From a virus: a stretch of 51,006 nucleotides of DNA. Below are positions 1 through 51,006 of the stretch, piece after piece. The position numbers and the translations under genes are program-made. The notes below the pieces were generated by a model. The model did not search any database and had not been told where the DNA came from. It saw only the letters and a list, made by a program, of their open reading frames with translations. The DNA is taken from the IMG/VR virus record IMGVR_UViG_3300002054_000002, positions 1 through 51,006 of that record; one strand, given 5' to 3'. Positions within the stretch are counted from its first letter, which is position 1. Each line of letters begins with the position of its first letter.

Positions 1-49
1 AAAAAAGCGTCGGGCAGAAGTGTTCGAGATTGAAGAGAAGTATTGTCAC
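1..49. repeat. 49-bp terminal direct repeat, identical to 50958..51006; most likely the overlap of a circular assembly
   Basis: aaaaaagcgtcgggcagaagtgttcgagattgaagagaagtattgtcac occurs at both ends. The ORF starting at 50392 continues in frame into nt 50..94. Confidence 0.95.
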
Positions 50-94
50 GCAGGGCGAGTGCGCCTCAGCGGTACAAGTGAGAGTTTATTTTAA
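2..94 (+). CDS. 3' end of the amino-DNA-methyltransferase gene that starts at 50392 and wraps across the junction
   Basis: The frame continues from 51006 (..EEKYCH) as AGRVRLSGTSESLF, with TAA at 92-94. Confidence 0.85.
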   Translation, partial: KKRRAEVFEIEEKYCHAGRVRLSGTSESLF

Positions 95-109
95 CCTAAA
101 TATTGAGAT

Positions 110-532
110 ATGAGTTTAAACAAAGTGTTTTTGATTGGTCACATGGGCCAAGATATTGAAATGCACCACTTCGAAGGCGGAGGGTGTATTGGTCGCACAT
201 CGCTGGCGACGACGATGAAGTGGAAGGACAAGAAAACTGGCGAAAAAAAGGAGGACACTCAATGGCATAGTATTGTTTTCCGAAACAAGCAGGCGGAGCT
301 TGCGGAGAAATGGTGCCAAAAGGGTACTAAGTTGTTCATTGAGGGGATGGTCATCTATCGCCAATACGAAAAGGACGGCGTTACGAAGTACTCCACCGAG
401 GTAAGGGTGCGTGAGATGCAGTTCTTGGCCAAAACCAAGGAGAACGCATCGGCAGGGGAGCCAAAGGACGGCAACCCAGCACCTCCGCCACCACCGACGG
501 CAGAGGATCCAAACGATGACTTACCATTCTAA
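110..532 (+). CDS. ssb: Single-stranded DNA-binding protein
   Basis: OB-fold signature NKVFLIGHMGQD..TQWHSIVFRNKQAE..GTKLFIEGMV..YSTEVRV. It is followed by a Pro/Gly linker and an acidic tip NDDLPF, as in bacterial SSB (DDDIPF). Confidence 0.9.
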   Translation: MSLNKVFLIGHMGQDIEMHHFEGGGCIGRTSLATTMKWKDKKTGEKKEDTQWHSIVFRNKQAELAEKWCQKGTKLFIEGMVIYRQYEKDGVTKYSTEVRVREMQFLAKTKENASAGEPKDGNPAPPPPPTAEDPNDDLPF

Positions 533-553
533 TCGATGAAGTGAGACATGAAA

Positions 554-588
554 CATAAAGGATTTTATTACATTTACCGAATACAAAC
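554..588 (+). promoter_or_regulatory. Promoter cassette copy A (degenerate): cataaaggattttatTACATTTAccgaATACAAA
   Basis: It aligns with the cassettes at 7757, 39698 and 46631. A near -7 box TACATTTA sits at 569-576, and ATG follows at 604. Confidence 0.5.
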
Positions 589-603
589 GAAAATATCAGT
601 ACC

Positions 604-1884
604 ATGTATTTAAAGATTGAGAACGCAGGGGAAGTCGCACCCGAAGCATTTACGCTACTAGGCGCATCAAGTAAACGAGGGGACGGAGCCAAGATTGGAA
701 TGTTCGGCTCAGGGAACAAGTACGCAATGGCATACTTCCTGCGCAAAGGCATTAATTTCAGGGTATTCTCAGGAACCAAGGAGATTGTTATCAGCACCAA
801 GTCCAAAAACTTCAGGGACAAAGACTTCGATGTTATTACCGTGAACGGTGCCGAGACATCCATAACGACCGATTCAGGACCCAAGTGGAAGCTGTGGCAG
901 GCTATACGTGAAATCTACAGCAACGCCATAGATGAAGGCCAGGCCAGTATAGGAACCGAAACGAGTTACATGGGGGAACCCGGAAAGACTCGGATATACA
1001 TCGAGACAAATGTTGAGATAATGGAGTTCTATAATCGAATAGGGGAGTACTTCGCCATCGGCAAGAGGGCGATATACGAGAGCCAGTACGGAAAGATATA
1101 CTCCAAAACCACCACCGAGGCTTTAGTTTACAGAAAGGGTATCAAGTGCTATGATTTTGCTGAAACATCATCATACGACTACGACTTCCCAAATTTGGAA
1201 ATCAACGAGAGTCGTATTGTTGAGCGCACATACGATATTTATGAGGCAATGGCAATGCTCCTGTACACCTGTGAGGACGTTTCCATTATCAAAAAGATTA
1301 TACGAGAGTTCGGGCAAGCGACCGTTGAGCGCAGTATAAATGGGATGTTTGTTTCGACGGATGCCCGATACCTCTCGGAACAGTGGAGGGAGGCGATTGA
1401 AAAGCCATACGTTGCCCCCAACGATTTAGCCTTTTTCATGGATGCATCGGATATTGAGGAGACCTGTTTCTTGCCCACGAAGTTCAGTAACGACATGATA
1501 GAGCGTTTCGGGGATGGGCTTATACCTCCATCGCTTCGACGTGGTTCGGGCAAGTTCCACTACAAGCCTGCTGCCCCCACGGAGCTAGAGCTACGTATGC
1601 TTGAGGAGGTGCAGAGGTTCTTCAGGGAGTGCCAGTTCGAGATAAACTACCCTATTGATATTGTAGTGTTTTCCAACCCCGACCTGCACGGCAAGGCGTA
1701 TCAGGGAAAGATACTGATCAATCAGGTTGCGTTCACAAAGGGCAAGGAGTGGGTTGCCAATATTATAATCGAGGAGCTTATTCACTTGAAGTACAAGGCG
1801 GATGATGGCACCCGAAAGTTTCAGGACTCAGTTATTGCGGAGTTCCTTATGTACATGAAAACGATTAACTCTTATTCATTATGA
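604..1884 (+). CDS. Hypothetical early protein with weak GHKL/HSP90-like ATPase motifs
   Basis: 426-aa ORF directly after a promoter cassette. It contains KIGMFGSGNKYAMAY (691-735) and REIYSNAIDEG (907-939). This is a motif-level resemblance only. Confidence 0.6.
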   Translation: MYLKIENAGEVAPEAFTLLGASSKRGDGAKIGMFGSGNKYAMAYFLRKGINFRVFSGTKEIVISTKSKNFRDKDFDVITVNGAETSITTDSGPKWKLWQAIREIYSNAIDEGQASIGTETSYMGEPGKTRIYIETNVEIMEFYNRIGEYFAIGKRAIYESQYGKIYSKTTTEALVYRKGIKCYDFAETSSYDYDFPNLEINESRIVERTYDIYEAMAMLLYTCEDVSIIKKIIREFGQATVERSINGMFVSTDARYLSEQWREAIEKPYVAPNDLAFFMDASDIEETCFLPTKFSNDMIERFGDGLIPPSLRRGSGKFHYKPAAPTELELRMLEEVQRFFRECQFEINYPIDIVVFSNPDLHGKAYQGKILINQVAFTKGKEWVANIIIEELIHLKYKADDGTRKFQDSVIAEFLMYMKTINSYSL

Positions 1885-2207
1885 GTATTCACACGAACAA
1901 GCTATTTAGTTTCTTCCAAAAGGAACACGCTCTCCTCCTGACCGAGGATGAGATTGATGAAATTATCTACCAAGTGAAAAAGGGCGACGTGCCTTATGTT
2001 GATCAGATGCGTAGTCGAATAAACATCTATCGGACAATTAATGTGCTTATTTTAGGTGCCTTGTTGCTTATCCTCCCTGAGTACCCGTTAAAATGGGTGG
2101 TAGGCTTGTTCCTGTTGTATAACTTATTGCACGTACTTTGTTCCTTAATTTATTTCAAGTGGTGGCTAAATGCAAAAAAACGCAGAAAAATGGGAGTCAA
2201 AAACTGA
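1881..2207 (+). CDS. Small membrane protein (2 TM)
   Basis: ATGA overlap with the upstream gene. Hydrophobic segments INVLILGALLLILP and WVVGLFLLYNLLHVLCSLIYF. Confidence 0.55.
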   Translation: MSIHTNKLFSFFQKEHALLLTEDEIDEIIYQVKKGDVPYVDQMRSRINIYRTINVLILGALLLILPEYPLKWVVGLFLLYNLLHVLCSLIYFKWWLNAKKRRKMGVKN

Positions 2208-2445
2208 GTTTCCCGACGAGTTGAATCCAGCACAGAACCAGTTCTCTGTGGATGTGCTGGTTTACTTCCCGACGCTCGATGAGCATACGGTGGGATGGTT
2301 CGACTTCAATAAAATGAAATGGCAATTTTTATCTAATCAACAATATGGCAAAAGAGGATTTAAGTGGAGGTACTTCGACGAAGGAGACCAACCCCCCAAG
2401 AAAAAGAAAAGTGATAACCCAAGAGGACATTTTCAAGGAGGTTAA
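2170..2445 (+). CDS. Hypothetical protein
   Basis: 91-aa ORF that overlaps the next ORF by 101 nt in another frame. Confidence 0.45.
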   Translation: MQKNAEKWESKTEFPDELNPAQNQFSVDVLVYFPTLDEHTVGWFDFNKMKWQFLSNQQYGKRGFKWRYFDEGDQPPKKKKSDNPRGHFQGG

Positions 2446-2743
2446 GGAGATTATCGCTGCCTCCGGGCATCCCTACAGCGACGAGGATGTTTACCTGTGT
2501 ATGGGATGTACCGAGAAGTTCAATAATTCAGGATATCGCCTGACACACATGGAGGTCGCCGAGTTTCTTGTGAACGAGAAAAACTCCGAAATGATAAAGG
2601 AGAAGGGCATCAAGAAAACCATACTGGCGATGAGTAAAATGCGTCTTGGCACCATTCGCAGGCGTGGAAAGCGTCTCGGACGTAACGCTCCCTGCTTTTG
2701 TGGGAGTGGATTGAAGTATAAAAAATGTTGTTTAAAAAAGTAG
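2345..2743 (+). CDS. SEC-C metal-binding motif protein; the start may instead be GTG at 2411
   Basis: C-terminal PCFCGSGLKYKKCC matches the SEC-C CxC..CC zinc motif. Confidence 0.55.
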   Translation: MAKEDLSGGTSTKETNPPRKRKVITQEDIFKEVKEIIAASGHPYSDEDVYLCMGCTEKFNNSGYRLTHMEVAEFLVNEKNSEMIKEKGIKKTILAMSKMRLGTIRRRGKRLGRNAPCFCGSGLKYKKCCLKK

Positions 2744-2747
2744 ACTT

Positions 2748-3017
2748 ATGAGATTCAAAAAATCATTAATGTTGGACGTGTACGTGTACACCGAAGAGGA
2801 AGAGAAACTAAAGGAGCTCGATATTGAGACGGAATTTACCGAGGATAGTCCAACCGAAAAGCGGTACTTCTTCTGTATTGATAGTGTGCATCAGTACCGG
2901 GAAATGGAGAACGTTTCCTACCTGTACTCGAACGGCGACTCCTTTTACGTAAAGGGCAAGGCGGACGATTTGGTTCGCATCATAGAGGATCACATCGTAG
3001 CGTACAATGTGCCATGA
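2748..3017 (+). CDS. Hypothetical protein
   Basis: 89-aa ORF in a co-directional array. Confidence 0.5.
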   Translation: MRFKKSLMLDVYVYTEEEEKLKELDIETEFTEDSPTEKRYFFCIDSVHQYREMENVSYLYSNGDSFYVKGKADDLVRIIEDHIVAYNVP

Positions 3018-3175
3018 TGACCTACCTAATTTTACACGAGGGAAAAGCCTTTTATACTGAGTGGTTCATGGCAGAAAACAACTTTGTAGAGGGTATGACG
3101 GTGTTCAACTTAGATGCAGATACATTTACAACCGATGGCGAGAAGTGGCAAGCCATTGAGTTTGATCATTTATAA
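3014..3175 (+). CDS. Small hypothetical protein (53 aa), below the ORF-track length cutoff
   Basis: It is joined to the upstream stop by an ATGATGA overlap. It reads MMTYLILHEGKAFYTEWFMAENNFVEG..EFDHL and fills an otherwise empty 180-nt gap. Confidence 0.45.
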   Translation: MMTYLILHEGKAFYTEWFMAENNFVEGMTVFNLDADTFTTDGEKWQAIEFDHL

Positions 3176-3195
3176 CCCACTAAATACAATCGATT

Positions 3196-3570
3196 ATGAG
3201 AATGAGAACCGTTTACATTGCGCATCCCATTGGGGGAGACGTGAAAGCGAACACTGCGAAAGTGCTGGCAATATTCAAGACAGTATTTGAGCAGGAGATT
3301 ACCGTGGTGCCATTTGCACCCTACATACCTTACGTCATGTGCTTGGACGATGAGCAGCCTGACGTGCGCACCCGTGCCATATCGCACAACCTACACCTCC
3401 TAAGCCTTGACTTCGTTGATGAGGTTAGGCTGTATGGTGACCGAATCAGTTCGGGAATGAAAGAGGAGATTGATTACGCCTTGAGGTTCAAGGTGGCAAT
3501 CCGTCCAATGACACCCGGAACAATTCGAGCCTTTCAAGAAATGTACCCCGATAACGCATCCCTGATATGA
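3196..3570 (+). CDS. DUF4406 / nucleoside 2-deoxyribosyltransferase-like fold protein
   Basis: N-terminal VYIAHPIGGD and C-terminal LYGDRISSGMKEEIDYA resemble the YIAGP..G..S.G...E pattern of that family. The assignment is from memory and not searched. Confidence 0.35.
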   Translation: MRMRTVYIAHPIGGDVKANTAKVLAIFKTVFEQEITVVPFAPYIPYVMCLDDEQPDVRTRAISHNLHLLSLDFVDEVRLYGDRISSGMKEEIDYALRFKVAIRPMTPGTIRAFQEMYPDNASLI

Positions 3571-3962
3571 GCGACGAGGATAAATTGCGCAAACTAGACA
3601 TACACGAGTCCGTCCAAATTGCGGACTATCTGCACGTTACCCGTGTTATTGGAGGGTTTATGTATGAGTACTGGGATCAACACGAGGACGTGTGTGCATC
3701 GGCGGTATTCGTGCCATACAAGATACTTCCAAACTCAAGCACCATATCAAAGCACTACAACCTCGATGAGGTATTCGACAGAATGGCGATGAGGGCAAGG
3801 GCAGAGAACTTCGTAGAGTGGCTCATAAACCATTTTTACGTACAGACGGTGCCAGCAGGCTCCGAGCTACAGTGGGCATTCAAGAACTTGGAGCTTGGTA
3901 TTGAGTCCATTGGTACCCAAGAAGCATACGATTTATACATGAAACAAAAATCAGAACAATGA
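3567..3962 (+). CDS. Hypothetical protein
   Basis: 131-aa ORF with an ATGA overlap. Confidence 0.5.
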   Translation: MSDEDKLRKLDIHESVQIADYLHVTRVIGGFMYEYWDQHEDVCASAVFVPYKILPNSSTISKHYNLDEVFDRMAMRARAENFVEWLINHFYVQTVPAGSELQWAFKNLELGIESIGTQEAYDLYMKQKSEQ

Positions 3963-4255
3963 CAAAGACACCAGTTACCTCGGCGGAGACGTTCGACCTC
4001 GATGCCGAGTTCGCATTTTATTTAGAATCAGTACAGTTGCACCCTGACCGAATGGCTCCGGGACAGCTTACGGAAACACGCAGGGCATTTGTTGCAGGGT
4101 TGGCGCAGATGTTTATCATCTTCTCTGTTGACCTTTCGGCAATTGAGAACGAGGAGGAGACCTACCCTATATTTGATAAGATAACCCAGCAAATTGGAGA
4201 GTTTTGGAAGAGCGAAGGACTCGACGGAAAGCAGGGCGGTAAACATAAAGACTGA
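3959..4255 (+). CDS. Hypothetical protein
   Basis: 98-aa ORF with an ATGA overlap. Confidence 0.5.
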   Translation: MTKTPVTSAETFDLDAEFAFYLESVQLHPDRMAPGQLTETRRAFVAGLAQMFIIFSVDLSAIENEEETYPIFDKITQQIGEFWKSEGLDGKQGGKHKD

Positions 4256-4259
4256 TACT

Positions 4260-4430
4260 ATGGCAAATATGAGCTATTGCAGATTTGAGAATACTTACAG
4301 CGACCTTATGGATTGCTATGATGCCCTGACACACGAGGGACTTGATTCTCTATCTGAGAGCGAGCGCACCTTCGCAACGAAACTAATAAACGTCTGCAAG
4401 GGCATAACGCAAGATTTTGAAGATGAATGA
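4260..4430 (+). CDS. Small hypothetical protein (MANMSYCRFENTYSDL..)
   Basis: An internal ATG at 4260 avoids overlap with the upstream gene. The ORF-track start at 4194 is less likely. Confidence 0.45.
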   Translation: MANMSYCRFENTYSDLMDCYDALTHEGLDSLSESERTFATKLINVCKGITQDFEDE

Positions 4431-4644
4431 AGAAAAATCTAACCTTATTGAATTTGATAGTATCGATTGGGGATTCATAGAGTGGCTTGACAGAGGTATG
4501 TGGTCTAACCATGAAAGGGAGGGGGGCAAGGTTGTGGCAAGAGATTTTTGGTATAATACCTATCGGTTATCCGCAATGAAAAACCCACTTACAAAAGAGC
4601 AGCTCTATGAAAAATACAAATCAGAAAAAGATAATCAGGAATGA
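4417..4644 (+). CDS. Hypothetical protein
   Basis: 75-aa ORF, the last gene before a strong terminator. Confidence 0.5.
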   Translation: MKMNEEKSNLIEFDSIDWGFIEWLDRGMWSNHEREGGKVVARDFWYNTYRLSAMKNPLTKEQLYEKYKSEKDNQE

Positions 4645-4730
4645 AGCCAGCCGTTTAGTTGCACTCTAGGCGGTGCTTCGATAGCCAGCCACACATTTTA
4701 GGCGGATATTTTTTTTAGTTTGGTTGGTTG

Positions 4731-4766
4731 ACACCCGTTAGGAGAAATCCTTCGGGTGTTTTTTTG
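4731..4766 (+). terminator. Rho-independent terminator
   Basis: Hairpin ACACCCGttAGGAgaaaTCCTtCGGGTGT followed by T7. Confidence 0.8.
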
Positions 4767-4778
4767 TAAATTCACAAC

Positions 4779-5087
4779 ATGAAACTCTTAAAAGTGGCTT
4801 TCATGCTTTCAATCTTAGTTATTGGATTCACAGGGTACGCACATACCAGCGACCTGAGCCAAAATTCGCAAGATGCCATCGTCCTTACGGATGTTGATCA
4901 TTCGGTAGCGATTGAGTTGCATACCCTAACCCCAGTGGAGGGTGTTTTCATTGTTACTGCACACGGCATCCTGCCACAGCAGTACATTACCGCAAGCGTA
5001 GCTAGCGGAATGGATGCGCCCATTGCAAAGACCCGAAAAGCACAGGCCGTAATAGGCCCGCAACATAGGGCAAGGGATGGATTGTGA
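4779..5087 (+). CDS. Secreted protein with a signal peptide
   Basis: N-terminus is MKLLKVAFMLSILVIGFTGYAHTS. The gene is bracketed by terminators on both sides. Confidence 0.6.
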   Translation: MKLLKVAFMLSILVIGFTGYAHTSDLSQNSQDAIVLTDVDHSVAIELHTLTPVEGVFIVTAHGILPQQYITASVASGMDAPIAKTRKAQAVIGPQHRARDGL

Positions 5088-5111
5088 CTATTCAAACATC
5101 GCATTTAGGAA

Positions 5112-5139
5112 AGCACCTCATTACGAGGTGTTTTTTTTT
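5112..5139 (+). terminator. Rho-independent terminator
   Basis: Hairpin AGCACCTCattacGAGGTGT followed by T9. Confidence 0.8.
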
Positions 5140-5142
5140 GCA

Positions 5143-5150
5143 TAAATTTG
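5143..5150 (+). promoter_or_regulatory. Bacteroidota-type -7 box TAAATTTG upstream of the packaging operon
   Basis: Perfect TAnnTTTG directly after the terminator and 27 nt before ATG 5177. Confidence 0.5.
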
Positions 5151-5176
5151 ACCCGTTACCGTTATTGAAGGGACAG

Positions 5177-5386
5177 ATGTACGGAAAGCAACCACATACC
5201 AAACCACCAAGCACCCTCCCTGCCATTATCGTAACGACCGCTACCGGGAAGCAAGGACTCGTTTACGACGGCACCCCAATAAACGGAAAAGTAAAAGTCG
5301 TCGTTATAGACAAAAACGGCGACGAAACAGGAGAGCGACTCCTTTGTAAGCAAAGTGGACTCACGTTCGTCGGCATTAAAGACTAA
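5177..5386 (+). CDS. Hypothetical protein (69 aa)
   Basis: The ORF-track start at 5084 would read through the terminator and promoter. The first ATG after the -7 box is at 5177. Confidence 0.5.
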   Translation: MYGKQPHTKPPSTLPAIIVTTATGKQGLVYDGTPINGKVKVVVIDKNGDETGERLLCKQSGLTFVGIKD

Positions 5387-5391
5387 TCCCA

Positions 5392-5589
5392 ATGAACATA
5401 GTAATCCAAAACCTACAGGAGAAACTTGACTGGCTCGACATGGAACTCCGCATCACAGAACGGGATGCCACACCCAACCAAGCGAGCATCAAACAAATTA
5501 ACAGGGAGATGCGCCAGTACAAGCGTGCATTGCGTATCCTCCAAAAAGCAGTAAAACCCAATGGCAAGACCAAGCGAGTACAACCCTGA
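5392..5589 (+). CDS. Small coiled-coil protein
   Basis: 65-aa ORF with heptad-like, charged sequence. Confidence 0.45.
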   Translation: MNIVIQNLQEKLDWLDMELRITERDATPNQASIKQINREMRQYKRALRILQKAVKPNGKTKRVQP

Positions 5590-5986
5590 CCTATGCGACG
5601 AGATATGCGACCGCATTATGATGGGCGAAAACATCAAAGCCGTGCTGGACTCGGACAAACGTTTCCCATCATTCCCAACATGGTGCAAGTGGAAGCGTGA
5701 AAACATCGAATTATTTAACCAGTACATAGGAGCAATTCAAGACAAGTCCGAAAGTGTGCTGGCTAAAATTGACGAATACCTACAACAGGTACTCGACGGA
5801 GACATCACGTACAAGCAAGCCAGCCTGCTCATAAATACCCTGAAATGGAAGGCTGCGAAGTTCTACCCGAAGATGTTCGGTACCAATTCGACCATCGACC
5901 TACTGAGCGACGGCAAGGCAATACAGCAACAGGTAACAGTATTCAGGTTGCCCGATAACAATAGAGACAATGTGGAGGTCGAATGA
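5561..5986 (+). CDS. terS: Terminase small subunit
   Basis: MARPSEYNPDLCDEICDRIMMGENI.. is a typical TerS N-terminal HTH region. The gene sits directly upstream of TerL with an ATGA overlap. Confidence 0.7.
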   Translation: MARPSEYNPDLCDEICDRIMMGENIKAVLDSDKRFPSFPTWCKWKRENIELFNQYIGAIQDKSESVLAKIDEYLQQVLDGDITYKQASLLINTLKWKAAKFYPKMFGTNSTIDLLSDGKAIQQQVTVFRLPDNNRDNVEVE

Positions 5987-7467
5987 ACGAGGTAAAGTAC
6001 ATTGAACCACAGGCAGGCTACCAAATGATGGCCTTACAGTCCGAAGCTGATATACTTATTGGTGGAGGGGCAGCAGGAGTGGGCAAGACGTTCACATTAT
6101 TACTCGAACCATTACGCCACGTTACAACGCCCAACTTCGGTGCGGTTATATTCAGGCGTACCTCCCCGATGATTCGTGCTGAGGGAGGGCTGTGGGATAG
6201 CTCATCGAAGCTATACAGCATGATTGACGGAGCCACACCGAGGCGGACGATGCTTGAGTGGCAGTTCATAAACGACGTGCGTATTAAGTTCTCCCACCTC
6301 GAATACGAAAAGAACATTTATGACTGGCAGGGTTCGGAGATTCCCTTCATTGGGTTTGATGAGCTCACGCATTTCACTCGCAAGATGTTCTTTTACCTAC
6401 TCTCCCGTAACAGGTCGACATCAGGTGTACGTCCTTACGTGCGTGCGACGTGCAACCCCGACCCTGATTCGTGGGTGCGTGACCTCATTGATTGGTGGAT
6501 AGGCGACGACGGGTACCCAATTCCCGAAAGGCAGGGGGTGGTTCGCTACTTCATGGTAGACAACGATAACTATATTTGGGGCGACACCAAGGAGGAGGTA
6601 ATCAAAAAGGGCTGGTACGCATTGAAGGACATGGTCGATAAGAGTGGCCTGGACCCGAAATCGTTTATCAAGTCCCTCACGTTCATTGGTGGCTCCATTT
6701 ACGACAACAAAGAACTGCTCCGAATTGACCCCGGATACCTCGGAAACCTAAACGCCCAAACCAAAGAGGAGAAGGCACGCCTATTGGAGGGCAACTGGAA
6801 CGTCAAGCAGTCCGACATTGATATCTACGATTACTACCACTTTCGGGATATGTTCAACAATACCTACGCCGAGGAGAAATACAAACGCTCCCCTCGGTAC
6901 ATAACCACCGATATTGCCCTCAAAGGCTCGGACAAGTTCGTTGTGTACGTGTGGCAGGGCAAAATGCTCATAGACTTTGTGGTAATGGATAAATCCAAGG
7001 GTAACGAGGTTGTGAACACCATTAAGCGCATGGCAACCAAGCACCGGGTACAGCATTCTCATATCCTCTTCGATAACGATGGTGTGGGTGGTTTCGTTGA
7101 TGGGTTCATTGAGGGGGCTAGGGAGTTCAACAATGGCTCCCGTGCGCTGATGAAGGAAAACTACAAAAACCTCAAGAGCCAGTGTTACATTCGCTCAGGT
7201 GGCAGTGTTGATCGTGGCGATTACTACATTCCCCCTGCTGTAGCGGAGCGTCCATACGATGAGAAGAGCTCCCTGCGTGACCAGATGCTAAAGGAGCGCA
7301 AGGCAATCAAGCGAGCCAAGCCCGACCACGATGGCAAGCTCTCGGTAATACCAAAGGAAGAAATGAAGACCTTCTTGGATAACCATAGCCCGGATTGCTT
7401 GGATGCGTTCATGATGAGGGAGTGGTTTGACATTACCCCACCCGACCCTGATGTAGAATATTTGTAA
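5983..7467 (+). CDS. terL: Terminase large subunit
   Basis: Walker A GGGAAGVGKTF, Walker B IGFDELTHF, ATCNPDPDSW, and a C-terminal nuclease-like half. Length is 494 aa. Confidence 0.9.
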   Translation: MNEVKYIEPQAGYQMMALQSEADILIGGGAAGVGKTFTLLLEPLRHVTTPNFGAVIFRRTSPMIRAEGGLWDSSSKLYSMIDGATPRRTMLEWQFINDVRIKFSHLEYEKNIYDWQGSEIPFIGFDELTHFTRKMFFYLLSRNRSTSGVRPYVRATCNPDPDSWVRDLIDWWIGDDGYPIPERQGVVRYFMVDNDNYIWGDTKEEVIKKGWYALKDMVDKSGLDPKSFIKSLTFIGGSIYDNKELLRIDPGYLGNLNAQTKEEKARLLEGNWNVKQSDIDIYDYYHFRDMFNNTYAEEKYKRSPRYITTDIALKGSDKFVVYVWQGKMLIDFVVMDKSKGNEVVNTIKRMATKHRVQHSHILFDNDGVGGFVDGFIEGAREFNNGSRALMKENYKNLKSQCYIRSGGSVDRGDYYIPPAVAERPYDEKSSLRDQMLKERKAIKRAKPDHDGKLSVIPKEEMKTFLDNHSPDCLDAFMMREWFDITPPDPDVEYL

Positions 7468-7475
7468 GTTTGTGC

Positions 7476-7739
7476 ATGAAGAAAGGTCTAATCTTGGTAC
7501 TATCCGTGATAATACTCGCCGCTTCTGTGATATTTTATTGGTATTCCGTGCGATTACTCGAAGATGCGAAGCAACTCAAGAGCGATGCGTATGAAATTCT
7601 CGACAAGTCGTACAGGGTTTCGAGCGATGCGTACTTCGATATGCAGCGGTTCAATGACAAGCACAGGGAGCTGTTGATGCGCATAGATTATCTTACCGAA
7701 CAGGACAGTATTGCGACACGCTACATCGAACTGCCCTAG
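7476..7739 (+). CDS. Membrane-anchored small protein
   Basis: MKKGLILVLSVIILAASVIFYWY is an N-terminal TM segment. ATG 7476 is preferred over the TTG at 7470. Confidence 0.5.
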   Translation: MKKGLILVLSVIILAASVIFYWYSVRLLEDAKQLKSDAYEILDKSYRVSSDAYFDMQRFNDKHRELLMRIDYLTEQDSIATRYIELP

Positions 7740-7756
7740 CATTTCGTCGAGAACTT

Positions 7757-7810
7757 CATAAAATATTTTATGTTTTCGGACATCTTTCATACATTTGGAC
7801 TTCATACAAA
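7757..7810 (+). promoter_or_regulatory. Promoter cassette copy B
   Basis: cataaaatattttat..(16-nt insertion)..TACATTTGgacTTCATACAAA, with the -7 box at 7790-7797. Confidence 0.6.
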
Positions 7811-7822
7811 TAATTATACATC

Positions 7823-7936
7823 ATGGATTACAGAAAAATTATCATTGCCGTCTGCTTGGCGGTAGGCATTTTAGGACTCCTTACCTGTGCGAGTTCACAT
7901 TTAGAAACCCCTAAAACATACTATCATGGCAGATAA
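7823..7936 (+). CDS. Tiny putative lipoprotein (37 aa; mature part about 16 aa)
   Basis: Reads MDYRKIIIAVCLAVGILGLLTC|ASSHLETPKTYYHGR, with a signal peptide plus a lipobox-like LLTC. It is below the ORF-track cutoff, lies 13 nt downstream of promoter B, and overlaps the next gene's start. Confidence 0.4.
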   Translation: MDYRKIIIAVCLAVGILGLLTCASSHLETPKTYYHGR

Positions 7937-8138
7937 TTGGAAGGAAGGCATCTACGCCAGTATGGATCGCTTCAATAAGATTGATGGCGACAACTTTGGC
8001 CCCTGCATGAGGCAGCTTTATTCGAAGGAAAACAAGACCTGCCTTGAGTGGCGCATGACAATCAAGGACGCTGATTTGTGCATCATTCAGTTTCATGAGA
8101 ACGGTAACGGGTACTCAATCTTTAAACAGCAGGAATAA
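7926..8138 (+). CDS. Hypothetical protein
   Basis: 70-aa ORF. Confidence 0.45.
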   Translation: MADNWKEGIYASMDRFNKIDGDNFGPCMRQLYSKENKTCLEWRMTIKDADLCIIQFHENGNGYSIFKQQE

Positions 8139-8506
8139 TGGCAGAGCAATCGATGAAGAAATGTTGCGGACTTTGTCCGTTTTCAAGAAAGGGCACCTTG
8201 TTCGTACACCCGGAACGTGCTGAGGATTTCGCATACAGCACGCAGAACCCCTACAATGATTTTGTATGCCACAAGACTGGCGTTGAATACGAGTCGGAAT
8301 GGGCTGACGATGAAATGGACGGAGCAATTGTTCGAGGAGAAAAATCACTAACCTGTAAGGGGTTTGAGTCTCTGAAATGGCAGGAATACCCTGAGAATTT
8401 CCCTGAAGATTACGAACCAGACCCTGATGCGTTTACCGATCCTTGGGATATGGCGCAGTTCCATCAGGATCACTGGGACGCAGAACAACTTCAAAAACAG
8501 AAATAA
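8138..8506 (+). CDS. Cys-rich hypothetical protein
   Basis: Contains KKCCGLCPF..FVCHKT..LTCKG and has a TAATG junction with the upstream gene. Confidence 0.5.
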   Translation: MAEQSMKKCCGLCPFSRKGTLFVHPERAEDFAYSTQNPYNDFVCHKTGVEYESEWADDEMDGAIVRGEKSLTCKGFESLKWQEYPENFPEDYEPDPDAFTDPWDMAQFHQDHWDAEQLQKQK

Positions 8507-8811
8507 TGGCAACAAGACCAAAACCTTTTCCTGAGCTTCTTTTCGGAGTTTCTAAAACAGGAATATTTTACACCGAGCTATCATTACTTGCAGTAACCAA
8601 AGGCGGAACAGGTATCTACGTTGATTTAGGAAATCATGTGTTTGTTCATACCGTTGGCTGGAACTTTAACGATGATTGTTTTGGGGGTAAAAACGACCAC
8701 AAGTACTTTGAAGACCCGGAGGATGCCGACACGTACATCGTGAAGCGAAGTAGGAAGGCGATAAAGTTCGCAAACGAGCGAAGAAAACTAAGAGCAAAAG
8801 CAGACGAATAA
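8506..8811 (+). CDS. Hypothetical protein
   Basis: Starts at a TAATG junction (MATRPKPFPELLF..). The track start at 8443 overlaps the upstream gene. Confidence 0.5.
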   Translation: MATRPKPFPELLFGVSKTGIFYTELSLLAVTKGGTGIYVDLGNHVFVHTVGWNFNDDCFGGKNDHKYFEDPEDADTYIVKRSRKAIKFANERRKLRAKADE

Positions 8812-9002
8812 TGGATTTACCCGATAGAGTAACCAAAATACTTACCCTGCGTGCAGCCATAGCGGAACACGCAAGGGGGCGCAAGAGCTTCAAAGGGAGC
8901 TTGGAGTGTACCAATTGTGGAGGTAAGGCTCATTACATTGTAGCGTACAATAACCACATACAGGCCAGCTGTGAAGGCTGCGACCTAGCATTTAGAGAAT
9001 AA
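8811..9002 (+). CDS. Small zinc-ribbon protein
   Basis: Contains CTNCGG..(18 aa)..CEGCD. Confidence 0.5.
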   Translation: MDLPDRVTKILTLRAAIAEHARGRKSFKGSLECTNCGGKAHYIVAYNNHIQASCEGCDLAFRE

Positions 9003-9028
9003 TTTTTAATCATACAAACACCAATATC

Positions 9029-9172
9029 ATGAGTAAATTTGAACAACAGTACCAAGACGAACTGAATAAGCTGGAATCGTACAGCCAAATGGCGGACGCA
9101 TCGGCTGCAATTTTCAACCGATTAAATGACCGTATGACGAAGGTTAATGAATACATAAAATCAAAATCGTAA
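9029..9172 (+). CDS. Small hypothetical protein (47 aa)
   Basis: Reads MSKFEQQYQDELNKLESY.. and is preceded by the catacaaaca leader motif. It fills a gap and is below the ORF-track cutoff. Confidence 0.4.
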   Translation: MSKFEQQYQDELNKLESYSQMADASAAIFNRLNDRMTKVNEYIKSKS

Positions 9173-9181
9173 ATTGTACCT

Positions 9182-9667
9182 ATGGAAGTAGTAGATTTCT
9201 TTATTGAGAACATGACCTCGGTGTACGGGGTTGTTCTCATCTTGCTCGGCGTGTACATGATACGCACCGGGAACAAAGCGCACAACACAGCCCTTAAAAT
9301 GATGGCGGAAGCGACAAAGCGTGAACGGGTAAGCATTGACCGCCTCTTCGAGGCAAAGGACTTGGTTCGCAAGGCGGATGCCAAGATGGACAGGTTTACA
9401 AAGCAAATCAACGAGAACATCCCAAATGTGGAGATAGTGATGGTGCCAATGGGGGAGAACCCTATCGAGTTTATGCGTAAGCACATGAAGGCTGACATGG
9501 AACATCCGCTCGAAATGTGCAGGGATATGGATTACGATTACTTCATGGATAACTGCGTTGAGAATTGGACGCTTGAGGACATCAACCACGTAATACCTGA
9601 ATTTGAAAAGTTAGGCATGAAGGACAAGGCTGATATCCTACGTGCGCACATTGCCAAGAAACAATAA
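9182..9667 (+). CDS. Membrane-anchored hypothetical protein
   Basis: N-terminal TM segment VYGVVLILLGVYMI. Confidence 0.5.
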   Translation: MEVVDFFIENMTSVYGVVLILLGVYMIRTGNKAHNTALKMMAEATKRERVSIDRLFEAKDLVRKADAKMDRFTKQINENIPNVEIVMVPMGENPIEFMRKHMKADMEHPLEMCRDMDYDYFMDNCVENWTLEDINHVIPEFEKLGMKDKADILRAHIAKKQ

Positions 9668-9672
9668 ACGAA

Positions 9673-9693
9673 CCGTCAAGGATTCTTTGACAG
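9673..9693 (+). terminator. Hairpin, a weak terminator candidate
   Basis: CCGTCAAGGattCTTTGACAG followed by a T-rich run. Confidence 0.35.
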
Positions 9694-9721
9694 TTCATTC
9701 ATACAAACCACTATATCGAGA

Positions 9722-10384
9722 ATGAGTACCATTAATCTGATCAACGCCGACTGTGTGGCGTACATGAAAACACAGCCCGACAACGCATTCAAACTGGCAA
9801 TTGTTGACCCACCATACGGACTGGGTTTCGGAACATTCAACCGAACCAATAAGGCATCCAATGGCGAACGCTACAAGGCGGACAAGTACAAGAACGCCGA
9901 CTGGGACAATGCCATCCCGGACGATGAATACTTCGAAGAGCTCCTGCGTGTGAGTGAAAATCAAATAGTTTGGGGCGGTAATTACTTCCCCTACCTATGG
10001 CAGCACGGTGGCAAAGGCTTCATATTTTGGTACAAGGGCAATCCCGTCCCGAACTTCAGCGACGGCGAACTGGCCTGGACCAGCTTCAACAAGCCTGCCA
10101 AGCAATATGATTACAGGTACTACGGTGGGCATGACGGTAAAACATTGGCCAAGCCCAAAATACACCCCACACAGAAGCCCATATCCCTGTATGAATGGCT
10201 GCTCATGGAATACGCCAACGAGGGCGACAATATCCTTGATACTCACTTGGGCAGTGGTAGCATTGCCATTGCGTGCCACAACCTCGGCTATGACCTTACT
10301 GGGTTGGAGATTGACCCGGATTACTTCAAGGCAACATCAAAACGCATAGATGATCACCGCTCACAGGTGCGGATGGATTTTTAG
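9722..10384 (+). CDS. DNA methyltransferase, beta-class amino-MTase (N6-adenine or N4-cytosine)
   Basis: Motif IV IVDPPYG (9806-9817) is N-terminal. HPTQKP and motif I ILDTHLGSGS are C-terminal, giving the IV->I order. Confidence 0.85.
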   Translation: MSTINLINADCVAYMKTQPDNAFKLAIVDPPYGLGFGTFNRTNKASNGERYKADKYKNADWDNAIPDDEYFEELLRVSENQIVWGGNYFPYLWQHGGKGFIFWYKGNPVPNFSDGELAWTSFNKPAKQYDYRYYGGHDGKTLAKPKIHPTQKPISLYEWLLMEYANEGDNILDTHLGSGSIAIACHNLGYDLTGLEIDPDYFKATSKRIDDHRSQVRMDF

Positions 10385-10415
10385 TACCTTCGAGGTTCAC
10401 TAAAAACCTTTATTT

Positions 10416-11105
10416 ATGGAAACTAAAGTTTACTTGAAAGACCTCAATGTGGTCATCGAGCGCAATGGTGCGATACTTTCATTCATACCTACCCGATTAT
10501 TTGCAATTGAACCTGAAGAAGAACACGTTATCCTTGAGGGCAAGGGCAAAACGTTCAGCGTAAAGTACGTAGACCTTCGTGGCGATGCTGATCAATCATT
10601 TACAAAGCAGGAGGCTATTGATTACCTCTCCCCGTTAGTGGGTTTTAATACAGCATCGGGAGGTAGCGGTGCAAGTGGCGGAGCCTCAAAGCGTATAGGG
10701 GAGTTCGTTTATGCTAAATCAGGTAAAACCCCATCTAACGGGTACCTTGAGGTTCTTCCCGGACCGATTACCAACGCAGCTCTTACATACCCATTGTGGG
10801 CAGCAATGTATCCTGAATTTGTACAGGGGAATGATATTGTATTTCCTGCCGACGTTGATGGAATGTTTCTCCGTAATCTCGGTGGCGAGGCAGGAGCGGA
10901 AGGAATATTTCAAAATCACGAAATTCAGGCGCACGGTCACGGCTACCTTGCCCCACCTGTAAACCAGTTTACCCGTAATGGGACGAACAGCAATATATCA
11001 AGAAGGGGGCAAAACAGGAGCATACAAACGAGCTCAACGGGTGGCACGGAGACACGCCCCAAGAATAGAGCCTATCAGCTTTATACAATAGTGGATACAT
11101 ACTAA
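10416..11105 (+). CDS. Tail-fiber-like protein with a C-terminal tail-collar-type domain
   Basis: The N-terminal ~75 aa are paralogous to the fiber at 34148. A Gly/Ser hinge SGGSGASGG follows. The C-terminal part reads GEFVYAKSG..P.NGYL..YPLWAAMYPEF..IVFPADVDGMFLRNLGG..HEIQAHGHGY (collar pattern). Confidence 0.6.
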   Translation: METKVYLKDLNVVIERNGAILSFIPTRLFAIEPEEEHVILEGKGKTFSVKYVDLRGDADQSFTKQEAIDYLSPLVGFNTASGGSGASGGASKRIGEFVYAKSGKTPSNGYLEVLPGPITNAALTYPLWAAMYPEFVQGNDIVFPADVDGMFLRNLGGEAGAEGIFQNHEIQAHGHGYLAPPVNQFTRNGTNSNISRRGQNRSIQTSSTGGTETRPKNRAYQLYTIVDTY

Positions 11106-11129
11106 AACCTTATTTTGTTAGTTTTGTAG

Positions 11130-11165
11130 ACGAGCATTGTGAACCGCCACTCTGCTCGTTTATTA
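11130..11165 (+). terminator. Rho-independent terminator
   Basis: ACGAGCA-16 nt-TGCTCGT followed by tttatt. Confidence 0.55.
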
Positions 11166-11195
11166 CTAATGCGGATACATAAATACATTTACATT

Positions 11196-11528
11196 ATGAA
11201 TTACACAGCTAGGATTATCAAGCCTATCAATGGAGGTACTGAAACCAGTAACCACGCACTCGGCGACCATTATTACACCTATTACAAAACCCACAAGGGC
11301 GATTACGTTGACCCGGAAAAGAAGAACATCTTCCAAGAGTTGTCCGATCAGTATTTCAAGGATAGCCCGGAGGTGCCACCCGAAACCGATATCTCGGATG
11401 AGGTAATTGGGTTCGTATGCGCATCGGACGGGAAGTTGCACCCGTTTTGGGATTACAATCAAGTGTACATCGTGAACGAGAACGGTAAGACGTTCGAGAG
11501 GGTGTACGGAATGCCTAAAAAGCGTTAA
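11196..11528 (+). CDS. Hypothetical protein (110 aa)
   Basis: First ATG after the terminator (MNYTARIIKPING..). The track start at 11139 lies inside the hairpin. Confidence 0.5.
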   Translation: MNYTARIIKPINGGTETSNHALGDHYYTYYKTHKGDYVDPEKKNIFQELSDQYFKDSPEVPPETDISDEVIGFVCASDGKLHPFWDYNQVYIVNENGKTFERVYGMPKKR

Positions 11529-11567
11529 TTTAGCACCGCACAGTCACCCATCGAATTGAGCAATTGA

Positions 11568-11600
11568 GAGACCTCTGCAATACGCAGGGGTCTTTCTCGT
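11568..11600 (+). terminator. Rho-independent terminator
   Basis: GACCTCTGCaatacGCAGGGGTC followed by tttctcgtt. Confidence 0.65.
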
Positions 11601-11625
11601 TGTAGTGATATTTGAAACTTTTACG

Positions 11626-11646
11626 TAAGTTTGCTATCATACATAC
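11626..11646 (+). promoter_or_regulatory. Candidate promoter of the head/structural operon
   Basis: TAAGTTTG (a perfect TAnnTTTG) followed by ctatCATACAtac, then a 60-nt AT-rich leader before ATG 11708. Confidence 0.5.
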
Positions 11647-11707
11647 TTCAAAATACGCTAAGGGACGGCGTAGTTCAATTTAATTTTAACCTTAAATTTT
11701 TATCTAA

Positions 11708-12325
11708 ATGGATTGTAATTGCCCAGCCCCAACAGCGTTAACCGCTATTCCTTCTCAGGATTGTGGGGTAAACCTAAAGCAAATCCAACGTATTGCCTTC
11801 CGCAGAGTTGGCAATCAGATTGGTGCGGCTGCTCAACCAGCTGCGAATGATATCCTTGAACTTGCAGACTGGCAGGCGTTAATGGCGTTGGCTGATTCAG
11901 GCAAAGTTGTCGTTTCTCCCCTAATTGGAGCGAACCCGACAATCGATGCTGGGGACAAGATTACCGATGGTGGTGGAGATAACTCTACGCTAAACGGTAT
12001 CGAGGAGGTTGAAGGTGTGAACCCTTCAGAGTTCAATGCCGAGTTTAAGGAGCTTTCTCCTGAAATCGAAAAGGCAATGAAGCAATTAATGTGCGAGAAG
12101 AACCTTGAGGTATTCTTGTTCTTAGAGGGTGGCCGTATTGCCAGCATCAAAATTGATGCGGACAATTACAAAGGTTTGCCGATTCAGTCGTTCTTCTTCT
12201 CTGATAGAAGTAACCAAGGATTCGGTACGAAAGACCGCCACACGATGTATTTTTCTCTTCCTTCAGGTTGGTCAGAAGAGTTGGATATCGTTAAGCCTAA
12301 CTTTAACCCACTTACAGAGTTGTAA
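11708..12325 (+). CDS. Virion structural protein, function unknown; first gene of the late operon
   Basis: 205-aa ORF after terminator and promoter. The call is positional only. Confidence 0.5.
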   Translation: MDCNCPAPTALTAIPSQDCGVNLKQIQRIAFRRVGNQIGAAAQPAANDILELADWQALMALADSGKVVVSPLIGANPTIDAGDKITDGGGDNSTLNGIEEVEGVNPSEFNAEFKELSPEIEKAMKQLMCEKNLEVFLFLEGGRIASIKIDADNYKGLPIQSFFFSDRSNQGFGTKDRHTMYFSLPSGWSEELDIVKPNFNPLTEL

Positions 12326-12549
12326 TGGGTACTGCTAAAAACACAAAGCCCCGTAAGTCCTTCGTTAATTTGAAGGCTAAAGGGGCTTATGCAAAGGAGC
12401 AAAAGTTTAGCGAACAGCAAGCACTTGTTCTGCTGAGACTCCCAAATTCCGCTTGGGAGCTTAACGACGAAAAATACACCTTCGAGAAAAATGACCTTAA
12501 ACGAAACCCAAGCAAGGGAAACACTAACAAGTCCGAACGAAAGGAGTAA
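12325..12549 (+). CDS. Small basic hypothetical protein
   Basis: 74 aa, Lys-rich, with a TAATG junction. Confidence 0.4.
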   Translation: MGTAKNTKPRKSFVNLKAKGAYAKEQKFSEQQALVLLRLPNSAWELNDEKYTFEKNDLKRNPSKGNTNKSERKE

Positions 12550-14248
12550 CATTGACTCCGTTCGGAATTACGAGTCTTCCCTCCGTGTATTCACTGAAGA
12601 ACTTGATCACTACGAGCTCAAGAAGGAAATATACTGGCGTTTATTGAACGAACGCATCAAGCACCGAATAGAGAAGAAGTACGAACGTACCACGCAGTTT
12701 ATGCGCTATCCTCTTCCCATTGTACAGATAACCGATTCCATTCTTAACGATTACTTCAAGGTATTTGAAGGCAAGAACAGGTTCTTCAATGTTGAGTCCG
12801 ACAGGAACATCGAAGGACTCAAGCGTTGGATTGCGGAAGCGAAACCTGAGCAATGGATTGAGAACGAGGCACGCATGGTATTGAAAAACCGTCCTTGTTC
12901 GATTGTGGTTATTGACAGGAAGGAAGACGGCACCCCGTACCTCATTAATGTTGACAGCACCCGTTTAGTGGATGCGCAACTAGCGGACGAGGATGGGCAG
13001 TGCGAGTATGTTTCTTTTGTTCACAGCAGGGAGAGAGACCCTGAAGATTCGAAGGCAATTATTACTTACTTCTCCGTTTACGACGATGAGCGGTACCGTG
13101 TGTACAGCAAGCGTTCAAAGGGGGATGTGTATGTGTTGGAGATTGACAAACCACACAATATCGGGTACTGCCCAGCGAGAATGTTCGTAAAGACAGCATC
13201 CAATACCAAGAACCCGTTTAAACGCCGTGTCGCATTCGGACAATCCATATCCAAACTTGAGGACTGGACGATATTCGATGTGTTCCGTAATTACATGGAT
13301 CACTATGCGCCCTTCCCGGTAACGGAGGCACCCAAGTCAAAATGCGCCAATGTGGACTGCAAGGACGGCAAGGTAAGCGAGGAAGAAATCATCGACCACG
13401 CCACCGGGCAGACACGCACCAAGTGGAGCACCTGTCAGGTATGCGAGGGCAAAGGCAAGGGTACCATGATTGGCCCCGGAACTCACATCGGCATAAAGCT
13501 GCAAGGCGATAAAAGCCTTGAGGATGGTTCGGGTAAATTCAAGATGCACTTTCCCGAAACCGACAAGATGGATTACATTCCGAAAAAGCTCGATGAGCTG
13601 GAATTGGAAATCCGATATAAAACCGTCGGGGTTTCAAACCTAATCACCAATGAGGCGATCAACGAGATCCAGGCCAAGGGTTCATTCGCTAGTATGGATA
13701 ACGTACTCATGCGAACCAAAGAGGAGCTCGATTTCCTATACAAGTGGATAGTTGATACCGTTGGATCCATTCTATACAAAAACGCACGCTTCCAAACCGA
13801 GGCAAACTTCGGTACCGAGTGGTACCTCATAACCGAGGAGGAGTTGCAGGAGCGTTTTAAGGCAGCGAAGGCAATCGGCCTGCCCAAATCGGAGCAAGTT
13901 GCCATTTACGAGCAAATCATTGAAACGAAGTATCGGGGCAATAGCACAAAGGTCATGCGCCAAAAGATGCTGTTACGCCTTGACCCGTTCCCGTTATACA
14001 CGGAGGCGGAGGTCATCAACCTGTACGACAAACAGGCGATAACCTTCGATGAAATGACGCTGAAGATTAATTTTTATAGTTTTGTATCACGTTTCGAGGA
14101 CGAGAATACGGTTATTACCGAGTTCGGTCTAAACTTAGAAATGCGTGATCGTATCAAAATAATTTCTGAAACTTTAAAACAGTACAACGATGAAAACAAT
14201 GAAGGCAAGCAACTACAGCCAAGCACTGAAGGAGCTCAAGAAGATTGA
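12491..14248 (+). CDS. Portal protein (candidate)
   Basis: 585 aa, located upstream of the scaffold-like and capsid-like genes. It contains an internal CxxxxC..CxxCxGxG cluster. No motif-level proof. Confidence 0.55.
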   Translation: MTLNETQARETLTSPNERSNIDSVRNYESSLRVFTEELDHYELKKEIYWRLLNERIKHRIEKKYERTTQFMRYPLPIVQITDSILNDYFKVFEGKNRFFNVESDRNIEGLKRWIAEAKPEQWIENEARMVLKNRPCSIVVIDRKEDGTPYLINVDSTRLVDAQLADEDGQCEYVSFVHSRERDPEDSKAIITYFSVYDDERYRVYSKRSKGDVYVLEIDKPHNIGYCPARMFVKTASNTKNPFKRRVAFGQSISKLEDWTIFDVFRNYMDHYAPFPVTEAPKSKCANVDCKDGKVSEEEIIDHATGQTRTKWSTCQVCEGKGKGTMIGPGTHIGIKLQGDKSLEDGSGKFKMHFPETDKMDYIPKKLDELELEIRYKTVGVSNLITNEAINEIQAKGSFASMDNVLMRTKEELDFLYKWIVDTVGSILYKNARFQTEANFGTEWYLITEEELQERFKAAKAIGLPKSEQVAIYEQIIETKYRGNSTKVMRQKMLLRLDPFPLYTEAEVINLYDKQAITFDEMTLKINFYSFVSRFEDENTVITEFGLNLEMRDRIKIISETLKQYNDENNEGKQLQPSTEGAQED

Positions 14249-14858
14249 TGAAAACCTTGTAAGCAAAATCGCTGAGGACATCAATGTTGCGGATAGTGGG
14301 CATTATGCCGTTATCCTAATCAAAAAAATCAACGACGTGGCGAACGAACGCTACATAACAAGGGCTGCTGTGCAGTTTTTCAACCCTAGAGCATTCGCTC
14401 GGTTGAAGAAGAACTTCACTACGTTGTCATACAGCAAAATCATTATCCTGCACGACCCAACTACTGGCGACAATACCATTAGTGGGCGTTTGAAGGGGCA
14501 TGAGAAGAGCGGTATCCGTGCGCAGGTCGAAAAAGAACTTGCTGAGAAGCACCGCAAGGAGAAGGAGGAGCTTATTGCCAAGCGTGAGGCCGAATTAGCT
14601 AAGGGCAACAATGACCTTGACAATACACCTCCGCCTCCGCCACCGCCAGCACAGAAAACCATCGAGGAACGTTGGGAGGAAGAAAAAGGGAACTACGACC
14701 TCGGAGAGTTCGACCCTGCGAAGGCTACAAAGGCGAAGTTGGCCGAGTTCGCAAAGGAGAACGAAATCGACCTCGCCATAGCGGACAACAAGGTTGACCC
14801 GATGCGTGAACTGGTACTATCTTGGCTATTGGAGTCCAAGAAACCTGAAGAACTATAA
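14190..14858 (+). CDS. Head-module hypothetical protein (coiled coil plus poly-Pro)
   Basis: 222 aa containing EKELAEKHRKEKEELIAKREAELAK and PPPPPPP. It overlaps the portal 3' end by 59 nt. Confidence 0.5.
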   Translation: MKTMKASNYSQALKELKKIDENLVSKIAEDINVADSGHYAVILIKKINDVANERYITRAAVQFFNPRAFARLKKNFTTLSYSKIIILHDPTTGDNTISGRLKGHEKSGIRAQVEKELAEKHRKEKEELIAKREAELAKGNNDLDNTPPPPPPPAQKTIEERWEEEKGNYDLGEFDPAKATKAKLAEFAKENEIDLAIADNKVDPMRELVLSWLLESKKPEEL

Positions 14859-14893
14859 TATCAATTTTTAACAATTAATACCATTACGGGAAT

Positions 14894-15859
14894 ATGGCAC
14901 TAGAGCTAGCAGAAATTACAGCAGAACTTGAGGGTAACGCAGAACTATTGACTGGGGTTACGTCTCACATTTTAGAAACCGAAAAGGGAAAGGAAATCCT
15001 AACCAACCGAGCCGATGTACTTTATCAGGAGCGTATCGGGGATGAGGTTAGTTCCATTCACTCTCGTTACGACGAGGATGCCTTTTCGATAATTGGGGAG
15101 AAGCCCGGACAGTTGGAAGACGGTACGAAGCAGAAAACCTACGATTTCATCAAGTCGAAAATGGAGGAGCTCAAGGGGCTGCGTGAACAAAAGGACAGCC
15201 TTTCGAAGGATGCTGCCGTTGCGAAGTTAAACGCAGAGATAGCAGACCTGAAGAAAAACGGACCGGGCGCACATTGGGAGCAGACGTTCAACACGGAAAA
15301 GCAAAAGTGGACTGCAAGGGAGCAGGAACTTTCACAGCGTGCTGAAGCTGCCGAGAACCGTGTAACCGACTATATCAAACGGGTTGATATGGAAACTGGG
15401 CTGCGTGGGCTGACATTCAATGAGGATGTACCCGAAGAGGCTCGAAAAGCTTTGATTAACAGTATCATGGCCAAAATGAACCAGCACTCCAAGGTAGAGG
15501 GCGACAATGTTCTTTATTTGGATGAGCAGGGGGCTGTGATAAACAATTCAGAATACAAGCCAAAGGATGCAAAGGCAATATTAGAAGAAGCCTTGAGTTC
15601 TATATTGGTAACAGAAAACAACGAAGGAGGAGGGGGAGCACCTCCGACCGTTGCAGGATCTATTGAAACAGTAAGCGTTGAAGGGAAAGACGTAAAGAGG
15701 CTGAAACTCAACGAGCAGGCGTTCACAACCAAGACCGAGTTTATTAAGGTTATGGAGAAGGCGTTGCTTGATGAGGGTGTGTCGAGGGGATCGGCGGACT
15801 GGAAAGCACTCGAAGCGGAAGCGTACAATAGATACAATGTGAGCAAGCTCCCAAGATAA
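14894..15859 (+). CDS. Scaffolding protein (candidate)
   Basis: 321 aa, acidic and helical/coiled-coil, located immediately upstream of the capsid-like gene. Confidence 0.5.
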   Translation: MALELAEITAELEGNAELLTGVTSHILETEKGKEILTNRADVLYQERIGDEVSSIHSRYDEDAFSIIGEKPGQLEDGTKQKTYDFIKSKMEELKGLREQKDSLSKDAAVAKLNAEIADLKKNGPGAHWEQTFNTEKQKWTAREQELSQRAEAAENRVTDYIKRVDMETGLRGLTFNEDVPEEARKALINSIMAKMNQHSKVEGDNVLYLDEQGAVINNSEYKPKDAKAILEEALSSILVTENNEGGGGAPPTVAGSIETVSVEGKDVKRLKLNEQAFTTKTEFIKVMEKALLDEGVSRGSADWKALEAEAYNRYNVSKLPR

Positions 15860-15883
15860 TTATTAACCTTAATTTTTTAAACC

Positions 15884-16933
15884 ATGAGTTTAGCAAAAAC
15901 TTATCTGCAAGACATACGTGCGCAGTACCCTTCAAACCTTGACCGTGACGAATTACGTCTAACAAGAAACGGGTTATTGACAGCTGTTCTTGCCATGACG
16001 ATGAGTGCCAATTCTGTAGTATCGCAGGACTTGCGCACCAAAGCAACTGCATCGCAGGGTAGAAACCTTGACGTGCCAGTAATGCAAAAGGGCCCTGTAA
16101 CAATCAAAAACGTGCGTTCGTGCGATATCGATTGTGGGCAATCAGAGACTGACTTGGTTCGTATTACATGGAAGACCCTAGTGGTTGACGTGTGTATGGT
16201 ACCATCGCAGTACGAGAAAAACGAAATCGGTTACACGACCGACCTAAGCCGTAAAATCACAGACCGAGTAGAGGCGTTGAAAAACGAAATCGAGGCGGAT
16301 TTGGATTTGGCTTTGGACGCTTCGAAAAACCAAGTTTACAACTCGCCTATTGTTGGCGATAAGTACGCTTTGGCTGGTAGCTCGATTCAGGTGGCAGCTG
16401 CCGACCGTGAGTTCTTCTTCAATGACATCGACCCGATTAACTTCGAGGATGATTTCTATGATGAGAGCGTTTACGTGGTTGCATCTCCTAGCCTGATGGC
16501 GGATGTGAACAAGTACATCAACCAAGGATCGGGTAACGACGAGAATTTAAACTTCCAGTTTGCTGGTAAAAACTTCTTGTTTTCAAACCGTGTAACCAAC
16601 GCAGCGACTTCTTCTTCAACCGGGTATTTCATGCCTGACGGTTCAATCGGGTTATTGACTCGTATTGATGTTGATGCGAGAATGAACGCAAGAGCGACCG
16701 ATGGTACCGAGTGGTTCGAGGATACTCTTCCCGGATTGCCTTTCACCGTGGGCATCCAGTACAAGTCCAAATGTGACGACCAGTCAACATTGGAGGCTGC
16801 TGGGTTGGAGCATTTAACCGCTACTAAGATTGAGCACTGGCAGATTAGTTTCGACTACGCCATTGTAACGCCTTACACAAGCGACTTGGCTGCTAACGCT
16901 CAGGCGATTAGAAAATTCGAGTTCTTGCCATAA
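15884..16933 (+). CDS. Major capsid protein (candidate)
   Basis: 349 aa, follows the scaffold-like gene, ends at a strong terminator, and shows highly-expressed-type codon usage. Confidence 0.6.
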   Translation: MSLAKTYLQDIRAQYPSNLDRDELRLTRNGLLTAVLAMTMSANSVVSQDLRTKATASQGRNLDVPVMQKGPVTIKNVRSCDIDCGQSETDLVRITWKTLVVDVCMVPSQYEKNEIGYTTDLSRKITDRVEALKNEIEADLDLALDASKNQVYNSPIVGDKYALAGSSIQVAAADREFFFNDIDPINFEDDFYDESVYVVASPSLMADVNKYINQGSGNDENLNFQFAGKNFLFSNRVTNAATSSSTGYFMPDGSIGLLTRIDVDARMNARATDGTEWFEDTLPGLPFTVGIQYKSKCDDQSTLEAAGLEHLTATKIEHWQISFDYAIVTPYTSDLAANAQAIRKFEFLP

Positions 16934-16960
16934 GCAGGGCGGAACAATTCAATAATCGGA

Positions 16961-16994
16961 AAGCCTTATCTCTTCATGAGGTAAGGCTTTTTTT
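16961..16994 (+). terminator. Rho-independent terminator
   Basis: AAGCCTTATCTCttcatGAGGTAAGGCTT followed by T-rich sequence. Confidence 0.8.
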
Positions 16995-17006
16995 AATTCA
17001 GTACAA

Positions 17007-18146
17007 ATGTTTAAATCCACAGAAGTCGCAGACGGTTACAAGACCCTCATTGGTTGGAGACAGCACCACGACACCGATGAAATAGAGCTTACCGCACCGT
17101 TATTGGTTACGGACTCAGGCGAATACTACCAACAGAAGCATCCAGCACTCAGGCTGGACATCATTCAGGCACTCCTCCCGGAGAACCAAGAACTTGAGGA
17201 GTACCTCATGGAGAAGGTTCGGGATGGTGCAATTGAAATGATAAACGACATTATCCAGTACCGTCAGGTTTCCCAGTACGGGAAAACGTTACTGGAACAA
17301 CGCCAACTCTTAAACAAGTACGGTTGGGTTAACGATAAGATTGTGAACGAGAACCGCTTCGTCGGGCTTCAGATACGCACCAAGAGCGTAACTGGCCTGC
17401 AAACGGTCATCAATCAAATTGGATTGCAGTTTTCGGATCCTGAAACATTTACGCTGTACGTGTTCCATAGTTCGAAGCGTGACCCGATTGCACAATTGCC
17501 CAAGACGACCACAGGTGCAGCTGGTTGGGATTGGACTAACGCCGAGGTGGAGCTCAATGCGTTCTCCCGGACGAACCAAAACGAGGGGGTATGGATTGTA
17601 GGGTATTACCAAGAGGATATTTTGGGAAGTGCCATCAATGCGACCGATTTCAATTGGGATAGGGGCGTATGTGGTGGGTGCAACCATTCGGCGCATAAGG
17701 TTTGGAACGAAATACAGCAGTACTTTTCGGTATATCCTTTATACGTTCCGCAGGACGTGTACACAAAAGGGGAAATGTTTGACTTGAACGATGCCTTTTA
17801 CGTGAACGATCAAAGCTGGGGGCTTAACCTCCGCCTGAGCGTTCGGTGCGACCTGACGGACTTTTTGCTCGACCACAAGTTCGCATTTAAGAACCTACTG
17901 GCGTATAAGGTTACTTCCTTGATTCTAAACGATATGAAGTATAGCCAGCAGATAAACTACATCGAAGAAAACATCAAGATGATGATTATTCGGGATTTGG
18001 AAGGCGACACGGAGACGAAGATGGCTAATATCACCATGAAGTACCAAAAGGAGCTCAAGGCGGTAAATTTCAACATAGGGGGCATTAACCAAAGCTGTCT
18101 GCCATGCGAGGGAGAGGCTTACGAGCCGTCCTACAGTGCTATTTAG
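17007..18146 (+). CDS. Structural-module hypothetical protein
   Basis: 379-aa ORF containing CGGCNHSAH and CLPCEGE. Confidence 0.5.
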   Translation: MFKSTEVADGYKTLIGWRQHHDTDEIELTAPLLVTDSGEYYQQKHPALRLDIIQALLPENQELEEYLMEKVRDGAIEMINDIIQYRQVSQYGKTLLEQRQLLNKYGWVNDKIVNENRFVGLQIRTKSVTGLQTVINQIGLQFSDPETFTLYVFHSSKRDPIAQLPKTTTGAAGWDWTNAEVELNAFSRTNQNEGVWIVGYYQEDILGSAINATDFNWDRGVCGGCNHSAHKVWNEIQQYFSVYPLYVPQDVYTKGEMFDLNDAFYVNDQSWGLNLRLSVRCDLTDFLLDHKFAFKNLLAYKVTSLILNDMKYSQQINYIEENIKMMIIRDLEGDTETKMANITMKYQKELKAVNFNIGGINQSCLPCEGEAYEPSYSAI

Positions 18147-18561
18147 TAGGCAAATAGAATATATCGAGTCCTTTGAGGACACTTTGTTCTCCACGTTCAA
18201 GGCAACGCTGGCGCAGTTTGATTTCGTGGTGGTTGATTTCATCGTGAACAAGCAGCTGTTTCGGTTGGGGCAAGATTCGGAGGGCAAGCGTTTAAAGGGC
18301 TACACTCGGCAAACGATACGGCTGAAGATTTCGAAGGGCGACCCTGCCGACCGCACCACGTTACGGGATGAGGGTACGTTTTATGCCCAAATGGGCATCG
18401 ATACCTTCGATGATAGATTCGAGATATTCAGCACGGTCGATCATACAAAATACCTCATCAAGCGGTACGGCGAGAATGCCATGCGCCCATCGCCTGAGAA
18501 TATGAAAGAGTTTTTGAAAGTGTACCTTGTACCTAAATTAAAAAGTGAGTTCAATGATTAA
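18136..18561 (+). CDS. Head-tail joining region hypothetical protein (GTG start)
   Basis: 141-aa ORF with no in-frame ATG near its 5' end. The call is positional. Confidence 0.4.
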   Translation: MLFSRQIEYIESFEDTLFSTFKATLAQFDFVVVDFIVNKQLFRLGQDSEGKRLKGYTRQTIRLKISKGDPADRTTLRDEGTFYAQMGIDTFDDRFEIFSTVDHTKYLIKRYGENAMRPSPENMKEFLKVYLVPKLKSEFND

Positions 18562-19135
18562 ACTACAGGACAAACCAGTAACGGTCACCAACCCGGTCGA
18601 AATCGACAAGGCTTGCAACGATATCCGTTTGATGCTCTCGGAGCTTCCGTGGGTATCCCATCCGTACCACATTGCGCAGAGGTTCTACCGAAAGGAAGGA
18701 CAGAAGCCATTCTATTACCCTGAGACGTTCGTCGCCACGGAAAAGAAAGGCTACAACTACCATAGGCTTACCCCTGACAACGATTACTCAGGTATGTTTT
18801 TCTTCATGGTGGGGGATGAGAAGAACGACTTCGCACCGAACGAATACAATTACTTGCGTTACCCGGTGGGGATTATCTTTAGTGCCAACCTTGAGAAAAT
18901 CGACCAAGCCAAGCTGGATACCACGCTATTTACGCAGGAACTCATTCGGGATGTGCGCCGTGAGCTTACTACCCGTATGATTGAGTTCGATTTCCATTAC
19001 ACCCTCGACACCGTTTCCCGTGATTTGCGGAAGGTTTACAGGGAGTTTGTACTGGACGACATTGAGCAGTACAATCGTGCGCCTATGCAATGCTTTAGAT
19101 TCGATATCAACATAATACTTCAAGAGGAATGTTAG
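18545..19135 (+). CDS. Candidate major tail (tube) protein
   Basis: 196 aa, the last sizeable gene before the chaperone pair. Based on position and size only. Confidence 0.3.
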   Translation: MSSMIKLQDKPVTVTNPVEIDKACNDIRLMLSELPWVSHPYHIAQRFYRKEGQKPFYYPETFVATEKKGYNYHRLTPDNDYSGMFFFMVGDEKNDFAPNEYNYLRYPVGIIFSANLEKIDQAKLDTTLFTQELIRDVRRELTTRMIEFDFHYTLDTVSRDLRKVYREFVLDDIEQYNRAPMQCFRFDINIILQEEC

Positions 19136-19413
19136 AAAATGTAATTTTAGTGATATTATTGGTTGTGTTCTTTTCGGGACTGATGGAGAAATGGAACCTC
19201 GACACCGCACTACAGAGCTGGGCATCGGGCAGCAATTCAAAGTTTTTGTACAGGCTATCCCAGTGCGAGTTCTGTATTGATTTCCATCTCAGCTGGATAA
19301 GTACCCTACTGGTTGGTGTATGTTTGGGGTATGAATGGGGTATGATTTTGGTGCCGTTCATAGCATCGGGAGGCATGATAATTATAAATAAATGGGCAGT
19401 TAATGGTTATTAG
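19129..19413 (+). CDS. Integral membrane protein (3 TM) inside the tail operon
   Basis: Contains VILVILLVVFFSGL, CEFCIDFHLSWISTLLVGVCL and ILVPFIASGGMIII. Confidence 0.5.
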   Translation: MLENVILVILLVVFFSGLMEKWNLDTALQSWASGSNSKFLYRLSQCEFCIDFHLSWISTLLVGVCLGYEWGMILVPFIASGGMIIINKWAVNGY

Positions 19414-19885
19414 AGTACAGGGGCATAGAATTGAGCTATACGACAATACGCAGAACCTACCAGTCCTGCGGTTTCAGAAGTTCAATAAATACATGATGAT
19501 AGCCAATGAGGTCGGTAACAGTTTCGAGGATTATGATGCCCGGACTGCGAAAGCCCTCGCATTTTTGCAGAAGGATATGGTTCCTGAAGCGATTGGCGAA
19601 CTGAATAATCGCCGACAAGCGGTTTTTAACGCATTTAATGAGTTTACCCCCAAAGGGAAAGCGTTCGCCGTTCTCGTGCGTTCTATTGACGGCAAAAAAT
19701 ATCTAGGAACCTCCCCCGATGAGCTGGATGAGGTATTGGAGCACTTGGATCGCATAGGGTTGGGCTGGATTGATAGCCTTGAGGCGTTGAGTAATGTAAA
19801 AAAAAACTCGAAACAGAGCTGGTTGTCTATTATCCAGCGTTTTTTCCAAAGGGGGGAGACAAAGAAAGTGCAGCCCTCCGAATAA
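19403..19885 (+). CDS. Tail assembly chaperone (G-like, zero-frame product)
   Basis: Located immediately upstream of the tape measure gene and contains an A9 slippery run. Confidence 0.7.
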   Translation: MVIRVQGHRIELYDNTQNLPVLRFQKFNKYMMIANEVGNSFEDYDARTAKALAFLQKDMVPEAIGELNNRRQAVFNAFNEFTPKGKAFAVLVRSIDGKKYLGTSPDELDEVLEHLDRIGLGWIDSLEALSNVKKNSKQSWLSIIQRFFQRGETKKVQPSE

Positions 19886-20157
19886 AGCGCATGGCAGCGA
19901 TCCTCGACGGATTTATCGAGGAAAAAGACAACGGAGATAGTATCTTCGGCATTGAAAAGGAGTTATTGGGTAGGAATACCCCGAACATTTGGAATGTTCA
20001 CAATGAGGACAACATGGAAAGGCTGCTTGAGGTAGACTTTCAGAAGTTCGCAATATCGGTCACAGAGCTTACGGGACAAGACTTGACTAACGTTTCGACA
20101 TTTGCATTTTACGCCAGCGTCGAGCATTTAAAAGAAAAGTTTAAAAAACGTAAGTAA
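19403..20157 (+). CDS. Tail assembly chaperone frameshift fusion (GT-like, about 250 aa)
   Basis: The downstream ORF 19891..20157 lies in the -1 frame relative to 19403..19885. That frame reads KKKLETELVVYYPAFFPKGGDKESAALRIKRMAAILDG.. without a stop. Confidence 0.65.
19798..19807 (+). other. -1 programmed ribosomal frameshift slippery site A_AAA_AAA_AAC
   Basis: The zero frame reads GTA AAA AAA AAC. I read the -1 frame as open from 19798 through ORF 19891..20157 with no stop. Confidence 0.75.
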
Positions 20158-23100
20158 TGGATAACGTTATCGCTAAGTACTCCGAGTTTTTTCAAGACGA
20201 CGGAGGGCTGGACAAAGTAAAAAAGGATTTCGAGGAGCTTGGAGAGTTCCTAATCAAGGAGGCAAAAAAGATAAGGGGTGAGATATCCCTTTTTGACGTC
20301 TCGGAGGCGGAGAAGATTGCCGAATACGAGGAGCGCACCGAAGACCTTACCAAAGCCTTCAAGGATTATTCCGATGCACGGGAGAAGGTCACCAAACTAG
20401 AGAAGGATTTCCAAAAGGAACGGGGCAAGTCCACACGGGCGAACATTCAGGCCACTAAACGCCTTGATGAGCTCAACGTGGAACTTGAACAGCAGAGGGT
20501 TGCCATGCGGATACTCAATGCTGCCGAGAAGGAGGGTACCATCAGCACAACTAAGGCTGCTGAGGCAAGAGGAAGGCTAAAACTGGAAACTAAAGCCCTC
20601 ACTCAGGAAATAAACAAGGAGCAAAAGGAAATTATCGACTCCACGAAGCTATCCCGTAACCAACAGAAAATCCTTGAGGCTGAAATCACACTACAGAAGG
20701 AAAGAGCCGAAACCATTACCGAGATACGTGAAAGGCTCTCCGCCCTTAGAATAGTTGCAGCACAAGTAAACATCACCACCCAAGAGGGCAGGGATACCGT
20801 TGCAGCCTATAATGCCGAAATCGACGAACTCACGCAGGAGCTTTCCGAAAACTCGGACACGTTCATTCAAAATAAAATCAATGTTGGTAATTATGAGGAG
20901 AGTATCAAAAGCGCACTTGAGTCGAGCGATGCCTTCAAGACTGGTATTGGAGGGCTTGATGCTGCATTGGCTGGTATTCTCGGACTATTATTACTCAACG
21001 AGGAGGCACTCAAGGAAATGGAGGAGAGCCTCAAGAAGAACAACAGCGCAGTTAAGCGTTTTGCGGTATCATTCGGTAAATTAAATAAGGTGCTCAAGGC
21101 GAGTATCATTGGTGCCGTTATTATTGCCATTGCTGCCCTAGGCTCATTGTTCGGAGATACCGTGGCTGGCTCGGTTCGTTTGGAGAAAGGCTTGCAGACA
21201 TTGGGCAACGTGTTCAGAGGGCTTGGAACCATTGCGAGGGTTGTGTTCAACCAAATAGGCAACATATTCAATACGTTTGGTAAGAACTTCCAGCTCTTCG
21301 TTGATCAGTTCAAGGGCAAAAGCATCAAGGATATTCTTTTCGGGGATACCAATGTGCTTACCAACACGTTTGCCATATTCGCCAAGAACTTCACAGAGCA
21401 GAAGGATAACATTGTGGAGGGTGCGAATGAAATCGCAGAGGCATGGGATAACATTGGCGAGGCTATTATAAAGGGGCTTGACAATATCGACCGTGCCATC
21501 AAACTTGAGGCCAATATACGCCGTGCGAACATACAGCTGGCGGAGTTCAATGCCCAGCTTGCACGTTCGGAGTCCATTGCATCCGACTCGACGATTAGCT
21601 TCAGAGACCAGTTGCGTGCCAACCGTGAGAGCCTTGAGATAATTGAAAAGATTGGCGACACCGAGGTATCCATTGCCCGGCAAACCCTTGAGGCAATAAA
21701 CGAACGGGTAAAGCAGAACGTACTCAATAATGGTATTGAGGTTGATAATTTGAACCTACAGCAGAAAGGCGTGGGGTTCGCTAAATCGGTCCAGGCCTTG
21801 TCCGAGCAGCGTGGCATTCAATTGGAAATATCGAAGGAACTTATCGAGGAGCAGAATCAGGCCGTAATTGCTCTAACCGATGCAGAATCAGCACGTAACG
21901 TCGCTGCATTGGATAACCTAAAGCTCCGACGTGAATTGGAAAGGGATTTATTCGAGCAGAACCTTGACTTGCTAATTGATGTAATCGACACCGAAAAGAA
22001 CCTGAGCGAGCAGTTCGTTACAGATACCCGTAATAGTTTCCAAGCACGGCTTATCGAGTTTGAAAGGTTCTCGGAAAAATTCAAGGACAATGCAGCTGCC
22101 CAGTTAGAGGAGTTCAACATATTGGCATCCAAGTCCGCCTCCATTATAACGGACAGGCTCAACCAGTTGCCCGTAAATTCGGAGAACGCAGCCGAAATAG
22201 CTAGGCTCCGGGAGGAGCTTCAGGAATTGGAGAACATTGACCTACGCTTTGAGTTCGATGAGGATGGAAGTTTTCAGGTATTCAATGGCGAAGCGGAACT
22301 TTCCCTCGATAATATTGTGGCACTAAACAAGGAGCTTCAGAAATTGGGGCTTGCCGAGATACCGATTAACCGCTTCCGGGAGATTGTTGTGGAAACGACG
22401 AACTTCGTTAGGGATATGCGTGGCATCAACAGGGAGCTTACTCAGGCAGGGTTCCTAATCGATGAGCTCAGTGGCAATCAGATTGTTGATGCCGATGAGT
22501 TGGCGCAACTCGAAGCCGTTACCAAGCGAATACTTGAACTGGGAGGGCAAGACCTCGGCAGTTTGAACAAGGAGGAGGCCGATGCCGTAATAAAGGAACT
22601 TGAGAAGCTCGAAGCCGAAAAAACCGAGATTGAAAGGTTCGCCGAACAAAAGCGTAACGATAACCGTGCCGAGGCATTACAGGCGGAACTCGACCTGTTG
22701 CGCCAACGTAGGGAATTACAGCAACAGCAGGCTTTGGCGGATAATGATTTCGATACATTCGATGCCCTACAGGATGCCAGTGAGGAAGAACTCAAACTTG
22801 AGGCGGAACTCGCTGCATTGAAGAAGAAAATATTTGATCAATCCGCTGCCGACCGTGCTGCTGCGATTCGCAATGGTACCAAGGATGCGATTGATGAGTG
22901 GAAGAAGTTCAGGGACAACCTTACCGCCATATTAACCGAGGTACTCAAGCGTGTTGCCGATAATGCCGAAAAGCAAACCGAAGCGGCGGAGGAGAACGTC
23001 GATAAACAGGAGGAGGCTGTTGATGTACAGCAGGCAAGGGCGCAAGAGGGACTCGCCAATACGCTGGCATTCGAGCAACGTGAACTTGCCAAGCGTGAAG

Positions 23101-23711
23101 CGGAACTCCTGAAGCGACAGCGCAGGGAGGCGCAAATTGCCGAACTGCAATCCATTTGGAACGCCTACAATGCCAACCTTAAATCACTCGACGAAAACGA
23201 GACCAGTGCCGATGCCATTATTAAGACGCTGCGTGATTTAGCCGTTGTCAAGGGAATAACCGCATCCCTTACCTCGTTTGGAGAGGGTGGTGTGGTTGAA
23301 GATAAGCTGCCCGGTAACGGAATATTTCGAGGACGCTCGCATCAGGGCAGACAGGGCGGTATTCCAATACTGGTCGAGGGCAAGGAGGGCATCCTCTCAA
23401 CCCGTGAAATGGCAAACCTCGGCAAGGATAACTTCTATGCGCTCAAGGGCATGGCTGGAATGGGGCCGATTGATAGTAACTTCTTCACAGGTCAAAATGC
23501 CTCATTCGGCGCTATGATTCCTGTGGCAAAGGATAACGATAGCAGGCTCGTTCATGAGATGCGTGAGGTTAAGAATGCCATTAAGGGCAGAGCCGAACAG
23601 AGCCTGAGTGTACCCGAAGTGGTGGACGGTATTCTAACATTTACCGAAACCATCAAGAAGGGCAATAAAACCAAGCGGAACCATTACCGTATCAAAAAAC
23701 CGAAATTATGA
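20157..23711 (+). CDS. Tape measure protein
   Basis: 1184 aa, mostly coiled coil, with central TM-like segments (ASIIGAVIIAIAALGSLFG). It follows the chaperone pair with a TAATG junction. Confidence 0.9.
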   Translation: MDNVIAKYSEFFQDDGGLDKVKKDFEELGEFLIKEAKKIRGEISLFDVSEAEKIAEYEERTEDLTKAFKDYSDAREKVTKLEKDFQKERGKSTRANIQATKRLDELNVELEQQRVAMRILNAAEKEGTISTTKAAEARGRLKLETKALTQEINKEQKEIIDSTKLSRNQQKILEAEITLQKERAETITEIRERLSALRIVAAQVNITTQEGRDTVAAYNAEIDELTQELSENSDTFIQNKINVGNYEESIKSALESSDAFKTGIGGLDAALAGILGLLLLNEEALKEMEESLKKNNSAVKRFAVSFGKLNKVLKASIIGAVIIAIAALGSLFGDTVAGSVRLEKGLQTLGNVFRGLGTIARVVFNQIGNIFNTFGKNFQLFVDQFKGKSIKDILFGDTNVLTNTFAIFAKNFTEQKDNIVEGANEIAEAWDNIGEAIIKGLDNIDRAIKLEANIRRANIQLAEFNAQLARSESIASDSTISFRDQLRANRESLEIIEKIGDTEVSIARQTLEAINERVKQNVLNNGIEVDNLNLQQKGVGFAKSVQALSEQRGIQLEISKELIEEQNQAVIALTDAESARNVAALDNLKLRRELERDLFEQNLDLLIDVIDTEKNLSEQFVTDTRNSFQARLIEFERFSEKFKDNAAAQLEEFNILASKSASIITDRLNQLPVNSENAAEIARLREELQELENIDLRFEFDEDGSFQVFNGEAELSLDNIVALNKELQKLGLAEIPINRFREIVVETTNFVRDMRGINRELTQAGFLIDELSGNQIVDADELAQLEAVTKRILELGGQDLGSLNKEEADAVIKELEKLEAEKTEIERFAEQKRNDNRAEALQAELDLLRQRRELQQQQALADNDFDTFDALQDASEEELKLEAELAALKKKIFDQSAADRAAAIRNGTKDAIDEWKKFRDNLTAILTEVLKRVADNAEKQTEAAEENVDKQEEAVDVQQARAQEGLANTLAFEQRELAKREAELLKRQRREAQIAELQSIWNAYNANLKSLDENETSADAIIKTLRDLAVVKGITASLTSFGEGGVVEDKLPGNGIFRGRSHQGRQGGIPILVEGKEGILSTREMANLGKDNFYALKGMAGMGPIDSNFFTGQNASFGAMIPVAKDNDSRLVHEMREVKNAIKGRAEQSLSVPEVVDGILTFTETIKKGNKTKRNHYRIKKPKL

Positions 23712-25477
23712 TCGTCAAACAGCCTATACGTCATTTTATTAATGGCAAAGACCTTGGAGAGCCACGAAACTGGCAGGATTTAGAAATAACCGTCGACTGG
23801 TTGGAGAAGAAGGAGGGTGTCAATATCAACATCACGGACTTGGATTTCGTTTTGGAAGCAAAGCGATTACTTCAGGAGCGTGTTCTAGATGGGCTCTCCG
23901 GGGGTGTGGGGATATTCGAAGGGGAGCCTTATCAGATTACAATAGGCGACTTGGGTAGCCCCTCGTATAAATTCGAGGGATACTTGGATTTTACAGACGA
24001 TGCGACTATTATAGGGGCGGAGGAGTTCTCCTGTTCTTTGAAAAAGCGAAAGGGTACCGATTGGCTCAATGAAGTAGCCGACAGTTTCAGTTTCGCATAT
24101 CTGGCCGATCAAGGATTTATAAATCAAGGGGATTATGTGAAGGTTCCATACGTGATAAATTACGTGCCTGATGGCACGCAACTCATTCTGCTATCTATCT
24201 CATTGTACATGATGACGAAGGAAACTATCGAAAATGTACAAAAGTTAGCTGAGACCATCGCCGACGCTACCGATGCTGCTGCCCCTGTGTTAGGTGCGTC
24301 GGTCGGTCTTGGTGCAGGAGTTGTAACCGCATGGGATTTAGGTAATTTCATTTTAGTAACACTCAAGACGATTGCAAGGGTAGCCTACATTATTGCAATG
24401 ACCGTCGCCATTATAAACCTCATCGAGGAGGTGTTCGCACAATTGTTGCCGAAGAAACGCTTCCACTTGGGTATGAGAATACAAACACTCTTCGAGCGTG
24501 GGTGCCAATATACGGGGCTTAGGCTACAGAGTAACCTGTTGTCGCAGATAAACGATTGGGTACACGTACCGAGCAAGGATAGAAAAGGGGGCGAGGATGG
24601 AGAGTCCGGGCATCCAGTTAATTCGGGGCCCATTTACACCTTCGGGGATTGTATCAGAGTATTTAAGGAGATGTTCAATGCCGACTACCGAATTAAGGAC
24701 GGCATTTTTTACTTTGAGCGACGTGATGCCTTCGAGGTGCCATCCGCATACGTTATACCCCCGTTCTTCAGTGATCAGGAACGCCTGCTGGATGTAAACA
24801 CGTTCAACACGGATGAGATGATTGCGAACTACAATATCTTCTATGCGTTCGACACACAAGACCAAAATACACTCGATGACCAAGAGGGCAGGGTATTCCA
24901 AGCCATCACCACACCAATACGAGTGAAAGACCAAAGCCTTGTCAACATAAAGAACTTGGCTCAGGTTGCTATACCGTTCTCCATAGGCAAAACGAAGAAC
25001 GACCTCACCCGAATTGAGGAGGTAATGAAAGACCTCGGCAAGTTCGTTGATAAACTAACTGGGGTATTTGGGAAGGGTACCAATTTCGCCACGCAGATTG
25101 AAAGCAGGCGAGGTTCAATGCTGTTGAGCAGCGATTTCCTTACATCGGGGCGCATAGTGCGCATAAGTGGGCAGAACCTCACCAAAGACCAACGGGGAGA
25201 CCTCGGCACACGCTTACTGTGGGACAGGTACCATTTTATAAACTCCTTCGCAGATGTGAACGGGGAACATAACCAATACTGGCGTTATTCAGATATCCGT
25301 GTTCCGATGAGCTTGGAGGATTTTGAAAAAGTTCTTGATAATAATTTGGCGACCGACCAAGATGGTAGGAGAGTGGAGATTGAAACAATGACCTACCGTC
25401 CGGGCGAGGGTACGGCGGTAATTGACTTCAGAGTCAAGAGGAAGTACACTAATAATTTAAAGATTGAGTATGTATAA
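23708..25477 (+). CDS. Distal tail / tail-tip protein
   Basis: 589 aa directly after the tape measure gene (ATGA overlap). It has an internal hydrophobic stretch at 24275-24430. Confidence 0.55.
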   Translation: MIVKQPIRHFINGKDLGEPRNWQDLEITVDWLEKKEGVNINITDLDFVLEAKRLLQERVLDGLSGGVGIFEGEPYQITIGDLGSPSYKFEGYLDFTDDATIIGAEEFSCSLKKRKGTDWLNEVADSFSFAYLADQGFINQGDYVKVPYVINYVPDGTQLILLSISLYMMTKETIENVQKLAETIADATDAAAPVLGASVGLGAGVVTAWDLGNFILVTLKTIARVAYIIAMTVAIINLIEEVFAQLLPKKRFHLGMRIQTLFERGCQYTGLRLQSNLLSQINDWVHVPSKDRKGGEDGESGHPVNSGPIYTFGDCIRVFKEMFNADYRIKDGIFYFERRDAFEVPSAYVIPPFFSDQERLLDVNTFNTDEMIANYNIFYAFDTQDQNTLDDQEGRVFQAITTPIRVKDQSLVNIKNLAQVAIPFSIGKTKNDLTRIEEVMKDLGKFVDKLTGVFGKGTNFATQIESRRGSMLLSSDFLTSGRIVRISGQNLTKDQRGDLGTRLLWDRYHFINSFADVNGEHNQYWRYSDIRVPMSLEDFEKVLDNNLATDQDGRRVEIETMTYRPGEGTAVIDFRVKRKYTNNLKIEYV

Positions 25478-25724
25478 TCAGCAAAATATTCAGGAGCTTA
25501 AGGCGTTGGGAGATAAGGCAATGGCTGAAATGAAAAATCAAATCAGTATATTTGATGCCACCTTGCAAGAAGCATTAAAGGGAGCTCCGCAACAAGACAA
25601 ATCACAAATAGAAGAGCTTAAAGCACTATGTAACAGTGCAATCAATCTGGCCAAAACGGGAAAAGCCGACGCTGCTCAAGAACTAATTCGCAACTACGAA
25701 CATGGGCGTAAAAGTAATCAGTAG
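25464..25724 (+). CDS. Small helical protein
   Basis: 86-aa ORF within the tail module. Confidence 0.4.
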   Translation: MSMYNQQNIQELKALGDKAMAEMKNQISIFDATLQEALKGAPQQDKSQIEELKALCNSAINLAKTGKADAAQELIRNYEHGRKSNQ

Positions 25725-28236
25725 GCAATACCGCAACCAATTCTATGATCAATCGGAGGAGACCGATTGGCTATTGGGAAACTCAGGAGACTGGCAGGAG
25801 GTTATTATTCGATTCGAAGCCTCTGTTCGATTCGATGCGAACGACCAAGAGAGCGTCAACATCGACATCAAAAACAAGACCTTTGTACTGAACAACGGCA
25901 GGAAGTGGAGCGATTACGGCTTTGATATTGGCGATTTAGTTACCCTTCAATACACAAGAACTCAGGACGGAGCAGCCCCCAACGATGTATCCGTAACCTT
26001 TACCATTATAAACCTGTTCGGAAGCACCCTTGAGCACGACAGGACTTTCAATTCCAGTTTTGTTGAAACCGTTCTACCCACCAACAGGGGTACCACGGCA
26101 ATCATAAACGTATCGTTTAGAACCGAGAAACAGCCACAGGGCTTAAAGTTTCGGTATTCACACATAACCAATGAGGACTCCGATAGTAACAACCTTGCAT
26201 CTTTCATCGATGGGAGCGTTGGGGAGTTTTCGTTTCCCGGTTTGGACTTGGTGGCAAACGGGCAGGAGCGTGAAATGAACCCTGACGGCATACAATCGGG
26301 CATGGCGATTGATGGTGCCACGGTCAAACCCATATCCAACTCAGGCGGTGTTTATACCTACGAGGTTACTGCTAGGTTCATGATAGCGAGCTTCTTCGAG
26401 CAGCCCAGCGACTTGGAGGATGGTACCATACCGCCGATATTGTTCGGAACAGGCTCCCTTACCGATAACTTCGAGATTATAGTGTTCCCCGAATGGAACA
26501 ATCCGAACACGGTAATAATGAACGACCTGAACAACACGCAGCGTCTTGGTAATACAGGCTGGTTCAATGAAAACTTTAACGGGCTTGATAACGAGTTCAC
26601 AATAGAGTCACTAAAATATTTCGATGAGGATGGTGCAGAGGTTGATACCTTGGACTATGCACGCCCCATCACTGCGGAGATAACCGTTTCGGGAATACAG
26701 AACCTGAGCGCATCGACCGAGCTTGGTTTCGGGTTCGCATGGATACCTCAAAACGAGGATGATTATTTCAACAAGGAGACCCCATTTCATAAGAACCTGT
26801 TCGTAAATACTGGCAGGGTGTACGATGATGGCGTAAACGATAGTTTCAACCTCGGAGAAAGTGTTGCAGGAATTACATACGAGGGCTTCAGTACTTCGGA
26901 TGCACGTATGGACGTTGAGGCAGCTGATGGCTCCATGTTCCAAGTTGCTGGCACGGATAGCGTTGTACTCAAGGCGAAGTTCATACCGACCCCTGAGTTC
27001 GTTGGCTTCTTTGATGCCCGGAATGAGAACGACAGGAATTATATCCTGTGGATATCGGTTGCAGACCATTCGGAGAGGATAAACTTCTCGGACAGGGTTT
27101 CATTGTTGGCTCATTATGCAGCACTCACCAAAACAATACCGCCAGCTGGCCCGTTCCCCGGCATGACAAATAAGTTTATCGAGCATCCGCAGGATGATTT
27201 CGTTGCAGGGGCAGAGAAGTACTTCGGTTTCGTTGAGGATGATGTGTTGACTAGGATTCAGTTTCAGGTCGCTCAGGCGGATGATTTATTCATACAGGCT
27301 ATGACGTTCGGGTACCAAGTGGTAAATGAAACGACAGGAGATGCGTACCTATTGGAGGAGATTCCAGTAGTACTTGATCAGTTTCCCAAGGATTCGAGCG
27401 GAGCGCAACAATTGGCATTTGATGGCACCCGTGGCTTCAGGTTGGTTCCCGGTAACAACAAGAACTGGGTCAAGGTTGAGCGAGATACAGGGAACGATAG
27501 CGCAGGGATGTTCGGTTACAAGGCATTTTTCGCTGCCAAACTTCGCTGGGAATACTGGCTGAGTAAGGATGATGTTCCTGAAGAGTTCTTCAATATTGCG
27601 CTTGAGAACAATGGCCAGCACAATAACTGGCTTGATTACTTGCGTGCAGAGCCACAGGGAACGTACAGAATTGACTTTTTTGTGCAGACCGATGCTATTG
27701 AGGACGGAGAGCTTAAACGGTACACGAACGAGTACGAGATTGATTTTAGGGGCTACGATGAAAATACGAACATCGAGACCACTCACGAATACTTCAAGGA
27801 TTCCGATAATACCCTTCTAAACATAGGGGCGGATCCCGATACAGGCGCACCGCTTGGGGTTATACTCAGCGATGACCGAACACGTATCGAGATAACGTAC
27901 ACCAATTTGACCGAGGATTTCGACATTCAAAAGATGTACGGGGTAATCACTTTGGAGATTGACCGTGGTCCAGGCCTGTTGGAACACAGGCAACTGAGCT
28001 CACAATGGGCAAGCGAGTCGGGCAACCCACTTATACCATTGGACGGGGAGACCCGATTGAAATTTGAACAAATATCGCCGAGAGTTGTAAAAACCTCTTG
28101 TTTGGTTGACCCTGCACTATTGGAACAGGTTCTTCGTTACAAGATAACTGGCAGGATAGGCTGTTGGGATGAGAGTCCCGGAGGGCAACCTGTAGCAGGA
28201 CTTTACGAAGAACGGTACTCACAAACCTATGAATAA
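25702..28236 (+). CDS. Large tail-tip/baseplate protein
   Basis: 844 aa; the call is positional. Confidence 0.55.
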   Translation: MGVKVISRQYRNQFYDQSEETDWLLGNSGDWQEVIIRFEASVRFDANDQESVNIDIKNKTFVLNNGRKWSDYGFDIGDLVTLQYTRTQDGAAPNDVSVTFTIINLFGSTLEHDRTFNSSFVETVLPTNRGTTAIINVSFRTEKQPQGLKFRYSHITNEDSDSNNLASFIDGSVGEFSFPGLDLVANGQEREMNPDGIQSGMAIDGATVKPISNSGGVYTYEVTARFMIASFFEQPSDLEDGTIPPILFGTGSLTDNFEIIVFPEWNNPNTVIMNDLNNTQRLGNTGWFNENFNGLDNEFTIESLKYFDEDGAEVDTLDYARPITAEITVSGIQNLSASTELGFGFAWIPQNEDDYFNKETPFHKNLFVNTGRVYDDGVNDSFNLGESVAGITYEGFSTSDARMDVEAADGSMFQVAGTDSVVLKAKFIPTPEFVGFFDARNENDRNYILWISVADHSERINFSDRVSLLAHYAALTKTIPPAGPFPGMTNKFIEHPQDDFVAGAEKYFGFVEDDVLTRIQFQVAQADDLFIQAMTFGYQVVNETTGDAYLLEEIPVVLDQFPKDSSGAQQLAFDGTRGFRLVPGNNKNWVKVERDTGNDSAGMFGYKAFFAAKLRWEYWLSKDDVPEEFFNIALENNGQHNNWLDYLRAEPQGTYRIDFFVQTDAIEDGELKRYTNEYEIDFRGYDENTNIETTHEYFKDSDNTLLNIGADPDTGAPLGVILSDDRTRIEITYTNLTEDFDIQKMYGVITLEIDRGPGLLEHRQLSSQWASESGNPLIPLDGETRLKFEQISPRVVKTSCLVDPALLEQVLRYKITGRIGCWDESPGGQPVAGLYEERYSQTYE

Positions 28237-28248
28237 AAACTTAGCACA

Positions 28249-29721
28249 ATGGCTGACAATTTAAAAATCACAGAACAGAACATCGACGCTGCCATCGACC
28301 CCTCGGCAGGCATTGGTGGTATTTTAGCATCTGAGCACAATACTGTACTCAAGGAGGTGCTGAACAAGGCAGGGAAGTATGCAGGCATATTCTTTACCGC
28401 AAAGGGGGATAACACAGGCGTAGCCCCAATTGGTACCTTGTTGTTCAATGGTAATGCGTTCAATACGCTGACCGATTTCACTATTCGCCTTTCGAAGCAA
28501 TCCGCCGACCTCAATGATGTTGGCGATATACTTGCCATTATGAGTACTGGTTCGATTATCCATTTCAAGGATAAGGTTGGGCGCAGTGCATTCTTTGAAT
28601 ACCAAAGCCACGCCCCCGGCAACGATGGCACGAATGATATCTATGATGTTACTGTACGTGGAGTTGCAGGCAATGCAAATTATACATACCAAGTTGTCGA
28701 GGCAGAGGTTTGTGCATTAAACTTCTTTATTTTAGGAGGTGCAGGCATAATTCCTGAATACACGCTTGATATCAATGCAAACAACGTGCGCCTTTTAAAG
28801 GACGGGGTGGTGGTTTCAACTGAAGATTTAAGTATTTACATTGATGACACCAACCTAGCCAGACTTGTTGATGGGGATCTTGATGGGGCGACTGGTATTG
28901 CAACTTTCGAGAGGGATGATAATACCACTTTTACTGTTGATTTCAGCTCTTTTTTAAATGGTGCAGGATTAACGGATGGCGATTACGGAGATATAACCGT
29001 TTCAGGTAGCGGTACTGTCATGACGATTGATGATGGAACCATATCAACATCTAAAATACAATCAGGAGCCGTTGGTAACACTCAAATAGCCGACGGCTCA
29101 ATTTCAAAGGAAAAACTCAAGGGAATTAACGCCCCTACAGATGGGCAGATGGTTGTTTGGAGAAACATTGGCGATAGGTTCGAGTTCCAAGATGTGCCTG
29201 ATGTAAATGGTTTTCTTGCTCTTACTGGTGGGTCGATGACTGGGGATGTTGATTTTGACGAGAACACCCTAGAAAATCTTGGCGTAGTGGAAAGTCAGGC
29301 TTTTGATATAAAATCGGGGGCAGGCGGTGCTAATTGGAAAATAGCTAGAGGGGTGTTCGGAGGTGGCGTTCTTGAGATAGTATCCCCTACCTCGACAAGT
29401 GCCACGGGATACCGATTTGCGGAGAATGGCATTCCTGCCCATCCAAGAGACTTAATAACCAAAGAGTTTGCCGATGCCAATTACGCAGGCGGTGGAGGTT
29501 CGGCAACTAAATACAATCAAACGTTTGTTGTAGCAGATTGGACAGCGAACCAAATTACCATACCAGCTGCCACGCATGGGGTTGGCACAAAGCCAATAAC
29601 ACAGGTATTCGATTCGGCTGGCAACGAGGTTGTAATTGACAAAAATAGAAGCGCAAGCGGCGACGTTACCCTTACCGTAATACCCGGTCAGGAGTTCGAC
29701 GGAGACTTAACTATAATTTAA
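28249..29721 (+). CDS. Tail fiber protein
   Basis: 490 aa, beta-rich. The junction PRDLITKEFADANYAGGGGS is shared with the next gene. Confidence 0.6.
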   Translation: MADNLKITEQNIDAAIDPSAGIGGILASEHNTVLKEVLNKAGKYAGIFFTAKGDNTGVAPIGTLLFNGNAFNTLTDFTIRLSKQSADLNDVGDILAIMSTGSIIHFKDKVGRSAFFEYQSHAPGNDGTNDIYDVTVRGVAGNANYTYQVVEAEVCALNFFILGGAGIIPEYTLDINANNVRLLKDGVVVSTEDLSIYIDDTNLARLVDGDLDGATGIATFERDDNTTFTVDFSSFLNGAGLTDGDYGDITVSGSGTVMTIDDGTISTSKIQSGAVGNTQIADGSISKEKLKGINAPTDGQMVVWRNIGDRFEFQDVPDVNGFLALTGGSMTGDVDFDENTLENLGVVESQAFDIKSGAGGANWKIARGVFGGGVLEIVSPTSTSATGYRFAENGIPAHPRDLITKEFADANYAGGGGSATKYNQTFVVADWTANQITIPAATHGVGTKPITQVFDSAGNEVVIDKNRSASGDVTLTVIPGQEFDGDLTII

Positions 29722-29728
29722 AAAAGCC

Positions 29729-31096
29729 ATGACAAAAATTAAATCATACATTCAAGATGATGTGACCATTCAGGGGAGTGGAGCCGATAGGTTCATTCGT
29801 TTTGTGGAAAGCCTCGGAGCTTTCAATGGAGCCTTTATTCAATTTCAAGGGAGTGCGAACAAGTTCCATATTGGTATCCACGCATTGAACGACCAAGACC
29901 CTGCGAACGACCAAAAAGTTTTAACCATACAGAGGGCGGATGGTTTTATTGGTATCAATACCGAAACTCCAAACTTTGAACTTGACCTTGAGGGTACCTT
30001 CCGAAATGAGGGCGTAAGGATATCCCCAACATTTACGGACTTCACAGGTAGGGTAGCATTGGTTAACCCCTCTTTTGGAGGCTCACGGCTTGGGGATAGC
30101 GACCTACAAACCCCATCTTTAGACGTTGGGACTGTTATAAATTTCATTGACGGAACAACGCCACAACAGGTAAACTTCTCAATATTTGAAAACAACAAGG
30201 TTATAACGGTTCGCTCTGCTAAAGAGGGAGACCAGTCTGTTGGTGTATTCGATTTCAATGGGGGTAATCAGGCAGAGTTTGGCGTGAGCGATGCAGAGGC
30301 GACGTTCGCTGCAACCATAAACTTTACTGATGGAAAAGGATACGTTAACGATGTTGGCGTTCAGAGGTATGAACCGGGCGTCAGTGTTGTAGCCAAGTCC
30401 TTTTACGATGTAATGATCAACTCAGGGGGTGCTCCACGAATGAAGCACATCAAGACTTACTACGATGGAACCACATACGACGTAATTAGAGAGATTCTTG
30501 TGGACGGACAAATGGTTCACAAGAAAATAGTTGAGTTTGAGAAGGTTACGAAGGGGGTTGATCCTGTTGATGATGAGGATTTTGTAACTAAGGGGTACGC
30601 CGATTCAAACTATGCAGGAGGTGGAGGTGGAGGAACGTGGAAGGGAGCTGCTGTCGCCAAAACAATCACATCGGGAGCGGCTTATACTTCAATGTATAGC
30701 GAAACCATTCCGATGGGTACGCTCGCAAACGATGGCGATGTTATTGAGTTTGAATTTTATCTTGCAATAGATGGGGCGGTAGGCGTTACTCAAAGTGATT
30801 TAGGCTATAGGCTTACGGTTGGAGGAACTTCTTTGACTGAGAGTGGATTTCCGTTCGCTAGTGGGGGATATACAAACACAGTTAGAGGTAAAATCGTAAG
30901 GCAATCTTCGACAACCATAAGTTTGTACATGGAAATATTTTTAAACTCAAGTATAGTTAAGGAGTTTCCATTTAACCAACTAGAAAGAACGGTTGCAAAC
31001 TTAGATAATAATGATTTATCCTTTGATTTTCTGGCTATTGATGCTGGTGGCGCAGATAGTTGGACTATTTATAATGGCTACTTAAAACAAATATAA
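29729..31096 (+). CDS. Tail fiber protein (paralogue-like)
   Basis: 455 aa with the junction DEDFVTKGYADSNYAGGGGGG. Confidence 0.6.
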   Translation: MTKIKSYIQDDVTIQGSGADRFIRFVESLGAFNGAFIQFQGSANKFHIGIHALNDQDPANDQKVLTIQRADGFIGINTETPNFELDLEGTFRNEGVRISPTFTDFTGRVALVNPSFGGSRLGDSDLQTPSLDVGTVINFIDGTTPQQVNFSIFENNKVITVRSAKEGDQSVGVFDFNGGNQAEFGVSDAEATFAATINFTDGKGYVNDVGVQRYEPGVSVVAKSFYDVMINSGGAPRMKHIKTYYDGTTYDVIREILVDGQMVHKKIVEFEKVTKGVDPVDDEDFVTKGYADSNYAGGGGGGTWKGAAVAKTITSGAAYTSMYSETIPMGTLANDGDVIEFEFYLAIDGAVGVTQSDLGYRLTVGGTSLTESGFPFASGGYTNTVRGKIVRQSSTTISLYMEIFLNSSIVKEFPFNQLERTVANLDNNDLSFDFLAIDAGGADSWTIYNGYLKQI

Positions 31097-33190
31097 ATGT
31101 GCGACCCTAATGAAAACACAGTTATAGCCTTGGATTTTGTCACGGCAGGCGACCAAGGAAACTGGCAAACAACCTCACAGACCCCCGTTCAAACGATCGG
31201 GGGTAAATTGCTTCTTGATGCGGACTCCAACAGTGCTGAGTTCAAAAGGGCAATTGGAACGGTCGACCCCACCAATAACAGGCTTACCATAAAGTCCAAT
31301 TTCTCTATCGAGATTGCGACTGGTGCGCCCCCAACAATGGAGGTCGTGTTCGACCTTTTTGTTGACGGCAACAAATTGGGTAGCAGCTGCGCCGAGTTCG
31401 CGAACATTCAGGCAGGGGCTAATTATGTGTACCACCTAGACCGAACCTTCAAAATGCCCGTTGTGGGCAATGGTAACGTAACGCTTGTCGTTACCATCCC
31501 TGAAGGTTTCCAAAACCAAGTATTTCTTACCGACCTAAGTGTCGCCGACAGCCTGTTCTGCGAGGACAACGTTCGGTCATACTTCGTAATAGATGAACTT
31601 TTCGAGGATGCTTTGGCTGCGCAGTCAGCTGGAATTGAGCTTTTAGAGTGGAAGGTTGACGATGTTGAAACCCTTACCCCTCAGTTTTTTGCGGAGAACA
31701 ACTCTCCCGGAGGCGACCCACGCATCCAATGGTTACTGGCAAAAGCCGATATTGACGGCAGCAACCGTGTATCCGACAACTCTATGCCCAACAGCTTTAA
31801 CCCGTTCGTGGATGAGTTCGGGCTTGAGTTCGATACCGCCTCAAGTTTTCATGGTGGCAAGCCCATTGGTACCGTTTCGGGTTCCGATTATGGTCCAGGC
31901 CTGTTGGCAATTGGATTACTGAAACCAGTAATACTTAACGGAGCACTCAACTCAAAAAAGGGAGCGTTCTTCGTGGATATCGATTTTAGTAAGAGACTAA
32001 AGATTTCGTTCAATGTAATACTGAACAAGTCGAGTACCAACCTATTCAGTAACCCCGATTATTTACGAACGTATTTCATTGAGGTTGATGAGCGGTTCTG
32101 TACCCGTAGGTTCTACTATGTTGAGGACGGCGTTGAAGTTGATCAGGATATAAACGGATTCCTTTCGGGTATAACATCATCCGAAATAAACGAGGTGGTA
32201 GTTCCATGTGATGAGGCATTCGCACCATCGGGGGCAAGCGGTAATTTTACCTATGTTCTTGATTTTGGCACCGAAATTGGCACCGTTGGAATTGAGTACA
32301 ACGCCTTTAGTGTTCCCGACAGGTTTATTGTTGAGTACGATGGGGTAACATACGATACCGGGTTCGTTGGAAGCAGCTCGCAAGACCAAAACCTTATAAA
32401 TGCTGGTGTCGACCCAGTTGACATAAATACAGCAAACCCATCCAACGGCTCAGGATCCCTTATAATTCCCAAGCCGAACGCATTACCATCTCAGGCAACC
32501 ATAACGGTACTGGCACCATTGGGGAGCACTGCGTGGAACGTTAAGGGTATTTGTGCAGCAAGCGTGCCACCAATAGCATCAATTATCGCAGATGATACCA
32601 GTGTATCGCCCGGAACTACAGTAACGTTTGATGTAACGGCTAGTGATTCCGATGGTACGATCGAGAGCTGGATGATAAATTACGGCGATGGTGCCACCGA
32701 TAGCGGATTGGGAAGCCCTCCTGCGCAGTTCATGCACTCCTACAGCGTTGCTGGCGGAAAAACAATCACCCTATCCGTTACGGACAACGATGGGAATACA
32801 ACCACAGTAACCGAAACGCTCACAGTGCAATCCACACCACGTCCGGGAGGGATACGTGTTGATGTTTCTTCCGAGGGCAATTGTTACAGTTGCTTTAGAA
32901 TAACGGTAACGGTGCCACAGGGAGAGACCAGACAGGTTGAGTTCAATTCGACGTTTGCGCCTTCAGGTGCCTATGCAGCTGGGTTCTGCCCAATAATGCA
33001 GCCCGGTGATGATGAAATTGGACTCGATACCATAGAGAACATATCTCAGACAACATCTTTCGTATTTGGTATAGATGGAGCTCAAGGCTCGAACCAAGTA
33101 CCGAGTTCTATAAACGTTATTGTAAGGGACGGCGGATCCGTGGAGGATTCCCAGTTGTTTACGAGAACCCATGCTAACTCAAATTGTTAA
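31097..33190 (+). CDS. Tail-associated protein with a PKD domain
   Basis: PKD signature at about 32576-32830: VSPGTTVTFDVTASDSDGTIESWMINYGDGAT..HSYSVAGGKTITLSVTDNDGNTTT. Confidence 0.65.
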   Translation: MCDPNENTVIALDFVTAGDQGNWQTTSQTPVQTIGGKLLLDADSNSAEFKRAIGTVDPTNNRLTIKSNFSIEIATGAPPTMEVVFDLFVDGNKLGSSCAEFANIQAGANYVYHLDRTFKMPVVGNGNVTLVVTIPEGFQNQVFLTDLSVADSLFCEDNVRSYFVIDELFEDALAAQSAGIELLEWKVDDVETLTPQFFAENNSPGGDPRIQWLLAKADIDGSNRVSDNSMPNSFNPFVDEFGLEFDTASSFHGGKPIGTVSGSDYGPGLLAIGLLKPVILNGALNSKKGAFFVDIDFSKRLKISFNVILNKSSTNLFSNPDYLRTYFIEVDERFCTRRFYYVEDGVEVDQDINGFLSGITSSEINEVVVPCDEAFAPSGASGNFTYVLDFGTEIGTVGIEYNAFSVPDRFIVEYDGVTYDTGFVGSSSQDQNLINAGVDPVDINTANPSNGSGSLIIPKPNALPSQATITVLAPLGSTAWNVKGICAASVPPIASIIADDTSVSPGTTVTFDVTASDSDGTIESWMINYGDGATDSGLGSPPAQFMHSYSVAGGKTITLSVTDNDGNTTTVTETLTVQSTPRPGGIRVDVSSEGNCYSCFRITVTVPQGETRQVEFNSTFAPSGAYAAGFCPIMQPGDDEIGLDTIENISQTTSFVFGIDGAQGSNQVPSSINVIVRDGGSVEDSQLFTRTHANSNC

Positions 33191-33194
33191 TATA

Positions 33195-34145
33195 ATGGCA
33201 GAGGATTTACTCAAAATAGTACACATTGACGGCAGCGAATTTGGCTGCGTGGATGGCTTCGACCCATGCACATTAAAGGAACGTACACAAAGTTTCGCTT
33301 TATTTGTTGATGTTCCCACGCAGAACGAAACCCCCGAAGAGGTTTTTAAGGAGTGTTGTTACGTTCACAGGGTGCTGGCATCGGCAACCGAAACCTCATC
33401 GGCACGAAACGATTTTAGTGGGTTCTTCCATCAGAGACAGGTTTCAAACGAGAGCTGTGATTTCATATTGGTAGACCTTTCCGATAATAGTGAGACCATA
33501 CTAGAGGCTCAGTATGGTACCCTCATGGATTTTGGTACCATCGCACAGCAGCCGAACCTCAAAACATACAGGCTTGATTGGCGAAAGGTTCTACTTGACC
33601 TCGGCGAGGGTTCCTATAAGGTGCTCAAGCGTTTTAATCTTGTGGGGCTTACAGTAGATGAGGAGTATTTGGTGTATAACCTTCAGGCGTATGGAGATAG
33701 TGCAGCAAACGGCACGATTCGCATTGATGTAACCATGAGCGGTCTAATGGAAAGGCTTGGGATTGACTTCTCAGGTACGGATTTCGCCACCTCCTTGAGG
33801 CTTCCGGGCTTCTTTGGACGGCGTGAGCCAACATTCGAGGAGGATAACATTGTGAGCCGAAGCTATCAAAAGCGTCAGGTTTCAATGAAGCAGACCAATG
33901 AATACAAACTTCAGACGAACATGGTACCCGATTGTATCACAAATGAAGTGATCGATTTTATGCTGTTCTCGGACGATATCCGTGTTTTTGATTATAATTT
34001 GAACAACCACTCCTACGATTTTAAAAACTTCCCCGTTAAGTTAGAGAACAATGAGGGAACTAGATACATTACCCGAAGCCGTAAGGCGCAACTAAACCTT
34101 GTTTTCTCCGATAAAACGGTTGACAACAATAAACGCAATTATTAA
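33195..34145 (+). CDS. Tail-module hypothetical protein
   Basis: ATG 33195 lies just after the upstream stop at 33190. The track start at 33171 overlaps the upstream gene. Confidence 0.5.
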   Translation: MAEDLLKIVHIDGSEFGCVDGFDPCTLKERTQSFALFVDVPTQNETPEEVFKECCYVHRVLASATETSSARNDFSGFFHQRQVSNESCDFILVDLSDNSETILEAQYGTLMDFGTIAQQPNLKTYRLDWRKVLLDLGEGSYKVLKRFNLVGLTVDEEYLVYNLQAYGDSAANGTIRIDVTMSGLMERLGIDFSGTDFATSLRLPGFFGRREPTFEEDNIVSRSYQKRQVSMKQTNEYKLQTNMVPDCITNEVIDFMLFSDDIRVFDYNLNNHSYDFKNFPVKLENNEGTRYITRSRKAQLNLVFSDKTVDNNKRNY

Positions 34146-34147
34146 TT

Positions 34148-36478
34148 ATGGACGCACAGATTTTTTTAGTAGGCGGAAATGTTCAGGTACGTGAAGCAGG
34201 CGTAGTAGTTATGCTGATACCGTCCCGTTCGTTTCGTGTCGAACCTGAAGAGAACCATGTATCTCTTCATGATATGGAAATTGACCGAACACGTCAATAC
34301 GCATACTCCGAAGTTCAAGAGGCCGATGGTACTCCCGTTGGTGCTAAGGACGACGTAATAATCTACCTAAGCGACTTTGTAAATTTTAAGGAGCCTACTG
34401 GGACACCCATTCCCGGTCCAGTAGGCCCGATTGGCCCACAGGGAAACGACGGCGACTCCGCATACCAAGTATGGCTCGATGAGGGCAATACTGGAACCGA
34501 GCAGGACTTTTTTGATTCGTTTATTGGTGCCGATGGCACCGATGGCGTTGATGGTTTGCCCGGAGCGGATGGAGCGGACGGAGCGCAGGGCATTCAGGGG
34601 ATACAAGGAGAAACTGGACTATCCGCCTATGAGGTTTGGCTAAACGAGGGGAACATTGGACTCGAGTCGGATTTCCTTTTGGATATAACTGGCGATCCAG
34701 GCCAAGACGGAGCCGATGGTTCGGATGGTGCCGATGGAGCCGTTGGTGCTACTGGTGCTCAGGGAGCTCAAGGCCCAGACGGACTTTCTGCATACGAGGT
34801 ATGGCTCGCCGATGGAAACACGGGAACCGAAACCGATTACATAAACTCTCTTCAGGGAGCGCAGGGCGTTCAGGGTATTCAAGGTATTCAGGGCGTTCAA
34901 GGAATACCCGGACTTGATGGTGCGGACGGCGTTGATGGTGCAAACGGAGCAGATGGTGCAACAGGTTCACAAGGGCCACAGGGAGCTCAGGGAGCTCAGG
35001 GCATTCAAGGAATACCGGGCAATGACGGAGCAGATGGAGCCAACGGAACGGACGGAGCAGATGGGGCAGATGGAGAGTCCGCATACGAGGTATGGCTTGG
35101 ATTGGGTAATACAGGAAATGAAACCGACTTTTTAAACACCCTAAAAGGGGATAAAGGAGATACTGGCGATACTGGCCCAGCTGGTGCCGATGGCGTTGAT
35201 GGCGCAGATGGAGCTCAAGGTATTCAGGGTATTCAGGGAGCCACAGGTGCTCAAGGTGCTATGGGAGCTATGGGAGCTCAGGGAATACCGGGGAACGATG
35301 GAGCGGATGGAGCACAGGGCCCTCCCGGAGCGGATGGCGCAACTGGGGCGCAAGGGCCACAAGGTGTACCGGGTGTACCGGGTGCTGATGGAAACGACGG
35401 GGCGGATGGTGCTCAGGGAATACAGGGCATCCAAGGTATTCAGGGCGAAAAAGGCGACACGGGGGATACTGGTGCCACAGGAGCCACAGGAGCAACTGGC
35501 GCAGATGGTGCGATGGGCGTTCCCGGTATTCCGGGCGCAGATGGTGCCGATGGAGCTCAAGGCCCACAGGGCCCTCAAGGCATCCAAGGCCCAGCAGGAA
35601 ACGACGGGGCTGACGGTGCAGATGGACAAGATGCCGTTATAACTGGCGACCTCCACGAATTACTCAGGTACGATACAGCAACTGGCGAGCTTGTTGGAAC
35701 AAATATTTTTGTAAACCCCGAAGGCAGGCTTGGTATTGGAACGGATACGCCTGAGAGGGAGATACATATTTTTGATGGCAACTTTAGACTGGACAGAACA
35801 TCTAACTCAGCATCGTTTTGGTTTATTCGTAAAGATGCTGGCGGAAACGTTCTGAAGTCTTTTAGAATGGATAACGATGCCTTTGGAACCAATGACGGAC
35901 AGTTTACCATTGGAGACGTTGGAACAGCGGTTAGTGGCGCAATGACTCCTAGGTTTAGAATTGAGAACGATGGAAAAATCAACTTTTTTCTGAACCGAGT
36001 AACAAACGTAGGCAACCCGGTTGATGCGGATGATGCCGTTCCTTTGAAATTGTTGGATGCGGTTAAGGTTCGTAACCTACAAACTGGAAACCTTAATACA
36101 GGCGTCGGCGTGTTATCCAGCCTTAAAACAGTTGATCAGCTCGGTTCAACACTTGGGCAGTTCACACTTGCAGCCAATGGTATTACGCCAAACTTTACTG
36201 GAAACGTTAGAATTGATTTCAATGCGGAGCTTTTTGGCAACGCAACAAGAGCAGTTGTTGGGTTCAGATGGGCGCATGATGGGAACGTTGGCCCGTGGGT
36301 TCAACATACCTACATTAGGAACGCCAGCGGACACTCCGAAACATCGGCAAACTTCAGCACGGTTATCCCCGTGGTTGCAGGACAACCCATACAAATACAG
36401 CACGACAACTTCGCAGGAGGTGGTACAGTTACCTCTCGAGAGGATGGAGTTGAATTAATAATCCAAAGAATAAAGTAA
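34148..36478 (+). CDS. Collagen-like tail fiber
   Basis: 776 aa. The N-terminal domain is paralogous to 10416. About 410 aa of G-X-Y repeats are interrupted by four SAYEVWL..GNTG.E.DF modules. The C-terminal globular part is about 280 aa and contains NPVDADDAVPLKLLD. Confidence 0.85.
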   Translation: MDAQIFLVGGNVQVREAGVVVMLIPSRSFRVEPEENHVSLHDMEIDRTRQYAYSEVQEADGTPVGAKDDVIIYLSDFVNFKEPTGTPIPGPVGPIGPQGNDGDSAYQVWLDEGNTGTEQDFFDSFIGADGTDGVDGLPGADGADGAQGIQGIQGETGLSAYEVWLNEGNIGLESDFLLDITGDPGQDGADGSDGADGAVGATGAQGAQGPDGLSAYEVWLADGNTGTETDYINSLQGAQGVQGIQGIQGVQGIPGLDGADGVDGANGADGATGSQGPQGAQGAQGIQGIPGNDGADGANGTDGADGADGESAYEVWLGLGNTGNETDFLNTLKGDKGDTGDTGPAGADGVDGADGAQGIQGIQGATGAQGAMGAMGAQGIPGNDGADGAQGPPGADGATGAQGPQGVPGVPGADGNDGADGAQGIQGIQGIQGEKGDTGDTGATGATGATGADGAMGVPGIPGADGADGAQGPQGPQGIQGPAGNDGADGADGQDAVITGDLHELLRYDTATGELVGTNIFVNPEGRLGIGTDTPEREIHIFDGNFRLDRTSNSASFWFIRKDAGGNVLKSFRMDNDAFGTNDGQFTIGDVGTAVSGAMTPRFRIENDGKINFFLNRVTNVGNPVDADDAVPLKLLDAVKVRNLQTGNLNTGVGVLSSLKTVDQLGSTLGQFTLAANGITPNFTGNVRIDFNAELFGNATRAVVGFRWAHDGNVGPWVQHTYIRNASGHSETSANFSTVIPVVAGQPIQIQHDNFAGGGTVTSREDGVELIIQRIK
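34400..35632 (+). repeat. Collagen-type (GGN-NNN-NNN)n coding repeat region
   Basis: Runs such as ggtattcagggtattcaggg and gatggngcngatgg. All six frames are open here because of the composition. Confidence 0.9.
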
Positions 36479-36479
36479 C

Positions 36480-36992
36480 ATGAAACACAGTGTAATTTTT
36501 ACAGTAGAAGAAACCGCTAATTTCAAGGTCAATTCAGATAAGTTGAAACTTGAAATAAAAACCAGCACAATATCCGAGTCAATTGACGTGGCGATTATAG
36601 GTGCGGATATTATGATAAACTCTCAAAACCCCATAGGTGGAGACGACCTTGAGCTTCTTATTCAAATTGTAACCGCACATGATGGCAACGATGCTGTCGC
36701 ATTTAGCGAGAACGCAATCGGAGAAAGGGAGTCGAATATTAGAGAGCTTAATCAATTAGCAATGTTCCATCCGCTACTTGATAATGTGGAAACGGTTAGA
36801 TACCTAACCCATATTGATAACCACATCAACGCATACATCCGAACAGGGATAACTGACGTGGTTGTTGAAAAGATATCAACAGACGCTCAAAATCCTGACG
36901 GCCAGTTCTTTGGGTTCTTGCACCAAGTTGTAAACGAAGCAGGCAACAAAACCTATGAGTATTTCATTGGTAAGATAATGGGCTTGGCTTAA
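36480..36992 (+). CDS. Hypothetical protein downstream of the fiber gene
   Basis: 170-aa ORF, function unknown. Confidence 0.45.
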   Translation: MKHSVIFTVEETANFKVNSDKLKLEIKTSTISESIDVAIIGADIMINSQNPIGGDDLELLIQIVTAHDGNDAVAFSENAIGERESNIRELNQLAMFHPLLDNVETVRYLTHIDNHINAYIRTGITDVVVEKISTDAQNPDGQFFGFLHQVVNEAGNKTYEYFIGKIMGLA

Positions 36993-37049
36993 TGGCTACA
37001 ATTTTAAGAACGTGATTAGCGTTAGGGCTTAAACCCAAAACGCCAAATC

Positions 37050-37472
37050 ATGAAAATTGCCCTAAGATTCTTATCAAACTTAATCCTACTCTGCATCGCA
37101 CTCGTTTTGGGTGTGGTGCTTTTACCCGTAGGCTTCATTTACGGTATTATCTCCTCCTTCTTCAAAGTAAAATGGTACGAGGGAGTTGACTACATTTCAA
37201 CTAACTTCTTAATGGTTGCCGTTGGTATTGACCAACTTGGCAACGTTACCTGTGCTGGACTTTTCAACTTATGCCTTTTGAGCAGGAACGATAACAGGTA
37301 CCCGTTCGGGAACCCCGACGAAACCATATCGGGCGTACTCGGCAAGAACGAAAAAGCAGAAAGTTTATCAACAATCGGGAAAGGTTTAAATTGGATCCTT
37401 AACTTTGTCGACAGGGGACACAGCATCAAATCTATAGAGGAGGATGAGAACTTCGCTGTAACGAAAAGGTAA
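37050..37472 (+). CDS. Membrane protein, first gene of the lysis region
   Basis: Contains LSNLILLCIALVLGVVLLPVGFIYGIISSFF and a second hydrophobic segment. Confidence 0.5.
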   Translation: MKIALRFLSNLILLCIALVLGVVLLPVGFIYGIISSFFKVKWYEGVDYISTNFLMVAVGIDQLGNVTCAGLFNLCLLSRNDNRYPFGNPDETISGVLGKNEKAESLSTIGKGLNWILNFVDRGHSIKSIEEDENFAVTKR

Positions 37473-37512
37473 ACTAATCCAAAAAAACCCCCTGTTTTCG
37501 GGACTATAGAGT

Positions 37513-37707
37513 ATGATTGATAATATGTACACTTCTTACGGAGGCTTCCTCTTCCTCGTGGGAACATTTCTTTTAGTTATTGGAGGGCCAGAGTGGTCGA
37601 AAGTATGCGCATACCTTTTTCAGGGAGCTGGCGTTATTATACTTGGGTTGGCTGCTAAAGATTACATCAACGACAAGGATGACAACCCCGACAAAGATGA
37701 AAAATGA
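37513..37707 (+). CDS. Small 2-TM protein (holin/antiholin-like)
   Basis: 64 aa with two TM segments and a charged C-terminal tail KDYINDKDDNPDKDEK. Confidence 0.45.
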   Translation: MIDNMYTSYGGFLFLVGTFLLVIGGPEWSKVCAYLFQGAGVIILGLAAKDYINDKDDNPDKDEK

Positions 37708-38290
37708 CCCAAACTTGACCGATTTAAACTTTTTGATGAAGTCGTTCGTTGACATAAACAGCGGATCGCTCGTGACCAAGTTTACTGCTACTTTTTGGCT
37801 GGCGTTGGTCGCATCACCAATACCAATGATAATACAGCAAATTACCGACTGGTACCTTTCAAACTACGGGTACACCCTCTTTGTGCTGACGGCGATAGTA
37901 TTCGACTACTTCCTCGGCACTTGGATACATGGCTGGATAAAAAGGGACTTCTCCATAAAGAAGAACGTTTTCGGTTTTATCCAAAAGACCTCGCTCATAG
38001 TGATTGTGAGCGTTATCGCCGAAGGCTTTACCACCATTCTAGGCGAAAACAACATCATAGCGGACTTGTTCGTTATAACTACCCGGTTGATGGTGTTTAT
38101 TTATCCTGCTGGCTCCGCTTTGAAAAGCGTCTACTTAATTACGGGAGGGAAGTTTCCCCCGGTGGGCTTCATAAACAAAATATCCAAGTTCAACAAAGAC
38201 CTCGATGTTAAGGACTTTCTTGGGCAGGATGCCAAGACTGGCGAACCAAAACAGGAAACCTTAAAAGATTTTGAAGATGGCGAAGCTTAA
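37697..38290 (+). CDS. Holin (phage_holin_4-like)
   Basis: Multi-TM protein containing AIVFDYFLGTWIHGWIKRDFSIKKNVFGFIQKTSLIVIV, which resembles the DyitG....S.kg..G..KK motif. It lies directly upstream of the endolysin. ATG 37697 is preferred over the track start at 37580. Confidence 0.55.
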   Translation: MKNDPNLTDLNFLMKSFVDINSGSLVTKFTATFWLALVASPIPMIIQQITDWYLSNYGYTLFVLTAIVFDYFLGTWIHGWIKRDFSIKKNVFGFIQKTSLIVIVSVIAEGFTTILGENNIIADLFVITTRLMVFIYPAGSALKSVYLITGGKFPPVGFINKISKFNKDLDVKDFLGQDAKTGEPKQETLKDFEDGEA

Positions 38291-38759
38291 ATACTTAGTT
38301 ATTCATTGCACGGATACCCCTGAAGGCAGGGAGGTATCGAAGAAGGACATTGAAAGATGGCACATCAAGGAGCGTGGTTGGAGCCGTGTCGGGTACTCCG
38401 ATATGATACACCTCGACGGCGAACTTGAGAACCTTATCAACTGGGATCAGGACGATGATGTTGAAAGCTGGGAAATCAGCAACGGCGCACGAGGTCACAA
38501 CTTCCACTCACGCCATTTGGTGTATGTTGGCGGATGCAACCGAAACAAGGAGCCGTGGATGAACCACTACCCACCGAAGGACACCCGGACACCATACCAA
38601 AAGGAAACCCTATCCATTTACGTAAAGTTTATGATAAAAAGATACCCCAACATCAAGGTCGTTGGGCATAACCAACTCGGCAATAAAGCCTGTCCTTCGT
38701 TCAATGTGCCGAAGTGGCTGCGTGAAATTGGCATCGACGAAAAACACATCGGAGTATGA
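38271..38759 (+). CDS. Endolysin, N-acetylmuramoyl-L-alanine amidase (Amidase_2/PGRP, T7-lysozyme-like)
   Basis: Contains YLVIHCTDTPEG..I.RWH..RGWSRVGYSDMI..DG, GARGHN, VYVGG, T.YQK and VVGHNQL..KACPSFNV. Confidence 0.85.
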   Translation: MKMAKLKYLVIHCTDTPEGREVSKKDIERWHIKERGWSRVGYSDMIHLDGELENLINWDQDDDVESWEISNGARGHNFHSRHLVYVGGCNRNKEPWMNHYPPKDTRTPYQKETLSIYVKFMIKRYPNIKVVGHNQLGNKACPSFNVPKWLREIGIDEKHIGV

Positions 38760-39112
38760 GACTTGACCTCAAAACAAAGGCGATGCTGTTCTTTATGGGA
38801 GCGATAGTTGCTCTCTCCGCATATCAGCATCAGACGTACAAAAGCAAGGTTTTGAGCCTTCAGGAGGCACACTCGAAGGCTCTGAGCGACTTTCGTATGC
38901 AGAGCTATGTTAGGATTGATACTTTGGTGCGTACCGTTGTTAGAGAGGTTGAAATGGCTAAATTTGAAAACTCAAGGCTTGGAGCCTTATCAGATTCAAT
39001 AACTAAATCCATAGACAACTATGAAACACGCCCTGACATTTCTCTTGATTTTAATGACGCTGCCGACATTATCTCAGGAAACGACTATCGACCCTCAAAG
39101 AAAGACGATTGA
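38756..39112 (+). CDS. i-spanin-like protein (N-terminal TM plus periplasmic helical region)
   Basis: Contains AMLFFMGAIVALSAY followed by a helical segment. It follows the endolysin gene (ATGA overlap), and its 3' end overlaps the next gene. Confidence 0.45.
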   Translation: MRLDLKTKAMLFFMGAIVALSAYQHQTYKSKVLSLQEAHSKALSDFRMQSYVRIDTLVRTVVREVEMAKFENSRLGALSDSITKSIDNYETRPDISLDFNDAADIISGNDYRPSKKDD

Positions 39113-39539
39113 ACTCGACTCCGCACAGGCGGTATCGGTTGCCAAAACCATCAAGAACGAAGAACGCCTAGAGCGTCGTGTTCGGTTTTTGAACAGGCAA
39201 ATCCGAAAACTGAACGACTCTGTACAATCCTACGTAAAGGCGAATGAAAACTACCTCGGAACCATTCAGGGGCTTCACAACCAAATAGAGTATCAAGCGA
39301 AGGCACTCAAGGAGGCGGAGAACCGTGGCAGGCAAGTTCATTATGTGAACACCACATCCGTATCGAAGGCACCACGGGGATACGCCTATTTTGGCGCAGG
39401 AACCGACCTACGGGGATTAACCACGCTGGACATAGGCTTGGCACTTTCCTTTGAAAAAACGCTGTACACGCTCTCCATTGACCCGATTATCGGGGAAAAG
39501 CCCGTTTTCAGGGTGGGGATTGGGCTAAAGATATTTTAA
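39021..39539 (+). CDS. Secreted coiled-coil protein with an OM beta-signal-like C-terminus (o-spanin analogue candidate)
   Basis: Signal peptide MKHALTFLLILMTLPTLSQE with no Cys. A coiled coil is followed by a C-terminus of alternating hydrophobic residues ending ..VFRVGIGLKIF. The gene starts 92 nt inside the previous gene. Confidence 0.4.
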   Translation: MKHALTFLLILMTLPTLSQETTIDPQRKTIELDSAQAVSVAKTIKNEERLERRVRFLNRQIRKLNDSVQSYVKANENYLGTIQGLHNQIEYQAKALKEAENRGRQVHYVNTTSVSKAPRGYAYFGAGTDLRGLTTLDIGLALSFEKTLYTLSIDPIIGEKPVFRVGIGLKIF

Positions 39540-39626
39540 AGATGTAAATTGCGCTAGATTATTTCTTACCCCCGGAGGCATCCCCTCCGCATCGGTAGCC
39601 ATGATATAATCGTTTGTATGAAAAGC

Positions 39627-39652
39627 AGAGCCTCCCTCGTGGGGGCTTTGTC
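39627..39652 (+). terminator. Terminator candidate at the end of the late region
   Basis: AGAGCCTCCctcgtGGGGGCTTT. A second hairpin CCGGAGGcatccCCTCCG lies at 39572-39589. Confidence 0.5.
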
Positions 39653-39697
39653 ACTTTATCGAGTATCCCATCCGCTCATCGTTGATACGTCCGAAAA

Positions 39698-39733
39698 CAT
39701 AAAATATTTTATTATATTTGGTGTTCATACAAA
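39698..39733 (+). promoter_or_regulatory. Promoter cassette copy C
   Basis: cataaaatattttatTATATTTGgtgTTCATACAAA, identical at 33 of 36 positions to copy D. The -7 box is at 39713-39720. Confidence 0.7.
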
Positions 39734-39750
39734 CATTAAATTTTTATATC

Positions 39751-39903
39751 ATGTTCGAAGTTAGATTCAAAATCAACAAAACAGACTACGAAGTCATCGG
39801 GAGTTACCCAACGCAGCCACTCGCCTACGGGATGAGGAAGAAGTTCGCAAGGGAACAGCCCGAAACGTACCCACTGAGCAAGTTGTACGTTCAAAAAGTT
39901 TAA
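39751..39903 (+). CDS. Small immediate-early protein (50 aa)
   Basis: Reads MFEVRFKINKTDYEVIGSYPTQPLAYGMRKKFAREQPETYPLSKLYVQKV. It starts at the first ATG after promoter C, whereas the track's TTG start lies inside the -7 box. Confidence 0.55.
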   Translation: MFEVRFKINKTDYEVIGSYPTQPLAYGMRKKFAREQPETYPLSKLYVQKV

Positions 39904-39910
39904 TTCAAAC

Positions 39911-39934
39911 CGCCCTCCTCATGTTGGGGAGGGC
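39911..39934 (+). terminator. Intercistronic hairpin (attenuator or terminator candidate)
   Basis: CGCCCTCCtcatgttggGGAGGGC followed by taatcctttaatattt. Confidence 0.4.
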
Positions 39935-39956
39935 TAATCCTTTAATATTTCATACA

Positions 39957-40190
39957 ATGAAGAACGTTATTGATGTAACGGCTGCGATCGACCATTACAA
40001 TCAGAACCGCAGAGATGACCAAAAGAAGCTAACCCGTGAGGACTTGGCTGTGCTTTTAAAGACGGATTACCAGTCGCTGGTAAACTACCAAAACGGGAGA
40101 GTCCCGAAAATTGTACCAACCATTATGCAGATATCGAGTTTTACAGGTCTGCCAATGGATGAACTTCTAAAAACAGTATCAGATGAGTAA
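39957..40190 (+). CDS. XRE/Cro-type helix-turn-helix transcriptional regulator
   Basis: KKLTREDLAVLLKTDYQSLVNYQNGRVPKI..MQISSFTGLPMDELL is a classic HTH_3 layout. ATG 39957 follows the catacaATG motif. Confidence 0.7.
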   Translation: MKNVIDVTAAIDHYNQNRRDDQKKLTREDLAVLLKTDYQSLVNYQNGRVPKIVPTIMQISSFTGLPMDELLKTVSDE

Positions 40191-41238
40191 AGCATTCGAA
40201 GAAATGATGAACGATGCGCCCGAAGGAGCGTATCAGTTAGCTCCGGGACTTACCTCGGAGGAGATGTTAGCCGTGTTCTTTGATGAGAAGGCATTGCTAG
40301 AGGCACCGCAAAAGGTGTACAGGCTACAGGGAACCAACAAAAGGCTGTACTACACCTTTGACGACAAGGGCGTTCCCACTTTTTTTACATCGGTTACTAC
40401 GATGATTAAGTTCACAATGCCAACCTCCCCACATTTAATCAAGTGGATTGCGGACATGGGATACGAGGAGAGCAAGGTGTATGCCGAGGAGCGTGCCGAT
40501 TACGGTACCTTCATGCACATTGAGCTAGGGCATTTAGCTATTACACGACGTTACGACACCACCTCGACCAAAGACCGCCTGAAGGATTATATTGAAAAGA
40601 ACAAGTTACCCTCGGAGTTCATAAACCACACCGACGAACTCAAGAAGGATGTAATGGCGTTCGCCCAGTTCATGATTGACTACAAGGTTCAGCCGTTGGC
40701 CGTGGAGCTTGTGCTTACACATCCCGACGGCTATGCTGGTGCAGTTGATATGCCGTGCAAGATGACAATTCAGGTCGATGGCCTGGACCACGACAATCCA
40801 TATAAGAGCGGGCCCCGAAAAGGAGAGCCACGGGAGGTAAAGGTTGACAAGGAGATTGTTGCGATAGTGGATTTCAAGTCCGGGCGCAAGGGCTTCTATG
40901 AGGAGAACGAGGTGCAATTGGAGGCGTACAAGCAGATGTGGGAGCATAACTTCCCCGAACATCCAGTCGATGCCATATTCAACTGGTCGCCGAAGAACTG
41001 GCGAACCAAGCCGTCGTACAACCTGAAGAACCAAACGGAATCGAAGAGCCGTGCAAAGCTGCCCATGTTGGTTGAGCTTGCACGCATCGAGAGCTCAACG
41101 AAGAGCAACACGATTACCATTGTTGACGGCACCATTGATATTGAGAAAGGAACCCTTGAGGATAACATTTTGGAAATGAGCCTCGACGAATTGGTTATGA
41201 GCAAGAAGAATGAAGCAGAAGGACGTAAAAAAGTTTGA
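40183..41238 (+). CDS. PD-(D/E)xK family nuclease (RecB/Cas4-like recombination exonuclease)
   Basis: Contains GTFMHIELG, GYAGAVDM, IVAIVDFKSG and EVQLEAYKQMW, giving the D..(D/E)xK..Q..Y arrangement. Confidence 0.6.
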   Translation: MSKAFEEMMNDAPEGAYQLAPGLTSEEMLAVFFDEKALLEAPQKVYRLQGTNKRLYYTFDDKGVPTFFTSVTTMIKFTMPTSPHLIKWIADMGYEESKVYAEERADYGTFMHIELGHLAITRRYDTTSTKDRLKDYIEKNKLPSEFINHTDELKKDVMAFAQFMIDYKVQPLAVELVLTHPDGYAGAVDMPCKMTIQVDGLDHDNPYKSGPRKGEPREVKVDKEIVAIVDFKSGRKGFYEENEVQLEAYKQMWEHNFPEHPVDAIFNWSPKNWRTKPSYNLKNQTESKSRAKLPMLVELARIESSTKSNTITIVDGTIDIEKGTLEDNILEMSLDELVMSKKNEAEGRKKV

Positions 41239-41836
41239 GAAGTGGTTGGTTATGAGGGGGTGTGAAATACTCCCTCCGACCAACAGTTACGAGATTTTAA
41301 GGTTCAAAGGCAGAGAGGTTGGGGTTCTATACTCTAGCGGAAAGACATCGGGAAAATACGCCGACGGTGCATTAAAAGCCTTTTATCGTAACTCACGCTG
41401 GGCAGGGAAGCCCATAAAAACAGGAAGGAAGAACTCCTACAAAGCCGAGAAGCGCAAACTGATTGCCCGTGATGGTACCGATTGCTTTTTCTGTGGCCTT
41501 GCTTTGGAGGATGATATCACACTAGAGCACCTCATACCTTTGGTGCGTGGTGGCAAGAACAGCTTGGAGAACATGGTGCTGGCTCATGAGGCTTGCAATC
41601 AGGAAGCTGAACTCCTGCCAATATATCAAAAGGTAGAAATGGCAATATCAAAGCGGATTCTTATAAGTCCATTTCAAGACCTCAAGGCTATTGCCCCACC
41701 AAAACTCAGACAGAAATACATGGACTTGAGAAGGGAGAGGGCAAAGATGCTCCGTGAAAAGGGATACAGCATAAGAGAGATAATGTGGATAATGGGGTAC
41801 AAGTCCCCGAAAAGCATACAAGATTTAATCAAGTAA
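41210..41836 (+). CDS. HNH endonuclease with a C-terminal HTH
   Basis: Contains CFFCGLALEDDITLEHLIPLVRGGKNSLENMVLAHEACN, plus a C-terminal KGYSIREIMWIMGYKSPKSIQDLI. Confidence 0.8.
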   Translation: MKQKDVKKFEKWLVMRGCEILPPTNSYEILRFKGREVGVLYSSGKTSGKYADGALKAFYRNSRWAGKPIKTGRKNSYKAEKRKLIARDGTDCFFCGLALEDDITLEHLIPLVRGGKNSLENMVLAHEACNQEAELLPIYQKVEMAISKRILISPFQDLKAIAPPKLRQKYMDLRRERAKMLREKGYSIREIMWIMGYKSPKSIQDLIK

Positions 41837-41837
41837 A

Positions 41838-42056
41838 ATGGATAATAAATTTTTAGACCTTGAAATTGAAATGAAGGGCACCGAGTTCTGTGCCCTCGTT
41901 GCTGCAACTATTTCAGGCTGGGTCGATGCTCAACAGGGGCATCAAATTAAGCCACACCAATACAATCAGATTTTAGCATTCACAGCGAAGCACGCACCGA
42001 AGCTATACAAGGAAATTATTAACTCTAGAAAGGACAAAAATGGGAGGACGTATTAA
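41838..42056 (+). CDS. Hypothetical protein
   Basis: 72-aa ORF. Confidence 0.45.
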   Translation: MDNKFLDLEIEMKGTEFCALVAATISGWVDAQQGHQIKPHQYNQILAFTAKHAPKLYKEIINSRKDKNGRTY

Positions 42057-42744
42057 AAGACCCGAAGAGGTTCGGGCATACCAGTTGCCGAGAGTGGGGC
42101 TGGTAAAAACAGGAAAGAAGTCGGATAAAGGATACCCGATGAGTTTGGACTACTTTATCGCCACGGGCAAGTACAAGGGTTTGTTTGATCAAGCGTATCC
42201 CGGTAAACCGCAAACTATTCAGATTGTGTTTTGGGAGGACGACCCTTCGACAATGTGCGAGGAGCGTTATGAATACCGAGACCTCGCAGGAAAGCTTTAC
42301 GCCCGTGGAGATGGAGAGAACTTCGAGGTATGGACTGGATCGGTTTACAGTAAATTTACCGAAACGGAACATCCCGGTATAATGGAGAGGGTTCACAAGA
42401 AGGTAGGCAACAAGAACGGGTGGGACGTCATATTGACGCTGCGGTTTATTCTACCCAAAATCAATAGTATTGCTGGGCATTGGCAGTACACCACAAAGGG
42501 AAAGGCAAGCACAATCCCTGCCGTTCGTGATATGTTCGATGCCATGCTTGAGAGCCGTGGTTCGGTTCGTGGGGTTATATTTGACTTAAATGTTCAGTTC
42601 GTAAAGTCTCAGAAGCCCGGAAGCAACAGCAGATATCCTGTTGTAAGCCTTGTGCCGAACCAAAGCAAAGAGAACATTGAAGGCATTGGTAAGTCAATGC
42701 TGAACGTAAAATCCGATAACCTTTTAAACGAGAGCAATGATTGA
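42040..42744 (+). CDS. Replication/recombination-module protein, possibly of the phiC31-gp3-like family
   Basis: VGLVKTGKKSDKGYPMSLDYF.. and ..GHWQYTTKGKASTIPAV..VRGVIFDLNVQF....RYPVVSLV resemble that family as I recall it. Not verified. Confidence 0.3.
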   Translation: MGGRIKRPEEVRAYQLPRVGLVKTGKKSDKGYPMSLDYFIATGKYKGLFDQAYPGKPQTIQIVFWEDDPSTMCEERYEYRDLAGKLYARGDGENFEVWTGSVYSKFTETEHPGIMERVHKKVGNKNGWDVILTLRFILPKINSIAGHWQYTTKGKASTIPAVRDMFDAMLESRGSVRGVIFDLNVQFVKSQKPGSNSRYPVVSLVPNQSKENIEGIGKSMLNVKSDNLLNESND

Positions 42745-43207
42745 AATTACAGAAAGCGACAAAACCCTCCTACGGCAGGCAGTCGCTCGATTCGGGGTTG
42801 AACCCCAAACTTGGATGATGATGGAGGAGATGGGAGAACTTGCCCAAGCATTGAGTAAATACAAGCGAAAGCCAACCAAGAGCAACTTCGAGAACATCTG
42901 CGAGGAGCTTGCCGATGTGCTTATAGTTGCGCTTCAGTTGGTTGATGCCACAAGCCCAAAAGAGGTGCAGCGCATATTCGATACAAAGATGGCTTGGCTC
43001 GCCCTGCGCATTAACGACATGGAAGGAGCGGACGATGTACTGGTTCGCTTCGACCCCGATTCGCTGAAGCCCGGAGTGTTCATTTATTTGAATGAGCCTT
43101 TGTCAGAGCCGCTTATTTATTCGCCATCAATGCTTGACGCAGAGGGTTACATTACCCTTGATGGTCGTGGGGCGGTTCATATTTCTAACTTCTTAATCCG
43201 AAAATAA
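42737..43207 (+). CDS. mazG: MazG-like nucleotide pyrophosphohydrolase
   Basis: Contains MMMEEMGELAQAL and ICEELADVLIVALQL (the EExGE..EExaD motif pair). Confidence 0.7.
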   Translation: MIEITESDKTLLRQAVARFGVEPQTWMMMEEMGELAQALSKYKRKPTKSNFENICEELADVLIVALQLVDATSPKEVQRIFDTKMAWLALRINDMEGADDVLVRFDPDSLKPGVFIYLNEPLSEPLIYSPSMLDAEGYITLDGRGAVHISNFLIRK

Positions 43208-43428
43208 TGGCAGTTAAGCGCAAAAACAGAAAGTACACAAAGGACGATGAGGTAAAAGTTATCAACCTTTTTTATAAAATGATGCCGAACAATGTAATCC
43301 CCCGAATAGCAAACGAAGCAGGCACTTCTAAACATTTTGCCAGCAAGGTTATTAACAGGATGCTAACAGACTCTGAGTATAAAAAAAGGATGCTAGAGTC
43401 GGCTGGGATTATTGAGGATAAGATTTAA
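43207..43428 (+). CDS. Hypothetical protein
   Basis: 73-aa ORF with a TAATG junction. Confidence 0.45.
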   Translation: MAVKRKNRKYTKDDEVKVINLFYKMMPNNVIPRIANEAGTSKHFASKVINRMLTDSEYKKRMLESAGIIEDKI

Positions 43429-43558
43429 TAAGTATGTTTGTCGCCCTCGTTGCTTTGCTTCACCTTTGTTGCAACGGTCAAAGAACCTGAAACCCACACA
43501 ATTGACGGAGAGTGAAGCCTCCCGATGTTGGCGTGGGTTTCTCAATTTCATACAATCA

Positions 43559-44302
43559 ATGAAGAACACTAATTACTACACCGTTCAGGGCTGGATGGTA
43601 AATGAACTCAAATTATCAGGAAATGAATTATTAATATACGCAGTGATATTCGGGTTCACTCAAGACGGAAGGAGGTTTAAGGGTGGCCTACAATACATAG
43701 CCGATACAATTGGGGTTTCTAAACGCTCCGTTTCTAGGTTGATGAAGCAGATGTGCGAGAAAGGCATCTTTGATTTTGAGCCGAAAGATGCAATACTTTA
43801 TGAAAAGAGGGAGTATTGGATAACAGATGCCTACTCTGGCACGAGGACAATAAGTCCTAGGGGGACGACAAATTGTCCCAAAAGGGATGACAAATTGTCC
43901 ATAGATAATACTATAGATAATACTAGAGATAAGACTACCCCACCTAGCGCACCAGCGTCCGACTCTTCTTCTCTTAAAAAACCTCTCCCTCCTGAAAAGA
44001 AGAACCCGGCAAACAAAAAAATCAACTTCCGAAATTCGTTTTATCATGATTTCAAGAATGTAATCGAGTACTTCAAGATTAATTCACAGAAGTACAAGCA
44101 ATACGCTGGGGTTGATTTCCGCCACTATTACGATTCGATTGATGAATGGAGCGACACGAAGGATATTAAGCGCACAGACGCAGGCTGGATATCCACATTT
44201 CGATCGTGGATGCGACGGGATTATGGCAACGGGGAGCTTGTCATGCGCAAAACAACGAAAAATAAAACTTGGGGATTTAATGAGATATTTCAAAATTCAT
44301 GA
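43559..44302 (+). CDS. HTH replication initiator / replisome organiser-like protein
   Basis: Contains LSGNELLIYAVIFGFTQDGRRFKGGLQYIADTIGVSKRSVSRLMKQMCEKGI (winged HTH). It lies directly upstream of the helicase and contains iteron-like repeats. ATG 43559 follows the ttcatacaatca motif. Confidence 0.6.
   Translation: MKNTNYYTVQGWMVNELKLSGNELLIYAVIFGFTQDGRRFKGGLQYIADTIGVSKRSVSRLMKQMCEKGIFDFEPKDAILYEKREYWITDAYSGTRTISPRGTTNCPKRDDKLSIDNTIDNTRDKTTPPSAPASDSSSLKKPLPPEKKNPANKKINFRNSFYHDFKNVIEYFKINSQKYKQYAGVDFRHYYDSIDEWSDTKDIKRTDAGWISTFRSWMRRDYGNGELVMRKTTKNKTWGFNEIFQNS
43867..43936 (+). repeat. Iteron-like direct repeats inside the initiator gene (candidate ori)
   Basis: GACAAATTGTCC occurs twice (43867-78 and 43889-900, 22-nt period). 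It is followed by ATAGATAATACT twice and a degenerate AGAGATAAGACT (43901-36). Confidence 0.55.
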
Positions 44303-45240
44303 TTGAAGGGTTCGATTTAGACAACACAATTGGCTCTCTCGATGAAATGATGGAGTATAGGGAAAAGGGGGCGTTAAGGGGTGTTTACCTTGGCTTTCCT
44401 GCAATGAAGGATTTTTATTCAATGAGTCTCCCCGGTGTGACCGATTGGACGGGGATACCACAATCGGGCAAAACACAGTTACTCGTTGAGTGCCTATTGA
44501 ACACCTCGGAGTATTATGGCTGGAAGCACCTCGTTTACTTCCCCGATGTTGGAAAGCCCACCGAAATAAAGGCGGACTTGCTGCATAGAATTACGGGCAG
44601 AACGTTCGACAAGCGGTACAAGAATGTAATTACAGAGGATGATATTGCCAAGTGGCTCCCGTGGATTGATCACCACTTTAAAATCCTATGCAAGAAAGAC
44701 CTGAAGTCGAAGATAACCCCGATACAGTTTTGGGATTATGCCGTGGAAATAAAGAAGTCCGAGGGCTTACAGACGGCAGCGATCGATTCGTGGAAGGATA
44801 TGTTTCACAACATCAAGGAGGTTGGGGGAAACCTTTCGGAGTATCACAACGAAACCCTGTCGTACCGAAACGCTCTCTGCGAGCAGGAGCTCATGCACTT
44901 TCATCAGGTGGTACACCCATTGAAAACCGACAAGGACTCAAACGGCAAGAAGCGACCACCGGGCGCATACGACCTGAAAGGGGGTACCGCATGGAACGAC
45001 AACGGCAAGAACATAATAACCGTCCACAGGGAGGGAAATATATCTCAGGTTTATTTCAACAAGATAAAGCCTCGTAGTATTGGAAAGGTGGGCATGATTG
45101 AAATGAAGCTCGACCTTGCACGGTTCAGATATTTCTCGGAGGATCAGGGCGAACGGGTTTACCACGCCAAAGAGTACAGAGAACTTAAGTCCACCGAAAT
45201 AAGCGGAATTGAGGACGATAACGATGATTTACCGTTCTGA
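44299..45240 (+). CDS. RecA-fold replicative helicase-like ATPase (DnaB / T7 gp4 C-terminal-domain-like) with an SSB-type acidic tail
   Basis: Walker A GIPQSGKTQLL, a Walker B-like VYFPDVG/AAIDSW, and the C-terminus ..EDDNDDLPF. Confidence 0.6.
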   Translation: MIEGFDLDNTIGSLDEMMEYREKGALRGVYLGFPAMKDFYSMSLPGVTDWTGIPQSGKTQLLVECLLNTSEYYGWKHLVYFPDVGKPTEIKADLLHRITGRTFDKRYKNVITEDDIAKWLPWIDHHFKILCKKDLKSKITPIQFWDYAVEIKKSEGLQTAAIDSWKDMFHNIKEVGGNLSEYHNETLSYRNALCEQELMHFHQVVHPLKTDKDSNGKKRPPGAYDLKGGTAWNDNGKNIITVHREGNISQVYFNKIKPRSIGKVGMIEMKLDLARFRYFSEDQGERVYHAKEYRELKSTEISGIEDDNDDLPF

Positions 45241-45698
45241 TGGGAAAGTGGGAAGAACTAAAGGCGAAAGCCGAGGAGTACAAAAAGAAGGAACGGGGCC
45301 AGGCCAAGCTCCACGCTAGGTACGAACGGGAAAAGACGGAGCGGTTCAGGCACCTTTACGAGGAGCAGAACCTTGAGGATGTTGAGTTCCAGTACAATGT
45401 GGATATAATCAACCACCACGTAAACGAATGGCTGGCGAAGATTGATGATAAGCACCCACAGTCAAAGGTGCTTGGTGCCATAAGAACCGCAGCGGTGAGA
45501 ATACTGGCGTACCAAATAAACCTCAAGGCAAAGCTGTCGAGGAGCATTGTAAACGACCACGAGCATCGCAGGCTGTACCGCAAGCACATGAAGGACGCTG
45601 CCGAGAAGGAGGTTGAAATTGAAAGGCTCAAAAAGGAGGTTGAGCGATTGGATGGGGTGATCAAATTCATGGAGGATGCAGATAAACGAGATGATTAG
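45240..45698 (+). CDS. Coiled-coil hypothetical protein
   Basis: 152-aa ORF with a TGATG junction. Confidence 0.5.
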   Translation: MGKWEELKAKAEEYKKKERGQAKLHARYEREKTERFRHLYEEQNLEDVEFQYNVDIINHHVNEWLAKIDDKHPQSKVLGAIRTAAVRILAYQINLKAKLSRSIVNDHEHRRLYRKHMKDAAEKEVEIERLKKEVERLDGVIKFMEDADKRDD

Positions 45699-45921
45699 TT
45701 ATTGCCACAAGAAGGGTGTTAAGTGCTATCCCGTTTGTGCGTTCGACCTAAGAAAGCCTCAGTCGACGTGGACTTGGCACCTTGAGGTCGATAACAACGG
45801 AAGTCCGAAACGGTACCGTGATGTTATTGGAAACGGCTCAACGCTCCGGGCAAAGCAGTATGATGAGAAACTGAAGAAACTTTACGAACATTGGTATAAC
45901 CTTTTAAAACAAAAAGAATGA
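45676..45921 (+). CDS. Hypothetical protein
   Basis: 81-aa ORF. Confidence 0.45.
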   Translation: MQINEMISYCHKKGVKCYPVCAFDLRKPQSTWTWHLEVDNNGSPKRYRDVIGNGSTLRAKQYDEKLKKLYEHWYNLLKQKE

Positions 45922-46073
45922 ATGATTTTGAGAAATTAGTTAGCGAAATGAGAAACGCACAGAAGAAGTATTTCAAGACCCGTGATGCCTATTGGCTGAG
46001 GAAGTCCAAAGAGCTTGAGTCGGCGGTGGATGTTCATTTAAGCAATATTAATCAGCCTTCTTTGGACTTATAA
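45918..46073 (+). CDS. Small hypothetical protein (51 aa)
   Basis: ATGA overlap. Reads MNDFEKLVSEMRNAQKKYFKTRDAYWLRKSKELESAVD.. and is below the ORF-track cutoff. Confidence 0.4.
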   Translation: MNDFEKLVSEMRNAQKKYFKTRDAYWLRKSKELESAVDVHLSNINQPSLDL

Positions 46074-46113
46074 GCTCAAATAAGAAAAAATCAACCAAAA
46101 AATTATCTTATTC

Positions 46114-46635
46114 ATGGAATTAATTAAGCGACTGCGGATAATGGATCCGCCATACAAATACGTTCAGAACAAGAAGAAGCCAAAGCTGAACGAGAAAACG
46201 GGCAAGCTGGTCACGCAGGACGTGTGGTACCTGAACAATAACCTGTTTTATAACAATCAGATAAGTTTTTGGGTAAAGTTGAAGGTTGTAAACTATGCGA
46301 AGGACTTCCTTATGCTGTACATGGATGACATTCCGAAACTCGATAAAGCCCGGATAACCATCACATACCGCCACACGAAGGACACCTTCGACCTCGACAA
46401 CAAGGCTGATTTTTGGAAGAAGATACTGCTCGATATTATGAAAACCCCAACCGACAAGCAGAGGGCAAAGGCGGAGGAGAAAGGAATAGTACTCAAAACC
46501 ATTGAGTGCCTCCCGGACGATACGGTGCGCTATGTTGACCAGCATATTACCAAGTTCGAGCGTGGCGAGCATGAGCTAGACATCGAAATCTTCGGCGTGT
46601 TGGCGAATGTTCAGGCTGACCTGTTTGATTCATAA
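46114..46635 (+). CDS. rusA: RusA-like Holliday junction resolvase
   Basis: RITITYRHTKDTFDLDNKADFWKKILLDIM..LPDDTVRYVDQHITKFERGEHELDIEI parallels the RusA pattern D.DN..K...D and DD..V. Confidence 0.55.
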   Translation: MELIKRLRIMDPPYKYVQNKKKPKLNEKTGKLVTQDVWYLNNNLFYNNQISFWVKLKVVNYAKDFLMLYMDDIPKLDKARITITYRHTKDTFDLDNKADFWKKILLDIMKTPTDKQRAKAEEKGIVLKTIECLPDDTVRYVDQHITKFERGEHELDIEIFGVLANVQADLFDS

Positions 46636-46666
46636 AATATTTTATTACATTTGGCATTCATACAAA
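46631..46666 (+). promoter_or_regulatory. Promoter cassette copy D
   Basis: cataaaatattttatTACATTTGgcaTTCATACAAA. The -7 box is at 46646-53, and a TTTG at 46624-27 lies 18 nt upstream. Confidence 0.7.
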
Positions 46667-46675
46667 ACGATTATC

Positions 46676-47089
46676 ATGCAATACATTCACATTCCAAAGA
46701 CGGACGAACTCAAGACCCTCTGCTACGCAACTGGTAGGAACGTTGACTTCATTGAAATAGAAATTTTAAGGTTTTTAGAGGGAGCCGAAATCATACTCGA
46801 TGATCAGGAGTGCTGCGGAAAGACCATCGGCGAACTTGTCGAGGAGGCTTCGGGCAGCATGATTATACTTACCTCTACGATGTTTGGGTGCTGGTATCCG
46901 GGCATACAGAAGCTGTTCTCTGAAATTGTTATCATGAGCCCACTTATGGACTGTGAGGTATGTGGGTGCGAGGTAGAGCACGAGGAGGATGGTAATTACG
47001 GCAAGGTTTGGACTGATTCGAAGTGTACAAATTGTGGCAACGAATACAGCGACGAGTGGAAACAGTTCGCTCCCTTTGAAAACGATTAA
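46676..47089 (+). CDS. Cys-rich (zinc-ribbon) hypothetical protein
   Basis: Contains CEVCGCEVEHEEDG..KCTNCGNEY. ATG 46676 follows promoter D, whereas the track start at 46607 reads through it. Confidence 0.5.
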   Translation: MQYIHIPKTDELKTLCYATGRNVDFIEIEILRFLEGAEIILDDQECCGKTIGELVEEASGSMIILTSTMFGCWYPGIQKLFSEIVIMSPLMDCEVCGCEVEHEEDGNYGKVWTDSKCTNCGNEYSDEWKQFAPFEND

Positions 47090-47091
47090 GA

Positions 47092-47556
47092 ATGCCCGAA
47101 GTAAAGGAGTTCATATCATACGGAAGTGTTGACGGCGATGGCAAAATGAGCCTTTACAACCGTCAGCTGTTCTTTGATAAGCTACGAGATTACTTTCCCC
47201 GAACGAACATCGAGGTAATTGTTCGGGAGCAGGGCAATGATATGACCCACCCGTTGCGCAAGTATTATTTTGGAGTAGTAATACGGGGCATCCAAGAAGG
47301 ATACTTGGCACGGGGCGAGGTCAAATCACGGGACTGGTGCGACAAGCAGATGCGTGAAATGTACTTGTATTACGAGGACATTGATTACGAGACTGGGGAA
47401 TACGAAAAGCACATCCACACCTTACGGGCTGGGGAAACTAAGGTCACAACCAAAATGATGAGAGAGTTCATAGACCTCTGCATTATTTGGGCGGTACAGC
47501 ACCTCGACTGGATTATTCCATATCCGGGAGAAGAACTCAACATCGAAAATGAATAG
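47092..47556 (+). CDS. Hypothetical protein
   Basis: 154-aa ORF. Confidence 0.5.
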   Translation: MPEVKEFISYGSVDGDGKMSLYNRQLFFDKLRDYFPRTNIEVIVREQGNDMTHPLRKYYFGVVIRGIQEGYLARGEVKSRDWCDKQMREMYLYYEDIDYETGEYEKHIHTLRAGETKVTTKMMREFIDLCIIWAVQHLDWIIPYPGEELNIENE

Positions 47557-47616
47557 TAAAATATCCCAAACATAGGCACCTACGCAGGCAAAAAATGAAT
47601 TTTTAATTTAACATCA

Positions 47617-48219
47617 ATGAAAATGGTAGTACCAAAAAAAGAGGAGTTCAAACTAATTAAGGCTATCGTTGGCGATAAGTCTGTTTACGTCGAATGGGTA
47701 GAGCGTGAAATGTGGAACGGGGTCAACTATGAGATACCGGGAAACAAGACCTTCCCTTTCATACCGCACCAAGACCTTGTTGAGGTTCGTGATTCTTTAC
47801 GTGAGTACCTAATGCGTTCGCACCATCACTACGATATGTACGAAACCGCAATCAAATACCTGAAGGGAGAACAAAAGCAAAAGGTTACTGATGCTTTCTT
47901 GGACTTGGTTCAGAAGGTTGAGGTCACATCCATATCCATCAGCGGCGAGAACCAGTTGCGTGGAGCCGTTATTTCGGGAAAAATTGAGAGCAACAATAAA
48001 TCTAAGGCTGCAATCAACTCGCCTCGCATTGTATTCTCATCCGACAAGATTGGCTATGAAACCAACGTCGAGGGCCAGTGCGAGCTTTTGGAGTCTGAAA
48101 TTTACGAGTACATCTTCAACAAGAAGCGTGCTGTAAAAGACCTGTTCGACCAAAAGGACGGGGACTCTCCGAAGGAAGAAAAAAAAAGTCCGAGCCAGCC
48201 AGTAGCTGAGGAGGTGTAA
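47617..48219 (+). CDS. Hypothetical protein
   Basis: 200-aa ORF. Confidence 0.5.
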   Translation: MKMVVPKKEEFKLIKAIVGDKSVYVEWVEREMWNGVNYEIPGNKTFPFIPHQDLVEVRDSLREYLMRSHHHYDMYETAIKYLKGEQKQKVTDAFLDLVQKVEVTSISISGENQLRGAVISGKIESNNKSKAAINSPRIVFSSDKIGYETNVEGQCELLESEIYEYIFNKKRAVKDLFDQKDGDSPKEEKKSPSQPVAEEV

Positions 48220-48224
48220 AGCAA

Positions 48225-48295
48225 AGGGGTTGCGGTGAGGCTAAGTTAATGGTTAGTGTTTAAACGCTTCGGGGGTTCGACTCCCCCAGCCCCTC
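48225..48295 (+). ncRNA. tRNA-like element: acceptor stem, D-arm and canonical T-arm, but no anticodon arm
   Basis: AGGGGTT (48225-31) pairs with AGCCCCT (48288-94). The D-arm-like part is CTAA-GTTAATGG-TTAG (48241-56). The T-arm is GGGGG-TTCGACT-CCCCC (48271-87). Only 14 nt separate the D- and T-arms. Confidence 0.4.
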
Positions 48296-48315
48296 TAATT
48301 TTAATACAAACAATT

Positions 48316-48570
48316 ATGTCAGATTTAAGTGTAGCGCAGCAAATGCGTGAATTTGCAGATTTTTTTGAAAGTGAAGTTACCCTTACTGGGTATGAGTTGG
48401 TTAAGCTAACTCACACGGCAATTATGTCAACCTTTGATCACGCAGACCTTATCGAGGCTCTTGTTATTGGAGAGGATGGTTTGGATGCAATGGTAAAGCA
48501 GCTTACAACGGTTGGGGTTCCTGAGCTTGTTGCCATGACTAAAGAAGCTAGGGAAGATGAAGAAATGTAA
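48316..48570 (+). CDS. Hypothetical acidic protein
   Basis: Starts MSDLSVAQQMREFADFF.. at the first ATG after the tRNA-like element and the aatacaaaca motif. Confidence 0.5.
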   Translation: MSDLSVAQQMREFADFFESEVTLTGYELVKLTHTAIMSTFDHADLIEALVIGEDGLDAMVKQLTTVGVPELVAMTKEAREDEEM

Positions 48571-49003
48571 AGTTTGCGGAGAACAGTTCCGCCCTAGGTT
48601 CAGCACCGTTGAGATGTTCTGCTCAGGGATGTGCGCAGCCAAGTACAAAAGAGAACAACAGGAAGCCAAGCCACCCACCAAAAGAAAACGTATCCCTGCG
48701 TTTAGCACCAAGAGGGCTAGCCAAATGCACATCTACACAAAGAAGCGCAGAGAATGGCTAAAATTGCCCCAAAATCAAATATGCTTCATTCCGGGCTGTG
48801 GAAAGCGAGCCACCACGGTTGAGCATACAAGGGGCAGGTCTGGCTTTGCGGATGATGAGGCACGGGATAAAAACATATCCCTGCTCATTGATCAACGGTT
48901 TTGGAAGCCGTGCTGTCTTGAGCACAACCTAGAGCTTGAGAACAACTCCGAACTATCGAAGGCAAACCAACTATCTAAAATACACGGGGGGCGCAAGGTT
49001 TAG
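48557..49003 (+). CDS. NinG/Rap-like protein with an HNH-type nuclease motif
   Basis: N-terminal zinc motif KKCKVCGEQF..FCSGMCA. The C-terminal part reads CFIPGCGKRATTVEHTRGR...CCLEHN. Confidence 0.5.
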   Translation: MKKCKVCGEQFRPRFSTVEMFCSGMCAAKYKREQQEAKPPTKRKRIPAFSTKRASQMHIYTKKRREWLKLPQNQICFIPGCGKRATTVEHTRGRSGFADDEARDKNISLLIDQRFWKPCCLEHNLELENNSELSKANQLSKIHGGRKV

Positions 49004-49005
49004 TT

Positions 49006-49188
49006 ATGGAGATGTTATTGGATATTATCAAGGAGAACGACGGGGATAAACTAAAGACAATACTTGCCGATGAGTTCATGGTGCCGAAGGATCGCATTGT
49101 AATCAATATAAATGTTTTCTTTGACCCATTGGATGAACACCACACCTGTATCGTGTGCTACTACCAAAAGGATGAGAATGAAAACTAA
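49006..49188 (+). CDS. Small hypothetical protein
   Basis: 60-aa ORF. Confidence 0.4.
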   Translation: MEMLLDIIKENDGDKLKTILADEFMVPKDRIVININVFFDPLDEHHTCIVCYYQKDENEN

Positions 49189-50392
49189 ACTACGCCACGG
49201 GTCACTCTTCAGCGGTATTGGGGGATTTGAGCTTGCAGCCGAATGGATGGGCTGGGAGAACGTCTTCCATTGCGAGTGGAACCCTTTCGGCGCGCGAGTA
49301 TTAAAATACTACTGGCCACAATCAACAGCATATCATGACATTACAAAAACAGACTTCTCTATTCACAGAGGAAAAATCGACATCATTACAGGAGGATTCC
49401 CATGCCAACCATACTCAGGCGCAGGCAAGCGTCTCGGCAAGGACGATGACCGACACCTCTGGCCTGAAATGCTTAGAGTTATTCGGGAGGTTCAACCACG
49501 TTGGGTCGTGGGCGAAAACGTTCTCGGCCTTGTTAATTGGAACGGCGGACTGGTATTCGACGAAGTGCAAGCTGATTTGGAAGCTGAAGGGTACGTCGTA
49601 CAACCGTATGTATTACCAGCTGCAAGCGTCAACGCTCCCCACAAAAGATATCGAGTCTGGTTTGTTGCCTACGCCGATGGCACAAAGCAGGGAGACAACG
49701 AAGGAGAAGTCCGAAGAAAGGCGGAGAAAGTTTGGGGGAAAGACTACAAGGGCGATGTACTTAGAGAACTATTTGGCACTTGGGTTGTTACCGACTCCGA
49801 CGAGCTCGGATGGAACGAGGGGAGGACAACAGGTTCAGGGCAAAACGGTCAGGCGCAAAAGGAGCGGACAGCTGTTCAGCAGCAAACTGACGGACTTGGC
49901 GGTGAGTGGACTGCTTCCGACACCCGTGGCTTCCGATGCAACCACTGGGGCTATCATTGGGAAGAACGACACCTTCAGGAAAACATCGACGGGAATGCCG
50001 AGAAAGGTAAATCAGAACGGTACCGACGGCAGCGTCGGTCTAGCAAGGCTGGGCAGGCTTGGCTTGCTACCAACCCCGACGACATCGGATTACAAGGGGG
50101 CGAGGAGCAAGGAGTCGCTGGAAGCGAGCGGTCGTTCGGAGAAGAACAGCCTATCGGATACGTTTGCAGTAACTGGGAAAACTTCCCAACTCAAGCCCCA
50201 GTTTGTGATGGAGATGATGGGCTTTCCGCCCGACTGGACTTTGATTCCGTTTTTGAAGGAGTCAAGAACCCAAGAAAACCTAACATCTTCGGAAGGTGGA
50301 GAACCGAGTCAATAATGGCAGGGGGTAACGCCATTGTGCCAAAGCTAGCACTACAACTATTTGAAACCATTAATAAATACGAGTTACTATAA
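49178..50392 (+). CDS. DNA (cytosine-5)-methyltransferase, frame A
   Basis: Motifs I FSGIGG (49208-25), IV GGFPCQ (49391-408), VI ENV (49514-22), VIII APHKRYRVWFVA (49634-69) and X GNAIVP (50324-41). The middle ~190 aa are low-complexity and G/E/R/Q-rich. Confidence 0.8.
   Translation: MKTKLRHGSLFSGIGGFELAAEWMGWENVFHCEWNPFGARVLKYYWPQSTAYHDITKTDFSIHRGKIDIITGGFPCQPYSGAGKRLGKDDDRHLWPEMLRVIREVQPRWVVGENVLGLVNWNGGLVFDEVQADLEAEGYVVQPYVLPAASVNAPHKRYRVWFVAYADGTKQGDNEGEVRRKAEKVWGKDYKGDVLRELFGTWVVTDSDELGWNEGRTTGSGQNGQAQKERTAVQQQTDGLGGEWTASDTRGFRCNHWGYHWEERHLQENIDGNAEKGKSERYRRQRRSSKAGQAWLATNPDDIGLQGGEEQGVAGSERSFGEEQPIGYVCSNWENFPTQAPVCDGDDGLSARLDFDSVFEGVKNPRKPNIFGRWRTESIMAGGNAIVPKLALQLFETINKYELL
49335..50315 (+). 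CDS. 326-aa ORF nested in the +1 frame of the C5-MTase gene (frame B); GLLPTP-repeat, TRD-like protein ending in MGFPPDWT
   Basis: No stop for 326 codons. Four GLLPTPxxSD repeats lie at 49659-76, 49782-99, 49908-25 and 50061-78. A motif-IX-like QFVMEMMGFPPDWT lies at 50217-40. Its status as a separate product is unproven. Confidence 0.45.
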   Translation: MTLQKQTSLFTEEKSTSLQEDSHANHTQAQASVSARTMTDTSGLKCLELFGRFNHVGSWAKTFSALLIGTADWYSTKCKLIWKLKGTSYNRMYYQLQASTLPTKDIESGLLPTPMAQSRETTKEKSEERRRKFGGKTTRAMYLENYLALGLLPTPTSSDGTRGGQQVQGKTVRRKRSGQLFSSKLTDLAVSGLLPTPVASDATTGAIIGKNDTFRKTSTGMPRKVNQNGTDGSVGLARLGRLGLLPTPTTSDYKGARSKESLEASGRSEKNSLSDTFAVTGKTSQLKPQFVMEMMGFPPDWTLIPFLKESRTQENLTSSEGGEPSQ

Positions 50393-51006
50393 TGCAGAAC
50401 ATTCACAACATGGACTGGCGAGAGGGCATTGTCAACATTGCCGATAAGTCAGTCGACCTTGTACTGAGCGACCCTCCGTATGGTATGAGCTATCAATCGA
50501 ACATGAGAAAAAACAAACACGAGAAAATCAAGGACGACGATAACCTTGACTGGTTGCCACATTGGCTCTCCGAAATGAAAAGAGTGTGCAAGGACAATGC
50601 ACACTTGTACATATTCTGCTCGTGGCACAAGGTCGATGTGTTCAAGCAGGAGGTTGAGAAACACTTCAGGCTTAAAAATATCCTCATTTGGGAGAAAAAT
50701 AACGGGGGCATGGGAGACCTTGAGGGCGATTACGCTCCCCGGTACGAGATGGTTCTGTTCTGTTCCAATGGAGAGCGCAAGCTCAATGGGCGCAGGGACG
50801 ATAACATACTTAAAAGCCCAAAGACCCAAAATGAATACCACCCAACGGAGAAGCCCGTCGATTTGTTCTCGTACCTAATCGAGAAGAGTACCGAAGAGGG
50901 CGACCTTGTTTTGGATACGTTCGGGGGTAGTTGTGTTACAGCCGTTGCCTGCCGTCAAAAAAAGCGTCGGGCAGAAGTGTTCGAGATTGAAGAGAAGTAT
51001 TGTCAC
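50392..51006 (+). CDS. Second beta-class amino-DNA-methyltransferase (5' part; continues at nt 50..94 across the circular junction)
   Basis: TAATG junction. Motif IV LSDPPYG (50470-81), HPTEKP, and motif I VLDTFGGS. There is no stop before the window end. Confidence 0.85.
   Translation, partial: MQNIHNMDWREGIVNIADKSVDLVLSDPPYGMSYQSNMRKNKHEKIKDDDNLDWLPHWLSEMKRVCKDNAHLYIFCSWHKVDVFKQEVEKHFRLKNILIWEKNNGGMGDLEGDYAPRYEMVLFCSNGERKLNGRRDDNILKSPKTQNEYHPTEKPVDLFSYLIEKSTEEGDLVLDTFGGSCVTAVACRQKKRRAEVFEIEEKYCH
50958..51006. repeat. Second copy of the 49-bp terminal repeat
   Basis: Identical to nt 1-49. Confidence 0.95.

Follow-up and report, generated by a model that had tools for sequence, protein, structure and literature searches.

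A viral C5 cytosine DNA methyltransferase gene with two nested reading frames that probably encode two subunits of one enzyme

Results

Two reading frames on the same DNA

We analysed a stretch of viral DNA of 51,006 nucleotides (the window), 24 kb of which gave no megablast match among 50,697 phage records. Close to the end of this window, two long open reading frames (ORFs) occupy the same nucleotides of the same strand (Table 1). Frame A is stop-free from position 49112, and its start was placed at ATG 49178 as judged from homologues; we call its product alpha. Frame B, the +1 frame, encodes a second protein, beta. An earlier note on this DNA had described two frames that stay open over the same nucleotides, and our ORF coordinates agree with it, as do the positions of the sequence motifs, the GGFPCQ/EDSHAN and PVCDGDDGLSARLD/QFVMEMMGFPPDWT overlaps, the four LLPTP repeats and a T5 run. 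Its length of 130-140 aa for the next-longest nested ORFs needs correction, as the two open stretches that rank next among those nested on the same strand of the window comprise 165 and 152 codons, about half the methyltransferase overlap.

Table 1. Features of the nested methyltransferase locus (positions in the window)
Feature	Position	Strand	Basis or remark
Frame A ORF, alpha, 404 aa, C5 cytosine DNA methyltransferase	49178..50392	+	PF00145, phrog_363
Alpha catalytic N-domain, motifs I-VIII	49178..49687	+	AlphaFold pLDDT 85-97 (residues 1-170), Foldseek
Alpha motif I, FSGIGG	49208-25	+	
Alpha motif IV, GGFPCQ, including PCQ with the catalytic Cys	49391-49408	+	same DNA in B reads EDSHAN, 49392-49409
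Alpha motif VI, ENV (within GENV)	49514-22	+	
Alpha motif VIII, HKRYRVWF	49640-63	+	inside APHKRYRVWFVA, 49634-69
Alpha spacer, residues 186-345, low-complexity, predicted disordered	49733..50212	+	AlphaFold, column conservation
Alpha box PVCDGDDGLSARLD	50198-50239	+	same nucleotides as QFVMEMMGFPPDWT of B
Alpha C-terminal helices with motif X	50213..50389	+	pLDDT 60-93; helices 353-359, 368-380, 388-403
Alpha motif X, GNAIVP	50324-50341	+	pLDDT >90
Frame B ORF, beta, 326 aa, +1 frame, wholly inside frame A	49335..50315	+	phrog_1008
Beta N-terminal folded domain, residues 38-100	49446..49634	+	pLDDT 73-80; shares DNA with alpha motifs V-VIII
Beta LLPTP(xxSD) modules, four	49662-76, 49785-99, 49911-25, 50064-78	+	presumed DNA-recognition part
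Beta motif-IX-like box QFVMEMMGFPPDWT (MGFPPDW)	50199..50240	+	motif resemblance only, no HMM support
TAATG, alpha stop overlapping the start of the next gene	50390..50394	+	sequence
Second methyltransferase, N6/N4 type	50392 to window end	+	phrog_67 E=6e-55; PF01555

Alpha matches the C5 methyltransferase models PF00145 (E=3e-41) and TIGR00675 (E=1.5e-36) as well as phrog_363 (E=7e-67), and at least 8000 homologues carry the title 'DNA (cytosine-5)-methyltransferase 1'. The hallmark motifs I, IV, VI and VIII of this enzyme class are all present in frame A. The Pfam match ends at profile position 252 of 324, and the sequence alignment with M.HhaI, in which residues 10-173 of that enzyme pair with the alpha N-domain (E=1e-18), ends at motif VIII. 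A structural search with Foldseek likewise recovered M.HhaI (E=5e-13), with only about 165-175 of its 327 residues aligned. The earlier note had called the middle of frame A poor in hydrophobic residues and devoid of motif IX, which is borne out: hydrophobic residues make up 27% of the 168 residues from WFVA to WENFPT versus 43% of the N-terminal 180, and the spacer is modelled by AlphaFold without secondary structure at a pLDDT of 29-39, with gap-rich alignment columns of low conservation (0.16-0.37). Neither a folded target-recognition domain (TRD) or small domain nor a motif IX was detected between motifs VIII and X of alpha by AlphaFold, Foldseek, Pfam or column conservation. Towards the C-terminus, W374, R375, E377, G383, N384 and A385 are invariant, the last three across 119 homologues.

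Beta matches phrog_1008 (E=7e-29), has 2314 homologues at 40-56% identity and belongs to a family of 18,858 clusters (50% identity, E<=1e-3). It comprises 326 residues if translated from ATG 49335 and 289 if translated from ATG 49446; both Met columns are conserved in the frame-B alignment, and many database members begin at the second. As a Shine-Dalgarno sequence is absent before either start, the window holds no positive initiation signal for beta. Such an absence is expected for Bacteroidota. The first approximately 37 residues of beta are disordered in the model and unconstrained. Within the folded N-terminal domain that follows, C46, L67, G69, W73, S75, L80, W82 and R91 are invariant, and further downstream the LLPTP repeats form the conservation peaks of the gene's middle region. 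The motif-IX-like box, which lies about 28 codons upstream of motif X of alpha, is more strongly conserved when read in B (column conservation 0.95) than in A (0.84). Arginine is encoded by AGG in 12 of 19 cases in B versus 2 of 28 in A, in line with the AGG-rich arginine codons that had been noticed in frame B before.

Database searches gave little to connect beta with a known fold: no Pfam or NCBIfam model matches, a sequence search of the PDB found nothing even with a profile, and Foldseek against the PDB returned nothing below E=2. Since the AlphaFold model of beta alone is weak (pLDDT 63, pTM 0.30; 104-sequence alignment), the labels 'motif IX' and 'TRD' are used for beta on the basis of a short motif and its position only. 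Without an HMM or fold link to methyltransferases, beta could be a real but separate protein, for instance a regulator, a DNA-binding or an anti-defence factor, next to an alpha that works alone or is inactive. The pneumococcal phage phiARI0378, whose single-chain methylase also contains a +1 ORF with a weakly similar N-terminus, hints in the same direction, namely at a role of the beta N-domain of its own. Several observations make this explanation unlikely. Between its motifs VIII and X, alpha lacks both a folded segment and a motif IX, and the box with which beta ends, MGFPPDW, is 95% conserved and occupies the place of motif IX, a short distance upstream of motif X of alpha. Moreover, both PHROGs and the annotators of Paenibacillus larvae phages class beta as a methyltransferase, and M.EcoHK31I provides a precedent for a beta chain that belongs to the enzyme.

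Both frames are kept open and constrained

The earlier note had proposed to ask whether homologues keep both frames open, and they do. We counted stops at 81 viral and 80 bacterial-genome loci with 34-56% identity in B. Frame A is free of stops across the B ORF at 69 of the viral and 71 of the bacterial-genome loci, and the third frame of the same relatives carries 6-35 stops. When codons were shuffled synonymously with the B protein left intact, 13.5 stops per locus were predicted for frame A, and 0.14 were observed; with the A protein left intact, the prediction was 5.9 stops in frame B, and none was observed.

It could nonetheless be argued that one frame alone is functional and that the other owes its openness to base composition or to passive shadowing of the conserved frame. 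Stops are inherently scarce in the +1 frame here, with a mean longest open run of 128 codons in 20,000 synonymous-codon shuffles (maximum 333) and of 99 in 20,000 codon permutations (maximum 302), and over motif IV, B is largely a direct shadow of A (SHAN from FPCQ) that shows no extra synonymous constraint. The observed run of 336 codons, however, is not equalled by any shuffle (P<5e-5), and the near-absence of the expected stops holds for sequences as dissimilar as those counted above. In addition, the dominant coding frame switches along the gene from A to B and back to A, so that a single functional frame is very improbable. In the gene's middle, the third position of B is the most variable codon position, and DNA evolution there and around motif IX follows a frame-B periodicity.

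Selection on both frames, which the earlier note had suggested testing for, is also visible at synonymous sites, as variation at those of frame A is suppressed where B is conserved. The entropy of frame-A fourfold sites is 1.37 bits in the A-only parts, 0.81 in the stretch shared with the B N-domain (p=3e-4) and 0.18 where the B motif IX is encoded (p=2.5e-4), and zero-entropy sites cluster at 49478-49620. Both ORFs exist and are kept open, and each is under frame-specific constraint. Two compensating indels, one of the explanations offered before, would turn the whole arrangement into a sequencing or assembly artefact. This has a negligible chance of being true, and we reject it because an identical 404-aa protein occurs on three independently assembled contigs of about 51 kb from different sources, and because about 160 loci as well as cultured phages share the layout.

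One chain by frameshifting, or a newly overprinted gene?

The same data bear on a further proposal of the earlier note, a single chain produced by two programmed frameshifts, from A to B (+1) after motif VIII and from B back to A (-1) after motif IX. Inspection of the translations shows that such a chimera would have the canonical order I-VIII/TRD/IX/X with a plausible IX-X spacing, and in the mycobacteriophage Gladiator a single frame, downstream of a frame change, does hold the LPTP repeats together with an IX-like box and a motif X of the form GNG. Double frameshifting would, however, leave unexplained why the first approximately 110 codons of B and the approximately 160-codon middle of A, the segments that it makes off-frame, stay open in about 90% of the 160 loci, and it does not account for the suppression of frame-A synonymous variation by the B N-domain. 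A conserved shift-prone site was not found either: of 58 loci, only two have a canonical -1 heptamer in the interval from motif IX to the stop of B, and only one, that of the window itself, has the T5 run at 50250-54. M.EcoHK31I, moreover, works with two separately expressed chains (PMC2836561). We therefore give double frameshifting very little credence.

Genuine overprinting, also put forward before, holds in part. A nested, presumably TRD-like protein and a spacer kept open are essentially what the data favour, with both frames open across about 160 divergent loci. In the sense of a gene that arose de novo, overprinting would fit no more of B than its N-terminal domain, the part subordinate to motifs V-VIII of alpha. 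A de novo overprinted gene was rejected for beta as a whole, because B spans Bacteroidota to Firmicutes phages and dominates the middle and motif IX. The repeat and motif-IX part of B looks like the enzyme's own small-domain region, written in another frame.

Discussion

A probable two-subunit enzyme

We propose, with a probability of roughly 0.78, that the nested pair makes up a single C5 cytosine DNA methyltransferase of two subunits, resembling M.EcoHK31I. In this enzyme, alpha would form the AdoMet-binding and catalytic large domain with motifs I-VIII, followed by the disordered spacer of about 160 residues, and its C-terminal motif-X helix would complete the large domain. Beta, probably translated on its own from ATG 49335 or ATG 49446, would contribute a small N-terminal domain, the four LLPTP modules and the motif-IX box. 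By analogy with M.EcoHK31I, for which this has been demonstrated experimentally, it would probably dock non-covalently on alpha, and it would carry target recognition. In single-chain C5 methyltransferases, the small domain that recognises DNA is made by the region from motif VIII to motif X. As this region has no folded counterpart in alpha, beta most likely supplies the small domain. For the same reason, and because motif IX is missing there, alpha is unlikely to recognise DNA alone.

Stop codons inside motif IV of relatives

In about 80 distinct relatives, though not in the window, motif IV is interrupted by a stop in frame (GGFP-stop-YYN-CQ): a stop and a YYN codon are inserted exactly between GFP and CQ. 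Selenocysteine, pyrrolysine and an alternative genetic code were rejected as causes, since all three stop codons occur at this one site and double stops occur as well. The insertion is best explained by a candidate hop of peptidyl-tRNA-Pro of +6 or +9 nt over the stop. According to a 2016 review, no natural occurrences of such a stop-hop are known (PMC5009743); if our explanation is true, motif IV of these relatives would be the first natural in-frame 'stop-hop'.

Taken jointly, these observations could describe an uncurated class of about 19,000 clusters of nested two-subunit C5 methyltransferases, in which beta and not alpha recognises the target, in which about 60 codons encode two folded domains across bacterial phyla, and in which production of the pair is tuned by recoding, with a motif-IV stop-hop in about 80 relatives. 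As a whole, this combined picture is tentative and somewhat more doubtful than probable.

Implications for annotation and enzyme design

The nested layout is far more widespread than annotation indicates. As standard gene callers report just one of two same-strand overlapping ORFs, the annotation of phage and prophage methylases lists alpha only, or a truncated alpha and a 'hypothetical protein', at thousands of loci; no curated family exists for beta. The suggestion that the arrangement might be 'widespread and unrecognised' is correct in its first half, with about 160 loci and examples from distant hosts, and overstated in its second, as M.EcoHK31I, the 'total overlap' methylases (PMC5601072) and the annotations of P. 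larvae phages came before. Where specificity is predicted in the style of REBASE, from the stretch that separates motif VIII from motif IX, the prediction would be based on the disordered spacer of alpha and would miss the presumed recognition modules of beta. With about 330 codons, the overlap ranks among the longest of its same-strand kind in DNA phages and among the most widely conserved, and its switch of the dominant frame from A to B to A recommends the gene as a natural benchmark for the detection of dual coding. Work on targeted methylation has furthermore used naturally split methyltransferases as its scaffold (PMC2836561), and the present family may offer thousands of alpha/beta pairs for the purpose, with a recognition part that appears to be built of repeated modules.

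Comparison with known systems

With the single-chain enzymes M.HhaI and M.HaeIII, alpha shares motifs I, IV, VI and VIII of the N-domain and the C-terminal motif X, but it differs from them in having no folded small domain or motif IX between VIII and X. Two products from the same DNA in different frames have been described for the 'total overlap' C5 methylase ORFs of Streptococcus thermophilus 5093-group phages, the pneumococcal phage MM1 and Tn5252 (PMC5601072). The pneumococcal phage phiARI0378 differs from the window gene, as its frame A specifies the whole enzyme as one chain, TRD, IX and X included, and its +1 ORF has only 143 aa and no LLPTP or IX part; an hhalign comparison of this ORF with B of the window gave a probability of 18%. 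No Streptococcus phage was recovered when a Firmicutes-type beta served as the tblastn query.

A C5 methylase that is split into two polypeptides is also known in M.AquI (PMC3404938). A similar pair, gp87/gp86, occurs in phage Gladiator. Its second ORF uses the +1 frame, shares 179 nt with the part of the first ORF that encodes motifs VI-VIII, and contains LPTPxAxDxKG repeats as well as the IX-like box. M.AquI and Gladiator differ from the window gene in that their ORFs are sequential instead of nested, with an alpha that terminates past motif VIII and a beta that contains motif X. Gladiator gp86 and B of the window align in hhalign with 48% probability over the repeat motif only, and we regard the mycobacteriophage pairs as analogous and not as proven homologues.

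Closer relatives are found in cultured phages. In the P. larvae phage Leyra, gp61 and gp62 form a nested pair, both annotated as cytosine methylases, and GGGAGG precedes the ATG of gp62 by 10 nt. The same family is present in the Lacticaseibacillus phages R9.2 and Lc-Nu and in the Bacteroides phage BS-TP4; Shine-Dalgarno evidence for the beta start convinces in Leyra only and is weak in R9.2, and only the P. larvae phages have both ORFs annotated. The alpha N-domains of all these phages are 43-45% identical to ours, and tblastn recovered B along about 90% of its length (E-values of 2e-7 to 1e-34), again in the +1 frame, beginning upstream of motif IV and ending just before motif X. Their betas differ in being shorter, with 182-234 aa and one to three PTP modules. 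We found no publication that discusses the nested overlap in these phages.

The nested layout of M.EcoHK31I is reportedly a precedent from 1995, with chains (alpha 309 aa, beta 176 aa) that are smaller than the 404 and 326 aa of the window gene. In this enzyme of E. coli HK31, which recognises YGGCCR, beta lies wholly inside alpha in another frame and starts at internal Met codons of its own, both chains are required for activity, and the first approximately 42 residues of beta are dispensable (PMC2836561, PMC3404938). Compared by layout and motif distribution, the two systems agree in their same-strand nesting in different frames and in an alpha with motifs I-VIII and X beside a beta with motif IX, which is assigned at the motif level only in the window gene. 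The dispensable N-terminus of the M.EcoHK31I beta furthermore resembles the unconstrained, disordered start of B. Differences concern the TRD, which the literature places in alpha of M.EcoHK31I, whereas here the VIII-X region of alpha is a disordered spacer and the LLPTP modules are found in beta, and also the genomic setting, as the window gene is a phage-borne orphan beside a second methylase, with no restriction enzyme seen. The layout at this locus is thus of a known but obscure kind, for which M.EcoHK31I is the precedent.

Two open frames in one gene

Two long ORFs lie on the same strand over the 49112-50392 region, and a model in which this nested pair encodes two subunits, alpha and beta, of one C5 methyltransferase covers every observation; we consider it probable (roughly 0.78). 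The start of frame A, which is open from 49112, was placed at ATG 49178 because homologues begin MxHGSLFSGIGG. The motif coordinates given in the earlier note all proved correct, its four LLPTP repeats and T5 run were found again, and the AGG bias it had noticed in frame B was confirmed (12 of 19 Arg codons, vs 2 of 28 in A). Neither synonymous-codon shuffling (20,000 runs, mean 128, maximum 333) nor codon permutation (20,000 runs, mean 99, maximum 302) produced a +1 open run as long as the 336 codons observed. The runner-up among the nested same-strand stretches of the window, at 165 codons, is half as long and exceeds the 130-140 aa previously estimated.

Features of the nested gene, its surroundings and related loci
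Feature	Location	Strand and frame	Remarks
Frame A ORF (alpha)	49178-50392	same strand as B	404 aa
Frame B ORF (beta)	ATG 49335 to 50315	same strand as A, +1 frame	326 aa
GGFPCQ (motif IV)	49391-408	A	EDSHAN in B
Second conserved in-frame ATG	49446-49448	B	
Cluster of fully frozen synonymous sites	49478-49620	A	
PVCDGDDGLSARLD	50198-239	A	QFVMEMMGFPPDWT when read in B
GVKNPRKPNI insertion	50258-50287	A	10 residues
Second methyltransferase gene	50390-51006		starts at TAATG, overlapping the alpha stop codon
Motif-IV-stop loci (related loci, outside the window)	L001 pos 4069, L028 2500, L040 2300, L073 2569; L087-L163, L165-L176, L265-L274; L222 pos ~1500		

Three sources in the protein collection contribute an identical 404-aa frame-A protein, and the three ~51-kb contigs that carry it were assembled independently, which rules out an assembly or sequencing artefact and thus the two indel errors considered earlier. 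The window's ~51-kb sequence recurs as three contigs of 50,987-51,076 bp from separate assemblies, which suggests a complete, circularly permuted phage genome; a search of 50,697 deposited phage genomes gave no near match, and the nearest relative of the methylase is from Pseudarcicella hirudinis (Bacteroidota). The gene following alpha encodes an N6/N4 amino-type DNA methyltransferase (DPPY motif; phrog_67, PF01555), and the phage carries these two methylase genes in tandem, with an SSB gene next in the full contig. The GVKNPRKPNI insertion of alpha, located between the DDGLSARLD box and motif X, is missing in 98% of aligned relatives, and in frame B it extends the C-terminal tail past the usual stop point of most homologues.

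Conservation of both frames in a large family

HMM matches place frame A among the ordinary C5 methyltransferases (PF00145, E=3e-41; also phrog_363), and frame B unexpectedly matches phrog_1008 ('DNA methyltransferase', E=7e-29). Homologues of B number 2314 at 40-56% identity over ~94% of its length, with no Pfam domain in any of them, and their profile recovered 18,858 clusters at 50% identity from 1.84 billion representatives searched, 2,104 of them at E<=1e-30. The window system is one member of this very large family, and curated databases lack the family's beta subunit; no paper was found on the scale of the phenomenon or on a curated beta family.

We compared 81 viral and 80 bacterial-genome loci, all retrieved via B; the latter are almost all from Bacteroidota, with Pseudarcicella hirudinis as the nearest. 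Every locus has its B homologue in the +1 frame relative to an A homologue. Frame A is stop-free over the B ORF in 69 of the 81 viral and 71 of the 80 genome loci, and the third frame contains 6-35 stops across the same loci, which bears out the suspicion that both frames stay open in homologues. Synonymous shuffles that keep the B protein predict 13.5 frame-A stops per locus vs 0.14 observed, a result unaffected by the B-based locus selection; those that keep the A protein predict 5.9 frame-B stops vs 0 observed, an openness partly due to that selection.

Several genome contigs from Bacteroides faecalis, B. xylanisolvens and other Bacteroides/Phocaeicola (L194-L196, L208, L219) carry TGA in alpha at the relatives' conserved Trp (AAE-stop-MGW, KQ-stop-RGKIN, FSR-stop-R), with the remaining Trp codons being TGG. 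These may represent a mobile element or prophage recoded to TGA=Trp in a standard-code host, or a decaying copy.

Probable division of the enzyme between alpha and beta

The alpha model, built on a 119-sequence alignment, is confident for residues 1-170 (pLDDT 85-97), lacks secondary structure at 186-345 (pLDDT 29-39), and recovers to 60-93 in the C-terminal helices with motif X. Foldseek aligned alpha to M.HhaI with E=5e-13 over only ~165-175 of 327 M.HhaI residues, and phmmer matched alpha 3-167 to M.HhaI 10-173 and no further. Since the match ends early and the spacer is unstructured, alpha consists of a large domain, a spacer and motif X; it has neither small domain nor motif IX. A beta functionally independent of alpha is unlikely, as it would leave alpha without a DNA-recognition part.

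Modelled alone, beta gave a poor structure (pLDDT 63, pTM 0.30) with several short confident modules between floppy LLPTP joints, and had no match in the PDB by fold or by sequence. Its last conserved box is a putative motif IX, judged by its position ~28 codons before motif X and its resemblance to the canonical box, R.L.P.E...(L/M)(Q/M)G(F/Y)P, as in the M.HhaI sequence. The second conserved ATG of B, at which many database B proteins begin, arises from alpha's DDDRHLW codons (GAT GAC).

Alternating constraint along the gene

Codons from 61 distinct loci were threaded onto the alignments, and entropy was taken at fourfold synonymous sites of frame A. It falls from 1.37 bits in the A-only parts (before B's Met and after B's stop) to 0.81 bits over 49335-49680 (Mann-Whitney p=3e-4) and 0.18 bits over 50166-50250 (p=2.5e-4). 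In the cluster of fully frozen sites, B reads WAKTFSALLIG..WYSTKCKLIWKLKGT..YYQL and holds its invariant C, W, L and R positions; the cluster coincides with a small alpha/beta domain of B predicted by AlphaFold (residues 38-100, pLDDT 73-80). A's synonymous sites vary freely over the motif IV region (49388-49463), and B's SHANHTQ... is therefore a mere shadow of FPCQPYS, consistent with the modelled disorder of B's first 35 residues. Over the middle, 49681-50165, B's third codon position varies most and both translations align poorly except at B's LLPTP peaks, and at ~50166-50250 B is dominant (conservation of QFVMEMMGFP 0.95 vs 0.84 in A). The dominant frame thus runs A, B, A within one gene, and ~60 codons are under constraint in both frames.

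A nested TRD-like protein beneath an open A spacer, one of the options raised in the earlier note, was essentially right, with both frames open and constrained. The chimeric enzyme made by two frameshifts that it also considered is very improbable: this would explain neither the open, constrained N-terminus of B nor the open A spacer, and no conserved slippery site was found. For the proposed two-subunit enzyme, a plausible origin is an ancestral single-chain methylase whose TRD and motif-IX segment shifted to +1-frame reading; later, beta would have gained an additional N-terminal domain, probably alpha-binding, from the upstream +1 frame across motifs V-VIII. C5 methylases tolerate fragment complementation (PMC3404938).

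Stop codons inside motif IV of relatives

Six of the 81 viral loci have a 6-nt insertion exactly inside frame-A motif IV that is absent from the window (GGFP-stop-(P/L)-CQPYS). Scans of IMG/VR for GFP-TRR-NNN-CQP gave ~86 genuine methylase sites, at each of which TRR is TAA, TAG or TGA, all stops, with TGG absent throughout. These pattern scans yielded no genuine example of a 3-nt form (GFP-stop-CQ) and eight of a 9-nt form, some of them with double stops (for example TAA TGA CCT); a Rikenellaceae MAG has GGFP-stop-stop-PCQ. Dereplication reduced the set to 80 different sequences, among which alpha identity can fall below 55%; all are accompanied by a long nested +1 ORF, and frame A continues open and conserved to motif X in 67. 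The codon preceding the Cys codon is YYN in 80 of 80 (CCN, CTN, TCN or TTA), with C in 70 and T in 10 at position 1, C in 47 and T in 33 at position 2, and a purine at neither. The residue it specifies is unconserved (Pro, Leu or Ser), and the codon can always pair with tRNA-Pro anticodon NGG (G-C or G-U).

This codon pattern marks a candidate natural +6/+9 translational 'stop-hop', in which peptidyl-tRNA-Pro would hop forward from the CCN take-off codon across the stop to the YYN landing codon, restoring GGFPCQ. Stop-hops of this design were shown with synthetic constructs, and of natural ones a 2016 review states that 'no occurrences are known' (PMC5009743); if true, the motif-IV case may be our most novel result. 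The second B ATG lies 46-52 nt 3' of the stop in 49 of the 80 relatives, and termination followed by reinitiation there could, speculatively, couple beta synthesis to alpha translation.

Comparison with known systems

The window system joins a known but obscure class, the nested two-polypeptide C5 methyltransferases. In M.EcoHK31I, alpha-silent loss of beta's Met codons abolishes activity, and beta can do without its first ~42 residues (PMC2836561; also PMC3404938); M.AquI is described alongside (PMC3404938). For S. thermophilus 5093-group phages, MM1 and Tn5252, McDonnell et al. noted that C5 methylase products from different frames show an 'apparent total overlap' (PMC5601072). That overlap is probably the one we see in Streptococcus phage phiARI0378 (L085 1646-2077), where a 143-aa +1 ORF lies over motifs IV-VIII of a C5 methylase that is complete in a single chain, TRD and motifs IX and X included. 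The N-terminus of this ORF (MT..Q.Q.TLFEE..) is similar to that of the window's B, and it may be a relic or a sign of a separate role for the beta N-domain.

Both nested ORFs of Paenibacillus phage Leyra are annotated as cytosine methylases (gp61, 345 aa; gp62, 234 aa in the +1 frame, with GGGAGG 10 nt upstream of its ATG), and the P. larvae phage paper lists both genes without comment. Bacteroides phage BS-TP4 has an annotated 440-aa alpha and an unannotated 372-codon B ORF, and Lacticaseibacillus phage R9.2 represents a minimal form (alpha 261 aa, beta ~175-182 aa, one LLPTPTASD module). Mycobacteriophage Gladiator is a sequential variant: gp87 stops after motif VIII, and gp86, which overlaps it by 179 nt in the +1 frame and is weakly homologous to B of the window, combines LPTPxAxDxKG repeats with an IX-like box and a GNG motif X in a single frame.
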